Source: an uncultured Acidobacteriota bacterium (GTDB taxonomy: Bacteria > Acidobacteriota > Terriglobia > UBA7540). Taken from it: a stretch of DNA of 64,000 bases. Positions 1-64,000 of the stretch are shown piece after piece. The notes under the pieces are model-generated. The model did not search any database, was not told the DNA's origin, and was given only the letters and a program-made list of their open reading frames with translations. Numbering within the stretch: the stretch's first letter is position 1; every line of letters begins with the position of its first letter. Both the position numbers and the translations under genes were made by a program. Where the stretch lies: NCBI GenBank assembly GCA_963804995.1, contig CAWDSK010000003.1, positions 320,001-384,000 on the forward strand, written 5' to 3'.

Positions 1-1307
1 ACACCATTCACGAAATCGGGTGGCTTCAGGATTTCCAAACCAACGTGGTGCAGAAGAATCGCAAAGCTTCCCTCCAGCTCCTGCGCTTACAGGATGACAC
101 CTATCAACTTGCCGTCTCGCTTCGCGACATGACCCTTCCGGAAAGCCGTTACCCCATCTTCTATTGGAAGGGTGAGTTTTCGCGGTTGCGCCAGGACATG
201 GACAACGCCTTGGCGCTCGAAGCTCAATACGCCGTAAACACTCCCCCCGGCGAGGAGCGGCGGAAACAACTGCGCGGCGTCCTCGACAACTTCTGGCTGC
301 TCGCCGACGAAGCGTTCGAACTGGCGGATCATGGCCACGAGGATTCCGCCCGCTACCTCATCCGCTCCCAACTCGAAGAGCAGCGCGAGACCATCTCCCG
401 AGTCGTATCGCAATTGCTGAGTTTGAACGACCAGGCGCAGCAGGAAGCCGGGCAGCACGTCAGCCTTGTTTACGGCAGAGTCTCAAAGGACATCTTGCTG
501 CTTATCGGAGTGCTGCTCGGGGTCGCGCTGGCCACCGGGCTGTACACACTGCAAGCCAGCCGCAAGACTTTTACGCGCCTGCACCACCTCGCGGAACAAC
601 TGCAATCGCAATCCGAGCAACTGCGCATGCTCTCCTGGAAGTTGATCGACGTGCAGGAGCAGACCCTGCGCCACGTGGCGCGCGATTTGCACGACCACTT
701 TGGCCAGATCCTCACGGCGATTGGCGTCATGCTGGGGCGGGCAGGCCAGAAAGCGCTGGACAAGGACCCCGTCTTCGTCCAGGATGTCGGAGCCGTCAAG
801 AAAATTGTGGAAGACACTTTGCAGAGCGTTCGGGACGAATCCCAAATCTTTCGTCCCGCCATCCTGGATGATTTTGGGCTGCAACAAACGCTCGAATGGT
901 TCGTGGAACAATTCTCGCGCCAGACGGGCGTAAACGTCCATTACAAGGGGAAACTCCCGGACGGCTTCCTCCCGCCGGAGGCGGCCATCCACGTTTATCG
1001 CATCGTACAGGAAAGCTTGAGCAATGTAGCGCGCCATTCCGGCGCTCGCGAGGCCTGGGTGAAGCTCGAAGAAAAGGATGACCAACTAAACCTGGAAATC
1101 CGCGATAATGGGAGGGGCTTCGAGGCCGACGCGGACGCCAGAAGAACCGCGGGTCAGGGCATGGGGTTGATGGGAATGCGTGAACGCGCCGAGCACTTGA
1201 ACGGCTCCTTCTCCATACGTTCTTCGCCTGCGAAGGGAACCACCGTGAGTATCCGGGTTCCACTGCCGCGGCCCTCGATGCACCCACTTTCAGAAGAAGC
1301 GAGTTGA
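1..1307 (+). CDS. Membrane sensor histidine kinase, NarX/UhpB-like (HisKA_3 + HATPase_c); 5' end outside the window
   Basis: Frame is open from position 3. TM segment ILLLIGVLLGVALATGL, H-box VARDLHDHFGQ, N-box QESLSNVARH, G-boxes DNGRGF and GMGLMGMRER. Confidence 0.92.
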   Translation, partial: TIHEIGWLQDFQTNVVQKNRKASLQLLRLQDDTYQLAVSLRDMTLPESRYPIFYWKGEFSRLRQDMDNALALEAQYAVNTPPGEERRKQLRGVLDNFWLLADEAFELADHGHEDSARYLIRSQLEEQRETISRVVSQLLSLNDQAQQEAGQHVSLVYGRVSKDILLLIGVLLGVALATGLYTLQASRKTFTRLHHLAEQLQSQSEQLRMLSWKLIDVQEQTLRHVARDLHDHFGQILTAIGVMLGRAGQKALDKDPVFVQDVGAVKKIVEDTLQSVRDESQIFRPAILDDFGLQQTLEWFVEQFSRQTGVNVHYKGKLPDGFLPPEAAIHVYRIVQESLSNVARHSGAREAWVKLEEKDDQLNLEIRDNGRGFEADADARRTAGQGMGLMGMRERAEHLNGSFSIRSSPAKGTTVSIRVPLPRPSMHPLSEEAS

Positions 1308-1310
1308 AGC

Positions 1311-1985
1311 ATGGCAGCACCAGAAACCGAAAAGAAGATTCGCGTCCTGCTTGCTGAGGATCACACCCTGGTACGGCAGGGATTTCGCCGCATCCTGGAA
1401 GATGATCCCCAGGTCACCGTGGTGGGAGAGGCGAGCACAGGCCTGGAAGCAATTGAGCTGTGCAAAACCCTGAAGCCGGAAGTCGTGGTGATGGACCTTT
1501 CCATGCCCGACCTCGGGGGTCTGGAGGCCACGGCGGAAATTCTCAAGGCCGAACCGCGCGTCAAAATCCTCATCCTCAGCATGTACTCGAATGAAGCTTA
1601 TATCCGCAAAGCTTTCGAGCTCGGCGCCAAGGGCTACATGCTGAAGAATGCCATCGAGGTCGACCTGAACCGCGCCGTGAAAGCGCTCGCCGAAAACGAA
1701 GTTTATTTCAGTCCCGGCATTTCGCAAATTGTTTTGGAAAGTTTGAAGTCAGGATCTTTTCGCGATTCCACGCAAGAACCTTACGAACGCCTCACGCTCC
1801 GTGAGAAGGAAGTCCTGCAACTCATCGCGCAAGGAAAATCCAACAAGGAAATTGCCATCCTGCTCAACATCAGCGTCAATACCGTGGCCGTGCATCGCGC
1901 CCGGGTGATGGAAACCCTCAACCTTCACCGCACTGCGGAACTGGTCCTCTTCGCTGTGAAAAAGGGTCTGGTGCAGGCAGACTAG
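1311..1985 (+). CDS. NarL/FixJ-family response regulator (REC + LuxR HTH)
   Basis: AEDHTLVRQG, VMDLSMP, LTLREKEVLQLIAQGKSNKEIA; starts 3 nt after the kinase stop. Confidence 0.95.
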   Translation: MAAPETEKKIRVLLAEDHTLVRQGFRRILEDDPQVTVVGEASTGLEAIELCKTLKPEVVVMDLSMPDLGGLEATAEILKAEPRVKILILSMYSNEAYIRKAFELGAKGYMLKNAIEVDLNRAVKALAENEVYFSPGISQIVLESLKSGSFRDSTQEPYERLTLREKEVLQLIAQGKSNKEIAILLNISVNTVAVHRARVMETLNLHRTAELVLFAVKKGLVQAD

Positions 1986-2091
1986 CGCCAAGTGTGATCC
2001 CGCTAGCGCCAGTCCTTGTCATCGAACCTCTTCAGGCTGGTGCTGTCGTCCATCAAAAACAAGAATAGCGCTGCGCGGCGGATCGACAAGT

Positions 2092-2197
2092 AAAAAGTCC
2101 ATGCGTAAAACGCAAGGAGGTTGGGAATTTGGTGGGACCTCGCTCGCTATGCCCCGCGGAGAGCAACAAGTGGGACAGTCCCACTTTGCGAAATCGT
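2092..2197. repeat. ~110-bp dispersed intergenic repeat, copy 1 (copy 2 at 56273-56383)
   Basis: Identical 24-nt core CGCTATGCCCCGCGGAGAGCAACA with similar flanks in both copies; this copy has the hairpin AAGTGGGAC-A-GTCCCACTT. Confidence 0.8.
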
Positions 2198-2264
2198 CCC
2201 CCCGAAAAGCGCAATTTTATGCGATGGCACTGCCGACGCCGGTGGGGAGCGGTGACACTTTCCG

Positions 2265-2996
2265 CTACTTGATCCCCAAAACCTCGCGGCGGCCGGAGCG
2301 GGTCAGGAAGGTCTTTACGTTGCCTCCGGGGAAGAGGCGTTCCACTTCGCGGTTGGTCACGGCGGGATAGGGAAACGCCATCTGCTGGTCATTCGCGACC
2401 CCGAGCGCCGTCAAGCTTTCGAACCACCAGCGTGCCCCGGCGCCCACTGTCATTTGCGGCTCGCGCAGGATGCCAAACAGCACTCCGCCGGGCTGCAGGT
2501 AGGAGTGCAAACGCTCAACCAAGGCCGGCAGCGCCTCCCGTGGGAGCAGATCCAGCAGGCCCCAGCAGCAGATCGCCGCGAGCGACTCAGGAGGGATGGG
2601 GGGAAGCTGGGCCAGGAAATCCGCAGTCAGGAAAACCGGTATTTTCCCCTGACGCGACCAGAAGGCCGGGTCGTTGCACTGGGCCGGAGTCACGAGGTCC
2701 GCGACGTAGAGCTTGGCGCCGCGCAGCAGCAAGACATCCAAGGTGGATTGGTAGACGCGCCCGCATTCCAGAATAGGAGGGTTGCGCATGTGGGAGAGGT
2801 ACTGCCACAGCCACTGGAGACCATGGCTGGTCGCCGGCGAGACAGGCGGGGTTCGCCGGGTATCCGTCTGGCTTTTAGTTTGCCCCATTTCATGCCGCAC
2901 GCGGGAACCCGGGAATTGCGCCAGGAAGCGGGTATCCAGGTTGTGGTCGCTCAAGCCCTTTACGACTGGCGCGCCTCTCCGACGAGCCGCATTCAT
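2265..2996 (-). CDS. Hypothetical protein, class I SAM-methyltransferase-like fold
   Basis: ILECG-like motif and ICCWGLLDLL...YLQPGG; start overlaps the bactofilin stop. Confidence 0.6.
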   Translation of the reverse strand: MNAARRRGAPVVKGLSDHNLDTRFLAQFPGSRVRHEMGQTKSQTDTRRTPPVSPATSHGLQWLWQYLSHMRNPPILECGRVYQSTLDVLLLRGAKLYVADLVTPAQCNDPAFWSRQGKIPVFLTADFLAQLPPIPPESLAAICCWGLLDLLPREALPALVERLHSYLQPGGVLFGILREPQMTVGAGARWWFESLTALGVANDQQMAFPYPAVTNREVERLFPGGNVKTFLTRSGRREVLGIK

Positions 2997-3514
2997 TAAG
3001 CGCTGGTCTTCAAGACGCGGGAGCCGGACGCATCCGGCGCGATCCCCTGCCCCCCCTCGCGCGCAATATCGATACTGCCCTTAAAGTAAGCGCCATCTTC
3101 GATAGCCACGCTGCCGGCGAGCAGATCACCCACCACGTGTCCGCTGCGGCGAATCTCAATCTTTTCACGCGCTGTGACATTGCCGGTCACGGAGCCGAGG
3201 ATCACCACCTGCCGGGCATGGACTTCCGCCTTGACGTGACCCTCCGTGCCCACGGTCAGGCAATGGTCGTCGAGACCGATGTTGCCCTCGAACTGCCCTT
3301 CAATCAGCAAATCCTCTTCCGAGGATAGTTGCCCTTTTACCGTCACCGAGCGGCCCAGGAAGGTATGCTGGCTGCCGGAGGCCGGGGGATTCGTCAGCTT
3401 TAACGTCGATTCACTCATAGGGGTTTCCAAAGGAGGAGGGAGAGGCGCCGGAGTCTCTTCAAACATAATTCTGGGGGGCTGTGCATCCGGCCGAGTTTTC
3501 TTCTCCCACCACAT
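2996..3514 (-). CDS. Bactofilin (polymer-forming cytoskeletal protein)
   Basis: TFLGRSVTVKGQL...LLIEGQFEGNI...GHVVGDL...IEDGAYFKGSI beta-helix repeats. Confidence 0.92.
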   Translation of the reverse strand: MWWEKKTRPDAQPPRIMFEETPAPLPPPLETPMSESTLKLTNPPASGSQHTFLGRSVTVKGQLSSEEDLLIEGQFEGNIGLDDHCLTVGTEGHVKAEVHARQVVILGSVTGNVTAREKIEIRRSGHVVGDLLAGSVAIEDGAYFKGSIDIAREGGQGIAPDASGSRVLKTSA

Positions 3515-3655
3515 CGCAAAGTTTAGGGGAGACGATAACCAATCCGGCGCCGCCCCGTCGAAACCATCTTAACCTGCCTGCGCCGATAGTTCAATCTCCT
3601 GCGCCGACCTAATTTGCACGTAGCGCCGCCCGACACCCGCGGCGATGAATTCGTC

Positions 3656-3691
3656 TTACCACGTGAACTTCAGCGCCAGTTGGATGATCTG
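3656..3691 (-). pseudogene. Possible 3' remnant of a TonB-dependent receptor gene
   Basis: Minus strand reads QIIQLALKFTW-stop, resembling the C-terminal strand of acidobacterial TonB-dependent receptors; no upstream ORF. Confidence 0.35.
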
Positions 3692-4060
3692 GTTTTAGAG
3701 GGGCCTTTGGGCAATTTGATGGTGGATAAACCACAAATGTCAACTAAAAGGCGGTCATAAGGGCAATGGGCGAAGGGGCAGCATTGGGGCAAAATGTCCG
3801 GACAGAGGCAGCCTGGCGACATTGTGTCTGTCTCTGGACATCAAGGGGTAACCCAACCTTCTGACGCCCGGAGGCCTTTCAACGAACGACAGTCTCTGTC
3901 AGAGTGCTGCTGCTCGGAGCGCCGCTAGTCCCGTCGCTCGCCGCCGGCGGCGACACGTCCCAATCGTGGCGCGTCTTTGTCGGATCTACGGGGAAAATCA
4001 AGAGAATCACCGGCGATGCGGCGATGTACCCTCCGAATGGGCTCAAGGCAAGGTAGTAGT

Positions 4061-4570
4061 AAGGCGGCAGCTTCGCGGCCGCAGTCCAAGGTCACTTCGT
4101 AACAAAGGCACCGGGCCAGCCGCCGTGGGCTTCGATTACTTTGTCGATTTCGGCCATCAGGCGGATGGTCTCTTTCAGGGCGACGACGATCTTCTGGTAG
4201 TGGGCGATGTCTTCTTCGGAAAGCACCCGGCCGCGGCGGTCCTTAAGCCACTTCTCGCAGACCTGATAGCCGCCAATGTGGAAGTTCCACACGTTTTCGG
4301 GAACGCCCTCGAACCAGCGCTGGGCGTTGATGTAGACTTTCCCAGGGCGCGAAGCGCTTTGGACTGCGGCCGCGAAGCTGCCGCTTTTGTCTGTGGAATC
4401 TCTTGTCCCGCCCTCGATTGAGGCGCCGGGTTGGCCGTTCGAACTTTGGACTGCGGGAGCAGCAGCTCCCGCTTTGGTCTTGCCCGTCTTGGAGGCGCGA
4501 TCGTTTGGGAACGAACCCAAAGCGGCAGCTTCGCGACCGCAGTCCAAAGCGGCTTCGCCGCGGCAGTCTA
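4061..4570. repeat. Cluster of RAYT-associated REPs (GGACTGCGGCCGCGAAGCTGCCGCTTT type)
   Basis: Copies at 4061-4089 (rev), 4361-4388, 4448-4475, 4519-4545 (rev) and a partial at 4546-4570; all but the first lie inside the MTase ORF (ALDCGREAAA, SGSFAAAVQS). Confidence 0.9.
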
Positions 4571-7025
4571 AATCATAGGCCGTAGAGGGCGGCGACGCGC
4601 TCGTTGATTTCCGCTTCGACTTCTGCCATCTCCGAACGCGGACGGGTGTATGCAACTCGCCCCCTTCTTTCTTCGAAAAATGGATAATGACGTTGTTAAT
4701 GCCTGCATCGAAGAGATCTATGTCTGAACAAAAATCGATGCGCTCAAGCCAAGACTTGGTGAGGAAAAAACTGTGAGACTTGCGCGCATATTTTGCTGTG
4801 CAGTAGGAATCGGAGACTATATAGGTCATGCGCCCGCTAGTGGCTAGCAACTGAAAGGCTCGCTCGAGGAATGGGATGTACAAGTCCCACTTCTCGTAAA
4901 GAGTTTCGTAGACTCCAGACTCCGCAAGACTGGTGCGGTATTCTCTCCAATTTGCTATCGCGTGTTGTCGACCCTCTTCATCCTGAATGTGGTTGAACGG
5001 TGCATCAGCCCGCACGAAAGGCGGGTTCGCAAGGATTACGTCGAATCCCCCCATCAAGAAGACTTCTGCGAAGTCCACACCCCAGTCAAAGCCGTCAACA
5101 GCACCTCCAGCGCGCGCCCAGCCGCGTATCGTCTCACGGCACTGGTCAATCTGCTTACGCAACTCGATCTTACGGCCATGATGAGCGGTCAGGAACTCCG
5201 CTTTGAGTTTCAGGTACTCATCGATCAGAGGCTTACGGAAGCCCTGGTCGAGTCCGCCCGACGGAGCGGGAACGGTAAGGCTGTCTCCGGTCTCAATCTT
5301 GAAGTCGAGGTTCGGCAGGGGCGGAGGGTTGTCGCCTTCATACTCGACGGCCAGTGAAAGCCATAGGCGCAAGCGGGCGATATTCACCGCGAAGACATCG
5401 AGATCGACGCCGTAGAGATTGTTCTGAATAATTTGGAGTTTGCGCGCGAAGTTCGAAATGGCGTCGAGCTTGCGTGTGGCAAAGAGACAAGTGCGCAGGT
5501 CGAGTAATTCATGAAGCATCCCGAGCAGATAGGCGCCGCTGCCGCAAGCCGGATCGCACACCTTGACTTTGCGCAGTGCTTCAAGTACCGGCTCCGGGTT
5601 TCTTAAGCCTTCCGGGTTGTGCTCTTCCACAAACCGCTCAATAGACTCCGGGGTCTCGGAAGGCAATTGCGAGCACAGATAACCCTTCAGCGCTTCCCGG
5701 CACATGAATGAAACCACGGGCTTGGGGGTGTAGTAGCTACCCGTCTCGTGCCGCCCCGTAACCAGCTCTTCAAAGACCTTGCCCAACATCTCCGGGTCAA
5801 CCGCCACTTCCACATCGAGTGGCGTACTTTCCATTACCGTGAAATTGAAGCGGTTGAAAAGCTCATTGAGGACGGCGCCGATCGCTTCGTCCGGCACGTG
5901 GATCGTGGAATCTTTGTCGTCCTCAACTTCTTCAAATAATCCGCCATTCAGGTAAGGCACCTTGCCGATGGTGGCTTTCAAGTCGCCGCCGCGATTGATA
6001 CCAATAATGTCAACTTCACCCGCCGTGCTGAGACCATGAAAGAACAATCGTTTCAGCCGGTCGGCATAGAAATTCCGGCGCTTATCCTTTTCCTCCTGAT
6101 CACCACGCATCCCCAGTTTAGCATCACCACTTAATTTCCTGCTCAGCACCACCCCGTCGCTCGGCGCGCCACCCCTCCTCATCTGAGGAGGGGAGTTCTC
6201 TGAACAACCTCCCTGCTGATACCCGTTCCAAAAGGCGGAAAGATAGTCGGTGTTCCCGTCGAAGCTCAGCCAGCCTTTCTTCTGAATGAAGGCAATGAAC
6301 ATAAGCCGGTTGAAAAGCCGCTGAGTGAAAAGCCGCTTGCGTTCGGCATTGGGGATGCCTTCAATGAGGCTTTCGACGTTGTGAAACACCCGGTCGTATT
6401 CCCGGAAGAACTCTCTCGATAGTTTTTCTTTATCAAACGCGCGCAGCCACTTCTCACGCCACGCCGCGGCGTCCTTTACATCGTCGGGCCACTCCAAATG
6501 AGGAAGGTTTTCCTGAATCAGCGTTCGGTTGGGTGAGTCCGGGCTCCAGCCGAAAGAGGTCAGGCGAGCGGCGCGGCCTTTCTCCTTCGGTTGGGCAAAG
6601 TGCACAAAGACATAGTGCTGCCAAGCGTGAGTGCAGATGAACAGCAGGTCCTCACGCTGCCATGAAGCAAGAGCTGCGGATTTGGTTCGCGCCGCTACGA
6701 GCCCGCGCAATACCTGGCGAAGAACACCCGTCATGCTGCGCCCCGTCGTGAAAGCGTCCGGGTGCTTGAATTGCAGGACGAAAATACCCCAGGGTTGGCC
6801 CTTGGCAAGAGGCTGTATTTGCCAAATGCGGCTGTCCACTACCTTCTGGGCCAAGCCGCTCGCCCTTAAGTCTTCGGCCGACCACGAGTAGGAAACGTCA
6901 TCTACATTCTGGGGGTCTCCAATCTGCCAGCCGAGAGCACCAGTTAGAAGAAGACTCAGGAAGGACTCTTGCCCGCGAACCTTGGTGAGTGCTGCCTGAA
7001 TCGTCAGTTGGAGATCGGTTGCCAT
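4092..7025 (-). CDS. N6-adenine DNA methyltransferase (Eco57I/type IIG-like), apparently chimeric with a type ISP-like C-terminal segment; contains in-frame palindromic repeats
   Basis: YLNGGLFE, DPEMLGKVFE, GSYYTP, motif I DPACGSGAYL, motif IV NPPF; C-terminus VYIN..FEGVPENVWNFHIGGYQVCEKWLKDR. Likely start is MATDLQ at 7025. Confidence 0.85.
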   Translation of the reverse strand: MATDLQLTIQAALTKVRGQESFLSLLLTGALGWQIGDPQNVDDVSYSWSAEDLRASGLAQKVVDSRIWQIQPLAKGQPWGIFVLQFKHPDAFTTGRSMTGVLRQVLRGLVAARTKSAALASWQREDLLFICTHAWQHYVFVHFAQPKEKGRAARLTSFGWSPDSPNRTLIQENLPHLEWPDDVKDAAAWREKWLRAFDKEKLSREFFREYDRVFHNVESLIEGIPNAERKRLFTQRLFNRLMFIAFIQKKGWLSFDGNTDYLSAFWNGYQQGGCSENSPPQMRRGGAPSDGVVLSRKLSGDAKLGMRGDQEEKDKRRNFYADRLKRLFFHGLSTAGEVDIIGINRGGDLKATIGKVPYLNGGLFEEVEDDKDSTIHVPDEAIGAVLNELFNRFNFTVMESTPLDVEVAVDPEMLGKVFEELVTGRHETGSYYTPKPVVSFMCREALKGYLCSQLPSETPESIERFVEEHNPEGLRNPEPVLEALRKVKVCDPACGSGAYLLGMLHELLDLRTCLFATRKLDAISNFARKLQIIQNNLYGVDLDVFAVNIARLRLWLSLAVEYEGDNPPPLPNLDFKIETGDSLTVPAPSGGLDQGFRKPLIDEYLKLKAEFLTAHHGRKIELRKQIDQCRETIRGWARAGGAVDGFDWGVDFAEVFLMGGFDVILANPPFVRADAPFNHIQDEEGRQHAIANWREYRTSLAESGVYETLYEKWDLYIPFLERAFQLLATSGRMTYIVSDSYCTAKYARKSHSFFLTKSWLERIDFCSDIDLFDAGINNVIIHFSKKEGGELHTPVRVRRWQKSKRKSTSASPPSTAYDLDCRGEAALDCGREAAALGSFPNDRASKTGKTKAGAAAPAVQSSNGQPGASIEGGTRDSTDKSGSFAAAVQSASRPGKVYINAQRWFEGVPENVWNFHIGGYQVCEKWLKDRRGRVLSEEDIAHYQKIVVALKETIRLMAEIDKVIEAHGGWPGAFVTK
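6143..6199. repeat. Family B palindromic repeat (CCCCTCCTCATCTGAGGAGGGG) in-frame in the MTase
   Basis: Same unit is intergenic at 14467-14560 and 29388-29625; translates as NSPPQMRRGGAPSDGVVL. Confidence 0.85.
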
Positions 7026-7035
7026 TGAGTCACCA

Positions 7036-7098
7036 TTATTTGACCAGCGAAGGAAAGCTCTTGATGGAGCGGAGACGTTCAATATCCACGTCACTCAT
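7036..7098 (-). pseudogene. 20-codon stub resembling the N-terminus of a type ISP-like restriction-modification enzyme
   Basis: MSDVDIERLRSIKSFPSLVK-stop, ending 10 nt before the MTase start; family similarity is from recall, not a search. Confidence 0.5.
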
Positions 7099-7130
7099 AA
7101 ACATCCGCTTTCCCTGCGCGAAGCGCTTTT

Positions 7131-7963
7131 GGACTGCGGCCGCGAAGCTGCCGCTTTAACCCTTCGGTGTGAACGAGATTTCCTGAAAGAAAATGGCAGA
7201 TTACGAATGTAAAAAGCGGCAGCTTCGCGATCGCACTCCAAAATGACATCAAGACGAAAGCGGCAGCTTCGCGGCCGCACTCCAAAAGCTTCGCTGTCAC
7301 TCAAGGTCCGGTTGCCAGTCAACTTCGAAATCGTCGGGCACACTCACGCGATCAGACTTAAACGCCATTACGGTCTTGTAAAAAGCTGTCGTCGCGCGGC
7401 GCTCGAACCAGCCGGCTGAGCACCATGGATAAAGTGATGGCTCCGCCACCAGCCGGTGATGCACAGGGTTGGTATGCACGTAATTCAACCGCGCATAGTA
7501 CGACTTGGGAAAGGTCAGGTGAGTATCCCGATATTGGAACCACACCTGCCGGCCAGGAGTGGCATCCCACCGATTCGCTTCCATTGCCGTGTCGGAATGA
7601 AGCTTCTTGAGGAAAAGGACAAGGCTATCGGCGCTCGGCGGCGACATGGCCACAAAGTGATAATGGTTGGAGAATACCGCCCAGGCCTGGAGATTCCAAC
7701 TGTAGGCTGCAGCCAGGTTTAATAGGGAATCGTGTAGGAACCGTAGCCGCTGGGTTCCTCGAAAGCGATGTTCCTTCAGATAGGTGCTACAGGTGACCAT
7801 GTAGGACCCAGCTTCCGCTAGTCGATGCACCGGACTGTGTGGCCAATCACTCATTTGGACTGCGGTCGCGTAGCTACCGCTTTAATCCTTTCGCGTCAAT
7901 GACAAATCTTGATGAAGACGGCAACATCTAAAATCTAAAGCGGCAGCTTCGCGGCCGCACTCC
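7131..7963. mobile_element. REPtron: RAYT gene flanked by inverted REP groups
   Basis: REPs at 7131-7157, 7213-7239 (rev), 7257-7283 (rev) on one side and 7857-7883, 7937-7963 (rev) on the other, with GGAC/GGAG heads. Confidence 0.88.
7297..7854 (-). CDS. REP-associated tyrosine transposase (RAYT/TnpA-REP, Y1 HUH)
   Basis: YMVTCST, HUH motif VFSNHYH, catalytic Tyr in LNYVHTNPV, YPWCS; REP directly upstream of the ATG. Confidence 0.92.
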   Translation of the reverse strand: MSDWPHSPVHRLAEAGSYMVTCSTYLKEHRFRGTQRLRFLHDSLLNLAAAYSWNLQAWAVFSNHYHFVAMSPPSADSLVLFLKKLHSDTAMEANRWDATPGRQVWFQYRDTHLTFPKSYYARLNYVHTNPVHHRLVAEPSLYPWCSAGWFERRATTAFYKTVMAFKSDRVSVPDDFEVDWQPDLE

Positions 7964-8402
7964 AAATTAAGACAATGACCTCCATCCGAGCGTGGGTGAT
8001 GTAAGCCTTGGCGTGGAACTTTTGTTTGCGATAGACGCGGCAGGCAATCTTTCCGGAGCGGATGGCCTCAACGATGGCGGGAACGCCGGCGAGGAAATCA
8101 TTCTTCAGCTTTTCCGCTTCCAGGCTGTCATCCAACTTGTCTTTGATGTGAGCCAATCCCTCGGCAAGCGCGTTCTTTGTCTTTCGTGAGACCTCATCGC
8201 CCATCAGGATTCGAAAATGGTCCACCTTCTGCCATTCGTCCTTCAGGGCAAGCAGCGAGCCAATTTCAAAATAGCCTGTGGCGCAGTCGATGGATTGGGA
8301 GAGCTGGCACCAGTCGTGGAGGTAGCGCAGGACCTTCCAGTCCTCGTCGCTGTTATCGACAATGAAAAGCTCGCTGCCGCTAACGCTGGTTCGTTTTGGC
8401 AC
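7935..8402 (-). pseudogene. Truncated PLD-nuclease N-terminal domain of a PLD-SNF2-type helicase
   Basis: IVDNSD, ATGYFEIG, FHAKAYI. The protein stops a few residues later by reading into the REP at 7937-7963; the expected GSSN motif and helicase domains are absent. Confidence 0.75.
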
Positions 8403-8818
8403 CGCTTACGCCCCCTTGCCCATTTTGGCGGCGACCCGACCTAACGGACAATTGTGTTTACCCAAGGATCCTGTATTGACTTCGCAGCCAGGCGATTAAT
8501 GTACGCCTGACCGCCTCCGCCTGCAATGCTTCAACTTTGTTGTGCGTACAGGGTACCTGTAGCGACCATAGCCCTCTCCCGTGGGGTCGTAGATCCGCCG
8601 AGGCGGGAGAGGGTGGCCGACGGAGGAGGTCGGGTGAGGGGTCTTTTGCACAAGGCGTCGACGGCTCTCGCGATGGCGTTGAGCCCCTTCGAGGGGCCAG
8701 CACCCAATCTCGAATAACGCCCTATGAAAAACGTGAGGGGCCCATCCCTCGGGGATAGCACATCCCCGTCGTTAGTGCCCCTCATTCTATTGGCGAGGAG
8801 AAGAAGCGCCGCACCCCG

Positions 8819-9604
8819 TCACTGCTTGGTGAGCGCGGCCGTCTTCTTTTGGATGCCGTGATTGCCGCCGACGGCAAACCCGGTGAGCATCCCTTTGGCC
8901 TTCACATTGTCTTTGCCATAGGTGAAACGCAGATCGTAGGTTCCGGCCGGCAAGGGCACCTTTTGGGTGCTCCAGAAACTGACGATAGGCTGGAACTCCT
9001 GCTGGTCCGTGCCCGACTTAAAGACGTCAACATGCATGTTGTCGGCAACGTCATTTCCGCCCAGCGTGCCGAAGATGCGGACCCACTGCATGGGCGCCGC
9101 AAAGATGACTTCCGCCTTCCAGAGTTTGCCGGCCACAATGGCTACATTCCTGATCCATCCATCGCCCTTGCATACGTTACTCTCCTCATAACGGAGGCGG
9201 ATGTCCCAGGTTCCAGGCGTAACGGCAGGCTCATGAGAAGCCCAATCGCCCATCAGCGGCTTTTGTTCTTCCGGATCTGATCCCGGCTTCCAGATTTCCA
9301 GGCGGGTGTTGTCGCTGACCTCGATGGGCCCATCCAGGTCGAGAACCTTCACGCGTACGAGGCCCTTGGTCTTGTCCTCAGCTTCCTTGTCAAGGACCTT
9401 GGCCTTCACCTCTTTGACTGCGCCTGCAACCGGCAGGTCTACCGCCGTCATTGTGGTGTCACGTTCCGCTGGCGCCGGTATACCCGAGACGCCGTCCGGA
9501 GGTATCTCCGGGGGCGGTGGGCCGGCGGGCTTCTTCGAGCAACCGGTGACAAGCGCTAGCGCAAGTAACACGACACTAAACATCCTCAGGGCAAAATGGT
9601 TCAT
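8819..9604 (-). CDS. Hypothetical lipoprotein
   Basis: Signal peptide with lipobox LVTGC, Pro-rich linker, two related beta-rich halves (PGTWDIRL / AGTYDLRF). Confidence 0.7.
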   Translation of the reverse strand: MNHFALRMFSVVLLALALVTGCSKKPAGPPPPEIPPDGVSGIPAPAERDTTMTAVDLPVAGAVKEVKAKVLDKEAEDKTKGLVRVKVLDLDGPIEVSDNTRLEIWKPGSDPEEQKPLMGDWASHEPAVTPGTWDIRLRYEESNVCKGDGWIRNVAIVAGKLWKAEVIFAAPMQWVRIFGTLGGNDVADNMHVDVFKSGTDQQEFQPIVSFWSTQKVPLPAGTYDLRFTYGKDNVKAKGMLTGFAVGGNHGIQKKTAALTKQ

Positions 9605-10032
9605 CGCTTCGACCTCCGTTCGGACAGGATAAGTGGGCCCTTCAAGCCATTACAGGCGGGCCAATGGACGGTTGAAACTTACTGAGGGAAGGGGCGAGAT
9701 TTCCAACTTGCCTATTGTCCTCTCCACGCTCACAGCAGAGCGCTTTCGGCCTCGCCGGCCTCCAAGCCCCCCTCGATTCAAATTATGGGAACGCGCCACT
9801 TTAACGGCGCAGGGTTGAACAAGTACAGTATGTCTCGCGGTAAGCATGGGGTCAAGTCCCTGTGCGCGCAGGTGGTGGTGCATTATGATGTCGTAGCGGC
9901 GAGTTCACCTCGCCATGGCGGCGTCCCGATAAGATCGGGATAAATTCTGCCGCCTCCACGTCAACAGGCTGGCGCTCAACCTCTATGTGCCGGCCACTCG
10001 AATAAGTGAAGTCGTGCATGCACGTCCCGCAG

Positions 10033-10225
10033 GGGTAGCCACGGTCAGCGTTTTTCTGACCGTGGGTTCTTCCATTGATCGCGAAGGTGGAGTTACAACA
10101 ATTATGATCTGGTAAAGACAATGCTGGCCGCATGCTCCATCCGGGTTGATTCTATGCGGTTGCCGATGAGATATCGTGATAAGAAGGACCCACGGTCAGA
10201 AAAACGCTGACCGTGGCTACCCCGC
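10033..10225. repeat. Family D REPIN-like element (GGTAGCCACGGTCAG...CTGACCGTGG inverted pair)
   Basis: Two inward-facing GTAG hairpins. Homologous element at 19096-19279; partial or related copies at 11122-11144, 13179-13204, 32168-32198 and 34952-34975. Confidence 0.85.
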
Positions 10226-10302
10226 TGGTATCCTATGCTGGCGGGGACGCGAGACACCGTATCTTATGCGGATCAAACTAATCATGGGTTGGGGCTGAGG
10301 AC

Positions 10303-11079
10303 ATGACACACGAATTTGATGGCGAGAAGTACGAGAAGGCATCTGCCCACCAGAAGGAGTGGGGGATGAGGCTTATTGCAGAACTCGATTTGCAAGGAAC
10401 CGAGCGGATTCTCGACCTGGGATGCGGAGATGGGACGCTCTCCGCACAGATGGCCGGTCTTGTTCCCCATGGGGAGGTGGTTGGCATCGACGCTTCCCGC
10501 GGCATGATTCAGGCGGCACGATCGAAGGAGCGGAAAAACCTGCGGTTTCTTCTGATGGACATCAATGAGCTGAACTACGCCGAGCGATTCGATGTTGTAT
10601 TCTCCAACGCCGCCCTCCATTGGATCAAGGACCACAAGCGTCTGCTCCGGAATGTCCGTCACGCCTTGTGTAAAGGCGGGAGGCTCCGCTTCAACTTCGC
10701 GGGAGAAGGAAACTGCTCGCACTTTTTCTCGGTCATTCGGGAAGCCATGTTAAGGCAGGAATTTGCAGTCCATTTTGCGGGATTCGATTGGCCTTGGTAC
10801 ATGCCCTCCGTGCAGGAGTACGCGGCTTTGGTGGATGCGAGCGGAATGGAGCAGGGACGCGTCTGGGGAGAAAACGCGGACAGATACTTTCCGGACACCA
10901 CGGAGATGATCAAGTGGATCGACCAGCCCAGCCTTGTGCCCCTTCTCCCCTATGTCCCGGAGAGGGATAAGGCTGCGTTCCGGGAGTACGTCGTCAGAAG
11001 AATGATTGAGGAGACGCGACAGGACGACGGCAGATGCTTTGAGACTTTCCGTCGAATAAACGTGTTTGCACACAAATGA
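10303..11079 (+). CDS. Class I SAM-dependent methyltransferase (trans-aconitate methyltransferase-like)
   Basis: ILDLGCGDG, FDVVFSNAALHW; RBS GAGG. Confidence 0.88.
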   Translation: MTHEFDGEKYEKASAHQKEWGMRLIAELDLQGTERILDLGCGDGTLSAQMAGLVPHGEVVGIDASRGMIQAARSKERKNLRFLLMDINELNYAERFDVVFSNAALHWIKDHKRLLRNVRHALCKGGRLRFNFAGEGNCSHFFSVIREAMLRQEFAVHFAGFDWPWYMPSVQEYAALVDASGMEQGRVWGENADRYFPDTTEMIKWIDQPSLVPLLPYVPERDKAAFREYVVRRMIEETRQDDGRCFETFRRINVFAHK

Positions 11080-11177
11080 GCGTGCAGCGAGGCAGTCGGG
11101 GACCCTTGTGCCAACACCCCACCGCGGCGACACCGTGGCTACCCCACTAAAAATCAAGAAAACATGGTATTGCAGGG

Positions 11178-11210
11178 CAGAGTAATCCCGCTCCGAGCGG
11201 GATTACTCTG
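11178..11210. terminator. Perfect 16-bp-stem hairpin between convergent genes (terminator-like or REP-like)
   Basis: CAGAGTAATCCCGCTC-C-GAGCGGGATTACTCTG. Confidence 0.5.
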
Positions 11211-11331
11211 TGATTTGTTCGTCTCTGGATGTTAATACTCGTGTTGCGGTTATCATTTTACAAGTCGCAGAGTAAGACAGACTACGCCTCACTCTGCGCA
11301 TGTATCGACGTGCTTCTAGCGCCCTTGCCGT

Positions 11332-12765
11332 CTAGAGCCTGGCGATGATGCTCTGCGCTGCCGAGAGGAGAGGGGCGGCGGTCGCGGCGGCCAGCCGGTG
11401 GCTCTTCACCAGGGCGCTGACGGCGTTGATGAAGGACTGGAGCACGTTGATCGCGTCCGCGGTGTCACCCGCTTGCAGGTAGGCTTGCGCCGCTCGCAGC
11501 TTGGCGTTAAGGCTGTGCGTTTCGCTCGAGCTGAGCCCCACACTGGGGCTCGCGATCTCCGCGCTGAGGTTGGTGATAGCCAGAGAGGGCGTGGCCCCAG
11601 TCAGCACAAATCCGTGAAACACTCCGCTCGTGTCCGTGTAGGCCCCGGTGATAATCCCCGCCGCGTTGATGCCGGTTGCGACGGTTCCCTGAAACAAGCC
11701 GGCCGTCCCTGCACCCGGAACGTCGATGGGGGTTAGGACGCCATTGGCAGCACGCACGAAGCCGTGCAGCGCCGCGTTCGTGTCCGTGTACATCCCCGCG
11801 ACATCGCCCGCGTCGTCAATACTGACGCCGGCGGTTCCCTGAATCCAGCCCTGGGCCGCTGCGCCCGGAGCGTCGAAAGTGGTTATCGTACCATTGGTAG
11901 CACGCACAAAGCCGTGCCTGCCGTTCGTGTCCCCATAGGCCCCCGCGATGACCCCCGCCGAGTTGATGCTGATAGGGAGGATTCCTTTATAGTTGCCCGA
12001 GCCCGTGCCCGGAGAGTCGAAGGTTTTTATGGAGCCATTGGCAGCGCGCACGAAGCCGTGATACACCGGGGCATGGGGAACGTACGAGATGACGTAGAAT
12101 CCCGTGATAACCCCCCCCGCGTTGATGCTGAGGGGTTCGGTTCCCGCATACGCGCCCGTGCCTGCGGCTGGAACCTCGAAGGTGGTTATCGGGCCACTGG
12201 CAGGGAGCAGCAACCCGTGATACAAAGCGCTGTCGTCCCGGTAGAATCCCGTCACAGCTCCCAACGTGTTGACACCCATGAGGGTGGTTCCGTTATGTCC
12301 GGCCAAGCTAGCGTCCGGAGCCTCGTAGGTGGATATCGTGCCACCCGCAGTGCGCACGAAGCCGTGATAAAGGTTGCTCCCGTCAGAGGACATGCCCACG
12401 ATTTCCCCCGCCGCGTTGATGCTGAAGAGGAAGGTTCCCTGATTGCCACCCGAGCCTGCGTCCAGAGCGTCCAAGGTGGTTAGGGCGCCACTGGCGGTAC
12501 GCACGAAGCCGTGAGCCACAAGACCCGAGCCCACCAGGCAGAATCCCGTGATTTCCCCCGTCGCGTTGATGCTGATGGGGAACGTTCCCTGAGGCGCCGC
12601 CGTGGCTGCGCCTGTCGCGTCGAAAGTAGTGAAGGTCTGTGCTTGCGCCGAGGGGGCCGCAACGATCGCCAGGCCAAGCAGAATTGTTAACGCCAGCGCG
12701 GCGCCTGTCGCCCGCCCGCGTATTCCTGGAATCCAGCTCCGATATTGCGATGGGTTATTCATCAA
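11332..12765 (-). CDS. Secreted repeat protein (about seven HGFVRxxxG...INAAG repeats, probable beta-propeller) with a small helical C-terminal domain
   Basis: Signal peptide ending AQA; ~50-aa repeats; C-terminus SLNAKLRAA...LQSFINAV (FIMAH-like). Confidence 0.8.
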   Translation of the reverse strand: MMNNPSQYRSWIPGIRGRATGAALALTILLGLAIVAAPSAQAQTFTTFDATGAATAAPQGTFPISINATGEITGFCLVGSGLVAHGFVRTASGALTTLDALDAGSGGNQGTFLFSINAAGEIVGMSSDGSNLYHGFVRTAGGTISTYEAPDASLAGHNGTTLMGVNTLGAVTGFYRDDSALYHGLLLPASGPITTFEVPAAGTGAYAGTEPLSINAGGVITGFYVISYVPHAPVYHGFVRAANGSIKTFDSPGTGSGNYKGILPISINSAGVIAGAYGDTNGRHGFVRATNGTITTFDAPGAAAQGWIQGTAGVSIDDAGDVAGMYTDTNAALHGFVRAANGVLTPIDVPGAGTAGLFQGTVATGINAAGIITGAYTDTSGVFHGFVLTGATPSLAITNLSAEIASPSVGLSSSETHSLNAKLRAAQAYLQAGDTADAINVLQSFINAVSALVKSHRLAAATAAPLLSAAQSIIARL

Positions 12766-13288
12766 GTCCGCTCCTTTTCTGCTGTTGGGTAAGGTTTTCT
12801 CCGCAGCATGGGTTCATGCGGCGACGAGGGGGGCCAGGGTTCCGTGCGAAATCGTGAAGGCATCTGTCGCCTTCCGCCAGACACTCTTCATAGGATTCCT
12901 CCGTCGACTCTGGTTTGGGTTACACACAGCTCAAGCTCACAAACTGACCGTGGAGCGAGTTCCGCGCCACTCGAGATCGGGCAATTATCCCCCCCTGGCC
13001 AGCCGTCTAGATGCATCCAAAGTTTATATTGAATTTTCTATTGCTCGCTTTCCTCGCGCCGCAACGGTACTCCTTTCAGCCGGCCAATGCAATTTAAATT
13101 GAGTTTTAAGTGGAGTTTGTAGCGGGTGGTCATCACGGTCAAAAAAAGTCGTCCACCATTAAGATTGGCGGACTTTCAGCCGCGGCGACACCGTGGCTAC
13201 CCCGCTTCAGAGAAGCTCAGCGCCTGCCGCCTGACGAGGGCAGGTCGAACTAGTGTCCTGAGTCAGAAGTTCGCTGATTATTAGAGAA

Positions 13289-13358
13289 CCCCCTCACCCG
13301 TCCCGCCCCGGCTGATGAAAACGCCGGCGGCGGTCCACCCTCTCCCCTCGGAGAGGGC
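13289..13358. repeat. Family C palindromic repeat (CCCCTCACCC...CCCTCTCCCCTCGGAGAGGG)
   Basis: Near-identical 70-bp copies at 35154-35222, 46133-46202 and 63101-63173; variants at 8572-8642, 51023-51062, 51118-51218 and around the IS. Confidence 0.9.
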
Positions 13359-13434
13359 TATGATTTCAATTTCTATCCCGAACAACAGGTCCGCGCTACT
13401 TGCTTTTGTGGTGAGATAATGGCTGGGGGTAAAG

Positions 13435-14389
13435 ATGAATCGATATGAGTTTCTGAAAACGTTAGCCGGAGCGGCGGCGATGGCTCTCCCTCGCTACTCT
13501 TTAGGTGAGGAGCCGGCGGCCCCCAGAACTTACACTTACAAATCCGTGGGGGGCTGCGACATCAAGCTGGATGTGTACGGCGCGGACTCAACCGTGCGGA
13601 AGCCAGTCATCGTCTGGATTCACGGCGGCGCCTTGATAATGGAATCGAGAAAGGCGATGGCCAGGTGGCTCAACCCCAAAGGCGACCACGTGGTCATCTC
13701 CATCGATTACCGCTTAGCGCCTGAGACGAAACTGCCGCCGATTATCGAGGATGTGCAAGACGCTTTCCGGTGGATTCGGAAGCAAGGCCCGTCACTTTTG
13801 AACATCGACGCACAGAAGTTAATCGTCGCCGGCGGCTCTGCCGGGGGCTACTTAACTTTGATGACCGGCTTTTGCATCACGCCGCGCCCCAGGGCACTCA
13901 TCTCGCTCTCAGGATATGGTGGCATCATAGGGCCGTGGTATAGCCAGCCGAGTCCCTATTACCTCGAAGCACGTGCCGCGCATCAGCAAAGAAGCTGCTT
14001 ACGCCTCGGTGGGAACCGCTTGCGTTTCTGAGCCTGCGGCGCCGGACCAGCGCGGAACGTTCTATCACTATTGCAGGCAAAATGGGATTTGGCCGCAGGA
14101 AGTGACGGGGCATGATCCTAAGACTGAACCGGAATGGTTTAAGCCCTACTGCCCTGTCGAAAACGTTTCGTCGAAATACCCGCCCACCGTCTTGATCCAC
14201 GGGACGGCCGACACAGATGTGCCGTATGAAGAGTCCGCCAACATGGACAAGGCATTGACCCGCTTCCAGGTCGAGCACAAGTTCATCACGGTTCCCGGGG
14301 GTGATCATGGGATCAAGAACCCGGCCCCGGCGGAAAAGGCACGCATTTTTCAAGAGGCTTTGGATTTTGCTTTGGCGCACGCGAGTTGA
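13435..14389 (+). CDS. Exported alpha/beta hydrolase (HSL-like esterase) split by one +1 frameshift near 13965
   Basis: IHGGA and GGSAGG in the first ORF; IHGTADTDV and GGDHG in the second; removing one base at CTCGAAG joins them. Confidence 0.85.
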
Positions 14390-14466
14390 GACTGTGGATC
14401 GGATTTGTCACGTGGGTTGGGAAGGACGGGGCTTTACAGGCCACGGGAAAACGCCACAATGCGGAT

Positions 14467-14746
14467 AACCACCCCGGCGCTTGGCCCCGATGATCAATTT
14501 GGAAAGAACGCGCTATCGGGGCTCGGCGCGCCACCCCTCCTGAATCAGGAGGGGAGTTCTACCGCAGCTTGGTTAGTCTCGGTGACGCCGAGCCCGCTCG
14601 GTAGTACAGGCACTCCTGCCTGTAAAGGCGGCTCGAAGGTTCGAGCCTAATGACACAGCCAGGAGTGGCTGTGCTACCGCCGCACGGTCAGCCCCTCCGG
14701 CGCTTGGCCCCGATGATCAATTTGGAAAGAACACGCTATCAGGGCT
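14467..14746. repeat. Composite repeat region: family B unit with insert, a GTAG doublet, and a 50-bp direct duplication
   Basis: 14474-14523 is repeated at 14697-14746; GTAGTACAGGCACTCCTGCCTGT / ACAGCCAGGAGTGGCTGTGCTAC pair at 14601-14677. Confidence 0.8.
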
Positions 14747-14772
14747 ACCAGAGTTGGAATGGAGTTTCAGGG

Positions 14773-15879
14773 TTAGCGTTTGTGGGATAAGGCCGATTTC
14801 AAGATCTTCTGGGTGGTCTCGGCAACCAAGTCTCCCATGTGGGTGGTCGTGGTCGGACGCTTTTTGCCGGGAATGTCAGCGGTGCGCACGCCCCGCTTCA
14901 ATATCCTCTCGATAGCTTGCTCAATGGCCACCGCGACAGGCTCATTGCGCAAGGTGTAACGGAACATCAGCGCCACGGAGGCAATCGCCGCCATGGGATT
15001 GGCGCGATTGCGGCCGGCGATGTCGGGCGCGGAACCGTGAACGGGCTCATAGAGGGCCGAGTGCTCACCCAGACTCGCAGAGGGCAGCAGGCCGATGGAA
15101 CCCGTCAGCATGGCAGCTTCATCACTCAGGATGTCGCCAAACATGTTGTTGGTCAGCACCACGTCAAAGCTGGTAGGCTTGTCGATCAACTGCATGGCGC
15201 AGTTGTCAACATAGAGGTGGTTCAGTTCAACGTCGGGATAGGATCGCCCGATGTGCGTGACCACTTCCCGCCAGAGACGCGACAACTCCAGGACATTGGC
15301 CTTGTCGACCGAGGTCACTTTGCGTCGCCGCAGACGCGCCAACTGGAAGGCCCGATGCGCGACGCGCTCCACTTCGTGCTCGCGATAGACTTCTGTGTTG
15401 ACGCCCAGGCGCTCGCCATTTTTGACGAAAATGCCGCGCGGATTGCCAAAGTAAATGCCGCCCATCAACTCGCGCACGATGACCATGTCGGTGCCGCGCA
15501 CGCGGTCCGGCTTCAAGGCGGAAATGCCAACCAGGGAATCGAGCACCCGCGCGGGCCGCAGGTTCACGTAAAGGCCCAACCGCTGGCGCAATTGCAGCAA
15601 ACCTTGCTCGGGACGCAACTCAGGACGTTTCGAATCCCATTGCGGTCCACCCACTGCTCCCAAAAGCACGGCATTCGAATTGTTGCAAATGGAAATCGTT
15701 TCGGCAGGAAGCGGTGAGGCAGTTTGATCGAGGGCGCAGCCGCCAATCAGACCACTTTGAAATCGGAAGGTTGGGCCAATAATTTCCTCAACCGCCTTAA
15801 GGACTTTCACGGCTTCCGCCGTGACCTCAGGCCCAATCCCATCGCCGCCAAGTACCGCTATCCTGTAGAGACTTTGCAT
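14773..15879 (-). CDS. leuB: 3-isopropylmalate dehydrogenase
   Basis: GDGIGPEV, VDKANVL, NMFGDILSD, EPVHGSAPDIAG. Confidence 0.95.
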   Translation of the reverse strand: MQSLYRIAVLGGDGIGPEVTAEAVKVLKAVEEIIGPTFRFQSGLIGGCALDQTASPLPAETISICNNSNAVLLGAVGGPQWDSKRPELRPEQGLLQLRQRLGLYVNLRPARVLDSLVGISALKPDRVRGTDMVIVRELMGGIYFGNPRGIFVKNGERLGVNTEVYREHEVERVAHRAFQLARLRRRKVTSVDKANVLELSRLWREVVTHIGRSYPDVELNHLYVDNCAMQLIDKPTSFDVVLTNNMFGDILSDEAAMLTGSIGLLPSASLGEHSALYEPVHGSAPDIAGRNRANPMAAIASVALMFRYTLRNEPVAVAIEQAIERILKRGVRTADIPGKKRPTTTTHMGDLVAETTQKILKSALSHKR

Positions 15880-16174
15880 ACCTTTAGTTATCTATATGTT
15901 ACAAGATTGTCACGCTGAAATGCAAGGTTTTATTGAGGTTAGCCTTTACAAAGGGCTACAGGGGGATATTTCCCCTCATAACCCAATTCAAGTCATTTGT
16001 TTTCTTGATTTTGAGATAAACAGGTTATTGTCAGAAAGTGACACAATGACATAGTTTTGACCGTCGCACGCCTCTCCGGCCTATGTCATCCGTCAGAATC
16101 TTGCCGGTTGAGGGTGCGCCCTCTCCAGGGGAAGATTTACCGCCAGGTCAAGGTCAGTATCCTCCCGGAAGAAG

Positions 16175-17746
16175 TCAGTCCTCGCCTTCGTTCTTGGGCA
16201 CGGACCCGGAAGTAACTTCCGCAGATTCCTCAGCGCGCTTCATTTCGTACGCAGCTTTGTTCGCCGTCTGCAAATAAGCCCGGGCGGCTGCCTCCACGAC
16301 GCTGTGGTTGCTGGACTTCCCCGTGAATTCACGCCCCTCAAAGCGCGCCCGGATACTGACTTCCGCAACGCCGTCGGTGCCCGGTCCCACGGTGTGGACG
16401 GAAAAGTCTGAAATAATTCCCGGCATGCCGGTGATGCGGTCGATGGCCCGGAAGGCAGCGTCGCACGGACCTTCCCCCGTGGCCGAATCGTGGAACACTT
16501 CCCCATCCTTTTCGAGTTCCACGGTCGCAGTAGAGCGCCATTCGTTTGAGGACACGCTTTGCAAAAGCTTCAGCGCAAACATCTCCGGGATGTGGTCAAA
16601 TCCCTCGTTGACGATGCCGATCAGGTCTTCGTCGTAGATGCCCTTTTTGCGGTCCGCCAGTTGTGTGAAGAGCTGATAGGCGCTCTCCAGCTCCGGTTTC
16701 GTCAGTTGATAGCCCAGTTCTTCGTAACGCTTGGCCAGCGCGTGCCGGCCCGAGTGTTTCCCCAGCACAATGGAATTTGACGGCATCCCTACGGTCCGAG
16801 GCGTAATAATTTCGTAGGTAATGGCGTTCTTAAGGACTCCATCCTGGTGAATCCCCGCCTCGTGAGCGAAGGCGTTGCGCCCCACAATGGCCTTGTTGCG
16901 CTGCACGATGGAGCCGGTGAGGCGCGTGAGCATTTGGCTCGAAGCGAAAAGTTCCTCGGTGTGAATGTCCGTATACACGGGCAGGACATCGCGCCGCACG
17001 TAAACGGCCATCACGATTTCTTCCAGCGCCGCATTGCCCGCGCGCTCGCCAATACCGTTGACAGTGCACTCCACCTGCCGCGCCCCGCCGCGAATGCCCG
17101 CCAGCGTGTTGGCCGCCGCCATGCCCAAGTCGTCATGCGTGTGCGTACTCAGGACCACATGGTCCATGCCCGGCAATCGCGTCTTCACGTCGCGAAACAT
17201 CTGCTCGTATTCCGGCTCCAGGCAATAGCCGACCGTGTCGGGCAGATTCAGGACGGTAGCTCCGGATTCCACCGCGGCGTGGCAGCACTCGATCAGATAG
17301 TTGCGGTCGGTGCGGCCCGCGTCCTCCGGTGAAAACTCCACATCCTGGCACTTGGACTTCGCGTAGGCCACCGCCCAACTGATCATCTTCAGGATTTCCT
17401 CGCGCGTCTTGTGCAATTTGAATTGCAGGTGGATATCGGAAGTAGCAAGAAAAGTGTGGATGCGCGGCCGTTCCGCACCCTGCAGCGCTTCCCAGGCACG
17501 GTCGATGTCAAGCTGATTGGCTCTGGCCAGCGCGGCGATGATCGGTCGCCGGATCTCCCCCGAAATAGCCTTCACCGCCTCAAAATCCCCCCGGGAGGCA
17601 ATGGGGAACCCCGCTTCCAGGATGTCCACGCCCAGACGCTCAAGCTGCCGCGACATTTCGATCTTCTCGCCCAGGTTCATGCTGCAACCCGGAGACTGTT
17701 CGCCATCCCGCAGCGTGGTATCGAAGATCAGAATCTTATCAGGCAT
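16175..17746 (-). CDS. leuA: 2-isopropylmalate synthase
   Basis: DTTLRDGEQ, HTHDDLG, GIGERAGN, HEAGIHQDG, C-terminal regulatory domain. Confidence 0.96.
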   Translation of the reverse strand: MPDKILIFDTTLRDGEQSPGCSMNLGEKIEMSRQLERLGVDILEAGFPIASRGDFEAVKAISGEIRRPIIAALARANQLDIDRAWEALQGAERPRIHTFLATSDIHLQFKLHKTREEILKMISWAVAYAKSKCQDVEFSPEDAGRTDRNYLIECCHAAVESGATVLNLPDTVGYCLEPEYEQMFRDVKTRLPGMDHVVLSTHTHDDLGMAAANTLAGIRGGARQVECTVNGIGERAGNAALEEIVMAVYVRRDVLPVYTDIHTEELFASSQMLTRLTGSIVQRNKAIVGRNAFAHEAGIHQDGVLKNAITYEIITPRTVGMPSNSIVLGKHSGRHALAKRYEELGYQLTKPELESAYQLFTQLADRKKGIYDEDLIGIVNEGFDHIPEMFALKLLQSVSSNEWRSTATVELEKDGEVFHDSATGEGPCDAAFRAIDRITGMPGIISDFSVHTVGPGTDGVAEVSIRARFEGREFTGKSSNHSVVEAAARAYLQTANKAAYEMKRAEESAEVTSGSVPKNEGED

Positions 17747-17761
17747 CTTGCCTCCCAAGTG

Positions 17762-17981
17762 CAGTGGCTAGTTGCTAGTGGCTAGTGGTTAGTGGCTAGC
17801 AACTGACCTTGTGTCACTTGTGTTGCGTTCGGAAAGTGTGTTTACCGCAGCGTCCCGACCTGTCGGAATACATGGCGGCAAAAGCCCGACACACAATCAA
17901 ATTGATTCACGTCGCATAGGTAATCCTATTTACCGAACGCAACACGAGCGACTAACCACTAGCCACTAACCACTAGCCACT
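17762..17981. repeat. Inverted pair of 7-mer tandem repeats (TAGTGGC/TAGTGGT)n ... (CCACTAG/CCACTAA)n
   Basis: 17762-17799 and its reverse complement at 17950-17981; an 8-mer run (CCGATCGC)n follows at 18106-18142. Confidence 0.75.
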
Positions 17982-18035
17982 TGATTATTGTCCGACCGGT
18001 CGGATGGTCGAGTCAAGTTTATAATTGTTCTGATA

Positions 18036-18054
18036 TCATAAGCATGTGTTATGA
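18036..18054. promoter_or_regulatory. Putative LysR recognition site
   Basis: TCATAA-GCATGTG-TTATGA dyad containing T-N11-A, between divergent leuA and lysR. Confidence 0.6.
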
Positions 18055-18155
18055 GATAAGCAAGGATTCCGACGACCCGGCGAGCGGAGTGTGTTCCCTG
18101 CTCCCCCGATCGCCCGATCTCCGGATCGCCCGATCGCCCGATTACCGGAGGCCTC

Positions 18156-19052
18156 ATGGAAATCACCCAGCTCGAAGCCTTTGTGGCCGTGGTGGAAGAG
18201 AAAAGTTTTTCGCGCGCCGCAGCGCGCCTGCTACGCACTCAGCCGGCCATCAGTCAGTCCGTCCGCCGTCTGGAGGAGTGGGCCGGCGAACCCCTGCTGG
18301 ATCGCTCAATCAAGAGCGGAGTGCTCACCGCACCCGGCCGGCTCTTATACGACTATGCCAAGAAGCTCTTGAACTTGCGCCTGGAGGCACGCTCGGCCCT
18401 CCAGGAACTACGGGCGCTCGAACGCGGCAAAGTCACGATTGGCGCCAATGAAAGCACCGCCCTTTACCTGCTCCCGGTGCTCAAGCGGTTTCGCGAGCGC
18501 CATCCGCGCATTCAGGTGGCGGTCAAGCGCAGCCTGTCGCGGGAGATTCCCAGCGCCCTGCTCCGCTACGAAATCGACCTGGGAGTCCTTTCCTACAATC
18601 CGCACAACCCGGATCTGGAATCCGCCGTAGTCAGCGTCGATGAGCTCTGCCTGATCGTGCCGCCCCGGCATCGCCTGGCGCGGGCGGGCGAGATAAGCAT
18701 TCGCGAACTCGGCGAAGAGCAGTTCATCGCCCATAACATTTCTTCCCCCTACCGGCAGCGCGTCATCGAAACCTTCGCCCGCCACCACACCCCGCTCCAA
18801 ATCGCCGCCGAACTGCCTACGGTCGAGACCATCAAGAAATCCGTGGGCATGGGGATGGGCGTGGCCTTCGTTCCGCGCATGTGCGTGCAGGAAGAGCTGA
18901 CCAGGGGCGAATTCGCCGCCGTACCCGTCAGCGAGTTGCGCATCCAACGTAAACTCCGCCTGCTTTACCGAAGACACGCCACGCTCTCGGCGGCGGCACA
19001 AGGCTTCCTCGAAGTCGCGCGCACCATGGCCGAGCATCAATTGGGCGATTGA
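18156..19052 (+). CDS. LysR-family transcriptional regulator
   Basis: SFSRAAARLLRTQPAISQSVRRLE HTH; substrate-binding domain; RBS GGAGG. Confidence 0.95.
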   Translation: MEITQLEAFVAVVEEKSFSRAAARLLRTQPAISQSVRRLEEWAGEPLLDRSIKSGVLTAPGRLLYDYAKKLLNLRLEARSALQELRALERGKVTIGANESTALYLLPVLKRFRERHPRIQVAVKRSLSREIPSALLRYEIDLGVLSYNPHNPDLESAVVSVDELCLIVPPRHRLARAGEISIRELGEEQFIAHNISSPYRQRVIETFARHHTPLQIAAELPTVETIKKSVGMGMGVAFVPRMCVQEELTRGEFAAVPVSELRIQRKLRLLYRRHATLSAAAQGFLEVARTMAEHQLGD

Positions 19053-19095
19053 CTACGTGAAGATTGAAATCTTGGTGCGGCGATCCCCTTGTCTG

Positions 19096-19279
19096 GTAGC
19101 CACGGTCAACGTTCTTATGACCGTGGGCTTTTGTGGCGGTGGTCGAATTATAATAATTTTGCTCTGGACAATGTGACGATAGCGGCGTGCCCCACCTGAT
19201 TGACTATGTGCGGTTGCCGCTGGGGTATCGGGCATAAGAAAAGACCACGGTCAGGAAAACGCTGACTGTGGCGACCCGC
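19096..19279. repeat. Family D REPIN-like element, second full copy
   Basis: GGTAGCCACGGTCAACG...GACCGTGG and CCACGGTCAGG...CTGACTGTGGCGACC; spacer similar to 10075-10185. Confidence 0.8.
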
Positions 19280-19997
19280 TGAACGCTTCGCAGCCCCAAA
19301 GGGGCGAACTACGGCAGCCCAGGCTAAACGGCATGAGCGTTAACCTAGCCCTCGCCCTTGGGGAGAGGGCTATGATTCTCTTCTGGTTGCGGCATCGCCA
19401 CGCTGCGCTACCCGCTACGGTTGCCCGCTGCTTCGCAGCCCCAAATGGGCGAGCTATCACAGTCCAAGCCGAAGGTCCGCCGATCGTAATAGTGGGCCAA
19501 CGGCCCATAAACGCTAACTTAACCCGTTTGGGAGCCACGATACATCCTGATTGCTTCCGGTCGCCCTGTCGTTCGTGCAGAATCGCGGATTAGCGCTGGC
19601 CCATCTTTGGTAAACACAAGGCGACAAGGCAGGAGCTATTTCCTTGAACCCCTTTTTGGACCATGAGGGTTACATCTCCGGTCAAGCCGCTGGAACGTCA
19701 AAGTGCCGGGCGTGGCGATTCCCGCGTCGACTACTAAACCCTTGGCGACCTATGGGGAGAAATATGGAGAACCCGCAGCAACAGTTTTTCGATGAGCCAT
19801 CTGATGCATTGGTTAGTACTGGGGACTTGTGCCAGCCCTGTTCGCGGCGTTCCTGCCGCCGCTCACCTGTTATTTCAACTCGCGCCGAGATTACCCATCT
19901 TCTTATCCAGAATTAGATGGCTTAGGTGCGAAGCGAAGTACGGCGGGAAGTTCATGCGGTGCAGGAGGTCTTCGATGCGAGGGTCGGAGTGCCAGGA

Positions 19998-22900
19998 TTA
20001 TTTCAGCTTTGCGTATTCCGCCTTGGCTTGCTTGAGCACGGGAACATCAGGGTCGGCGTCTTTCCAGAGGGTGAGGAAGTCCTGATAAGCGGCGCGGGCT
20101 TTGGCGCGGGCGTCCTGCTGTAGGGGCGCCCCTTGTGGGTGACCCTGGGCGGGCACGAGGCCCGCCCCTACACCGGCTTCGAGGGCGTAAGCGCGTGCCA
20201 GTCCGAGGCGAGCCAGCGGACCCCAGGGAAAGTTCAGCACCAGTCCTCGGTGGTCGATAAATTTCTGAAATTCCGCTGCGGCCCCGTTGCCGTCGTGGAG
20301 CATGAGATAGGCTTCCCCACGCAAATAAACCGGGCACAGGAATATAGTGACGTAGTTGCCCACAGGTGCGCCGAGTTCGATCGTGCTCACTACCTTCAAG
20401 AGTTCGATGGCCCGGTTCGGGTCGTGGCGTTCCAGCGCGACCCCCGCCCGGATCGTGGGCAGCCAATACCTCTGGACCAGCGTGTCCAGAGGGAAGGTCT
20501 TGTCGAGTTCGGCCGCCAGCTTCTCCGCCCCTGCCGCATCTCCTGCCCGCGCCAGGGCCAGCGCCACTATCGCCCGCACATCGCGGTTGGCGGCCAGCTT
20601 CAACGCCGCATGGGCCTCGGCACGCGCCTGCTCCCTGTTGCCCGCTTCCACCTCGCGCAGCGCGGCCGCAGCCTGATAGGCTGCGGCGGCCTCTTTGGCG
20701 TCGTTGTGCTCGGCTGCATCCATCGCCCGCCGGGTCAGTTCGTGCGCGTTCTTCAGCTTGCCGTACCAACCTTCCGTGTCCGCTTGCGTGGCCAGCAACA
20801 GATCTTCCACGCCCGGCTTGCCCATGGCGGCTGAGGCCAACTGCGCCATTTGCGCCGTATCGCCCTTCAGAAAGGCCAACAGGTAGCGGTTCTGGAACAG
20901 AAACTCGCCCTCCACCTTGCGCTCCTCCGCCTGCTTGCACACCGCCTCCGCTTCATCCAGCCGGTTGAGGGCCATGTATGCGCGACTGAGGTTGGAATAG
21001 TTGCCCCCCCTATTTGCCTCCAGGGACAGCGCCTCTCGATCTTCCTCCAATGTCTTTTCCCCGTTTCCCAGGATAGAGGAAATAACTCCCCGCAGGTAGT
21101 AAGGAAAGCCGTCTCTTGGGTAGGTCTGCTGCCACAGTTCGACGGTCTGCGCCCCCCTCTCCAAGTCTCCCGTCGCCCAAAAGTAGTAGTTCCACTCAAT
21201 CAAGAACCGCTCCCGTTCGCTTACCTTCTCCCGCAGGTCGTAAGCCTTGCGTGCATTTTCGGCCCCCCGGCCCAATTCGTTTCGGTCCCCGTAGAGAGCC
21301 GACATGGCGCGGTAGGCCATGGCAAAATTCGAGTCGAGGTCCACCGCCCGTTCGAAGAAGGGCAGGGCGGCTGTTTGCCCTTTCGTACGGGCCGTCTTTA
21401 TTCCCAGGCTGTAGGCTTTCAGCGCCTCCAGGGATGGTGTGGTTGCTTCCTCCACTGGCGTGGCGTATTTCTGCACCGAGCTGAGCGACTCGCCCAATTT
21501 GCTCCGCAGACTGACCGCCGCAGCGTCCAGAGCCTTGAGCACCGCCTCCTTGCCCGCCGCCTGCTCCTGCGCTTCCGCCAGAACGTCGCCCGTGTTGCAG
21601 TTCACTGCCTTCAGGCCAATCACGTACTGGCTGCCCAGCCCCGCAATCGAGCCGGTCAGCATGGCCTTGCTGCCCGTCCGCTCGCAGACCTCGCGTGTGA
21701 CCTCCGGCGTCAGCCGGTCACCGGCGGAACGTCCCATCAGCTTCAATGTCTCATTTACCTTGGCCTCGGAAACCAGGGCGAGAAAGGGCGACTGCTCAAG
21801 CTGCACCGAGAGTCCCTGTTTCAGCGTGTCATCGAATACCGCATCGCCCGTCTTGTTGTCAAAATCGGAAAGAACAATGGGGTCCTTGTCGGTGAGCCGG
21901 GCCGTGGCCTGGCACGAGCGGAAGTAGAACGTCCCCCCAATGGCAACAGCGACAAGGATCACGGCGGCACCGGCCAAGGCGATTGCCAGCGGGCGACGCT
22001 TCTGTAGCGGCGGTGTCCCCACCGCCGCGCGGCGATCAGAGATTGCCGCTGCAGCCCGCCCGGAGTCCGTATCACGTTTCAAGCGTTGGAGGTCGGATCG
22101 CATGTCTGAAGCCGACTGGTAACGCAACTGCCGGTCTTTCTCCAACGCTTTATTAATGATCTCTTCCAGCTTGGGCGGCAGGTCAGGATTGAGGCTCTTT
22201 GGCGAAACTGGCTGCTGCGTCAGGATCGCTTGCTGAACCACTGCTGCCGTCTCGCCAGGAAAAGCCTGCCGCCCCGTGGCCATCTCGTAGAGCACCGCAC
22301 CAAAACTGAAGATGTCCGTGCGCGCATCGAGCGCTTCACCTCGTGCTTGTTCGGGCGACATGTAAGCCGCGGTGCCAATGGGGGAGCCCTGCTGGGTGAG
22401 GGTGTCGTCCGTCGTGCGCGTCGGCCCCGCCGTAGCACGGTCACCTTGCTCGGGTTCACTCCGCGCCACGGCCGAGACCCCGATGAATCGGGGCAGGCTG
22501 CCTGTGCTGCGAGGCAATTTCGCTACGCCGAAATCCAGAATCTTGGCTTGGCCATGTATGGTCAGGAAGATGTTCGCCGGCTTGATGTCGCGATGGATGA
22601 TGCCCTTGCCGTGTGCCGCCTCGAGCCCCGCCGCAATCTGGACGGCGAGGTCGAGCAACGTGTCCAATTGTAGCGGCGGTCTCTGACCGCCGATTCGTCG
22701 ATCAGAGATCGACGCTACAGCGAGCCGCTCCTTCAGCGTCTGGCCCTCCAGCAGTTCCATGGCGATGAACGGCTGGCCCTCGTACTCGTCGATGTCATGT
22801 ACGGTGCAGATGTTGGGGTGGTTCAGGGCGCTTGCAGCACGGGCTTCACGCTGGAAACGGGCGAGGGCCTGCCGGTCATGGGCCACTTCCGATGGCAGAA

Positions 22901-23474
22901 ACTTCAGCGCCACCGCTCGACCCAGCCGCGTGTCCTCCGCCTTGTAGATCACCCCCATCGCGCCACTGCCAATGCGACCCAGCACGCGATAATGTGAAAC
23001 CGTCTGACCGGCCAGATCGGTGGAGGCCTCCTCGGCCCCTTCTCCCGAAGCAGCCTCAAGTGAAGGCGGCTCAGGAGCGGCGAGCACTTCGGGACTGCCC
23101 GGTTCGACTACGGGGGCGGCCACCTGGGGCGAGGCGATAACCTCCACGGGGGCGATGAACCGGTAGCCGCGCCTTGCCAGCGTCTCGATGTAGCGAGGTT
23201 CATCCGCCGAGTCGCCCAAGGCCCGGCGCAGCGTCTTGACTGCCGCGTTAATGCTGTGTTCGAACTCAACAATGGTGTCGTGCGGCCAAAGCCGGTGCTG
23301 CAACTCCTCGCGTGCCACCAACTCCCCCGGACGCGCCAGCAGCATGGCCAGCACTTCCATGGGTTGACCCGAGAGCTTGATCTTTAGGCCATGGTTGCGC
23401 AGTTCCAGTGTGTGCCGATCAAACTCGAAGGCTTCGAACCGGACTAAGCGTGCAGGGGAAGTAGCAGCATCCAT
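19998..23474 (-). CDS. Winged-helix (CadC/OmpR-type) - Ser/Thr protein kinase - TM - TPR protein, with four in-frame palindromic insertions
   Basis: IETLARRGYRF, GSGAMG, ALK, HRDIKPAN, DFG, YMSPE, TM segment, TPR tail ending WKDADPDVPVLKQAKAEYAKLK. Confidence 0.93.
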   Translation of the reverse strand: MDAATSPARLVRFEAFEFDRHTLELRNHGLKIKLSGQPMEVLAMLLARPGELVAREELQHRLWPHDTIVEFEHSINAAVKTLRRALGDSADEPRYIETLARRGYRFIAPVEVIASPQVAAPVVEPGSPEVLAAPEPPSLEAASGEGAEEASTDLAGQTVSHYRVLGRIGSGAMGVIYKAEDTRLGRAVALKFLPSEVAHDRQALARFQREARAASALNHPNICTVHDIDEYEGQPFIAMELLEGQTLKERLAVASISDRRIGGQRPPLQLDTLLDLAVQIAAGLEAAHGKGIIHRDIKPANIFLTIHGQAKILDFGVAKLPRSTGSLPRFIGVSAVARSEPEQGDRATAGPTRTTDDTLTQQGSPIGTAAYMSPEQARGEALDARTDIFSFGAVLYEMATGRQAFPGETAAVVQQAILTQQPVSPKSLNPDLPPKLEEIINKALEKDRQLRYQSASDMRSDLQRLKRDTDSGRAAAAISDRRAAVGTPPLQKRRPLAIALAGAAVILVAVAIGGTFYFRSCQATARLTDKDPIVLSDFDNKTGDAVFDDTLKQGLSVQLEQSPFLALVSEAKVNETLKLMGRSAGDRLTPEVTREVCERTGSKAMLTGSIAGLGSQYVIGLKAVNCNTGDVLAEAQEQAAGKEAVLKALDAAAVSLRSKLGESLSSVQKYATPVEEATTPSLEALKAYSLGIKTARTKGQTAALPFFERAVDLDSNFAMAYRAMSALYGDRNELGRGAENARKAYDLREKVSERERFLIEWNYYFWATGDLERGAQTVELWQQTYPRDGFPYYLRGVISSILGNGEKTLEEDREALSLEANRGGNYSNLSRAYMALNRLDEAEAVCKQAEERKVEGEFLFQNRYLLAFLKGDTAQMAQLASAAMGKPGVEDLLLATQADTEGWYGKLKNAHELTRRAMDAAEHNDAKEAAAAYQAAAALREVEAGNREQARAEAHAALKLAANRDVRAIVALALARAGDAAGAEKLAAELDKTFPLDTLVQRYWLPTIRAGVALERHDPNRAIELLKVVSTIELGAPVGNYVTIFLCPVYLRGEAYLMLHDGNGAAAEFQKFIDHRGLVLNFPWGPLARLGLARAYALEAGVGAGLVPAQGHPQGAPLQQDARAKARAAYQDFLTLWKDADPDVPVLKQAKAEYAKLK

Positions 23475-23897
23475 CGCCGGCGGCAGCCTGGGGTGGGGAT
23501 GCGATCGAATCTCCTCCGGTAGGACCGACGGGCTGCCGTTCCTCCCGGTTCCGAGGTTGGCCAGAGTCTAGTCCCTGTTTAGTGCAGAGTCAATGCAAAT
23601 AGGTGACCCGTCGGACCTGTTCTCCACGCATTCCTGGACAACCGTGGTACAGCGGCCCAGATGCCAGGCATGCTTGAGACTCCAATGTTTGAAGCTGTCT
23701 GGAGTCGCTGTCGCATCCATTCCACCCGACCCTTCAAGTCTAACCATCTTCCTGCCAATAGGTTAGGTCTTCACCTATTCTTCCGACATCTTTCACCCTC
23801 CTTGCATTGAGGTAGCAGCCTACCAAGTACCAAATGGGCGTCACCAAGCGGCCCGCCTGGCCACCAGTTGAAGCCGGCGGGCAGAGAGGTGATGACC

Positions 23898-24584
23898 ATG
23901 AAACGGTTCTTTGCCAGCTTCCTCGTCTTTAGTTTCCTTCTTACTTTCAATTCTCCATCTCTTGCGCATGACGGCAGCAAGAAGACTGGCGTCGCAATGC
24001 CAGGAATTAACGTGTTGGTCTGCAACCATGCCCAAGTGCCAGGGCAGACCCTGGACCAGGCGGAAAGGGAGGTGGCAAGGATTTTCCACGACGTGGGGAT
24101 CGGGGTCACGTGGAGGAACTGCAACCCTGAGATGACGGGCATCCACCAGGACGTCAACCGCACTCAAGGGGTGAGGCCAACCGATCTTATCTTGAGGATC
24201 GTCCCGGAGATTACCGTCAGCCCGGGTGTTAGCCACGACACAACCATGGGCTTTGCCATTGGAAACCACGCCAGCATTTCCTTCCGCCGGGTCAGACAAG
24301 AGGCGGTAAAGTTCGGAGTAGAACCCGACGAAGTCCTCGGTCCTGCCGTCGCACACGAAATCGGCCACCTGCTGGGGCAGCAGGGACATTCTCCCACCGG
24401 GATCATGCGGGAGCGCTGGGAACGGATGGACTATAAAATCCCCCCGCCGTCGGCCTTCAGGTTTACCCCGGAGCAGGCGAAGCAGATGCGCACCGAGGTG
24501 AGGGAACACGAGCGACAGCAGGCGACAGAGGCCCCCAATCTAACCACATATTCACAAAGATCGCCGGGGGTAGCTCCCCTGTAA
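23898..24584 (+). CDS. Secreted hypothetical protein with HExxH motif (putative Zn-peptidase-like)
   Basis: Signal peptide MKRFF...SLA; AHEIGHLLG...H..GIM. Confidence 0.7.
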   Translation: MKRFFASFLVFSFLLTFNSPSLAHDGSKKTGVAMPGINVLVCNHAQVPGQTLDQAEREVARIFHDVGIGVTWRNCNPEMTGIHQDVNRTQGVRPTDLILRIVPEITVSPGVSHDTTMGFAIGNHASISFRRVRQEAVKFGVEPDEVLGPAVAHEIGHLLGQQGHSPTGIMRERWERMDYKIPPPSAFRFTPEQAKQMRTEVREHERQQATEAPNLTTYSQRSPGVAPL

Positions 24585-24825
24585 CGGCGTAGGGTAGAGC
24601 GAAGTCGCTCAACCCCTCTATCATTGCCTATTCGGAAACTGGTGAACCCGCCTCAATCCGCCAGCGTCGGTTCGACGTTGACTAGGACTTAGGTTAATCC
24701 CTATGACCCTGGGTACTCGCTGGAAAGGGCAGTATGATATCGATAGAGTTAAGGCGTCGACAAGGATAGAAGAATTGGGCTATGCCGTCCCCTCTATTTC
24801 GATCTGAGGCGGTGATATAAGCACT

Positions 24826-25464
24826 ATGAGCTTGGAAGAAGAAACAGGACGCGGGACATTGACGCACGCCTCGGGATGCGCAGGATCTTCCGGCGAAATA
24901 TCGATTGTGCGGTTGCAGGTGTTCACGCTGATCTGGATGGTGGTGGAGTGCGCCCTTGCCCTCTTTTCTGCAAGGCGCGCACGGAGCCCTGTGCTTTTGG
25001 CCTTTGGCGCCGATAGTCTCATCGAACTCTTGTCGGCGCTCGTGGTGCTTCTACAGTTTGTCCCACGCCTTGCTTTGAGCACCGCTCGGGCCGGGAGGCT
25101 CGCGGGCATCCTTCTCTTCCTGCTCGCTGCGGTCATCACTATGAGTTCTGCCTTCGCGCTGTGGCAGCATGTGCGGCCCGATACAAGTTGGATCGGCATA
25201 GGCGTTACCATTGCCGCGGTCGTGGTCATGCCCGCGCTGAGTTCGGCGAAGCGAAGAGCCGGGAAAACAGCTCGCAATGCTGCGTTGACTGCCGACGCGG
25301 TGCAGTCAGCGACCTGTGCTTACCTTGCCGGCATAACCCTTGCCGGCTTGGTCCTCAATGCGGTGCTTCATATCCGCTGGATAGACCCCGCCGCCGCGCT
25401 GGTTGCGGTTCCAGTCATCTGCCTTGAGGGGAAGAAAGCATTGCAGGGCGAGGAGTGTTGTTAG
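24826..25464 (+). CDS. Cation efflux (CDF) family membrane protein, TM domain only
   Basis: AFGADSLIELLS, ALTADA..S..C, WIDPAAAL. Confidence 0.8.
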   Translation: MSLEEETGRGTLTHASGCAGSSGEISIVRLQVFTLIWMVVECALALFSARRARSPVLLAFGADSLIELLSALVVLLQFVPRLALSTARAGRLAGILLFLLAAVITMSSAFALWQHVRPDTSWIGIGVTIAAVVVMPALSSAKRRAGKTARNAALTADAVQSATCAYLAGITLAGLVLNAVLHIRWIDPAAALVAVPVICLEGKKALQGEECC

Positions 25465-25512
25465 TTGGGATACCTCGCCAAGTCGAGATACTCCCATCGA
25501 GCAAGCGTAGCG

Positions 25513-27425
25513 GTTGCGGTAGGGATACCGGTTACCCGGTACCCCCCGCACGGATCCGTACGTGCGCTGGTTAGCGCATACGGCTCTTATCTCGGATGTG
25601 TGGCGGCGAACCGTTGGGATGGCCAAGGATGCACAACGTGCGGAGCAGGCAACCAGCAGGCCGCAAGCTTCCCCAGTCGGTCCCAGTTGAGGCGGTGGCG
25701 TTGACTGCGTTGACGCAGTTGTGTTCGCCACAGTCGGGTCAACCGTTCCCGAAAGATTCGCAGGCGGTCGAGGTTTCCCGGTACCGCGTGATAGTTGAAG
25801 TAGCCTTGCACGACCGACCGGAGCCATTTACCCGTATCCGCGATGGGATCGTGCCGACGCTGCCGGAGTTGTTGCTTGAGTTCCTGCAACTTCCCCCGCA
25901 GGCGCTTGCTGATCGTCTTCCGCTTCACGGTAAATTGCCCCCTCCGGTTCTTCCCGCTGATATGCGTGAAGCCCAGAAAGTCGAACGTCTCCGGCTTACC
26001 TTCTCCTCTCCGTTTCCGGTAAAGTTCGGCAAACGGCCCGAACTCGATCCGGCGCGTTTTGTCAGGATGCAGTTCCAATCCAAACTTCCCCACCCGCTCC
26101 CGGAAATCCTCCAGAAAGCGGTCGGCTTCCGTCTGCGATTGGAATCCAAGGACCGTATCGTCGGCATACCGCACCACGACCACGTCTCCCCGGGCGTGCT
26201 TCTTGCGCCACGCCTGCACCCACAGGTCAAAGACGTAGTGCAGATAGATATTCGCCAGCAGGGGCGAGACCACCGCCCCTTGTGGCGTACCCATCTCCGT
26301 CTCCGACCATTCGCCTTCCTCCCTCACCCCGGCTTTCAGCCATTTCTGGATGAGCCGGAGAATCCGGGGGTCGGCGACGCGATGCTGCACGAACTTGAGC
26401 ATCCATTCGTGGGATATCGAATCGAAAAATCCACGAATGTCCGCGTCAAGAACGTAGTTCACGTGCTTCACCGTGAGCGCGTACGAGAGCGCGTCCAGCG
26501 CTTGATGCTGGCTGCATCCCGGTCGAAAGCCATACGAGAAGCCCAGAAAGTCTTCCTCGTAAATCGCCTTGAGGATGGTGACCACGGCCTGTTGGACGAT
26601 CTTGTCCTCCAGTGCCGCAACCCCCAACGGACGTTGCCGCCCGTCGCCTTTCGGGATATACGCCCTTCGCGAGGGCTTCGCTCGGAATGCTCCGCGGTGG
26701 ACCCGGCTGTGCAGATCGACGAGTCGACCTTCCAGCCCGCTTTCATACTCCTGCCACGTCATGCCGTCTACTCCCGGTGCAGCTTTTCGCTTCAAGGCGT
26801 AAAAGCTTTCCCGCAGCAGATCGACCGTTAAGTGGTGGAGCAAGGCCGTGAACTTCATCTCCCTGTGTTCCTTCGCGGCTTTCCGCACACCCGCGAGTCC
26901 CTGGGACACGCGTGCCCCGCTCTGTGTCGGGTGCGTGTTAGGCCAACGGGTGTTCTCCTTGATCAGCGGCCTTCCCTCCTCATTCTCCGCCAACGGCTTC
27001 CCGTCTTTGTTCAAATGATTCATCGGTACTGTTCCGCTGTCCGACTCCTCGAAAGCGTGCAGGCGGGCTGTACGGCCATCGCCTTTTCCCGCCGTCCGGC
27101 CACGATCTACGGCGGCCGGCGCCTCCGAGGTCTCCCGGTTCTCGTGCAGAAAGTGTCTAGGCGTGTCTGGGGTCTACGACTACGCAGGACTGTGCCGGAA
27201 CTCGCGTTGGCGTCCCGGCCTCATGTTGCCTTCCGTTTAGTCTGAAAACGTCGGCGTCCTGATTGGACATTTTCGAAGCTCAATACCCAGCCCACCTATT
27301 CCCCTGTTTACGCTTCACCGTGCGCCTCACGACGCCCAGCGCAAAACTCGGGGCCGAGTGGATCGCTGCTCCTTCCTCGTGAGAAATTTTCATTCTCTGC
27401 TTTCTGCCGGTTTATCCCGGCGCAC
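25513..27425 (-). mobile_element. Complete group II intron (1913 nt), inserted in a family A REP
   Basis: Minus-strand 5' end GTGCG at 27425; domain V GAGCCGTATGCG...CGCACGTACGGATC (AGC triad) right after the ORF; domain VI GGGGGGTACCGG...CCGGTATCCCTACCGCAAC ending AC at 25513. Confidence 0.92.
25587..27023 (-). CDS. ltrA: Group II intron reverse transcriptase/maturase, no endonuclease domain
   Basis: APGVDG, RPLG, SYGFRPG, DADIRGFFD, GTPQG, RYADD, FDFLGF, X domain GYFNYH. Confidence 0.96.
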   Translation of the reverse strand: MNHLNKDGKPLAENEEGRPLIKENTRWPNTHPTQSGARVSQGLAGVRKAAKEHREMKFTALLHHLTVDLLRESFYALKRKAAPGVDGMTWQEYESGLEGRLVDLHSRVHRGAFRAKPSRRAYIPKGDGRQRPLGVAALEDKIVQQAVVTILKAIYEEDFLGFSYGFRPGCSQHQALDALSYALTVKHVNYVLDADIRGFFDSISHEWMLKFVQHRVADPRILRLIQKWLKAGVREEGEWSETEMGTPQGAVVSPLLANIYLHYVFDLWVQAWRKKHARGDVVVVRYADDTVLGFQSQTEADRFLEDFRERVGKFGLELHPDKTRRIEFGPFAELYRKRRGEGKPETFDFLGFTHISGKNRRGQFTVKRKTISKRLRGKLQELKQQLRQRRHDPIADTGKWLRSVVQGYFNYHAVPGNLDRLRIFRERLTRLWRTQLRQRSQRHRLNWDRLGKLAACWLPAPHVVHPWPSQRFAATHPR

Positions 27426-27583
27426 CGGACCTCCGTCTCTGAGGTCCGCGGTTCTTCCTGCAACATTTGAGCGAATGTATCGTGGCGAAGCAGCCATCGG
27501 GCTTAGCCGCCCGCGTCGGAGATTTGTGGATTCCCCTATAGAAGAACCGCGGACCCCAAAACCGGGGGACCGCGCTACGCTTA
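27426..27583. repeat. Remainder of the family A REPIN split by the intron (left tip at 25501-25512)
   Basis: CGGACCTCCGTCTCTGAGGTCCGCGGTTCTTC ... GAAGAACCGCGGACCCCAAAACCGGGGGACCGCGCTAC; spacer matches 61690-61760 reversed. Confidence 0.9.
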
Positions 27584-27974
27584 CTGCTGCTTATGTTGAC
27601 CACATTTTTGGTATGACCTGACCATATGCTTGACTTGCGTTCCAAGGCACTGCCAGAGGGAAGCAGGTAGCAGAGTGTATGCCTTTCACACTCTGCGGTC
27701 CTTAATCTGATAAACATGCACTGTATTATTAACACACCAAAAGACAGGTAACAGGGAATAGGGAACAGGGAAAAGAAGAGGTCATAAAAGACGGTGACCA
27801 GTGACGAGTGGCGAGCAAGAAAGTCAAGAGGGGGGCACGCCCGACGAAGGAAGAACCGCCCCGATGCATCGGGGCGCTACACCTCCTGGCTGAGCTCTGG
27901 CCCCGGGCGTGTCCCCAAGTCACGTGCGTCTCAAGAAGACCTTCCCACCCCTTATTTATTCTAACCAAGGTATG

Positions 27975-28361
27975 CTAAAAAAACACGGCAGGTGAAACGT
28001 GGAATCGTTTGCTCAATTTCTCGATGTGGGTTTTGTTGAGGTGGCGTTTCTTGTGCAAAATTTCGGAGACGATGCTTTCAGAGCCGAAGATGGGGACGAG
28101 GTCTTTTTGGCGGAGATCATTGGCCTCCATCAACGCGCGAAGAACCTCTACCGGGGAGGCGTCAGGAATGGAATGATGCTCTTCCTCGTACGCTTCAATC
28201 AAAGTCATCAAGACTTCGGCATACTTCTCTTCATCACTCGCGGGATTAGCTTTGCTGGTTAGCTTGTCCAAGACCGAGAGGTATTCCTCATGCTGCCGCT
28301 CAGAGGTAATCGGGGTGGGCGAGCTGACTTCGAGGGCATATTTTTCAGATACTGCAATCAT
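27975..28361 (-). CDS. HigA-like HTH antitoxin
   Basis: LIEAYEEEH, SPVEVLRALME, LRQKDLVPIFGSESIVSEIL; ATG overlaps the toxin-remnant stop (ATGA). Confidence 0.85.
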   Translation of the reverse strand: MIAVSEKYALEVSSPTPITSERQHEEYLSVLDKLTSKANPASDEEKYAEVLMTLIEAYEEEHHSIPDASPVEVLRALMEANDLRQKDLVPIFGSESIVSEILHKKRHLNKTHIEKLSKRFHVSPAVFF

Positions 28362-28440
28362 GACTTTTGCCACTCCTTCTCGTCGTATTCACCGTGATCG
28401 AGAATGTGTCGGATGTAAACCATTCTCCATATGCGAAGTT
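28358..28440 (-). pseudogene. 3' remnant of a HigB-type toxin
   Basis: MVYIRHILDHGEYDEKEWQKS-stop, matching the HigB C-terminus (IRxILTHxEYD); N-terminal part absent. Confidence 0.7.
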
Positions 28441-28631
28441 CGTGTCAAGCCCAAATTCCGCTTCTGAGCACCAGCAAGCCAGTTTCTTAATTCAAAATTT
28501 AGAATTCAGAATTCATAACTCAGAACTCATAACTTAGAATTCCAGCTTCACAGTTCCCCATCGCGTCACAATCGCGCATATAATACCCGGCTCGGATTCT
28601 GGCAAGTACGACAATTGGAGGAGACGCATTC

Positions 28632-29381
28632 ATGTATAAGCTGGTGTTATTGCGGCACGGAGAAAGCATTTGGAACAAGGAGAACCTCTTTACCGGCTGG
28701 ACGGACGTGGGGCTGAGCGAAAAGGGCCTGCAGGAAGCGGTGGACGGTGGCCGCCAGCTTCGCAAAGACGGCTTCGTTTTCGATGTGGCGTACACGTCGG
28801 TGTTGAAGCGCGCCATCAAGACGCTGTGGGTGGCGCTCGAAGAAATGGACCAGATGTATATTCCCATCCACAACACCTGGCGGCTGAACGAGCGCCATTA
28901 CGGAGCGTTGCAGGGACTGAACAAAGCTCAGACCGCTGAGAAGTACGGTGAGGCGCAGGTAAAGATCTGGCGGCGCAGTTACGACATCCAGCCGCCCGCG
29001 CTTACGCCTGACGACGATCGCTATCCCGGCAAAGATCCTCGCTATGCCGGATTGACGCAGCAGGAATTGCCGCTCACCGAGTGCCTGAAAGACACGGTGG
29101 CGCGCACCCTGCCCTACTGGCATGAAACCATCGCGCCGGTGGTGCGCTCCGGCAAGCGCGTCATCATCGCTGCACATGGCAATAGCTTGCGCGGGCTCGT
29201 CAAATATCTGGATAACGTTTCGGAAGCGGAGATTGTGGGATTGAATATCCCTACGGGGATTCCACTGGTCTACGAACTGGACGATGAGTTGAAGCCGCTG
29301 CGGCACTATTATCTGGGCGATCCTGAGGCCGTAGCGCGCGCCGCGCAGGCCGTCGCCGACCAGGCAAAGCGCAAAAATTAA
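28632..29381 (+). CDS. gpmA: 2,3-bisphosphoglycerate-dependent phosphoglycerate mutase
   Basis: [33 protein letters not shown]. Confidence 0.97.
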
Positions 29382-29387
29382 GAGTGC

Positions 29388-29625
29388 TGTCAGGAAAATG
29401 CTCCCCTCCTCAGATGAGGAGGGGTGGCGCGCCGAGCGCCGGGGTGGTGCTGACAAGAGAAATGGGTCGTGCTGATCCTGGCGGCAAGCCGCCCGGCGAA
29501 TGAAATAACCACCCGAGGTGCCCACGTAACCACCCCGTCGCCTACGGCGCCACCCCTCCTAAATCAGGAGGGGAGTTTTTCACGAACTCCCCTCCTCAGA
29601 TGAGGAGGGGAGCATTTTCGTGACA
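29388..29625. repeat. Family B composite element with three CCCCTCCT..AGGAGGGG hairpins and inverted ends
   Basis: TGTCAGGAAAATGCTCCCCTCCTC ... GAGGAGGGGAGCATTTTCGTGACA. Confidence 0.85.
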
Positions 29626-29721
29626 CCAAGCGGCAGACCCGCGTCGACCATTCGAGAAGTTCGCTTAATTGGATGGGTTTACCCGCGCACCTCCCCACTC
29701 ATCCCCGCCGCTGCGAGCTGT

Positions 29722-31572
29722 CTAGGGCGTACTCTGCGTCGGCGGGGCGTGTCGCGAGAACATTTCCTCGATCGCATCGCGAAATTTCTCTTCCACGACC
29801 CGCCGTTTCACTTTCAAGGTCGCAGACATATCGCCGTCCGCCATGGTCAGTTCCTGGGGCAGCAGCACGATCTGGCGAATCCGCTCGTGAGGAGGCAGCC
29901 AGCGCGTAGTCTCGTCCACAAGCTGTTGCATAAAGGAGCAAATCTCCGGGTGCGCCACAAGTTCCGCGCGGCTTCCGAACGTCAGTTGATGCGCCCGCGC
30001 GTGGTCTTCCAGGCGCGTGAAGTTCGGCACCACGAGCGCACCCACAAATTTTCGCGCGTACCCCAGCACCACAATCTGGGATACATAAGGATGGCTCTGG
30101 AACAGGTTTTCGAGTTTTTCCGGAGAAACGTATTTGCCACCCGAAGTCTTAAAGAGGTTCTTCAAGCGGCCTGTGATGCGAAGATATCCCTCAGCGTCCA
30201 TGGCGCCCAGGTCGCCGGTATGAAACCAGCCATTCTGGAAGGCGGCGCGAGTCTCCTCTTCCAGATGGTAGTAGCCCGGCGAGACGTTGGGCCCTCGAAC
30301 CAGGATTTCGCGTCCTACTTCCCCGTCGGGCTCATGGCTCGCTTCACCGAACTGCACTTCAACTCCCGGAAGCAGCGGACCCACGGTTCCTAGCTTGGTG
30401 TGCCCCCGATAATTGAGGGACACCACCGGAGAGGTCTCCGTCAGCCCATAGCCCTCGTACACCGGCAACCCCATGGCATAAAAAAATTCCGCCAATTCCT
30501 TTGCCAGGGGAGCGGAGCCTGACGCCAGAATCGCAATTCGGCCGCCCAGTTGTTCACGCACTTTGGAGAAAATTAGCTTGTCCGCAATCGCATGCTGCAA
30601 GCGCAAGAGCAAGGGCAAACTTCGGAGCTTGAGACGGTAAGGAAATGCTTGCTTGCCCACTCCTAAGGCCCAGTAAAAGATTTTCCGCCGAGCTGCCGGA
30701 GCGGTGCGGACGACGTCCATGACCCGGTCGTGAATCTTCTCGAGCACGCGCGGCACGACGCCCATCAACGTGGGCCGGACCTCGCGCAGGTTTTGCGGCA
30801 TCGCCTCCAGGCTTTCCGCGTAGGCGATCGAAGTGCCCGTCCAGAAACAGAGGTAGTCGAGCGTGCGTTCCAGGATGTGGCTGAGCGGCAGCAGCGACAT
30901 GGCCACATCATCGCGCGTCAGCGGGAAACGCTGCTGGCAGGCCAGCACGTTGGAAGCAATGTTGGCGTGGGTCAGGATGACACCCTTGGGCTGGCCCATC
31001 GTGCCGGAGGTGTAAAGGATGGTGGCGATGTCGTCGGGCTGCGCGGCCAGCGCCTTGGCCTTGAAGGACTCAACGGCGTTCCCCAGCCAGAGGAGCGCAA
31101 GGGCAATGCTGCTCTCCCAACATTCCGCGTCGGCCCCTTCAAGATTGGAGCAGTTCATCCCCAGAACGAATTTCAAGTCCGGCAGGTGGGGCCGCACGTT
31201 CACGATTTTCTGAAGCTGCACTTCCGTGGCCAGCACGATGCCTTTCGCCCCGGAATCACGCAGGATGTATTCGATGTCGGGCTCAAGCAGCGTGGTGTAG
31301 ATCGGCACTGGAATCGCGCCCAGGCCCAGGAGCGCGTAATCAGTCAGCGCCCACTCCACACGATTCTCTGAGAGGATGGCCACGCGGTCGCCGCGCTCAA
31401 CCTGCAGGCGTTCCAGCACCGAGGCCAGTGCCGCCACTTTGCGCAGCGCGTCCGCCGAGGATAGTCCCTGAAAGCACCCCTCGGTCTTAGAGAGGAAACA
31501 GTCCGGCTTGCGGTGCCGCTCAACTGCTTTCAGGAACATCTCGTTGAGCGTTCTGAATTCGTGCAGGACCAT
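29722..31572 (-). CDS. Long-chain fatty acid-CoA ligase (FadD15-like)
   Basis: YTSGTMGQPKG, YEGYGLTE, FHTGDLG, TGRLKNLFKTSGGKYVSP. Confidence 0.93.
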   Translation of the reverse strand: MVLHEFRTLNEMFLKAVERHRKPDCFLSKTEGCFQGLSSADALRKVAALASVLERLQVERGDRVAILSENRVEWALTDYALLGLGAIPVPIYTTLLEPDIEYILRDSGAKGIVLATEVQLQKIVNVRPHLPDLKFVLGMNCSNLEGADAECWESSIALALLWLGNAVESFKAKALAAQPDDIATILYTSGTMGQPKGVILTHANIASNVLACQQRFPLTRDDVAMSLLPLSHILERTLDYLCFWTGTSIAYAESLEAMPQNLREVRPTLMGVVPRVLEKIHDRVMDVVRTAPAARRKIFYWALGVGKQAFPYRLKLRSLPLLLRLQHAIADKLIFSKVREQLGGRIAILASGSAPLAKELAEFFYAMGLPVYEGYGLTETSPVVSLNYRGHTKLGTVGPLLPGVEVQFGEASHEPDGEVGREILVRGPNVSPGYYHLEEETRAAFQNGWFHTGDLGAMDAEGYLRITGRLKNLFKTSGGKYVSPEKLENLFQSHPYVSQIVVLGYARKFVGALVVPNFTRLEDHARAHQLTFGSRAELVAHPEICSFMQQLVDETTRWLPPHERIRQIVLLPQELTMADGDMSATLKVKRRVVEEKFRDAIEEMFSRHAPPTQSTP

Positions 31573-31871
31573 GGAGTTGTAAGAATCGACTGCTTTGCCC
31601 CCGGAATGGTTGCTGTCGTCGCGCTGAGCTTTAGCTCAGCACATTCCGACTACAAGTGCCGACCTGAAGGTCGGCGCCACAAGTACATTCCGACCTCCCG
31701 ACCCAGTCGGGCCAAGTTCCGGTCAGCCCTACTTTGCTACAGAATTCGCCATCTTAACATATTCTTTTGGTGCGGACCCTTCCCTGGCCGGGTAGACATC
31801 ACGGTGGAATTGTGGTGACGCGCCCACCAGGTCCAATATCCCCTCTAAAGGAATTAACAAATAATCATGTA

Positions 31872-31900
31872 TTGACAACTTTTATGATATAAGGTATATT
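31872..31900 (+). promoter_or_regulatory. Near-consensus sigma70 promoter
   Basis: TTGACA-17 nt-TATATT upstream of the DUF2934 gene. Confidence 0.65.
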
Positions 31901-31938
31901 AAATTCTCCTGACCGAAAGCTTACAGAACTGAAAGGAT

Positions 31939-32139
31939 GTGCCTCCCATGGGACGCCAAGCAACAACACGACAACCGACTCCTCTTCCTGCAACCCCGAA
32001 GGTCGAGCTGAAGCCACCGACCATTACGGAAAAAGACTTGAGGCACCGTGCTTATGAAATCTACCTCAAACGAGGCCCCCACCCTGGCAACGAGATCGGG
32101 GACTGGCTTCAAGCCGAGCAAGAGCTCACAGCAAATTAA
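31939..32139 (+). CDS. DUF2934-like small protein
   Basis: LRHRAYEIYLKRG...DWLQAEQEL. Confidence 0.85.
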   Translation: MPPMGRQATTRQPTPLPATPKVELKPPTITEKDLRHRAYEIYLKRGPHPGNEIGDWLQAEQELTAN

Positions 32140-32407
32140 CTGCAAGTCAGCGCGTTTTGAAAGCTGCTAGCCGCGGTCAGGGCCATCCTGACCGTGGTGT
32201 TTCTATGCCCGAAACCGTTACGCCTACCGCCCGTCGTCAGCTCTCAATCTGATAAACATGCACGGCATTATTAACACACGGCTTTGCCGCGTGACAGGAT
32301 GAGGGAACAGGGAACAGAAGATCAGTAACGGGCAAGAAAATCAAGAGGGGGTAGCGCCCAACCGGCGAAGGCCCGCCCCGATGCCTCGGGGCGCTAAGCT
32401 TGCTAAC

Positions 32408-32635
32408 TTACCGGTAAACATCTAGGCGATGGCCGATGTGAAGTACTGTAATGTCGGACACAGCTTTATCAAATGAGATGGGGGTCTCCCCAGAGGACTT
32501 GGCTTGGTCAAAGGCCCGGATGGACTCCAGCTCTTCCAGGTCATTGAGTAGTTTTTCGTATTCCTCCATGTTGAGGACGACGCCTACCCGATTTCCATGC
32601 TTGTCGACAACGTAGCATTCTTCATGGCTGTTCAT
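32408..32635 (-). CDS. Type II antitoxin fused to the last residues of a RelE/ParE toxin (toxin deleted)
   Basis: YVVDKHGNRVGVVLNMEEYEKLLNDLEELESIRAFD antitoxin pattern, then TVLHIGHRLDVYR, the typical RelE C-terminus; RBS GAGG. Confidence 0.7.
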   Translation of the reverse strand: MNSHEECYVVDKHGNRVGVVLNMEEYEKLLNDLEELESIRAFDQAKSSGETPISFDKAVSDITVLHIGHRLDVYR

Positions 32636-32856
32636 AGAAACCTCAAACCGTCCCCGGGGGGGCACAACTTCCCCTCTGGCCCGGTAACTATCAGTTAACA
32701 AGCTCGCGCCTATAAGTCAAGGCGCTACACGCCGCCGATTCACATTCGCAGATTGCCCCCGGAATTTAGCGGTCGCGAGCGCGCCGCTGGGGTGTACACT
32801 GCTGTGCCGTACGATGCCAGAACGGAAATCCTGGGTAAGGGAACGCGGAGGCCCCA

Positions 32857-34950
32857 ATGAATCGCCGAGACTTTATGGGAAGCATGGCAGCGGCAGCGGC
32901 CGTCGGACAGATTCTGAAAATGCCGTTGCCCATCGGCAGCAGCACCCGCGTGCAGCTCCCCCGCGCCGCCTGGCTCGCGAACGGACTGATCGATGCGGGG
33001 GGAAGCCATGAGCCTTACATCTTCGTGATTCGTCGCGGCGGCGAATCGCTCGATGCCCGCAAGGAGTACGAGTTTAACCAGAGTGAAGGGCTGATACGCT
33101 CGCTGCACGAGCAGGGTATCGAGGTGTTTCACACCCACCTTTACAAAGGCTTCGGCATGGCGGCGGAGAGGCCGGAAATGGAAGACGCCCGGCAAGCCGC
33201 GGCCCTGGCTCATCGTTATGGTATGAGAGTGGATAGTTATATCCAATGGAATACCATGATGTATGAGACCTTCTTTGCTGAGGAGCCGCGCGCCAAGGAT
33301 TGGATCCAGCGCGACGTTAGCGGCCTCCCCATCCTGCTGGTCTACGGCTATCAGCAGTCGTACCGCTACCGCCCGTGCTTTACCCACCAGGAGTATCTGG
33401 ATTACCTCAAGAAGATCGTGCGGTTCGCCGTGGAAGAAGTCCACACGGACTTCATTCATTTCGATAACTTTGACCTCAACCCGGAGCCTGATTCCTGCCA
33501 CTGCCCGGCGTGTGTGGAGGGATTTCGCGCCTTTTTACGTGCGAAACACCCTCCGGAAAAGCGCCGCGAACGGTTCGGCTTTGAAAATGTCGATTTCGTA
33601 AACCCGCCGCAGTGGAACCGCCAAAACCCGCCGCAGAAGATGGCCATCATCTTCGACCCCGCCATTCAAGAGTGGATCGATTTCCGCTGCCAGGTCATGG
33701 CCGACGCGCTGCGCCAGATGGTGGAGTATGTGCGGTCGCTCAACCCCCAGGTAGCGATTGAAATCAATCCGCATGGCATCACCGGCGGAAACCGCGCCTG
33801 GGAGAATGCCGTCGACCACGCGCGCCTCTTGACCTCTACCGATGTCTTCTGGACAGAGGAATCGAATCCCTGCGCTTACCTGCCGGACGGCCGCCTGATC
33901 AGCAAGATCCGCAGCTATAAGCTGGCGCGCGCTTTTCACAATATCCTGCTGGCCTACATCAGCGATAACCCCGTCGCCATGGGCGAGTGCCTGGCCTTCA
34001 ATCAAACGCTGGGCTTCGCCGGCACCGCGCCCATACCGCCGGCGATGCTCCAATACGTGGCGTTTTACCGGAAAAACCGCGAGCTCTACCTGGGCACCGA
34101 GGATGTGGCCAGCGTGGGTGTGCTGCGCTCGCACGCTTCAATTACTTACCACCACGCACGCGCGCAGCTCAGCGCGATCCTCACGGAGCAAGCTCTGATC
34201 CAGTCGCGCCTGCCGTTTCACCTGATTTTCGATGAGCCGCTGCCCGACCTTTCGAAACTCCGGGTGCTGATCCTGCCTGATTCCGAATGCCTCTCAGACG
34301 ACCAGTTGGCCCGTATTCGCACCTTTGTCGAAAACGGCGGCGGCCTGGTGGCGGTCGGTCAAGCGGGTCTCTACGATGAGTGGCGGCGTCTGCGCGTTGA
34401 GCCGGGCCTGAAAGGGTTGGTCGAAGGCCAGCCGCCCGCCCGCGACTACGAGGAGGAGGTGGGGGAGACCGTGGCTGCGGCGGGATCGGTGCGACGAAAT
34501 CAGGCCGGCAAGGAGAGAGTCGTGTACATTCCCGGCGTCGAATATGATGGGCCTCTTCCCCCCGCCGAACCGTACCTTAATATCAGCAATCGATTCTGGA
34601 AACGTCCCAGGAACTGGGAGCAACTCATTGACGCCGTCCGCTGGGCGGCGAACGATGACCCTCCCCTCCAAGTTGCCGGGCCGGATTTCCTGGTGGCCAA
34701 TCTGGTCGAGCAGGCCGCCCGCCAGCGGAGACTTATCCACCTGGTTAACTATGATGCGCAGAATACCCCGGCGATTTCCTCTGTGCAGGTAACCGTCGCC
34801 GTTCCCGACCACCAAGTGGTGAAAGACGTAAGCCTGTTCGAGGTCGAGGGTGATTCACCGCGGGTGCTCAGTTTCACGCCCGGGCCCTCGCGGGTCTCCT
34901 TCACGATCCCCGAGGTGAAGACCTACGCGGTTATCGCGGTCAGTTGGTAG
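32857..34950 (+). CDS. Tat-exported glycoside-hydrolase-like protein (TIM barrel + beta-galactosidase trimerisation-like domain)
   Basis: NRRDFM signal; IHFDN, CHCPAC, WIDFR; VLILPDSECLSD...FVENGGGLV. Confidence 0.7.
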   Translation: MNRRDFMGSMAAAAAVGQILKMPLPIGSSTRVQLPRAAWLANGLIDAGGSHEPYIFVIRRGGESLDARKEYEFNQSEGLIRSLHEQGIEVFHTHLYKGFGMAAERPEMEDARQAAALAHRYGMRVDSYIQWNTMMYETFFAEEPRAKDWIQRDVSGLPILLVYGYQQSYRYRPCFTHQEYLDYLKKIVRFAVEEVHTDFIHFDNFDLNPEPDSCHCPACVEGFRAFLRAKHPPEKRRERFGFENVDFVNPPQWNRQNPPQKMAIIFDPAIQEWIDFRCQVMADALRQMVEYVRSLNPQVAIEINPHGITGGNRAWENAVDHARLLTSTDVFWTEESNPCAYLPDGRLISKIRSYKLARAFHNILLAYISDNPVAMGECLAFNQTLGFAGTAPIPPAMLQYVAFYRKNRELYLGTEDVASVGVLRSHASITYHHARAQLSAILTEQALIQSRLPFHLIFDEPLPDLSKLRVLILPDSECLSDDQLARIRTFVENGGGLVAVGQAGLYDEWRRLRVEPGLKGLVEGQPPARDYEEEVGETVAAAGSVRRNQAGKERVVYIPGVEYDGPLPPAEPYLNISNRFWKRPRNWEQLIDAVRWAANDDPPLQVAGPDFLVANLVEQAARQRRLIHLVNYDAQNTPAISSVQVTVAVPDHQVVKDVSLFEVEGDSPRVLSFTPGPSRVSFTIPEVKTYAVIAVSW

Positions 34951-35384
34951 TGGGTCGCCACCGTGTCGCCACGGCTGAGAGTCCGCCGATCCTAATGGCG
35001 GACGACCGGTTCGGAGTGTGGGTTTTTCTCTGGGTGTGGAGGGATTGCCTACGCAAATGGAAGTAGCGCAGCGTGGTCGAGCCGCAACCAAACTAGAAAG
35101 GGTCTGCCAGTTCCGTAGTTGGGTCCGGGTCTGGTCTTCAGATGGTGAAATAACCCCTCACCCGTCCCGCCCCGGCTGATGAAAACGCCGGCTGCGGTCC
35201 ACCCTCTCCCCTCGGAGAGGGCTATGAGTTCGTATGGGTGCGGCAGGCACCAGCAAGTGGCGCGGACTTGTTTCGTAGGTCTGACGCGCTACACTCGCTG
35301 GCGTTCCGAGCGCCAAGGATGTAAAGTTCCCGCGCATTGAAACGCAAGCGGCGGGTGCAATCCTTCCCATAAGGTGAGACAGAA

Positions 35385-37716
35385 ATGATCCTTAATATCC
35401 TCTACCGAAGACAAGTCCTGCAATTAGCCCTGGGGCTCTGCCTATTGAGCCCTTACCTTCCCTCCCGAGCTTTCGGCCGGGCGCAGGTTTATCCGGAACC
35501 CCAGCAAATGCAGGTTTTGGATACGCACTTTCGACTGGACAGCCAGGCCGTGATCGTTCTTCCGCTGGTGGCGTCAGAGCATGATGCGTTCCTGGCGCGC
35601 TTTCTGGTGGCCGAGATGGCTGACCGGTACGGCCTCGCCCTTCCCACCGAGCGTCTCGCCAAGTTGCCCACTGACCGGCGGGCGATTTTGATGGGGTCGA
35701 TTTCGAACCCGCTGGTGAAGGAGTACTGCCTCCAGCACCAGATTGACGTCACCGACCGGCAGCCCGGACCCGAGGGGTATGTTCTTCGAAGTGAGTGAGA
35801 ACCTGGTGGTGATTGCGGGGAGCGACGAGGCTGGCGCATTCTACGGCCTGCAGTCCCTGCGGCAGCTCATCGAGAAGTCGGCGCCAGGAGTGGGGATCGA
35901 TGGCGTGCGAATCCGCGACTGGCCATATAAGCCTTTCCGGGGAATAAAACTTTACCTCCCCGGCCGCCAGAACATTCCCTTCTTCAAGCGCTTCGTGCGC
36001 AATTTTATGGCGCTCTACAAATACAACAAGTTGATGATGGAAATGAATGCGGGGATGCGCCTGGACCGGCATCCGGAGTTAAACGCCGGGTGGGAGGAAT
36101 TTGCCCGCAACCTCACGTACACTCGGCGCGACCGCCCAGAGGGCCCCCACCGTCAATATCAGGACTCCAGCCACTACGATACTGCCGACGGTGGAGTGTT
36201 GGAGAAGGAGGAAGTGGCCGACCTGGTGCATTGGGCCCGCGAGCACTACATCGAAGTCATTCCCGAGCTCCCTTCACTGACCCACAGCTACTACCTGCTG
36301 TCGAGGCACCGCGAGCTGGCTGAAATTCCTGAGGCCGAGTGGCCGGATACCTACTGCCCGTCCCGGCCTGACGTCTATAAGCTGCTATTTGACGTTCTCA
36401 ACAAGTATATCGAGGTGATGAATCCCCGCATGATCCATATCGGTCACGACGAGTGGAGAATGCCCTGGGGCGTTTGTCCGCTTTGCCGGAACCAGGACCC
36501 TCGCGAGCTGTTCGCGGAAGACGTCAAAAAGATTCACGATCATCTGGCGGAGAAGGGCGTCAGAACGGCCATGTGGGGCGACCATTTGCTGGAAGCTGTG
36601 GCGGGGGTGCGCGTCAGTCCACAGGTTAGCCCCTCCCGTTATCATTACGATATCCCGGGTGGCCTGACGGCCTCGCAGGTCCAGGCTTTGATCCCCAAGG
36701 ATATTCTGGTCTTCAACTGGTTTTGGAACGACAAGGACAACGAGCCCAAGAGTTCTCACCAGTATGGCGAGCCCGACGACCTCCGAGTCCAGGAGATGGG
36801 TTTCCAGCAGGTTTATGGGAACTTTACGCTGGCCATTCAGAATTATGGGAGGAGAAGCAGCCGGGAGAGCGTCCTGGGCGGTATTCCTTCCGCCTGGTTG
36901 GCGACCACAGAGTTCAATTTCGGCAAGGATCTGCTGGAGGACTTTGTGGGCTGCGCAAGCCTTCTCTGGTCCAAGCATTGGATTGAACGGCAGCAGCTTC
37001 CCGAAATTGTGCAGGGCATGATGCCCGGCCTTCGCCGCCATCTCAGCGCGGAGGATATCCCGAGCGACGTGGGAGATCCCATCGCACCCGTGCCCATCGC
37101 CTCCGGGTTCACTCCCAGCCCGCCCTTCGTCGGTCTTGATCCCGGCCGCCTGAAAACTGGCAGGTTGACCTGGGGAAATTTGATTTTTGATTTGGCCGAT
37201 CCGCGATCACTGGGAGACAAATACGGCGTGATCGCAACTACCGGAGACGCCCACCGGCCGCACTCACCTGAAGAATCGCGTGGCCTTCCCGTCGGGGAGG
37301 ACGTGGACAGCCTGATTTTTCTCCATGCCTCGGCCCGATCTGCCCACAATGAGCCTGGATTCACTTATATCTTTAATTTTCCCGATACCGCTGATTTGCT
37401 GGGCTGGTACGAGGTGGTCTATGAAGATGGGTTCGTCTCGACCATCCCGATTCGCTATGGAGTGAACATCCGGGAGTGGAACTGGGCGAAACCTGAGGCG
37501 CGGGGCACCGTTTACTGGGCGGATGCGATCACGGTCGGAGGTTCACCAGATTCGCCCGTGACCTTTTTTGCATTCGAGTGGGCCAACCCGCGTTTGGGAA
37601 AGGTCGTGAAAGAGGTTCGGCTGCGGGGTACAAGCGGATTCACCGATACGGAGGGGAAAGTTATCCCGGAAAACGCCGTTATCCTGCGAGCGCTCAGCAT
37701 AGTGAAGAAACGGTAG
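35385..37716 (+). CDS. GH20 beta-N-acetylhexosaminidase-like protein split by one +1 frameshift near 35787
   Basis: GPEGYVL|VSENLVVIAGSDEAGAFYGLQSLRQL, IRDWP, catalytic IHIGHDE. Confidence 0.85.
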
Positions 37717-37720
37717 AAAT

Positions 37721-38889
37721 TCAGGGTTTCTGCCCCGGTAGTGCGGGTACCGGAATTTTCCCCTCCAACTGCTCCGCCTGCTTTTCGCGGGCAGCGGCTT
37801 GGAGCTTCTGCGTGGTCAGAAACTCCGCCTCGGCCTCCTGGGATTGCCCTGCCTTGCGGTACGCTTGGCCCAACTGGTAGTGATATTTGGCCGTCCCCGG
37901 ATCAAGCGCGATGGCTTCCTTCAGATATCTGATGCTTTGCGTCGTATCGCCCTTCTGCCCATACGCCTTTCCGAGTCCCGCGAGCGATTTCGGCAACTTA
38001 GGGTCTCGCGCCAGAGCTTGGCGATAGAACTTGATAGCCTCGTCCCATTGGCCCAGGTCGAGCGAAACCTCGCCGCGATTCTCATAGCTAAAGGGTTCGC
38101 GAGGAGTAAGGGTTATTTCCGTGTCAAACTGTTTGGCAGCTTCTTGCAGCATTCCCAAGCGCTGATAAACAACCGCCAGATTGTAGTGGGCAAAGGCTAA
38201 TTTCGGATCGAGAGAGATCGTTTTCTCCAGTTCCGCCCTGGCCGGCTCGTTGTGGAAGAGATCGAGGTCGGCCTTTCCCAGGAGGAAATGCAGGTGCGCG
38301 CTGTCACCGCCCACGCGAACCATTTGCTCAAAAGTCTTCTTGGAATCCTCCTCTCGTTTCAGTTTGCCGTAGCAGATGCCCAGCGCGAAAAGGAAGTTGA
38401 GGTTGTCCTGCTCTCCACTCGCCAGGGGTTCGAGCATCTCGACGGCACGCGAGAAATCGTCGTTCAGAAAATAATTCGTCCCCAGGAGATAGCGGGCCTG
38501 GTAATTGTCAGGTTGGGCTTGGAGGACACGCGAGAAGGCCGCAATGGCTTTGGGAACTCCTCTTTGGAATAATAGGCCAAACCCAGATTCAGATCGATGC
38601 CGGGAAGATTCGGTTTCAACTTCTTGGCTTCCAGTAACGCCCGAATGGCGGAGTCGTACTTCTCCATTCGCATGTACACAACACCCAAGTTGGTGTACGC
38701 GGCGGCGGAGCGAGGATCGAGACGCAGGACCTCCTGAAACCCTCGCTCCGCGGCGGGATAGTCCTTATTGCGCAACGCCAGTTGAGCACGCTCGAAGATA
38801 GGCTTCGGGTCTGCGACGGGCGGCTGCTGAGCCGCCGCTTGCAGTATGAAAAGCGTCAGGAAGATCGCAATCAGCGCGGGGGTTCTCAT
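37721..38889 (-). CDS. Secreted TPR protein split by one -1 frameshift near 38550
   Basis: Signal peptide and continuous TPRs across two ORFs; one added base at TTCCCAAAGCC restores EFPKAIAAFSRVL. Confidence 0.8.
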
Positions 38890-38977
38890 CTCACCCAAGT
38901 TTCAGTCCTCGTCGAAGTGCATCTTACACTTGCGCGTTCAGGATTGGCAATCAGCACTGACCTTGGCGGCCGGTGGT

Positions 38978-39214
38978 AGTGGTGTCATTTGGAAGTGCCA
39001 CGGGCGTCCGAAGGTGTGAAAAAATACCATTTTCACCGCTGAGACGCTGAGACGCAGAGAAATGACCCTTTGTTTTCAAACCTCTGCGCCTCCGCGTCTC
39101 CGCAGTAAAAGGTTTGATGGGATTTTTTCACAGCTTCTCCCGCCTGTGAAGGGTCACGGCCAAGACCCCGATGGATCGGGGCAGATCGGCCGTGCCACAC
39201 CAAATGACACCACT
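38978..39214. mobile_element. Nested non-autonomous elements: 15-bp outer IR, REP-like doublet, and a 128-bp MITE (39010-39137) with TCC duplication
   Basis: AGTGGTGTCATTTGG/CCAAATGACACCACT outer IR; inner TIR GAAGGTGTGAAAAAA/TTTTTTCACAGCTTC (14/15). Confidence 0.8.
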
Positions 39215-39282
39215 GCCCGGCCGGTGAGCGGCTTTCACTTCCGCCAGCCTTGGGCTAAGATTTCCCCTCGGGGAATATCCAC

Positions 39283-40977
39283 ATGAACCTGCCGGGCGCG
39301 GCCAAAAATCTTACCAGCACTCCCTATCAGCCCATTCGCGCGCCGCGGGGCACGACGCTTTCCTGCAAAGGATGGCAGCAGGAAGCCGCGATGCGGATGC
39401 TCATGAACAGCCTGGACGAGGAGGTCGCGGAGCGCCCGCAAGACCTGATCGTCTGCGGCGGCGCCGGCAAGCCTGCGCGCAATTGGGCCTGCTATTACGC
39501 CATCATCGAGGCCCTCAAAGGCCTGGAGAAGGATGAAGCCCTGCTCGTGCAATCCGGAAAACCCGCGGGAATTTTCGAGACTCAGGAAGCCGCGCCGCGC
39601 CTATTGATCGCCATCTCCAACCGGATGGGCCACGGGGTCTCTGGGGAAGAGTTTGGCGAACTCGAGCGCCTGGACCTGATGATGAACGAGCAGATGACGG
39701 CGGAAAGCTGGATATACACCGGCGCTCAGAGCATCTTCGCTGGAACCTTTGAAATTTTCGCCGCCGCTGCCCAGAAGCACTTTGGCAGCGACCTCGCCGG
39801 CAAGCTGGTGGTCACGGGTGGAATGGGCCGCCTGGGCGGAGTGCAGCCGCTGGCCGCCACCTTGAACGGCGCGGCCTTCCTGGGCATTGAAGTCGACGCG
39901 GAGCGGATCAAGCGCCGCCTCCGCACGGGCTACTGCGACATCTGCGTCAACTCGCTGGATGAGGCGATCCGCATCCTCAAGAATGCGGTGCGGCAAAAGC
40001 AAGCCGTGTCCGTGGGCCTGGTGGGCAACTGTGCCGAGGTTATTCCGGAACTGGCGCGGCGAGGTGTTGTCCCTGACCTGCTCACTGACCAGACGAACGC
40101 CGACGATCCGCTGAACGGTTACATCCCCTCCGGGCTGAGCTTGGAAGATGCTGCGGATCTGCGGCGCCGGAGTCCGGACGACTATCTCGGCCGCTCGTAC
40201 GAATCCATGGCGCGGCACGTGACGGCAATGCTCGAACTTCAGAAACTCGGTGCCGCAACTTTTGAATACGGGAACAATATACGCGCCATGGCGTTCGAGC
40301 ACGGCGGGGTGAAAGATGCCTACAACATCCCCGGCTTCGTTCCTGCCTACCTACGGCCGCAGCTCTCGGAGGGTCGCGGACCCATCTGCTGGGTGGCGCT
40401 TTCCGGCGATCCTGCGGATATCACTCGCACAGATGAGCTGGTGCTGGAACTTTTCCCCGACAACACTATTCTGAACCGCTGGATTCGGTTGGCGCGCAAA
40501 CACGTGAAGTTTCAGGGGCTCCCGGCGCGGGTCTGCTGGCTGGGTTACGCTGAGCGGGCGCTCTTCGGCGAGCGGATAAACGATCTGGTGGCCAAAGGCG
40601 AGTTGAAGGCGCCTATCGTGATCGGACGGGATCCCGTCGACTACGGCTTCGTGGCCTCGCAGGAAACCGAAGGCATGAAGGACGGGAGCGACGCCATTGT
40701 GGATGGGCCGATTCTCAATGCGCTGCTCAATACCGCCTCCGGCGCAAGCTGGGTTTCATTCCATCTCGGCAGCGGCGTGGGGAGCGGGTCTTCGCTATAC
40801 GCGGGGCAAGTCATCGTGGCGGATGGCACAGCGGAAATGGCGAAGCGCCTGAATCGGGTGCTAACCAACGACCCAGGTATCGGCGTGGCGTGGCAGGCGG
40901 ACGCGGGGCACGATGAAGCAATCAATTTCGCGAAAAAGGCGGGGGTGAAAATTCCGAAAGTGCCAAAGGACGAGTGA
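39283..40977 (+). CDS. hutU: Urocanate hydratase homologue with divergent conserved motifs
   Basis: LVQSGKP, FQGLPARVCWLG, ETEGMKDGSDA, VLTNDPG; full length. Confidence 0.85.
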   Translation: MNLPGAAKNLTSTPYQPIRAPRGTTLSCKGWQQEAAMRMLMNSLDEEVAERPQDLIVCGGAGKPARNWACYYAIIEALKGLEKDEALLVQSGKPAGIFETQEAAPRLLIAISNRMGHGVSGEEFGELERLDLMMNEQMTAESWIYTGAQSIFAGTFEIFAAAAQKHFGSDLAGKLVVTGGMGRLGGVQPLAATLNGAAFLGIEVDAERIKRRLRTGYCDICVNSLDEAIRILKNAVRQKQAVSVGLVGNCAEVIPELARRGVVPDLLTDQTNADDPLNGYIPSGLSLEDAADLRRRSPDDYLGRSYESMARHVTAMLELQKLGAATFEYGNNIRAMAFEHGGVKDAYNIPGFVPAYLRPQLSEGRGPICWVALSGDPADITRTDELVLELFPDNTILNRWIRLARKHVKFQGLPARVCWLGYAERALFGERINDLVAKGELKAPIVIGRDPVDYGFVASQETEGMKDGSDAIVDGPILNALLNTASGASWVSFHLGSGVGSGSSLYAGQVIVADGTAEMAKRLNRVLTNDPGIGVAWQADAGHDEAINFAKKAGVKIPKVPKDE

Positions 40978-41045
40978 ATCGTGATGAGCCGGCTCATGGC
41001 CTTTCTTGCTTGTCACTCGCCACTCGTCACTAGCCACTGTTCTCT

Positions 41046-41210
41046 TCAGCTTTTCTTTGAAGTCACGGTGAAGAAGCTGGCCAACTGCTGCTCAACCTTT
41101 CGGCTCTTGCATTTCGGGCAGGCAACACGCGCTTTGTCGTGTCCGGCGATCGTCATCGTCATGGCGAAGGTCTTCTTGCACTCTTTGCATGCATACTCAT
41201 ATGTGGGCAT
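41046..41210 (-). CDS. FmdB-family zinc-ribbon protein (54 aa, not in the ORF track)
   Basis: MPTYEYACKEC...ACPKCKS...TSKKS; RBS AGGAGG. Confidence 0.88.
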   Translation of the reverse strand: MPTYEYACKECKKTFAMTMTIAGHDKARVACPKCKSRKVEQQLASFFTVTSKKS

Positions 41211-41358
41211 AGGCGGGAACCTCCTGGCTGCAGCCAGCGCTTATTCTAGCAAAGAACCTGCCCGCTGACTCTGAAATGAGGAGTGACACTTGACGCCCCG
41301 CCACGGACAACTGACTACGGACCACGGACGGTTTTGCAATCCGTGATACATTCCCCTC

Positions 41359-42880
41359 ATGGAAACCCTGGTCGAATGCGTTCCGAACTTCAGTGAAGGG
41401 CGCGACCCCGCCGTCGTGGACGCAATCGTTCGGGCGCTTCTCGCCGGGCCTGACGTTTACCTGCTTGACCAGCAGATGGATGTTGACCATAACCGCTCGG
41501 TAATCACCCTCGTCGGAACGCGCGAGAGCGTGGGCAAGGCTGCAGTGCGAGGCATTGGCGAGGCCGCAGAACTGATCGACTTGAACCATCACCAGGGCAC
41601 GCACCCTCGCCTGGGCGCGACGGACGTTGTTCCCTTCGTTCCCATCACCGGCGTTACGCTGGAGGACTGCGTGTACATTGCCGAATGGGTGGCGGAAGAA
41701 GCTTGGCGGCGCTTCAAGGTTCCAACTTATCTTTATGAGGCGGCAGCGCGCCGGCCGGAGCGGCGGAATCTGGAGAATGTCCGCCGCGGCCAGTTTGAAG
41801 GTCTGCGCGAAGAACTCCAGACTAATCCCGCCCGCCGCCCCGATTTTGGTGACGCGGCACTGCACCCGACGGCGGGCGCTACGGCCGTAGGAGCCCGCAA
41901 GTTCCTGATTGCTTTCAACATCAACTTGAACACCCCGGATGTCGCTTTGGCCCAAGCCATCGCTCAGAAGATTCGCGCTTCGAGCGGCGGATTCGCCTGC
42001 GTCAAAGCGATGGGCGTGGAATTGAAGGCTCGCCACCTCACGCAGGTTTCCATGAACCTGACGGATTTTGAGACCACCTCGATGGGAACCGTTTTCGACG
42101 CAGTGGCGAAAGAAGCCGCCGCGCACGGTGTCACCATTGCCGGCAGTGAGATCGTGGGCCTGGTCCCCCGCCGGGCGCTCGAAGATGCCGCAGCACATGA
42201 CTTGCAACTCGAGAATTTCCGGCCGGAATTGATTGTCGAAAACCGCCTGGAGCAGGTGCTCAACCAACAAGCAAGCCGGGGCACGCCATGGCATGCCCCG
42301 ACTACCGCGCTGCGGGCGATGGTCGAGGAGTTCGTGAGTGCGGTGGCAGCGCCCACGCCGATGCCTGGCGGTGGCAGCGTGACCGCTCTCGCCGCCGCCC
42401 TGGCCGCGGCGCTAGGCGAAATGGTTTGTGGGGTGTCGCTGAAACGCAAATCGCTCGCGGCGCACCACACGACGCTCGAAGCGGCGCGCGCGCGCCTGGC
42501 TGCTGGGCGGGAACGGCTGATGGAAAACATCGACCGGGACGCGCAGAGTTATGAGGGGGTGATGCGGGCTTTCAAATTGCCGAAAACCACGGACGTAGAA
42601 CAAGCCGCAAGCAATCAAGCTATCGAGGCCGCGAGCAAGGCCGCATGCTCTGTGCCGCTGGAGACAGCGGAGATGGCAGTGGCGGTGGAGCGCGAATTAG
42701 CAGGCCTTACGGGAATTACCATTCCTCAAGCCGCCTCGGACTTGACCGTAGCCGCTCACCTCGCGCAAACCGCAAGGCAGGGTGCAATGGAGAATGTCCG
42801 TGCGAATCTTGCCAGTGTTCACGATGAAGAGTGGTTGCGTGAAACTGAGGCGAGGCTTCGAAGCGCTCGAGACCACCTGA
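41359..42880 (+). CDS. ftcD: Glutamate formimidoyltransferase / formimidoyl-THF cyclodeaminase; true stop probably 42878-42880 after a +1 frameshift (the ORF as read runs to 43068)
   Basis: ECVPNFSEGR, DHNRSV, HPRLGATDVVPF, VSMNL, PMPGGGS. Confidence 0.9.
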
Positions 42881-42967
42881 CCTACGGGCCCCAATATTCT
42901 ATCCGCAGACCGGTGAAACCACCCCCTGGAACACAGCAATCCTTCGTCCCCCTCGGATTCGGTAGAC

Positions 42968-43012
42968 GAAGAACCGCAGACCCCAACGACGGGGGGTCTG
43001 CGCTACGCTTGC
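42968..43012. repeat. Degenerate family A REP
   Basis: GAAGAACCGCAGACCCCAACGACGGGGGGTCTGCGCTACGCTTGC. Confidence 0.75.
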
Positions 43013-43075
43013 TTCCGCTCTGCCGCCCCGCCCTTCCGTCCCGTAGTGCGAAATCCGCGTTATACTAATCGATCC

Positions 43076-44416
43076 ATGAGTCCGACTCCGACAACCCAAT
43101 ACGGTCAGGCGCCGGCCGCGCCATCCCTGCCGGAGGTGCACCGGAGTGTAATTGTCCCGGCGGGGGCGGGTTTCTGGCGGAAGCTTCTGGCTTTCTCAGG
43201 GCCGGGGTTTCTGGTAGCCGTCGGTTACATGGACCCGGGCAACTGGGCCACGGACATCGCCGGCGGATCGCGTTTCGCTTACCAATTGATCTCCGTTCTG
43301 ATGATCTCCAATCTCATGGCGATCTTGGTGCAGGCGCTTGCCGCGCGCCTCGGCATTGCCACGCAGCATGACCTCGCGCAGGCCTGCAAGGCCCATTATT
43401 CGCCGCGGATCAGCATCCTCCTCTGGGTTTTCTGTGAAATTGCCATCGCGGCGTGCGACTTGGCGGAGGTCATCGGCTCCGCCATCGCCCTCAACCTGCT
43501 TTTTCATATTCCCCTGCTGCTCGGCGTCTGCTTGACGGCGCTCGATGTCCTCGCCATCCTCTATCTGCAGCACAGAGGTTTCCGCTATCTCGAGGCCCTG
43601 GTGGTCTCGCTCATCGGGATTATCGGCGGTTGTTACCTCGTGGAACTCCTGCTGGTGCGGCCGAACGTCATGGCGATTGCCAAGGGGTTCATCCCCACGC
43701 CGGAAATCCTCACCAACCACGAGATGCTGTACATTGCTATTGGCATGCTGGGAGCCACCGTCATGCCGCACAATCTCTATCTCCACTCGTCGCTGGTGCA
43801 GACGCGGGCCATCGACCGCACGCGCGAGGGCATCAAGACGGCGATGCGATACAATTTCCTGGATTCATTCCTGGCGCTCAACTTTGCCTTTCTGATTAAT
43901 GCCGCGATTCTGATTATGGCAGCGGGTACGTTCTATCGAGCCGGGTATACGCAGGTCGCGGAAATCCAGGAGGCGTACCACACCCTGACTCCTTTGCTCG
44001 GATCGCAACTTGCCGCCATCCTGTTTGCCATTGCCCTGCTCTGTTCCGGCCAGAACTCCACCTTGACGGGAACCCTGGCGGGCCAGATCGTCATGGAAGG
44101 ATTTCTCAACATTCGCCTGGTTCCCTGGCTGCGCCGGTTGATCACACGACTGCTGGCCATTATCCCGGCTATCATCACCGTCATCTTTTTCGGCCAAGCG
44201 GGCACCGCCAAGCTCCTGATATTCAGCCAGGTCATCCTGAGCCTGCAACTCTCTTTCGCCGTCGTTCCCCTGGTGCAGTTCACCAGCGACCGGCGCAAGA
44301 TGGGGGAATTCGTAAACCCGCGCTGGTTGAAATTGCTTTCGTGGACCACGGCGGGAATCATCGCGGCACTGAACGCATATCTTCTGGTTCAAACCGTTCG
44401 AGATTGGATTCATTAA
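43076..44416 (+). CDS. mntH: Nramp divalent metal transporter
   Basis: GYMDPGNW, MPHNLYLHS, GTLAGQIVMEGF. Confidence 0.95.
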   Translation: MSPTPTTQYGQAPAAPSLPEVHRSVIVPAGAGFWRKLLAFSGPGFLVAVGYMDPGNWATDIAGGSRFAYQLISVLMISNLMAILVQALAARLGIATQHDLAQACKAHYSPRISILLWVFCEIAIAACDLAEVIGSAIALNLLFHIPLLLGVCLTALDVLAILYLQHRGFRYLEALVVSLIGIIGGCYLVELLLVRPNVMAIAKGFIPTPEILTNHEMLYIAIGMLGATVMPHNLYLHSSLVQTRAIDRTREGIKTAMRYNFLDSFLALNFAFLINAAILIMAAGTFYRAGYTQVAEIQEAYHTLTPLLGSQLAAILFAIALLCSGQNSTLTGTLAGQIVMEGFLNIRLVPWLRRLITRLLAIIPAIITVIFFGQAGTAKLLIFSQVILSLQLSFAVVPLVQFTSDRRKMGEFVNPRWLKLLSWTTAGIIAALNAYLLVQTVRDWIH

Positions 44417-44427
44417 CGAGGCGGGCG

Positions 44428-44856
44428 ATGTTCAAAAGAATACTGGTGGCTCTGGACCATAGCAAGGCCGACGGTTTCCTTTTGCCACGCATTAAGGAAT
44501 TGGCGCGCTTGACCGGTGCGGAGATTCTCCTGCTGCATGTATCCACGGGTTGGGCGGCGCAGTGGCAGGAAAACCTGAATCTGTCTGATTCCCAGGAAAT
44601 CAAAGAGGACCGCGAGTTTTTGGAGAAGGTGGCAAGCGATTTGCGCAGCGAGAATTTCCAGGTCACGGTGCGGCATGCCAGAGGTGAGCCCGCGCGCGCC
44701 ATTCTGCACACGGCGCACGCCGATCAATGCGACCTGATCGCCATGGCCACGCACGGGCACCGGTTGATCTCCGATCTCATCCACGGCACGACCATCACCA
44801 AGGTGCGGCATGAAAGCACCGTACCAATCTTTTTGGTCAAAGCGGAGATGGACTGA
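44428..44856 (+). CDS. Universal stress protein
   Basis: FKRILVALD, DLIAMATHGH. Confidence 0.92.
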   Translation: MFKRILVALDHSKADGFLLPRIKELARLTGAEILLLHVSTGWAAQWQENLNLSDSQEIKEDREFLEKVASDLRSENFQVTVRHARGEPARAILHTAHADQCDLIAMATHGHRLISDLIHGTTITKVRHESTVPIFLVKAEMD

Positions 44857-44927
44857 CCCGTATTTCCTTGCCCTCGCAAGAAATTCAGGCTAAAAGAAAC
44901 ACAGGGCTTCGGGGAGAATTCAAATAC

Positions 44928-46031
44928 ATGTTGATGCCAGGACACGCTACGCCGGAGGGCACCGCTCGCTACCGGGATCGCTTTGAGCCGGCCCTGCCGG
45001 GCAATTTCCGTGAAGTCCAGAACCTCTGGATATCTTCGATTGGGATTGGAACCTACCTGGGAGAGCCCACGGCCGCCTATGACGCGCTTTATCGCGAGGC
45101 AGTGGCCGAGGCCTTGGAGAGTGGAATAAACATCGTTGACACGGCCGTAAATTACCGGCACCAGCGCAGCGAGCGGGCCATCGCCCAGGCGCTTGCCGCG
45201 GCGATTTCAGAGGGCAAGATCCGGCGCGATGAGGTGATGATTGCCACTAAGGGTGGCTTTCTGACTTTCGATGCCGGCGAGCCCGAGGACCCCTCCGCGT
45301 ATTTTCAGCAGACGCTTGTCGATACGGGTTTGGTGCGCTTGGAAGAAGTGGTGGCGGGCTGCCACGTGATGTCCCCGAAGTACCTGGAGAACCAGATTGA
45401 CGTGAGCCGGCGGAATTTGGGGCTCGAGACCTTGGATATTTATTACCTACATAATCCCGAAACTCAAATCCCTCATGTGTCGCGCGAGGAGTTTGACCGG
45501 CGGGTGAGGGCAGCCTTTGCAGCCCTGGAGAAAGGTGCGAGCGAAGGCAAGCTTCGTGTTTACGGAACCGCGACCTGGAACGGTTATCGCGTGGGACAGG
45601 AGTCGCGCGAGGCACTGTCGCTCGCAGACCTGCTGCGTGCCGCGGAAGAGGTAGGCGGCAAGGACCACCATTTTCGCGCCATCCAATTGCCCTTCAACCT
45701 CGCCATGCCGGAGGCCCTGGCGGCCAGCACCCAGCGCCTCGACGGCAGAGCGGTTCCGGTCTTGCAGGTGGCACGCTCAAACGGCATGATGGTTTTCGCC
45801 AGCGCCAGTCTGTTGCAACAGAAACTGGCGGAAGGCCTGCCGAAGGAAATCCGCGAACGGCTCCCCGGAATGAATACCGACGCTCAGCGGGCCATTCAGT
45901 TCGTGCGCTCCACCCCCGGAATTACCAGCGCGCTGGTGGGAATGAGCCATCGCGATCACGTGAAAGAGAACCTCGGCACAGCGCGCACACCGCCGCTTAC
46001 TATCGAGCAGTATCGCGCCATGTTCAGCTAG
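44928..46031 (+). CDS. Aldo/keto reductase
   Basis: SIGIGT, DTAVNY, IATKGG, LDIYYLHNP, QLPFN. Confidence 0.9.
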   Translation: MLMPGHATPEGTARYRDRFEPALPGNFREVQNLWISSIGIGTYLGEPTAAYDALYREAVAEALESGINIVDTAVNYRHQRSERAIAQALAAAISEGKIRRDEVMIATKGGFLTFDAGEPEDPSAYFQQTLVDTGLVRLEEVVAGCHVMSPKYLENQIDVSRRNLGLETLDIYYLHNPETQIPHVSREEFDRRVRAAFAALEKGASEGKLRVYGTATWNGYRVGQESREALSLADLLRAAEEVGGKDHHFRAIQLPFNLAMPEALAASTQRLDGRAVPVLQVARSNGMMVFASASLLQQKLAEGLPKEIRERLPGMNTDAQRAIQFVRSTPGITSALVGMSHRDHVKENLGTARTPPLTIEQYRAMFS

Positions 46032-46326
46032 TCCGGTTTTCTTACGAAGCTGGGATGCCCTTGGGGGCTTTGGAAGGGCGGCGTTGATGGTTTTTGAATT
46101 TCTAACTTGTAGAATTCTCAAACGCCCAAGTGCCCCCTCACCCGTCCCGCCCCGGCTGATGAATACGCCGGCGGCGGTCCACCCTCTCCCCTCGGAGAGG
46201 GCTGTTATTCACGGTGGGGTGCTCCATCGGCATATGCAGAAGATAGGTCTCCAATTCGGCCAGTGGGCGCTTCGATATAACTTTCCCGTGGCCGGAACTA
46301 CCCTGAAATAATAGCCTTCTCCCCAG

Positions 46327-48031
46327 GAGCTTGTGACTTTTTGGGTCACCAGTGAGGGGGGATGGGTGGGGGGAGGAGGCAGAAAATCGGGAGCGGAGGT
46401 ACGGAGAGAGAAAAAAGCTGGCGGTTGGGTCGGTACTTGTATTAATATAAATGTTATGGACAACGTTTTACATTCAGATGATTTTAAATTAGGAATGGAA
46501 CCGGCGGTAGGTCAGGAAGCGGAAGGAAAGGAAGAGAAGGGCGCGAAGGGGGCAGCAGAGCGGCGCGGGGCGGTGCGTTTGCGCCGGCCGGAGCGCCAGC
46601 AGATGGCCTGGGTGGCGCAATGTCCGGACGATCTGGTGGGGCCGGGGCACGGGGTGCGGCGGGTGGCGGCGGTGGTGGAGCGCTTGGACTTAGCGGCGTT
46701 CCGCCTGCCGATCAAGGCGCGGGAAGGAGGGGCTGGACGGGACGCGACCGATCCCCAGCTTTTAGTGTCGCTGTGGTTATACGCCTGTGTGCGGGGCATC
46801 GGTGCGGCGCGCGAACTGGCGCGGCAGTGCCAGGAGCATGCGGCCTTTCGCTGGCTGTGCGGAGGGGTGACGGTGAACCACCGTTTGCTGTCGGACTTTC
46901 GCACCGATCACGCCGAGGCCTTGGACACCCTGTTCACGCAAGTGATCGCTGCTCTGGTGGATAAAGGAGTGGTGAAGGTCAGCCGCATCAGCCAGGACGG
47001 AATGCGGGTGCGGGTGGGGGCGGGGAAGAAGAGTTTTCGGCGGGAAAGGCGGCTGGAGGAACTGCTGGGGGAAGCGGAACGGCACGTGGCGGAGTTGAGA
47101 CGGCAACTGGAGTCGCCGGAAGGAGCGGGGCTGAGCGCGCGGCAAGCGGCGGCGCGGAAGCGGGCGGCGCAGGAGCGGCAGAAACGCCTGCAGGAGGCGA
47201 TTGCGCAACTGCCGGAGCTGCAACGCCGGCACACCGCAAGGGTAAAGCGGACGGGGGGAAAACGGGGCCAGGAGATTGCGGCGCAGCCTCCGCGGGTGAG
47301 CACGACGGATGCGGAAGCGCGCATCATGAAGATGCCCAACGGGGGCTACGACCCGGCGGTGAATGTGCAGTTGGCGGCGGACCCGGAGAGCCGCGCCATT
47401 GTGGGGGTGGAGGTGAGCGCGGAAGGTTCGGACTCGGGAGGACTGAGCGCGCCGCTGCGGGAACAGGTGGAACAGCGCACGGGCGGGAAGGTGGAAGAGC
47501 ACTTGTTGGACGGCGGGTACCTGCGCAAGGAAGACTTGGAAGCGGCACACGCGCAGGGCGTGGCGCTGTTCATCCCGCCGCACACGGCGCAAAATCGTCA
47601 GAAGCGGGGGAAGGAACTGGAGCCCCAGAAGGGCGACAGCGAGGCCGTACGAGAGTGGAAGCAACGCATGAAAAGTGAGGAGGGAAAGAAAATCTATCAG
47701 CAGAGAGCGGCGACGAGTGAAACCGTCAACGCCGACTTGCGCACCTATCGCGGTTTGGGCCGCATCCTGGTGCGCGGGCTGGCCAAGGCACGCTGCGTGG
47801 CACTGTGGTGCGCCCTGGCTTACAACGTGATGCACTTCGCGCCCCTGTTGCTGGGCTAACCAAGCCCTGCCCAGCCGTACCGGGCACGGGTGTAGGGCGG
47901 ATTCCCCCGGTACTCCTTGCCGCGCGGCACCGCTCCACCGGCCAAGGGGAGCCCTCTCGCGCACTTCCCAAGCTGCCCACTACCTGACCCGCCCCACCGC
48001 GTAACGGTGGCTTCGAAAAAGTCACAAGCTC
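46327..48031 (+). mobile_element. IS1182-family insertion sequence, 1705 bp, 16-bp TIR, 3-bp TSD (CAG)
   Basis: GAGCTTGTGACTTTTT (46327-46342) / AAAAAGTCACAAGCTC (48016-48031); CAG at 46324-46326 and 48032-48034. Confidence 0.9.
46456..47859 (+). CDS. IS1182-family DDE transposase
   Basis: DPQLLVSLWLYA, FRWLCGG, QDGMRVR, STTDAEAR.MK, LDGGY, YQQR..TSETV. Confidence 0.9.
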   Translation: MDNVLHSDDFKLGMEPAVGQEAEGKEEKGAKGAAERRGAVRLRRPERQQMAWVAQCPDDLVGPGHGVRRVAAVVERLDLAAFRLPIKAREGGAGRDATDPQLLVSLWLYACVRGIGAARELARQCQEHAAFRWLCGGVTVNHRLLSDFRTDHAEALDTLFTQVIAALVDKGVVKVSRISQDGMRVRVGAGKKSFRRERRLEELLGEAERHVAELRRQLESPEGAGLSARQAAARKRAAQERQKRLQEAIAQLPELQRRHTARVKRTGGKRGQEIAAQPPRVSTTDAEARIMKMPNGGYDPAVNVQLAADPESRAIVGVEVSAEGSDSGGLSAPLREQVEQRTGGKVEEHLLDGGYLRKEDLEAAHAQGVALFIPPHTAQNRQKRGKELEPQKGDSEAVREWKQRMKSEEGKKIYQQRAATSETVNADLRTYRGLGRILVRGLAKARCVALWCALAYNVMHFAPLLLG

Positions 48032-48223
48032 CAGGGGAGAAGGTGGCTGACGTAGGAGGCCGGATGAGGGGTTACTTACACACTCAGGGCGTCGAAACAA
48101 GTTACAACTTATAAATTCAAAAGCCATTAGCCCCGCCCTTCCAAAGCCGTGGTGAGGAATTCAGGCTAGTGAGGAGCGGTTGGCCGGGCAGAATACCTTA
48201 CGGCGTAGACAGAGACCTCAGCG

Positions 48224-49042
48224 ATGAACAACGCATCTGACAACCGGCTGACGCGGGCCGTTGAGGCTCTTGGCCAGGCGGATTTCCCCGTGGCGATCAG
48301 CCTGCTGGAGGAGTTGGTGCTCGAAGACTCCGCGAATGCCGATGCCTGGAGCCAATTGGGCTTGTGCTACCTTGAGACCCAGAGGGGCGCCGACGCGTTG
48401 GAGGCCCTTTCGCGCGCCGTCACAGCCGCGCCCACTGACGCCAACGCCCACTATCTCTTGGGCAATGCTTACGGATCGATGGGGCAGTTGGATCGTGCCG
48501 CCGCTTGCTATCGGCAGGCACTCGCGATTGATCCTCACCATACCAAAGCGGAAGAGTTTCTGATCAAGGCCGAATCACTGCTGGAGAGCCGGGAGCACTA
48601 CCGCTCCGGACTGAGCCTACTCTATTCTCAAAATCCCTCACCGCCAGACTTGACCCGCGCCCTCCGTGAGCTGGTGCAGTCGGTGGCGATTTTTGAAAAC
48701 TCCCCGGCGCGCGACAATCTGCTGGAATGTGCGCGCCGGCTGCTGGACCTATGGCAGGAGTTTCCGGTTCCGATGAAGGTCACGCCCGAGCTTGAACCAT
48801 GGGCGGCTGCTTGTGAGCGAGGCTTTCAATGCATTCGCTACAAGAATTGGGTCGGCGCCCAGGCAGCTTACGAGGAAGCCTTGACCTATCGCATCACCGA
48901 CCCGTTTGTCCATCACGCCCTCGGTTTCAGCTTCATCGAACTCGGTGAAACGGATAACGCCGTCCATGCCTGGTTGCGGACGGTCGAGCTCAACTCGAAC
49001 TACGATTTCACACAATTCGGCCGCGTCCAGCGCGAGGCCTGA
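48224..49042 (+). CDS. TPR protein
   Basis: AWSQLGLCY, AHYLLGNAY, VHHALGFSF. Confidence 0.85.
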   Translation: MNNASDNRLTRAVEALGQADFPVAISLLEELVLEDSANADAWSQLGLCYLETQRGADALEALSRAVTAAPTDANAHYLLGNAYGSMGQLDRAAACYRQALAIDPHHTKAEEFLIKAESLLESREHYRSGLSLLYSQNPSPPDLTRALRELVQSVAIFENSPARDNLLECARRLLDLWQEFPVPMKVTPELEPWAAACERGFQCIRYKNWVGAQAAYEEALTYRITDPFVHHALGFSFIELGETDNAVHAWLRTVELNSNYDFTQFGRVQREA

Positions 49043-49202
49043 AGAGGCTGCGGCTTCTGGGGACTTGTAGGAGCGGGGCAGGTCGGCCGTGGCACCTCAA
49101 TATGCGTCACTACCACCCTGTGAGCGAGCTTGACAAGGCCCTCAGCTTTCCGTAAGTTGGATAAACGCTTGGGCTGGGGCAATCGAGAATCAGGAGACGC
49201 AA

Positions 49203-50036
49203 TTGGCTCGCAAGCCTATCGTTACGCTGATTACGGATTTTGACACCGCGGACCACTTTGTCGGCACCATGAAGGGTGTCATCCTGAACATCAACCCGGA
49301 TGTCGAGATCGTGGACATCTGCCACAAGGTTGCTTCCTACGACATCTTCGACGCGGCCTTCACGCTGGCCCAGAGCTACCGCTTCTTCCCTTCCGATACC
49401 ATCCATATGGTGGTGGTTGATCCGGGCGTAGGCACCTCGCGCCGCCCGCTGCTGGTGCGCACCATGAATTACAAGTTCGTAGCGCCCGATAATGGTGTGC
49501 TCTCCTTGATTTACGAGCGCGAGGAGAATGTGGAAGTCCGCCATATCACCTCGGACCATTATTTCCTCAATCCGGTCAGTTACACCTTCCAAGGGCGCGA
49601 CATCTTTGCTCCAGTCGTGGGCTGGCTGAGCAAATGGGTGGAAACGGATAAGTTCGGTGAGTTGATCACAGACTTTACCAAGCTCACTTCCCCCAAACCC
49701 AAACGCGTGGGCGATAACCTTATCAAGGGCATTGCACTGAAAATAGACAAGTTTGGCAATATCACCACCAACCTTACTCCCGAAGATGTTCCCCAGTTGT
49801 TTTCGGAGAATCCTCCCCCCTTCAAGATCCTCATTAACCAGCAGAAAATCACGCGCTTGAACCTGGCCTACTCGATGGGTAAGCCCTCGGAGATCTTCGC
49901 CATTGTGGGAAGTTCCGGGTATATCGAAATCTGCACCAATCGGGGATCGGCGGCGAAAGTCCTGAACGTGAACCGCGGCGCAGAGGTGGGCGTGATGCTC
50001 GGCAACCCCGCACCGGCAATTACCGAGTCCGCCTAA
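49203..50036 (+). CDS. SAM-dependent chlorinase/fluorinase (DUF62, SAM hydroxide adenosyltransferase) family protein
   Basis: ITDF, VVDPGVGTSRR, APDNG, TFQGRDIFAP, IDKFGN. Confidence 0.9.
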   Translation: MARKPIVTLITDFDTADHFVGTMKGVILNINPDVEIVDICHKVASYDIFDAAFTLAQSYRFFPSDTIHMVVVDPGVGTSRRPLLVRTMNYKFVAPDNGVLSLIYEREENVEVRHITSDHYFLNPVSYTFQGRDIFAPVVGWLSKWVETDKFGELITDFTKLTSPKPKRVGDNLIKGIALKIDKFGNITTNLTPEDVPQLFSENPPPFKILINQQKITRLNLAYSMGKPSEIFAIVGSSGYIEICTNRGSAAKVLNVNRGAEVGVMLGNPAPAITESA

Positions 50037-50188
50037 GGGGTCGTCCTCCAAAGCAGCATCCCCTGATTTACCGAGTTCCACTCCGGCCACACGTGTCTTG
50101 ACTCACCCCCTCCCCGATGCTAGGCTCACGCAAGTTTTAAGCGCAAACGGTCGATTAGACTGTTGAACCTTCGAGGGGGAGAGACACT

Positions 50189-50896
50189 ATGTTGGGACCT
50201 GAACTGGAAACTTACCGAGGCAACAAGATTGTGATGGTGGTGGTTGCAATCCTGGCACTGATGCCGGCCTCCATTGCCTATCTTGCCTTCACCACCACAC
50301 CCGACAAGGGTTTCCAAGTCTTCGCCCTCTTCCTTCTGGCCGTGCCGATTTTCTTTATCTTCTGGCTCAAGTCGATCCAAGTAACGCTCCACAACGACGG
50401 CATTACCTATCGGTCGCTCTTCGGCGAAAAGGAAATGCGCTGGGATGCGGTGGATCGCTTCGGCTACGAGGCGGTCAAGCGCAGCGTCAATTTCATTCCC
50501 GTCGGGACGTACTACCTTTTTAGATTGAAAGACGCCGAAGGCAAGAAGATGCGCATCGGTAACCGCGTCGAACATCCCGCCAAACTGGGGGAGAAACTCA
50601 TCGAGCTGACCTACCCGGAGCTTTACCGGAAAGTCGTCGAGCGCTACAACAATGGCGAAGTCCTGGATTTTGGCGCGATCAAAGTGAGCCACGCGGACGG
50701 CATCAAAATGAAGAAATTCTTTGGCCACAAAGTAATTCCCTGGAACCAAGTCTCCAGCTATGCCATCCAAAAAGGAACCTTTTACGTTTGGCGGGTTGGA
50801 GAGAAAATCACCTTTGGGTGCAGCCTGCACAATGTCCCCAACGCCTTTGTCTTACTGGGCCTTTTAAAGGCGATTTGCAACCCTAGCGCCACGTGA
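50189..50896 (+). CDS. Hypothetical membrane protein (2 TM + PH-like domains)
   Basis: Two N-terminal hydrophobic helices; MRWDAV and IPWNQV motifs. Confidence 0.65.
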   Translation: MLGPELETYRGNKIVMVVVAILALMPASIAYLAFTTTPDKGFQVFALFLLAVPIFFIFWLKSIQVTLHNDGITYRSLFGEKEMRWDAVDRFGYEAVKRSVNFIPVGTYYLFRLKDAEGKKMRIGNRVEHPAKLGEKLIELTYPELYRKVVERYNNGEVLDFGAIKVSHADGIKMKKFFGHKVIPWNQVSSYAIQKGTFYVWRVGEKITFGCSLHNVPNAFVLLGLLKAICNPSAT

Positions 50897-51249
50897 GTGC
50901 GGGGTTAGGGGTTGGGGAGGTAGCGCGGTGCAGCGGGGCCGCGAGAGATAACCAAAAGGGAAATGGCAAAAGGTAAAAATGAAAAGCCGCTGCTGACAGT
51001 GGCTACTCCCTGGGCCCTAGAACCCCCTCACCCCCCGGCCCCTCTCCCCCAAAGGGGCGAGGGGGGAGTTAATTTCGGTTTACTAGGATGAGACAGGAAG
51101 GTTGATTTGGATTTATAACCCTCGCCCCTTTGGGGGAGAGGGTGGACCGCCGTCCCAATGCATTCTAATGGGGGGGCGGGAAGGGGGCCCCACGTTTTGC
51201 GCGGTGGGGGTGAGGGGGTCACACAGTAATCATCGAAGGAGGGAATCGT

Positions 51250-52263
51250 ATGAAAACTCATGATTCCCCGGGTGGTGATTTGAAGCTTCGCCGGCCACGC
51301 ACCCCATGGCGCATGCTTTTGGCCGTTGGTGCGTTGCTGGGTACCGCCATCGTCATGGGCGCAGCCATGCAAGCTGGCAAGCGGGAGCCGCCGTGGATGC
51401 CCCCCGATTTGATGCCGGAGCGGCCGCCCATCGTGGGCATTTCGCACATCGGCCTGAAGGTAAGCAACCTCGAGGCGACACGCCAGTTCTACGGGCATGT
51501 CCTCGGGTACGACGAGCCCTTCAAGGTGGATAACCCGGACGGCTCGCTGGCGCACACCTACTTCAAGGTAAACGACCACCAGTACATTGAGATATTCCCA
51601 TCTCTCAAAAGTCCCGACGAGGACCGGCTCTCGCATATTGCATTTGAGACCACGGACTCCCAGGCTTTGCGCGATTATCTTGCTATGAAGGGCGTGAAAG
51701 TCCCCGACCGGGTTAAACCAGGGCACGACGGCAATCTGAACTTCACGATTACCGATCCCGACGGCCACCGGGTGGAATTTGTCCAATACATGCCCGGGTC
51801 ACTGCACATGAGCAACTTCGGCAAGTTTATGCCTGAGACGCGCATCTCCGACCACATCCAACATGTGGGAATCACGGTGGCGGACCGTGCCGCGGCTGAC
51901 AAGTTCTACAAGGATATCCTGGGATTCCGGCTCGGATGGTATGGCGGCGCGACGGACCAGCGCACAGATTATGTGAATATGGGAGTTCCGGAAGGCAATG
52001 ACTGGGTGGAATACATGCTGAACGTCCAGAAACCCACCCCCAGGGAACTGGGCGGTAATCACCACTTGTCGTTGGTAGTGCCCAGCGTTCGGGCGAGCGC
52101 CAAGGTTCTGACCGCTCGTGGATACAAGGCAGAGAAGCCAGACGTAGGGCGCAACGGCAAGCGGCAACTGGATTTGTATGATCCCGACTTGACGCGGGTA
52201 GAACTGATGGAACCCAAGCCCGTCCGGACACCCTGTTGCTCAGTCGTGCCGGATTGGCAGTGA
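51250..52263 (+). CDS. Exported two-domain VOC/glyoxalase family protein
   Basis: ISHIGLKVSNL..FY, DPDGHRVEF, IQHVGITV, DPDLTRVELM. Confidence 0.88.
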   Translation: MKTHDSPGGDLKLRRPRTPWRMLLAVGALLGTAIVMGAAMQAGKREPPWMPPDLMPERPPIVGISHIGLKVSNLEATRQFYGHVLGYDEPFKVDNPDGSLAHTYFKVNDHQYIEIFPSLKSPDEDRLSHIAFETTDSQALRDYLAMKGVKVPDRVKPGHDGNLNFTITDPDGHRVEFVQYMPGSLHMSNFGKFMPETRISDHIQHVGITVADRAAADKFYKDILGFRLGWYGGATDQRTDYVNMGVPEGNDWVEYMLNVQKPTPRELGGNHHLSLVVPSVRASAKVLTARGYKAEKPDVGRNGKRQLDLYDPDLTRVELMEPKPVRTPCCSVVPDWQ

Positions 52264-53519
52264 GCGCCGAATAAGTTCAAGCGGCCCTGCGCTGACCAGC
52301 AGGCCCGCGGCCAGCAAATACATTCCCGCCACCCAAACGAATGCCGGTTTGTACCCATGCAGGTCGATGAGGGGCCCGATCACTAACTGCGCTCCGGCGC
52401 CGATAAAGGTCCCCGCCGCCCCCGTCATTCCATAGAGAATCGCCACGTGCTTGGGGGAGAGATCTCCGTGATCACGGTATGAATATTGGTCGACCAGGAT
52501 TGATGCGCGAACAGGGCCACACTCACCAGCGCCAATGCCAGGAAGGTTGCGGGAGCGAAACCGGCTGAGGCACTGAGGGCGCAAACAAACGCCGCAGCCA
52601 GCAGGACGGTCCTGCGACTGCGATGCAGGCCCCAGCCCCTGCGAATCAGGGCGCTGCTCGCGGCCGCTCCGGCAAAGGCGCCCACAAAGGAGCAGAAATA
52701 GGGGATCCAAAGGAGTTTGCCTACGGTATCGAGTGAAAGACCTCGGGCTTCCCGAAAGTAGCCAGGGATCCAGAAGAGATAGAAATACCAGGCTGCGTCT
52801 GAGCACGCCCGCGCCGTAAGCACACACCAGTATTTATGAGTCTTCAGAACTTCACCCAGCGTAACTTCTGGCTCGGCAGGAACGCTGGCGGCGGAATCGC
52901 GTTCTTCGGTCAGAGCAACGTCAGGTTTCCCGGCAGCGATCCGCATGCGCCGATGAATCAGCAGCCAGGGGGGAAGGAGCAGGAAGCCGAGCACGCCGAT
53001 CAGCAAGAACGACGCCCGCCATCCATAATGAAGAGTTGTCCAGGCAACGAGGGGTGGGGTGAGCAACATTCCCAAGCTGATGGCCGAAAGGATGGTGCCC
53101 ACGGCCTTGGCGCGGCTGGCAGGTGGAAACAGTTCGGCGGCCCCGCGCATGGCGGCGGGATAATAGCTGCCCTCTCCCATCCCCAGCATGGCCTGGCAAA
53201 AAACCAGACTCCGAAGTCCCTGCACAAACGTGTGGGCGATGGCAGCGAATGACCAGAAGAGCACCGTCAGCGAAAACGTGCGGCGGTATCCCAGGCGATC
53301 CGCGATCCGGCCTCCCAGGATGTAAAAGATCGCATACATCACCAAAAACGCGTGGATGGCCCGCCCGTAGTCAGCGTTGGTAAGTGCAAGGCCCCGCCGC
53401 ACATCGGGCATGACCACGCTCAGCATCGAGCGGTCAATGTAGTTCATCATCGACCCTGCGAACAGGAGCACGACGATCAACCGCGGAAAAGTTTCTTGCC
53501 AAGCCGATTTGTTTGACAT
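52240..53519 (-). CDS. MFS transporter (ExuT/ACS-like) split by one -1 frameshift near 52455
   Basis: NYIDRS, GRIADRLG, LFWIPGYF; final helices HVAILYGMTGAAG lie in the adjacent frame. Confidence 0.85.
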
Positions 53520-53566
53520 GTGACGGAGGCTTTATACTACGTCCCGCTCAGAAAGGGAGAAGAATC

Positions 53567-54754
53567 ATGACCCACCGGGAGCGCATTCTGGCTGCAATCC
53601 ACGGCGAAGTGCCTGACCGGCTGCCCTGGGTTCCTCGACTGGAATTCTGGCACCGCGTCCGCTTGCGGCAGGGAACGTTGCCGCCGGAGTTGCGTTCCCT
53701 CACGCTGACTGAAATCACTGAGCGCCTGGACGTGGGCTGTTATTCCTCGGTCCCTGACTTCACCGATGTCGCCAACGAAAACGCCATGATCGACCGGACA
53801 CTCGGCCTGTATCATCTTCCGGTCATTCCTTATCGCGTGACGCTCGAGGACGTGGAGCGCCGGGTGACCCATCGCGGCCAGGAAACCGTCGTCGAATATC
53901 ACACTCCGGTTGGGACCATCCGCACCGCCTCGGTATTAACCGAGGAAATGCTGGATGCGGGCGCGTCCATGTCGTGGATCACCGAGCATGCCATTCGCGA
54001 GCCGCGTGATTTCGAGGTCGTCGGCCATATCTTTTCGCACCTCAAAATCGAGCCATACTTTGCGGGCTACCTCGCCCGGCGCCAGGAAGTGGGCGAGCGC
54101 GGCCTCGCCATCGGCTATCTTCAGGGAACCGGCGGCCCCATCCAGCACATCATGAAGGAATTCATGCCACTCGAACAGTTCTTTTATGCCCTTAATGATT
54201 ATCCGGAAAAAGTTCTCCGTCTGGCGGAGCAAATCGAGCCCTACTTTAAGCAAATCGAGGCCATCGGCCTCGACTCCCCGGCTGAGGTCCTGCTGCTCGG
54301 TGGTAACTATGATGATTCGATCACTTATCCGCCCTTCTTTGAGAAGTACATCCTTCCCGTTCTCCGTAGTTACGCCGAGGTGCTGCATCGCAAAGGCAAA
54401 TTCCTGATGACCCATACCGACGGCGAGAACCAGCGGCTTTTCCCCTTGTACCGGCGCGCCGGATTCGATATCGCGGACTCCGTGTGCCCTTACCCGATGA
54501 CCCGCTGCCGGTTGGATGAGATTCGCACTAACTTCGGCGACCACGTTACGATTTGGGGCGGCATTCCCTCCACCCTGCTTTGCGCCAGCAGTACGCCGGA
54601 AGACGAGTTCCGCCGCTCCATCGATGCGACCGTCGAACGCTATAGCCGGGAAAGCCACTTCATCCTGGGCGTCAGCGACATGGTGACAGCCGATTGCGAG
54701 TGGGACCGGTTGCAGTACATCACGGAGAAGGTTGCCGCTTGCGGCACTGCCTAG
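53567..54754 (+). CDS. Uroporphyrinogen decarboxylase-family protein
   Basis: MTHRERILAAIHGEVPDRLPW, HTDG, TIWGGIP, FILGVSD. Confidence 0.8.
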   Translation: MTHRERILAAIHGEVPDRLPWVPRLEFWHRVRLRQGTLPPELRSLTLTEITERLDVGCYSSVPDFTDVANENAMIDRTLGLYHLPVIPYRVTLEDVERRVTHRGQETVVEYHTPVGTIRTASVLTEEMLDAGASMSWITEHAIREPRDFEVVGHIFSHLKIEPYFAGYLARRQEVGERGLAIGYLQGTGGPIQHIMKEFMPLEQFFYALNDYPEKVLRLAEQIEPYFKQIEAIGLDSPAEVLLLGGNYDDSITYPPFFEKYILPVLRSYAEVLHRKGKFLMTHTDGENQRLFPLYRRAGFDIADSVCPYPMTRCRLDEIRTNFGDHVTIWGGIPSTLLCASSTPEDEFRRSIDATVERYSRESHFILGVSDMVTADCEWDRLQYITEKVAACGTA

Positions 54755-54830
54755 CCGGGATTCGTACGCTGCATCTCTTCCTTCTTTCAAATTGATCATC
54801 GGGACCACTGGCCTTCAAGCCCGGTCCACT

Positions 54831-56210
54831 CTACCGGCTTGGCAACGGAACAATCACGGCAGCGTTGAATCCGTCCATGGCGTGTTGATCGGGGCGGGTA
54901 CGAAGGAATCCTCGCGCGTCGAATAAAGGTGCTAATCCCGGGAATTCCAGGGCGAGCTCTGGCGCGGTTTTTGCTCGAAAACTGGGCGCTTCACGCAAAA
55001 CCTTCTCGACGATCCTTTCGTTCTCTTCGGGTTCGAGTGAGCAGGTCGCATAAATTAAACGCCCGCCGGGCGCTACGGCTCTCAACGCATTCCGCAACAT
55101 CCTGGCCTGTAATTCCGCGAGGCGTGTGATGTCTTCAGGGTGGAGCCGCCATTTGATTTCCGGGTTACGCGCGAGTGTGCCGGTTCCTGAACACGGCGCA
55201 TCCAGCAGAATCCGGTCGAACTTATATTCAAAGGGAAGCTCGCGTGAGGCATCAAGTCGAAGCATCGACAACTGAACCGCCGCCGGGACCCATTTCGGCA
55301 GGAGTTGTGCCAGGGTGCGCAGACGTGAAGCGCTCGCGTCGCACGCTACTAGCGTTCCCTGCCCCAGCAACTGCGCGAGTTCTCCCGCCTTTATTCCCGG
55401 CGCCGCGCAAAGGTCGAGCACACTCTGCCCGGACTGCGGCGCGACAAGTGCTGCCACCAGTTGCGAAGCTTCATCCTGAATAACAATCCGGCCCTCGCGA
55501 TAAGCCCGGGTCATCAGAACCTGACCCGATTCCACGTTCAGTCCGTGTTCCTTGGCATACTGGCAGGGCGTTGTGGCGACTCCCTCCGCTTCCAGTTCCC
55601 TGCGCACGTCTTCCAAGCTAGCAACTGGATCGACCAGGCGCAGCGTGGTGCGGGGCGTCATGAGGCTCGCATACGCCAATTTCCACGCGCCTTCGACGCC
55701 AGCTTCGTGGCTTGTCGCGCACATCGCTTCCCAGCGTTTCAAGAGCCACTCGGGGAAGGCGTGCCGCACACTCTCACGATTCTCGCGACTGAGCTGCCCA
55801 AATTCGCGCCCAGTTAATCGATCGATGGGAGGCTCGCACTTCCGCAAGACGGCATTCACCAAACCCGCCGCGGAACGCTTGCGCGCAGCCTTGGTAAGCT
55901 CCACGGCGTCATTCACCACGGCAGACTTGGGGATTCTTTCAAGAAACCGAATCTGGTAGACACCCATTCGCAGCAGGGTCAGCACTTCCGGATCGAAGCC
56001 CTTCAACTTCTTTCCGGAGAGTTGCTCGATCTGAAAATCCAGCTCGCCGCGCCAGCGCAATACACCCATCACGATTTCGGTGGCGAGTCGCCGGTCAGGA
56101 TCTTTCAATGTGGAAACCTTTGGACTGTGGAGCAAATCCACAGCGAACGCCTGGCCGGATTCGACGCGGCGCAGCACGTCATATGCAATGTGGCGAGCAG
56201 GAGAAGGCAT
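54831..56210 (-). CDS. rsmB: 16S rRNA m5C967 methyltransferase
   Basis: NusB-like N-terminus, IQDEASQ, DLCAAPG, DAPCSGTG, YATCS. Confidence 0.92.
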   Translation of the reverse strand: MPSPARHIAYDVLRRVESGQAFAVDLLHSPKVSTLKDPDRRLATEIVMGVLRWRGELDFQIEQLSGKKLKGFDPEVLTLLRMGVYQIRFLERIPKSAVVNDAVELTKAARKRSAAGLVNAVLRKCEPPIDRLTGREFGQLSRENRESVRHAFPEWLLKRWEAMCATSHEAGVEGAWKLAYASLMTPRTTLRLVDPVASLEDVRRELEAEGVATTPCQYAKEHGLNVESGQVLMTRAYREGRIVIQDEASQLVAALVAPQSGQSVLDLCAAPGIKAGELAQLLGQGTLVACDASASRLRTLAQLLPKWVPAAVQLSMLRLDASRELPFEYKFDRILLDAPCSGTGTLARNPEIKWRLHPEDITRLAELQARMLRNALRAVAPGGRLIYATCSLEPEENERIVEKVLREAPSFRAKTAPELALEFPGLAPLFDARGFLRTRPDQHAMDGFNAAVIVPLPSR

Positions 56211-56272
56211 GAGGAGCATTATGCCTCAGGAACGCTCCATCGGAGTGGCTTAGCACGGCCAAATCGCTAGTG

Positions 56273-56383
56273 AAAAGTCATAGGAAAAAAACGCAAGAGG
56301 TTGGGGATTTAAGTGGGACCTCGCGCGCTATGCCCCGCGGAGAGCAACATGTGAGACATGTTCCCACATTGACAAAAAGTCGT
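56273..56383. repeat. ~110-bp dispersed intergenic repeat, copy 2
   Basis: Matches 2092-2197. Confidence 0.8.
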
Positions 56384-56428
56384 GAGCCGGCAATCGTAGC
56401 GGGGGCCGGGCTGAGTCAGAATTCTGAT

Positions 56429-59400
56429 TTAGTTCTGTACCGTCAGCGTCAAACCCAGGGCATGACTTACGACCGGAGTAGTCGCCGTCAGGGTCACAAC
56501 AAAACTGCCTGCCGCCGTCCCGGGCGAGGGCGCGCCCAAGCCATTGCTGATCTGGCCGCCGCCACCGCAACCCGGCAGCAGCAGCGCCGCGCACAGAAGC
56601 GTGGCAAGTCCCCACGCAGCGCGTCGCCGGAAGCTGCCGGTGATTGCAGCCACCAGCGCGAGGATGGCGAGCAGCATCACGCTCCCCCAAAGCCCTCCGT
56701 GGCCCCCGAATCCACCCGGCATTGGGGGGCTTGGGGGCATCACGGCGGAGGGCGCAGTGGTCTGGACTGTGACGGTCACGTCCACCGGTGTTACCCCGTC
56801 AAGGGTGGTTGTCAAAGGTGAAATCATGCAAGTCGATTCCGCGGGTGCTCCGGCACAGGTGAAACTGACCGCATCCTTAATTCCCACCGGCGTCAGCGTG
56901 ACGTGAAATGCCGCCGTCTGTCCGGGCGCGACGGTGAGTGCCGGCGCAGATCCGTGTGCCATGGCCAGGGAAAAATCCATCCCCGTGCCGGTCAGGGCAA
57001 CCGTCTGCGGACCGTCTGCAGCGTTACTGGTAAGAGTAAGATTCGCCGTGCGAGTCCCAGCCGCCGTGGGAACAAAGCTTACGCTCATCGTACAGTTCGC
57101 TCCCGGATTGAGTGATCCACCGCACTGGTTCTCGAACGCAAAATCACCGCTCGCCGCACCGGTGATCGCCACATTGTTAATGGTAAGCAGCGCGCTACCC
57201 GAATTGCTCAGAATCAGCGGCTGAGCGTTACCCGGCTTACCCACTACCTGGCCTGCGAAACTCACACTGGAGGGCGAGAGCGCGACCTCAGACGCCGTCC
57301 CCGTGCCCGTCAGCACGACCGCCTGAGGGCCCGTCGTGGCATTATCCGCCAGGCTCAGCGAACCCACTACGCTTCCCACCGCGGTGGGTGCGAAGCTTAC
57401 GGAGATTGTGCAATTCGCACCTGCGGCGAGGGACACAGGACAATTATGGGAAACCACAAAATCCGCCGTGGGATCGATACTCTGAGATTTTCGAGCGGGG
57501 CGTTGCCGGTATTGCTCAAGCCCACGCTCTGCGGCGAACTGGTGGTGTGCACACGTTGGTTTCCGAACGCGAGACTCGAAACTGAAAGGCTCACGACAGG
57601 TTCGGCCACGCCAGCGCCCGTAAGGGCCACTGTCTGCGGACTGGAAGCCGCGCTGTCCGTGATGGTCAGAGTTCCAGGCCGCGAACCTGCCTTGGTAGGT
57701 GTAAAGGTTACAGAAATTGTGCATTGCGAGCCTGCGGCCAAGGCCGACGGGCAGGTATTCGTCGCAACAAAATCTCCGCTGGCGGCGATGGCGCCAACGG
57801 TGAGCGTCGCGTTTCCCTGATTCGCCAGGGTCACGATCTTTGCCGCACTGGTGGTTCCCAGATTTTGGGGATCAAAGTTCAAGCTACTAGAGGAGAGTGA
57901 AGCGTCCGCCCCTCCAATCCCCATCCCATGCAGCGTCACATATTGCGGACTGCCGGGAGCGTTATCGTTAATCGTCAGCACCCCGCTCGCATCGCCGTCT
58001 GCCAGTGGAATAAGGCTCACACTGACTTTGCACGCCGCGCCCGGGGCAAGCGTAGTGGGGCAACCATTGCTTACCGTAAAGGGGCCAGTGGCCGTAATTT
58101 CACCAAACTTCAGAGGGGCCGCGCTCGGGTTGCTGACGGTTATAGCCGCCTCTGGACTCGCACCGCCCACCGGTTGTGCCCCAAACTGGACTCCGCCCGG
58201 GTAGAGGGCCACGAGGGGCGGATTCAGTGTCACGTAAAACGCATTGGTCAAAACTGAGCTGGCCGCGAGGTCAAGGCTGCCGTCACCGTCGAAATCCCCC
58301 GTGACCCAGCCCCCATCCGCCTTACCGGCGGGGATGGCGACGGGTGGCATAAAAGTGCCGTCGCCCTTGCCGGTCAGAATGAAAACCCGGCCGTCAAACT
58401 CTCCGATCAGCAAGTCCAGCTTGCCGTCGCCGTTGTAATCGCCCACCAGGATCGATTGCAGCGTCGCGCTGGTCGGCACCGGGTAGGATTGGCCAGCCTG
58501 GAACGTGCCATCGCCATTCCCCAGCAGCACCATCAGGGAGTTGTTCGTGGCCACCACCAAATCAATTTTGCCGTCGTGATTAAAGTCGCCGGCAGCAATC
58601 GCGCGGGCGCCGCCGGGAAGCGAATAGTCGGAGCGTGCTCCGAACACGCCATTTGCCCGGCCGGGAATGATGGAGAACCCACCCTCAAACGCTACCGCCA
58701 GGTCCACGTAGCCGTCGCCATTGAAATCGCCGGCCACGGCCTGCCAGGGCCCGACTCCGGTTGACAGCGTTCCTCCGCTCTGGAACGTACCGTCACCCCG
58801 GCCGAACAAAATCGAAAGGCTGTTGCCGAAGCCAAAGCCGTTGTTCACCACCGCCAGGTCCAGGATGCCGTCCCCGTTTAAGTCCGCTGCCAGGACGGCA
58901 ATCGGGATACTCCCGACCGGGTAATCGGTGCGCGGCCCGAAAGTGCCATCGCCGTTCCCGAGATAGACCGAAACGCTGCCCGTTCGAGCAAGGAAGAGAA
59001 CTACAAGTCTGGTTCACCACCGCCACGTCCAGCTTGCCGTCGCGATTGAAATCTCCTATGGCCGCACCCACGGGCAGAAGTCCCGCCGGAGACGTGGCGC
59101 CGAAATGGAAAGTTCCATCACCGTCACCCAGGAACACCGAAATCGAGCTGTCAGCAAGGTTGGTGGTTACCAAATCCAGCTTGCCATCGCCATCGAAATC
59201 ACCCGTCGCGATGGCGAGCGAACCGAGCGACCCTCCGTACGGTTGGGGGCTCGGGAAAGTCCCGTCCCCGCGGCCCGCGATGATGGAAACCGTGCCCAAC
59301 TCACTCAACACCACGGCCAGATCAGGCTTGCCGTCATGGCTGAAATCCCCCACCGCCAGAGCCGTCGGCTGGCCCGGCAGCATGTATTGGGTCTCCGCCT

Positions 59401-60487
59401 CGAACGTTCCATCGCCAACCCCGAGCAGAATCGAAAAGGTCTGTTCCGCACCGTTGCCCACTACGATATCGAGCCGGCCATCCCCATTAAAGTCACCGGC
59501 TGCCAAAGCGGTCGGGTAAACTCCGGTCGAGTAGTCCAGGTGAGGCGCGAAGGTGCCATCGCCCTTGCCGAGCAAAATCGAGACCGCATTCTCCGCGCCG
59601 TAGGTCACTGCCAGGTCAGCCACCCCATCGCCATTGAAATCCCCCACAATGACCGCATTGGGACCTGACAGCACCAGCGTGTCGCCCGCATGCTGAAACG
59701 TGCCGTCGCCCCTCCCCAGGAAAATCGAGATGGTGTCAAGGGCGGTGGCCACGGCCAAATCCAGTTTGCCGTCCCCATTGAAATCGCCCACCGCCACCCA
59801 CTCCGCCGCCGCGGGAGTGCTGTACGGGGTGGGCGCCTGGAACGTGCCATTGCCATTGCCGAGCAGAACCAAAAGGGAGTTGAGCGATCCGTTGGCAACG
59901 GCCAGATCCAGCCTGCCGTCACCGTTGAAATCTCCGACGGCAATCGATTGCGGTTGGATCCCCGAAGCCAGCACGGTCTGCGCTCCGAACGTGCCGTCAC
60001 CATTGCCGAGCAGAATGGAAATTGATCCGTTGGTCCCGCAGTATAATTCCGTCTCGCAGTTCTGGTTGGCGATCGCCAGGTCCTGCCGTCCATCCCCGTT
60101 AAAGTCACCCACCGCCACGGCCACGGGCTGATTGCCGGTCGCATAAAATGTGGCAGGCGCGAAGGTGCCGTCCGCCTTGCCCAGCAGAATCGCCACACTA
60201 TTGCGGCTGGATTGCACGACGGCGAGGTCAAGGATTCCATCCCCATTAAAATCACCGACCGCCACCGACGCAGGCCCCGCGCCTGTGCTGCCCACGGAGT
60301 AAGTGGCGCGGCCGAACATGTACCCCTGGGCCCGCGCGTTCGGCACAGTCACTAGCACCGCCAGTAGGAGTGCCGAGAATGTCCACACGGCGCTTCGGGT
60401 TCGGCCCATCGTGCGGGCAGCCCTTTTCGGCGTTGAGGGCGAGGAGAAAATAGAACATTTAAACTGGCTGCAGGTTACTAGGCGCAT
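56429..60487 (-). CDS. Large surface protein: FG-GAP/VCBS repeats + choice-of-anchor D (ASPM/Hydin-like) Ig domains + C-terminal TM pair; interrupted by frameshifts near 58985 and 57490
   Basis: Many GDFNGDGxxDLAV / LGxGDGTF repeats; C..L..GA.C.I.V.F.P domains; three overlapping ORFs in successive frames. Confidence 0.85.
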
Positions 60488-60908
60488 GGTAGCTTCCCCG
60501 GATTGGTGTGTCGTCGCGTGCCCGGCAGGAAGCACTGCGTGCGGAATGGAATAATCAGTGGCGTGGGACGCAGGGGTCCCACGGCGTTTATTCCTGGCGA
60601 CTGACCTCAGGTGGGGGACGCCGCCTCATGATGTAGAGCGATGCACTGAACATGCGAAATCTTATAACGCCTTAATCCCTGAGTCAACAGGTTTAATATA
60701 AGATAATCATTAGAACAACATTAGAACCTTCTAATTTGGCAAATCCTACAGGGCAAAGGGGATGCTAGTGCTGAGGATCTCGCTGCGGCATTGGGCAGGG
60801 GGAAACGCGTCCCCCACGGGGTGTTTTTGAGGATTCGCTTGGATGTGGGGATTGTCTAATAACTCATTTAGGTTGGCTGGCGCAACCGACCCGAAGCCCC
60901 AAAAGGAT

Positions 60909-61042
60909 TTCACCACAGAGTTCACAGAGGTCACAGAGAAAAGAGCGACGAAAAGACTGTGAGCTGCTAACCCGGAAGCGTGCTCTCTACCCACGCCATC
61001 AGAAGCGTTTTTCTCTGTGGTCTCTGTGCCCTCTGTGGTGAA
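60909..61042. repeat. Inverted pair of 9-mer tandem repeats (CACAGAG core)
   Basis: TTCACCACAGAGTTCACAGAGGTCACAGAGAAAA ... TTTTCTCTGTGGTCTCTGTGCCCTCTGTGGTGAA. Confidence 0.8.
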
Positions 61043-61281
61043 TCTTTTCTTTGCCCCACTCAAAGAAATTGATTCAATGAAAGTGCCTCACCAGAAAGTG
61101 GTCGGTAGCGCAGCGCGGAAGGAACAAAGCGCCGTTTTTGGCCTTCCCCGGCGTGCTACACTCTGCTGGAGGAGAGTAAAAGCCCTCCCGCGCGGGGGTT
61201 CTGACGACTGAAAGCTGATGACTTTCCAACCGGCTCGTGTAACGTAAGCATGAATGTGATAACATTTTGTGGAGGGGAGTT

Positions 61282-61611
61282 ATGCCAGCCACCAAAACCA
61301 AGTCCGTCCGCACACCCGCGGCCTCCACTGAAAACGAGTACCGCGGCAAGCGGACGCGTACGGGAAACGGTATTTGCTTTGATCGCGCTCTCTTCAAAAG
61401 CCATCCCGAATTCGCCGGGGAGGTTAGGGCCCACGTGATCGCGCCCGGGCGCATGCTGGTATCCGTTGCCGAGCCGGTCAGCAAGCGCCGCGATCCCGTG
61501 ATGCAATCTTTCCTTGCCTTCCTCGCGAACGATATTGCCAAGGCGCCGGAAACGATCAAGCCGATGAGCCGCGAGCTGGCGGAGCGCATTGACCGGTTAG
61601 TTGTAGACTGA
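61282..61611 (+). CDS. PrlF/SohA-like antitoxin with no adjacent toxin
   Basis: C-terminal DPVMQSFLAFLANDI..PETIKPMS..L.ERI..LV pattern; RBS GGAGGGG. Confidence 0.6.
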   Translation: MPATKTKSVRTPAASTENEYRGKRTRTGNGICFDRALFKSHPEFAGEVRAHVIAPGRMLVSVAEPVSKRRDPVMQSFLAFLANDIAKAPETIKPMSRELAERIDRLVVD

Positions 61612-61650
61612 AGGTCATTTTTCTTGTCGCCATAACCCCATATGTCCGTA

Positions 61651-62379
61651 GCAAGCGTAGCGCGGTCCCCCGGTTTTGGGGTCCGCGGTCCTTGGCGTGC
61701 AAAAACCGGAAATCTCAAACACTGCTTTGCCACGATACGTTCGCTCATATGGCGCATGAAGAACCGCGGACCTCAACGGCGGAGGTCCGCGCACATTGCT
61801 TCCACTTACTGGTCATATATGTGAGTAGGCGCCGCAGGGAACGTAGCGCGGTCCCCCGGTTTTGGGGTCCGCGGCTCTTCGTTTGAAAACACTGAAACTC
61901 TCAATTGCGGGCGACTTCTTCCCCACCACACATTCGCTCTCATGGCACATGAAGAACCGCGGACCTCAACTGCGGAGGTCCGCGCTACATTTGCTTCCAC
62001 TTACTGGTCATATATATGAGTAGGCGCCGCAGGGAACGTAGCGCGGTCCCCCGGTTTTGGGGTCCGCGGCTCTTCGTTTGAAAACACTGAAACTCTCAAT
62101 TGCGGGCGGCATCTTCCCCACCATACTTTCGCTCTCATGGCGCATGAAGAACCGCGGACCTCAACTGCGGAGGTCCGCGCTACATTTGCTTCCACTTACT
62201 GGTCATATATATGAGTAGGCGCCGCAGGGAACGTAGCGCGGTCCCCCGGTTTTGGGGTCCGCGGCTCTTACTTTGAAAATACTGAAACTCTCAATTGCGG
62301 GCGGCATCTTCCCCACCATACTTTCGCTCTCATGGCGCATGAAGAACCGCGGACCTCAACTGCGGAGGTCCGCGCTACA
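61651..62379. repeat. Tandem array of four family A REPIN units, 195-bp period (BIME-like)
   Basis: Units at 61651-61805 (diverged), 61806-62000, 62001-62195 and 62196-62379; each has GTAGCGCGGTCCCCCGGTTTTGGGGTCCGCGG and CCGCGGACCTCAAC.GCGGAGGTCCGCGC. Confidence 0.93.
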
Positions 62380-62408
62380 CTTACTCTTGAAGGCAAGGAT
62401 GCGGGGCT

Positions 62409-63020
62409 TTACGACTGCAATGGATAAGGCGGGGGTACTTCCGGGGTGCGCTTCAGATCCGGCGCACGGTCACCAACCAGGTAGGATTTCATGATGCCGG
62501 CCCACTTCCCCTGGGCGGTCAGGATCAATTCGATGGCCTCGCGCACCGCTCCCTTGCCACCCGGGCGGAGGGTCATGAAGTGCACGTGCCGGCGCAATGA
62601 CTCGTCGCCATCTGCCACGCACACGGCCAAACCGACGCGCTTCAGCAGCGGCAGGTCCACGATGTCGTCACCGACGTAGCACACCTCGGCATCCTCGACT
62701 TGGGCGGCGTGCCGGATTCTCTCGTAGGGAATTAGTTTTTGCAGGGCGTTCTGCTGCAGGAAATGGATTCCCAGTTCTTTGACGCGAAATTCGATGACGG
62801 GTGAGCTGCGTCCGGTAATGATGCCGGTCTTCAGCCCCGCGTGATGGGCCAGGCGTATGCCCAGGCCATCCCGGGAGTGAAAACCCTTGGTTTCGAGCAT
62901 CCCCCCGCCCGGACGCGGCACGTAATAGATATTGCCGTCGGTCAGGACGCCGTCGACATCCATCAGTAACAGCTTAATGTTTTTGGCTCGTGCGAGCTGT
63001 TGTTGAGAAAATTTTCGCAT
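62409..63020 (-). CDS. kdsC: KDO 8-phosphate phosphatase (HAD)
   Basis: MDVDGVLTDG, IITGR, YVGDDIVD, GGKGAVRE. Confidence 0.92.
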   Translation of the reverse strand: MRKFSQQQLARAKNIKLLLMDVDGVLTDGNIYYVPRPGGGMLETKGFHSRDGLGIRLAHHAGLKTGIITGRSSPVIEFRVKELGIHFLQQNALQKLIPYERIRHAAQVEDAEVCYVGDDIVDLPLLKRVGLAVCVADGDESLRRHVHFMTLRPGGKGAVREAIELILTAQGKWAGIMKSYLVGDRAPDLKRTPEVPPPYPLQS

Positions 63021-63239
63021 ACGTGTGGTTGAAATTCTCTCCCTTTGGTTTCATTTATGGTTCTGCCGCGCGACCTACTCCTCAATTTGTTCCTGGATGA
63101 CCCCCTCACCCGTCCCGCTCCGGCTGGTGAAAACGCCGGCAGCGGTCCACCCTCTCCCCCAAAGGGGCGAGGGTTAGAAATCTTCAGTTGTCAGTACCCT
63201 ACTCCCTAAGGGGCAAGGGCGATTAATTCAGGCCCCTCA

Positions 63240-64000
63240 TCAGAAGAATTGGGTGGCCCACAGATCGTGGATGTGCACGACCCCTTCGAGCTTCCCTTCG
63301 TTATCGACGACCAGCAAAGAGGTAATCTTGCGCCCCTCCATGAGATTCAGCGCCTTGGTTGCCAGTTCCTTGCGGTGGATGGTAACGGGCGAACGCGTCA
63401 TGCACTCCTCGGCCACCAGGCTAAGCGCGTGGTTCCCTTCCCTCTGAAACACCCGGCGCAAGTCACCGTCCGAAACCATCCCCAGCACCCGGCCGGCGGC
63501 GGACACGACCGCAGTGTGCCCCAAGCCCTTCCGGCTCATCTCATAGATGACATCCGGCAAGCGGGTTTCAGGCGCCACCATGGGCATCTGTTCGCCCACG
63601 TGCATAACGTTTTCCACCCGCCGCAGCCGCACGCCCAGTCCCCCGCCGGGATGGAGGGCCGCATAGTCTTCCTCGTCGAACCCGCGCTTTTCAAGCACCG
63701 CCATCGCCAGGGCATCGCCCATGGCAATCATGGCCGTGGTGGAAGCGGTGGGCGCTAGTCCCAACGGGCAAGCTTCCTGGCGAATCCCCACGTCAATGAC
63801 CACGTCACTCGCCTGGGCCAGGGTGGACGCCAGGCAACCCGTCAGGGCAATGAGCGGAATGTCCAGGCGCTTTACGGTGTCGAGCAGGCGCAGCAATTCC
63901 TCAGTTTCACCGCTGTAGGAAAGCGCCAACAATACGTCGTGACGGACCAGGCGGCCCAGGTCGCCGTGCAAGGCTTCGGCAGGATGCAGGAAGAAAGAAG
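63240..64000 (-). CDS. kdsD: Arabinose 5-phosphate isomerase KpsF/GutQ family (SIS + CBS); 5' end outside the window
   Basis: HPAEALHGDLG, SYSGET, EACPLGLAPTAST, HPGG, two CBS domains. Confidence 0.93.
   Translation of the reverse strand, partial: SFFLHPAEALHGDLGRLVRHDVLLALSYSGETEELLRLLDTVKRLDIPLIALTGCLASTLAQASDVVIDVGIRQEACPLGLAPTASTTAMIAMGDALAMAVLEKRGFDEEDYAALHPGGGLGVRLRRVENVMHVGEQMPMVAPETRLPDVIYEMSRKGLGHTAVVSAAGRVLGMVSDGDLRRVFQREGNHALSLVAEECMTRSPVTIHRKELATKALNLMEGRKITSLLVVDNEGKLEGVVHIHDLWATQFF

What the first reader, a model, noticed from the sequence alone, without database searches (positions are those of the whole stretch)
25501..27583. Group II intron inserted precisely into a REP hairpin, with empty targets elsewhere in the window
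Seen: removing 25513-27425 regenerates GCAAGCGTAGCG|CGGACCTCCGTCTCTGAGGTCCGCGGTTCTTC, a GTAG REP whose partner (27541-27583) and spacer match the array at 61.65-62.38 kb. On the intron strand the site is GAGGTCCG^CGCTAC at the 3' foot of the stem. The same uninterrupted sequence occurs after 61982, 62177 and 62372. A candidate EBS1 loop (CAGACU, plus-strand 27239-27244, in a CGTTT/AAACG stem) pairs 5 of 6 with the exon end GGUCCG. Known: IIC introns target terminator and attC hairpins, and some IS target REPs. This intron has an AGC triad and full-length domain V, so it does not look like IIC. Inference: a non-IIC, endonuclease-less intron using a multicopy REPIN family as its homing niche. 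I know of no described case but could not check the literature.
Basis: partly seen in the sequence, partly recalled or inferred. Interest (0 to 1): 0.82.

Follow-up and report, generated by a model that had tools for sequence, protein, structure and literature searches.

The report
Class E intron homing into REPs
A self-splicing mobile intron has copied itself to about forty places in this bacterium's genome, always at one spot in a small repeated DNA hairpin that it picks out mainly by RNA-DNA base pairing, a harmless landing site not found described for this intron class.

Summary
Confirmed and extended. The 1,913-nt intron (25513-27425, minus strand) is a class E, endonuclease-less group II intron, not class C. 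The genome holds 40 copies over 99.6% identical. All 38 readable 5' junctions and all 39 readable 3' junctions fall at one point of a RAYT-associated REP hairpin. The window copy is one of 4 in the 5/6 variant, which is about as common when empty. A sister genome's intron has EBS1 CGGACU, and 6 of 6 copies sit at C-variant sites. On contigs with clear GC skew, 28 of 29 copies lie on the presumed lagging-strand template. Best reading: ordinary RmInt1-like retrohoming (EBS1, EBS3, weak EBS2, plus extra flank recognition) whose homing site lies in a REP. Whether the hairpin itself is read is open. More distant relatives use other repeats. Nine literature searches found no non-IIC intron homing into REPs. 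This scan already reported the element twice from this genome, and REP-targeting introns from other genomes. Splicing and mobility are untested.

The parts
25513..27425 (-). Group II intron, class E, 1,913 nt; one of 40 near-identical genomic copies
   Evidence: GTGCG...AAC ends; Rfam RF02005 170 bits; copies
25587..27023 (-). Intron-encoded RT/maturase, 478 aa, YADD intact, no endonuclease domain found
   Evidence: ORF; Pfam RVT_1 only; TIGR04416 342 bits over cut-off 300
27239..27244 (-). EBS1, CAGACU (intron nt 182-187); pairs with exon -1..-6
   Evidence: Covariation with each exon position, 94-100% paired; 41 of 45 relatives pair 6/6 against 5.2 in shuffles
27177..27177 (-). EBS3 (G249); pairs with the first base of the 3' exon (C)
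   Evidence: Best column for exon +1, 98% paired; +1 is C in 39 of 39 sites
27266..27269 (-). Probable short EBS2 (UGUC, nt 157-160); partner is exon -9..-12, which lies in the REP loop
   Evidence: Weak cross-species covariation; not significantly enriched in filled over empty REPs, p=0.09
25553..25586 (-). Domain V, 34 nt, AGC triad, CG bulge, 4-nt loop closed by U-A
25513..25552 (-). Domain VI with candidate bulged branch A, and 3' end
   Evidence: fold; branch point not tested
25507..25512 (+). GTAG tag and first stem bases of the split REP (3' exon, CGCTAC on the intron strand)
27426..27457 (+). Body of the split REP hairpin (5' exon; IBS1 at 27426-27431, GGTCCG on the intron strand)
27541..27583 (+). 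Partner REP in inverted orientation (GGACCG variant; two EBS1 mismatches; 0 filled, 109 empty in the genome)
61650..62382 (.). Array of alternating REPs; three empty 5/6 sites on the + strand (after 61982, 62177, 62372)
42967..43006 (+). Empty REP of the preferred GGTCTG variant (site after 43000), on the strand disfavoured on this contig

Best explanation
An intact class E group II intron in a recent burst of retrohoming, whose homing site lies in the host's RAYT-associated REP hairpins. Shown from sequence: the fixed insertion point, EBS1-IBS1 and EBS3-IBS3 pairing, preference for the REP variant that matches EBS1, and the strand bias. Inferred: the intron splices out with its maturase; the RNP meets a REP as single-stranded lagging-strand template; EBS1, which copies the REP's own 5' arm, displaces that arm and pairs with the 3' arm; the RNA reverse-splices two base pairs above the stem foot; and the RT primes from the nascent lagging strand, as RmInt1 does. 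Pairing alone is not enough, so the protein probably also reads flanking REP bases (such as A-15/A-14 and +2..+5). The hairpin is then mostly incidental or an obstacle. REPs give hundreds of mostly intergenic sites in both orientations.
For: 40 copies at one REP position. Variant choice follows EBS1: T at -2, 34 filled and 127 empty; C, 4 and 114 (p=1e-5); GGACCG, 0 and 109. Sister genome G001: EBS1 CGGACU, 6 of 6 copies at C-2 sites, with 66 C and 68 T empty pattern matches (reciprocal p=3e-5). 41 of 45 relatives, 21 different EBS1s, pair 6/6. Strand: 28 of 29 on the G-rich strand of skew-clear contigs; T-variant 24 filled/29 empty on that strand against 1/70 on the other, while empty C-variant sites are even, 44/46. 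Signs that the hairpin is dispensable: one G028 copy has none, 4 of 19 sites of the G063 lineage lack it within 70 nt, and that lineage inserts 6-7 nt beyond a stem rather than inside it. 5 of 6 G001 sites have a mismatch at -4 that also weakens the stem. RmInt1/RmInt2 precedent: PMC5894124, PMC4615759 (passages).
Against: 157 non-REP sites match EBS1+EBS2+EBS3 and none is filled, against 28 filled and 84 empty in REPs; 26 of the 157 lie outside long ORFs, so selection explains only part. Extra sequence reading and hairpin reading predict the same here. EBS2 is not significantly enriched. GC skew is weak, no origin was located, and 11 copies on C1, C2 and C9 were left out of the clean strand test (34 of 40 by local skew). 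Copies are not independent events. The hairpin-less G028 flanks may come from recombination between copies. No RNA evidence of splicing.
Confidence: 0.68

Rival explanations
1. Structure-assisted homing: the RNP needs the REP stem-loop. IBS2 and A-15/A-14 are displayed in the 7-8 nt loop, EBS2 docks there as a toehold, and EBS1 invades the stem. This would be hairpin reading outside class C, with a different geometry (cut inside the stem).
For: 36 of 36 scorable sites have the stem and 0 of 157 non-REP EBS matches are filled. In the DNA folds shown, the loop spans -15/-16..-9 and holds IBS2. C at -10 in 36 of 37 and A at -15 in 35 of 37 sites. Filled T sites have CC at -19/-18 more often than favoured empty ones (p=0.04 and 0.009, uncorrected).
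Against: The same bases are conserved in empty REPs, so they may be family features. Related introns insert at unstructured sites or at other distances from stems. Weakened stems are over-used in G001 (5 of 6). EBS2 played no role in splicing of IIE/IIF introns in vitro (PMC3753933 abstract).
Confidence: 0.22
2. The intron entered a REP once or a few times and the intron-REP unit was spread by the RAYT transposase, by gene conversion or by recombination, not by retrohoming.
For: RAYT genes are present, two with an intron-filled REP beside them. Variants among copies are mosaic, as conversion would give.
Against: Flanks differ from site to site within a few bases of the junction, span two REP subfamilies and both -2 variants. 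The bias by EBS1 match and by strand is what retrohoming predicts. The insertion parts the GTAG tag from the hairpin, which should spoil RAYT recognition (inference from PMC6006769 passages).
Confidence: 0.06
3. The copy number is inflated by long-read assembly error.
For: Four contig ends fall in or next to copies; two tandem pairs lie at contig ends; shared variants recombine freely among copies.
Against: Nearly all copies have unique flanks. Independent genomes show the same targeting.
Confidence: 0.03

Closest known systems
Bacterial class E (IIE) group II introns, e.g. S.me.I4 and Cl.be.I2 (PMC3753933, PMC5894124)
   Same: RT clade, Rfam D1D4-6 ribozyme family, no endonuclease, EBS1/EBS3 with weak EBS2.
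   Different: No REP target or 40-copy burst was found reported for the class. The domain V loop here is 4 nt closed by U-A, not the 5-nt loop described.
RmInt1 and RmInt2 of Sinorhizobium meliloti (class D, IIB3; PMC4615759, PMC5894124)
   Same: En-minus, base-pair homing into a multicopy non-essential repeat, lagging-template bias. RmInt2 uses both inverted repeats of ISRm17, so one target is always on the favoured strand.
   Different: Class D (33-35% identity). Targets are IS sequences, not RAYT-associated REP hairpins. 7-10 copies against 40.
Class C (IIC) introns inserting after terminators or into attC (PMC4424553, PMC7923331 passages)
   Same: En-minus, intergenic, insertion at a DNA stem-loop, lagging-template bias.
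   Different: IIC has a CGC triad, a 3-4 bp IBS1 and no EBS2, and inserts after the stem. This intron has AGC, a 6-bp IBS1 inside the stem's 3' arm, and about 31-34% identity to the class C reference.
REP-targeting insertion sequences such as ISPpu9, ISPpu10, ISPa11, ISPsy8 (PMC1525189)
   Same: REPs used as a repeated, harmless insertion site; the same table lists a P. putida group II intron with 2 of 9 copies REP-associated.
   Different: Those are DNA transposons. The P. putida intron's class was not given in the passage seen and its association is partial; here every readable junction is in a REP.

Membership tests
Group II intron | GUGYG 5' end, AY 3' end, domains I, V, VI | tested here: met
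Group II intron | RT/maturase ORF in domain IV with YADD | tested here: met
Group II intron | Self-splicing and mobility in vivo | not testable with these tools
   Only assembled contigs of mixed communities were available; no joint skipping 25513-27425 was listed
Bacterial class E (IIE) | IEP groups with a class E reference | tested here: met
   57% identity and SH-aLRT 100 with the frameshifted intron on pRmeGR4b. One reference, named S.me.I4 by replicon and disruption from PMC5894124; quick tree, no bootstrap
Bacterial class E (IIE) | Ribozyme family shared with class E and not with C, D, F | tested here: met
   RF02005 hits this intron and the pRmeGR4b intron; 4 class D references hit RF01999, the C reference RF02001/RF01998, the F reference RF02003
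Bacterial class E (IIE) | No endonuclease domain | tested here: met
   478 aa; only RVT_1 in Pfam
Bacterial class E (IIE) | alpha-prime at the tip of a stem-loop in DId3 | tested here: inconclusive
   By eye, (T/C)AGCG at nt 58-62 can pair with a CGC(T/C)A loop 3' of EBS1, fully in L003, L018 and L025 but 3-4 of 5 here; no statistical test
Bacterial class E (IIE) | 5-nt loop in domain V (PMC3753933) | tested here: inconclusive
   Folds as a 4-nt AACC loop closed by U-A, or 6 nt if that pair is open; the script did not recover the reference's domain V
Class C (IIC) | CGC triad, short domain V | tested here: not met
   AGC, 34 nt
Class C (IIC) | IBS1 of 3-4 nt, insertion after a stem-loop | tested here: not met
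   6-bp IBS1 covaries; site lies two pairs inside the stem
Class C (IIC) | RT groups with class C | tested here: not met
REP (RAYT-associated) | Multicopy short palindrome with a tetranucleotide at the 5' foot, often in inverted dimers | tested here: met
   350 empty hairpin sites counted; GTAG-tailed and CTGG-tailed subfamilies; dimer with tags outside in the window. The CTGG tail is not a canonical GTAG/GTGG tag
REP (RAYT-associated) | RAYT gene flanked by these REPs | tested here: met
   3 of 3 proteins tested (of 14 Y1_Tnp matches) pass NF047646; those at C5:58.4 kb and C6:722.5 kb have a filled REP on one side and empty REPs on the other; the third had none within 1.2 kb
REP (RAYT-associated) | Cleavage or spread of these REPs by the RAYT | not testable with these tools
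   needs an in vitro cleavage assay

The most novel reading that the evidence does not exclude
A class E intron has gained, independently of class C, a structure-assisted way of homing: it docks on the REP loop with EBS2 and opens the stem with an EBS1 that mimics the REP's own 5' arm. Each insertion splits the GTAG tag from the hairpin, so the intron parasitises and disables the RAYT-REP system while RAYT keeps making new sites, with EBS1 tracking REP variants between species.
Probability: 0.2. Interest if true: 0.78.

Novelty: new variant of a known kind. Interest (0 to 1): 0.58.

Why it matters
The 2015 review seen lists three target specificities for bacterial group II introns: homing sites, terminators and attC (PMC4424553). 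This is a clean case of a homing-site intron whose site is a host REP family, with a large copy number. It offers a natural selection experiment in one genome (filled against empty sites by variant and by strand) and a reciprocal one-base guide change between sister species. That makes it a good system for class E mobility, for which I found only in vitro splicing data, and for asking whether a DNA hairpin helps or hinders a non-IIC intron. About 45% of the best-variant sites on the favoured strand are filled (24 of 53), a direct view of approach to saturation.

Tried and rejected
Class C: rejected (triad, IBS1 length, tree, Rfam). Class D: Table S1 of PMC3552965 lists as class D the coordinates of a B. 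phymatum ORF that is 58% identical to this IEP. In my tree that ORF falls with the class E reference and hits RF02005, while another fragment at 384 kb on the same plasmid falls in class D, so I take the table entry as a mix-up; this is my inference. One-off insertion: rejected. EBS2 as a selector among REPs: not significant. Reads: four runs, contigs only, mostly relatives at 90-95% identity; no spliced, circular or empty-allele joint listed, which is no evidence either way. Promoter and terminator scan of 25300-28700 was at chance level. Rfam gave no hit on the REPs of the window or of 8 relatives' loci, so they are not a listed RNA family at gathering score. The supplement of PMC4028801 had no hits for class labels. 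One reference accession was not in the collection. The careful tree did not finish and was not resumed. The Fisher values for REP against non-REP sites used 29 instead of 28 filled sites and are not cited. 22 of 79 related loci gave no 5' end and identical domain I sequences were collapsed, leaving 48 rows and 45.

Full report
Observation. The intron runs from 27425 to 25513 on the minus strand, 1,913 nt, from GTGCG to AAC. It carries a 478-aa ORF (25587-27023) that hits Pfam RVT_1 only and passes TIGR04416, the group II RT/maturase model. Rfam finds RF02005 over domain I at 170 bits. Removing the intron rebuilds a GTAG-tagged hairpin that forms an inverted dimer with the REP at 27541-27583. 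Domain V is 34 nt with an AGC triad.

Copies. The 7.55-Mb genome holds 40 copies over 99.6% identical, 38 full length and 2 cut at contig ends. The 5' exon is readable for 38 and the 3' exon for 39. All 39 3' exons begin CGC(C/T)A, and exon positions -5, -4, -3 and -1 are invariant in the 37 tabulated. In 36 of 36 fully scorable sites the 5' arm of the hairpin is present with at most one mismatch in 8. Two subfamilies are used, one tailed CGCTAC (GTAG on the other strand) and one tailed CGCCAG. EBS1, EBS2 and EBS3 are the same in the 39 copies with a 5' end. Of 14 Y1 transposase matches, I tested three and all pass the REP-associated tyrosine transposase model; two of them have an intron-filled REP on one side and empty REPs on the other.

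Guide and target. Among 48 distinct domain I sequences, intron nt 182-187 covary one to one with exon -1..-6 and G249 with +1; a weaker signal links nt 157-160 to about -9..-13. 41 of 45 relatives pair 6/6, against a mean of 5.2 and a maximum of 13 in 2,000 shuffles. CAGACU pairs fully with GGTCTG. In this genome T at -2 is filled 34 times with 127 empty, C at -2 4 times with 114 empty, and GGACCG never with 109 empty. The window copy is one of the four C sites. In sister genome G001 (same genus, 90% DNA identity) EBS1 is CGGACU and 6 of 6 copies sit at C sites of the same REP family, though T and C empty pattern matches are equally common, 68 and 66. Two of those six share one 5' flank, and five have a mismatch at -4. 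G004 (one readable 5' end) and G028 (2 of 3 copies) also carry related introns in these REPs.

Strand. On the six contigs with one dominant GC-skew sign, 28 of 29 copies have their sense strand on the G-rich strand, which by the usual convention is the lagging-strand template. Empty T-variant REPs are depleted there (29 against 70) while empty C-variant REPs are even (44 against 46). By local skew over all contigs the count is 34 of 40. The skew is weak and no origin was mapped, so the assignment is inferred. It explains why the window's + strand sites are empty.

Class. The IEP is 57% identical to a frameshifted intron on S. meliloti plasmid pRmeGR4b and 30-35% to class C, D, F/g3 and g1 references. 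PMC5894124 places a disrupted class E intron, S.me.I4, on that plasmid; the other intron there groups with class D. The quick tree joins the two with SH-aLRT 100, and Rfam separates the references the same way. The class call rests on one reference, and one published table entry conflicts (see Tried and rejected).

Sequence or hairpin. IBS1 lies in the 3' arm of a 10-bp stem, the cut is two pairs above the foot, and IBS2 lies in the loop. EBS1 matches the REP's own 5' arm, so it has to displace it. Pairing alone does not explain the specificity: 157 non-REP sites match EBS1, EBS2 and EBS3 and none is filled, 26 of them outside long ORFs, against 28 filled and 84 empty in REPs. Either the protein reads flanking bases, as for RmInt1 and RmInt2 whose site spans -20..+5, or the stem-loop is read. 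Relatives lean to the first: the G063 lineage inserts 6-7 nt beyond a different hairpin, with 14 of 19 sites showing it clearly, 1 imperfectly and 4 not within 70 nt; one G028 copy has no hairpin; G001 favours weakened stems. These are small numbers and do not settle it.

Wider clade. Of 79 related loci, nearly all Acidobacteriota and 63-93% identical, only the closest sit in this REP. 41 sit in a shared dyad-like element of about 30 bp, 29 on one strand and 12 on the other; others sit in an AT-rich repeat, another hairpin family, or another intron. The clade seems to retarget among multicopy repeats by changing EBS1, and REP use is one outcome.

Literature. Nine searches, five of them aimed at introns with REPs, listed no paper describing a non-IIC intron that homes into REPs. 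The nearest is a table row in PMC1525189 giving a P. putida group II intron as 2 of 9 REP-associated. Seen: PMC3753933 parts 1-2 of 7; PMC3552965 parts 1-2 of 4, Table S1 part 1 of 2 and Table S2; passages only of PMC1525189, PMC4424553, PMC7923331, PMC5894124, PMC8919778, PMC3522654, PMC4615759, PMC3733652, PMC6006769 and PMC8632793; a supplement search only of PMC4028801. Subscription papers (Toro 2002, Simon 2008), the intron database and bioRxiv supplements were not seen and may bear on novelty and class. The convention linking the G-rich strand to the lagging template and the likeness of the dyad element to Xer sites are recalled, not from a call.

Earlier scan notes. Two notes on other pieces of this genome report the same 40-copy burst, one also with the class E call and the sister-species guide change; I saw them after my own tests of these points. 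Several notes report REP-sited introns in other genomes, mostly class C-like. They are unchecked and are not counted as support.

Verdict. Real and well supported: a new variant of a known kind. The mechanism is most likely standard En-minus retrohoming with an unusual, self-renewing target. Interest 0.58; 0.78 if the hairpin proves to be read.

Noticed in passing
L005-L078 (41 loci): Most distant relatives sit in one ~30-bp dyad-like element (TTGGCG-NAAN-ATCGCCAT-TACA-CTCAT), cut at two symmetric positions on opposite strands by introns with different EBS1s. It looks like a tyrosine-recombinase (Xer/dif-like) site; untested.
   Followed up: partly
G063: L174, L177, L181, L184, L188, L191, L193, L196, L199, L204-L214: Three full-length and about 19 ORF-less (about 647 nt) relatives, nearly all with the same EBS1, inserted after GGGTGGGAGAC(C/T)A at the foot of another hairpin family; probably mobilised in trans.
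   Followed up: partly
L003, L004, L011, L018, L149, L158, L175; G000 C2:652257, C1:206552: A sister sub-lineage targets an AT-rich repeated motif (..ATGTTGNTGAAAAGAAAG..); 5' stubs of such introns remain in this genome.
   Followed up: no
L145, L148, L217; G000 C5:460087: Another sub-lineage (EBS1 UGGCUA) inserts after GGGTAGCCA; a stub of it is in this genome.
   Followed up: no
L039:406-455: A relative sits inside what looks like domain I of another group II intron.
   Followed up: no
G000 C6:295-297 kb, C1:26.5 kb, C5:1087 and 1126 kb, C4:161.7 kb; C1:98 and 290 kb, C3:1126.6 kb; C9:154.7 kb: At least three other RT families in this genome (6, 3 and 1 copies), not in REPs by their likely 5' flanks; one groups with class F/g3 and one copy of the first family sits directly behind another.
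   Followed up: partly
G000 copies, intron nt 58, 373, 732, 858, 910, 1657, 1704: A few variants recur among the 40 copies in mosaic combinations: gene conversion between copies or polishing noise. Nt 58 lies in the likely alpha loop.
   Followed up: no
G001 copies L119, L121, L123, L125, L126: Five of six filled sites mismatch EBS1 at -4 and have weakened stems, while 66 perfect pattern matches are empty; unexplained, and hints that a stable stem hinders insertion.
   Followed up: partly
window 13358-13403 (+), 35254-35299 (-): Degenerate REP tails without a full hairpin.
   Followed up: no
window 24826-25464 (+), 27975-28373 (-): Neighbours: a cation-efflux-family membrane protein ending 43 nt before the REP, and a 132-aa ORF with no Pfam hit that resembles a helix-turn-helix antitoxin by recall. 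The intron disrupts neither.
   Followed up: no
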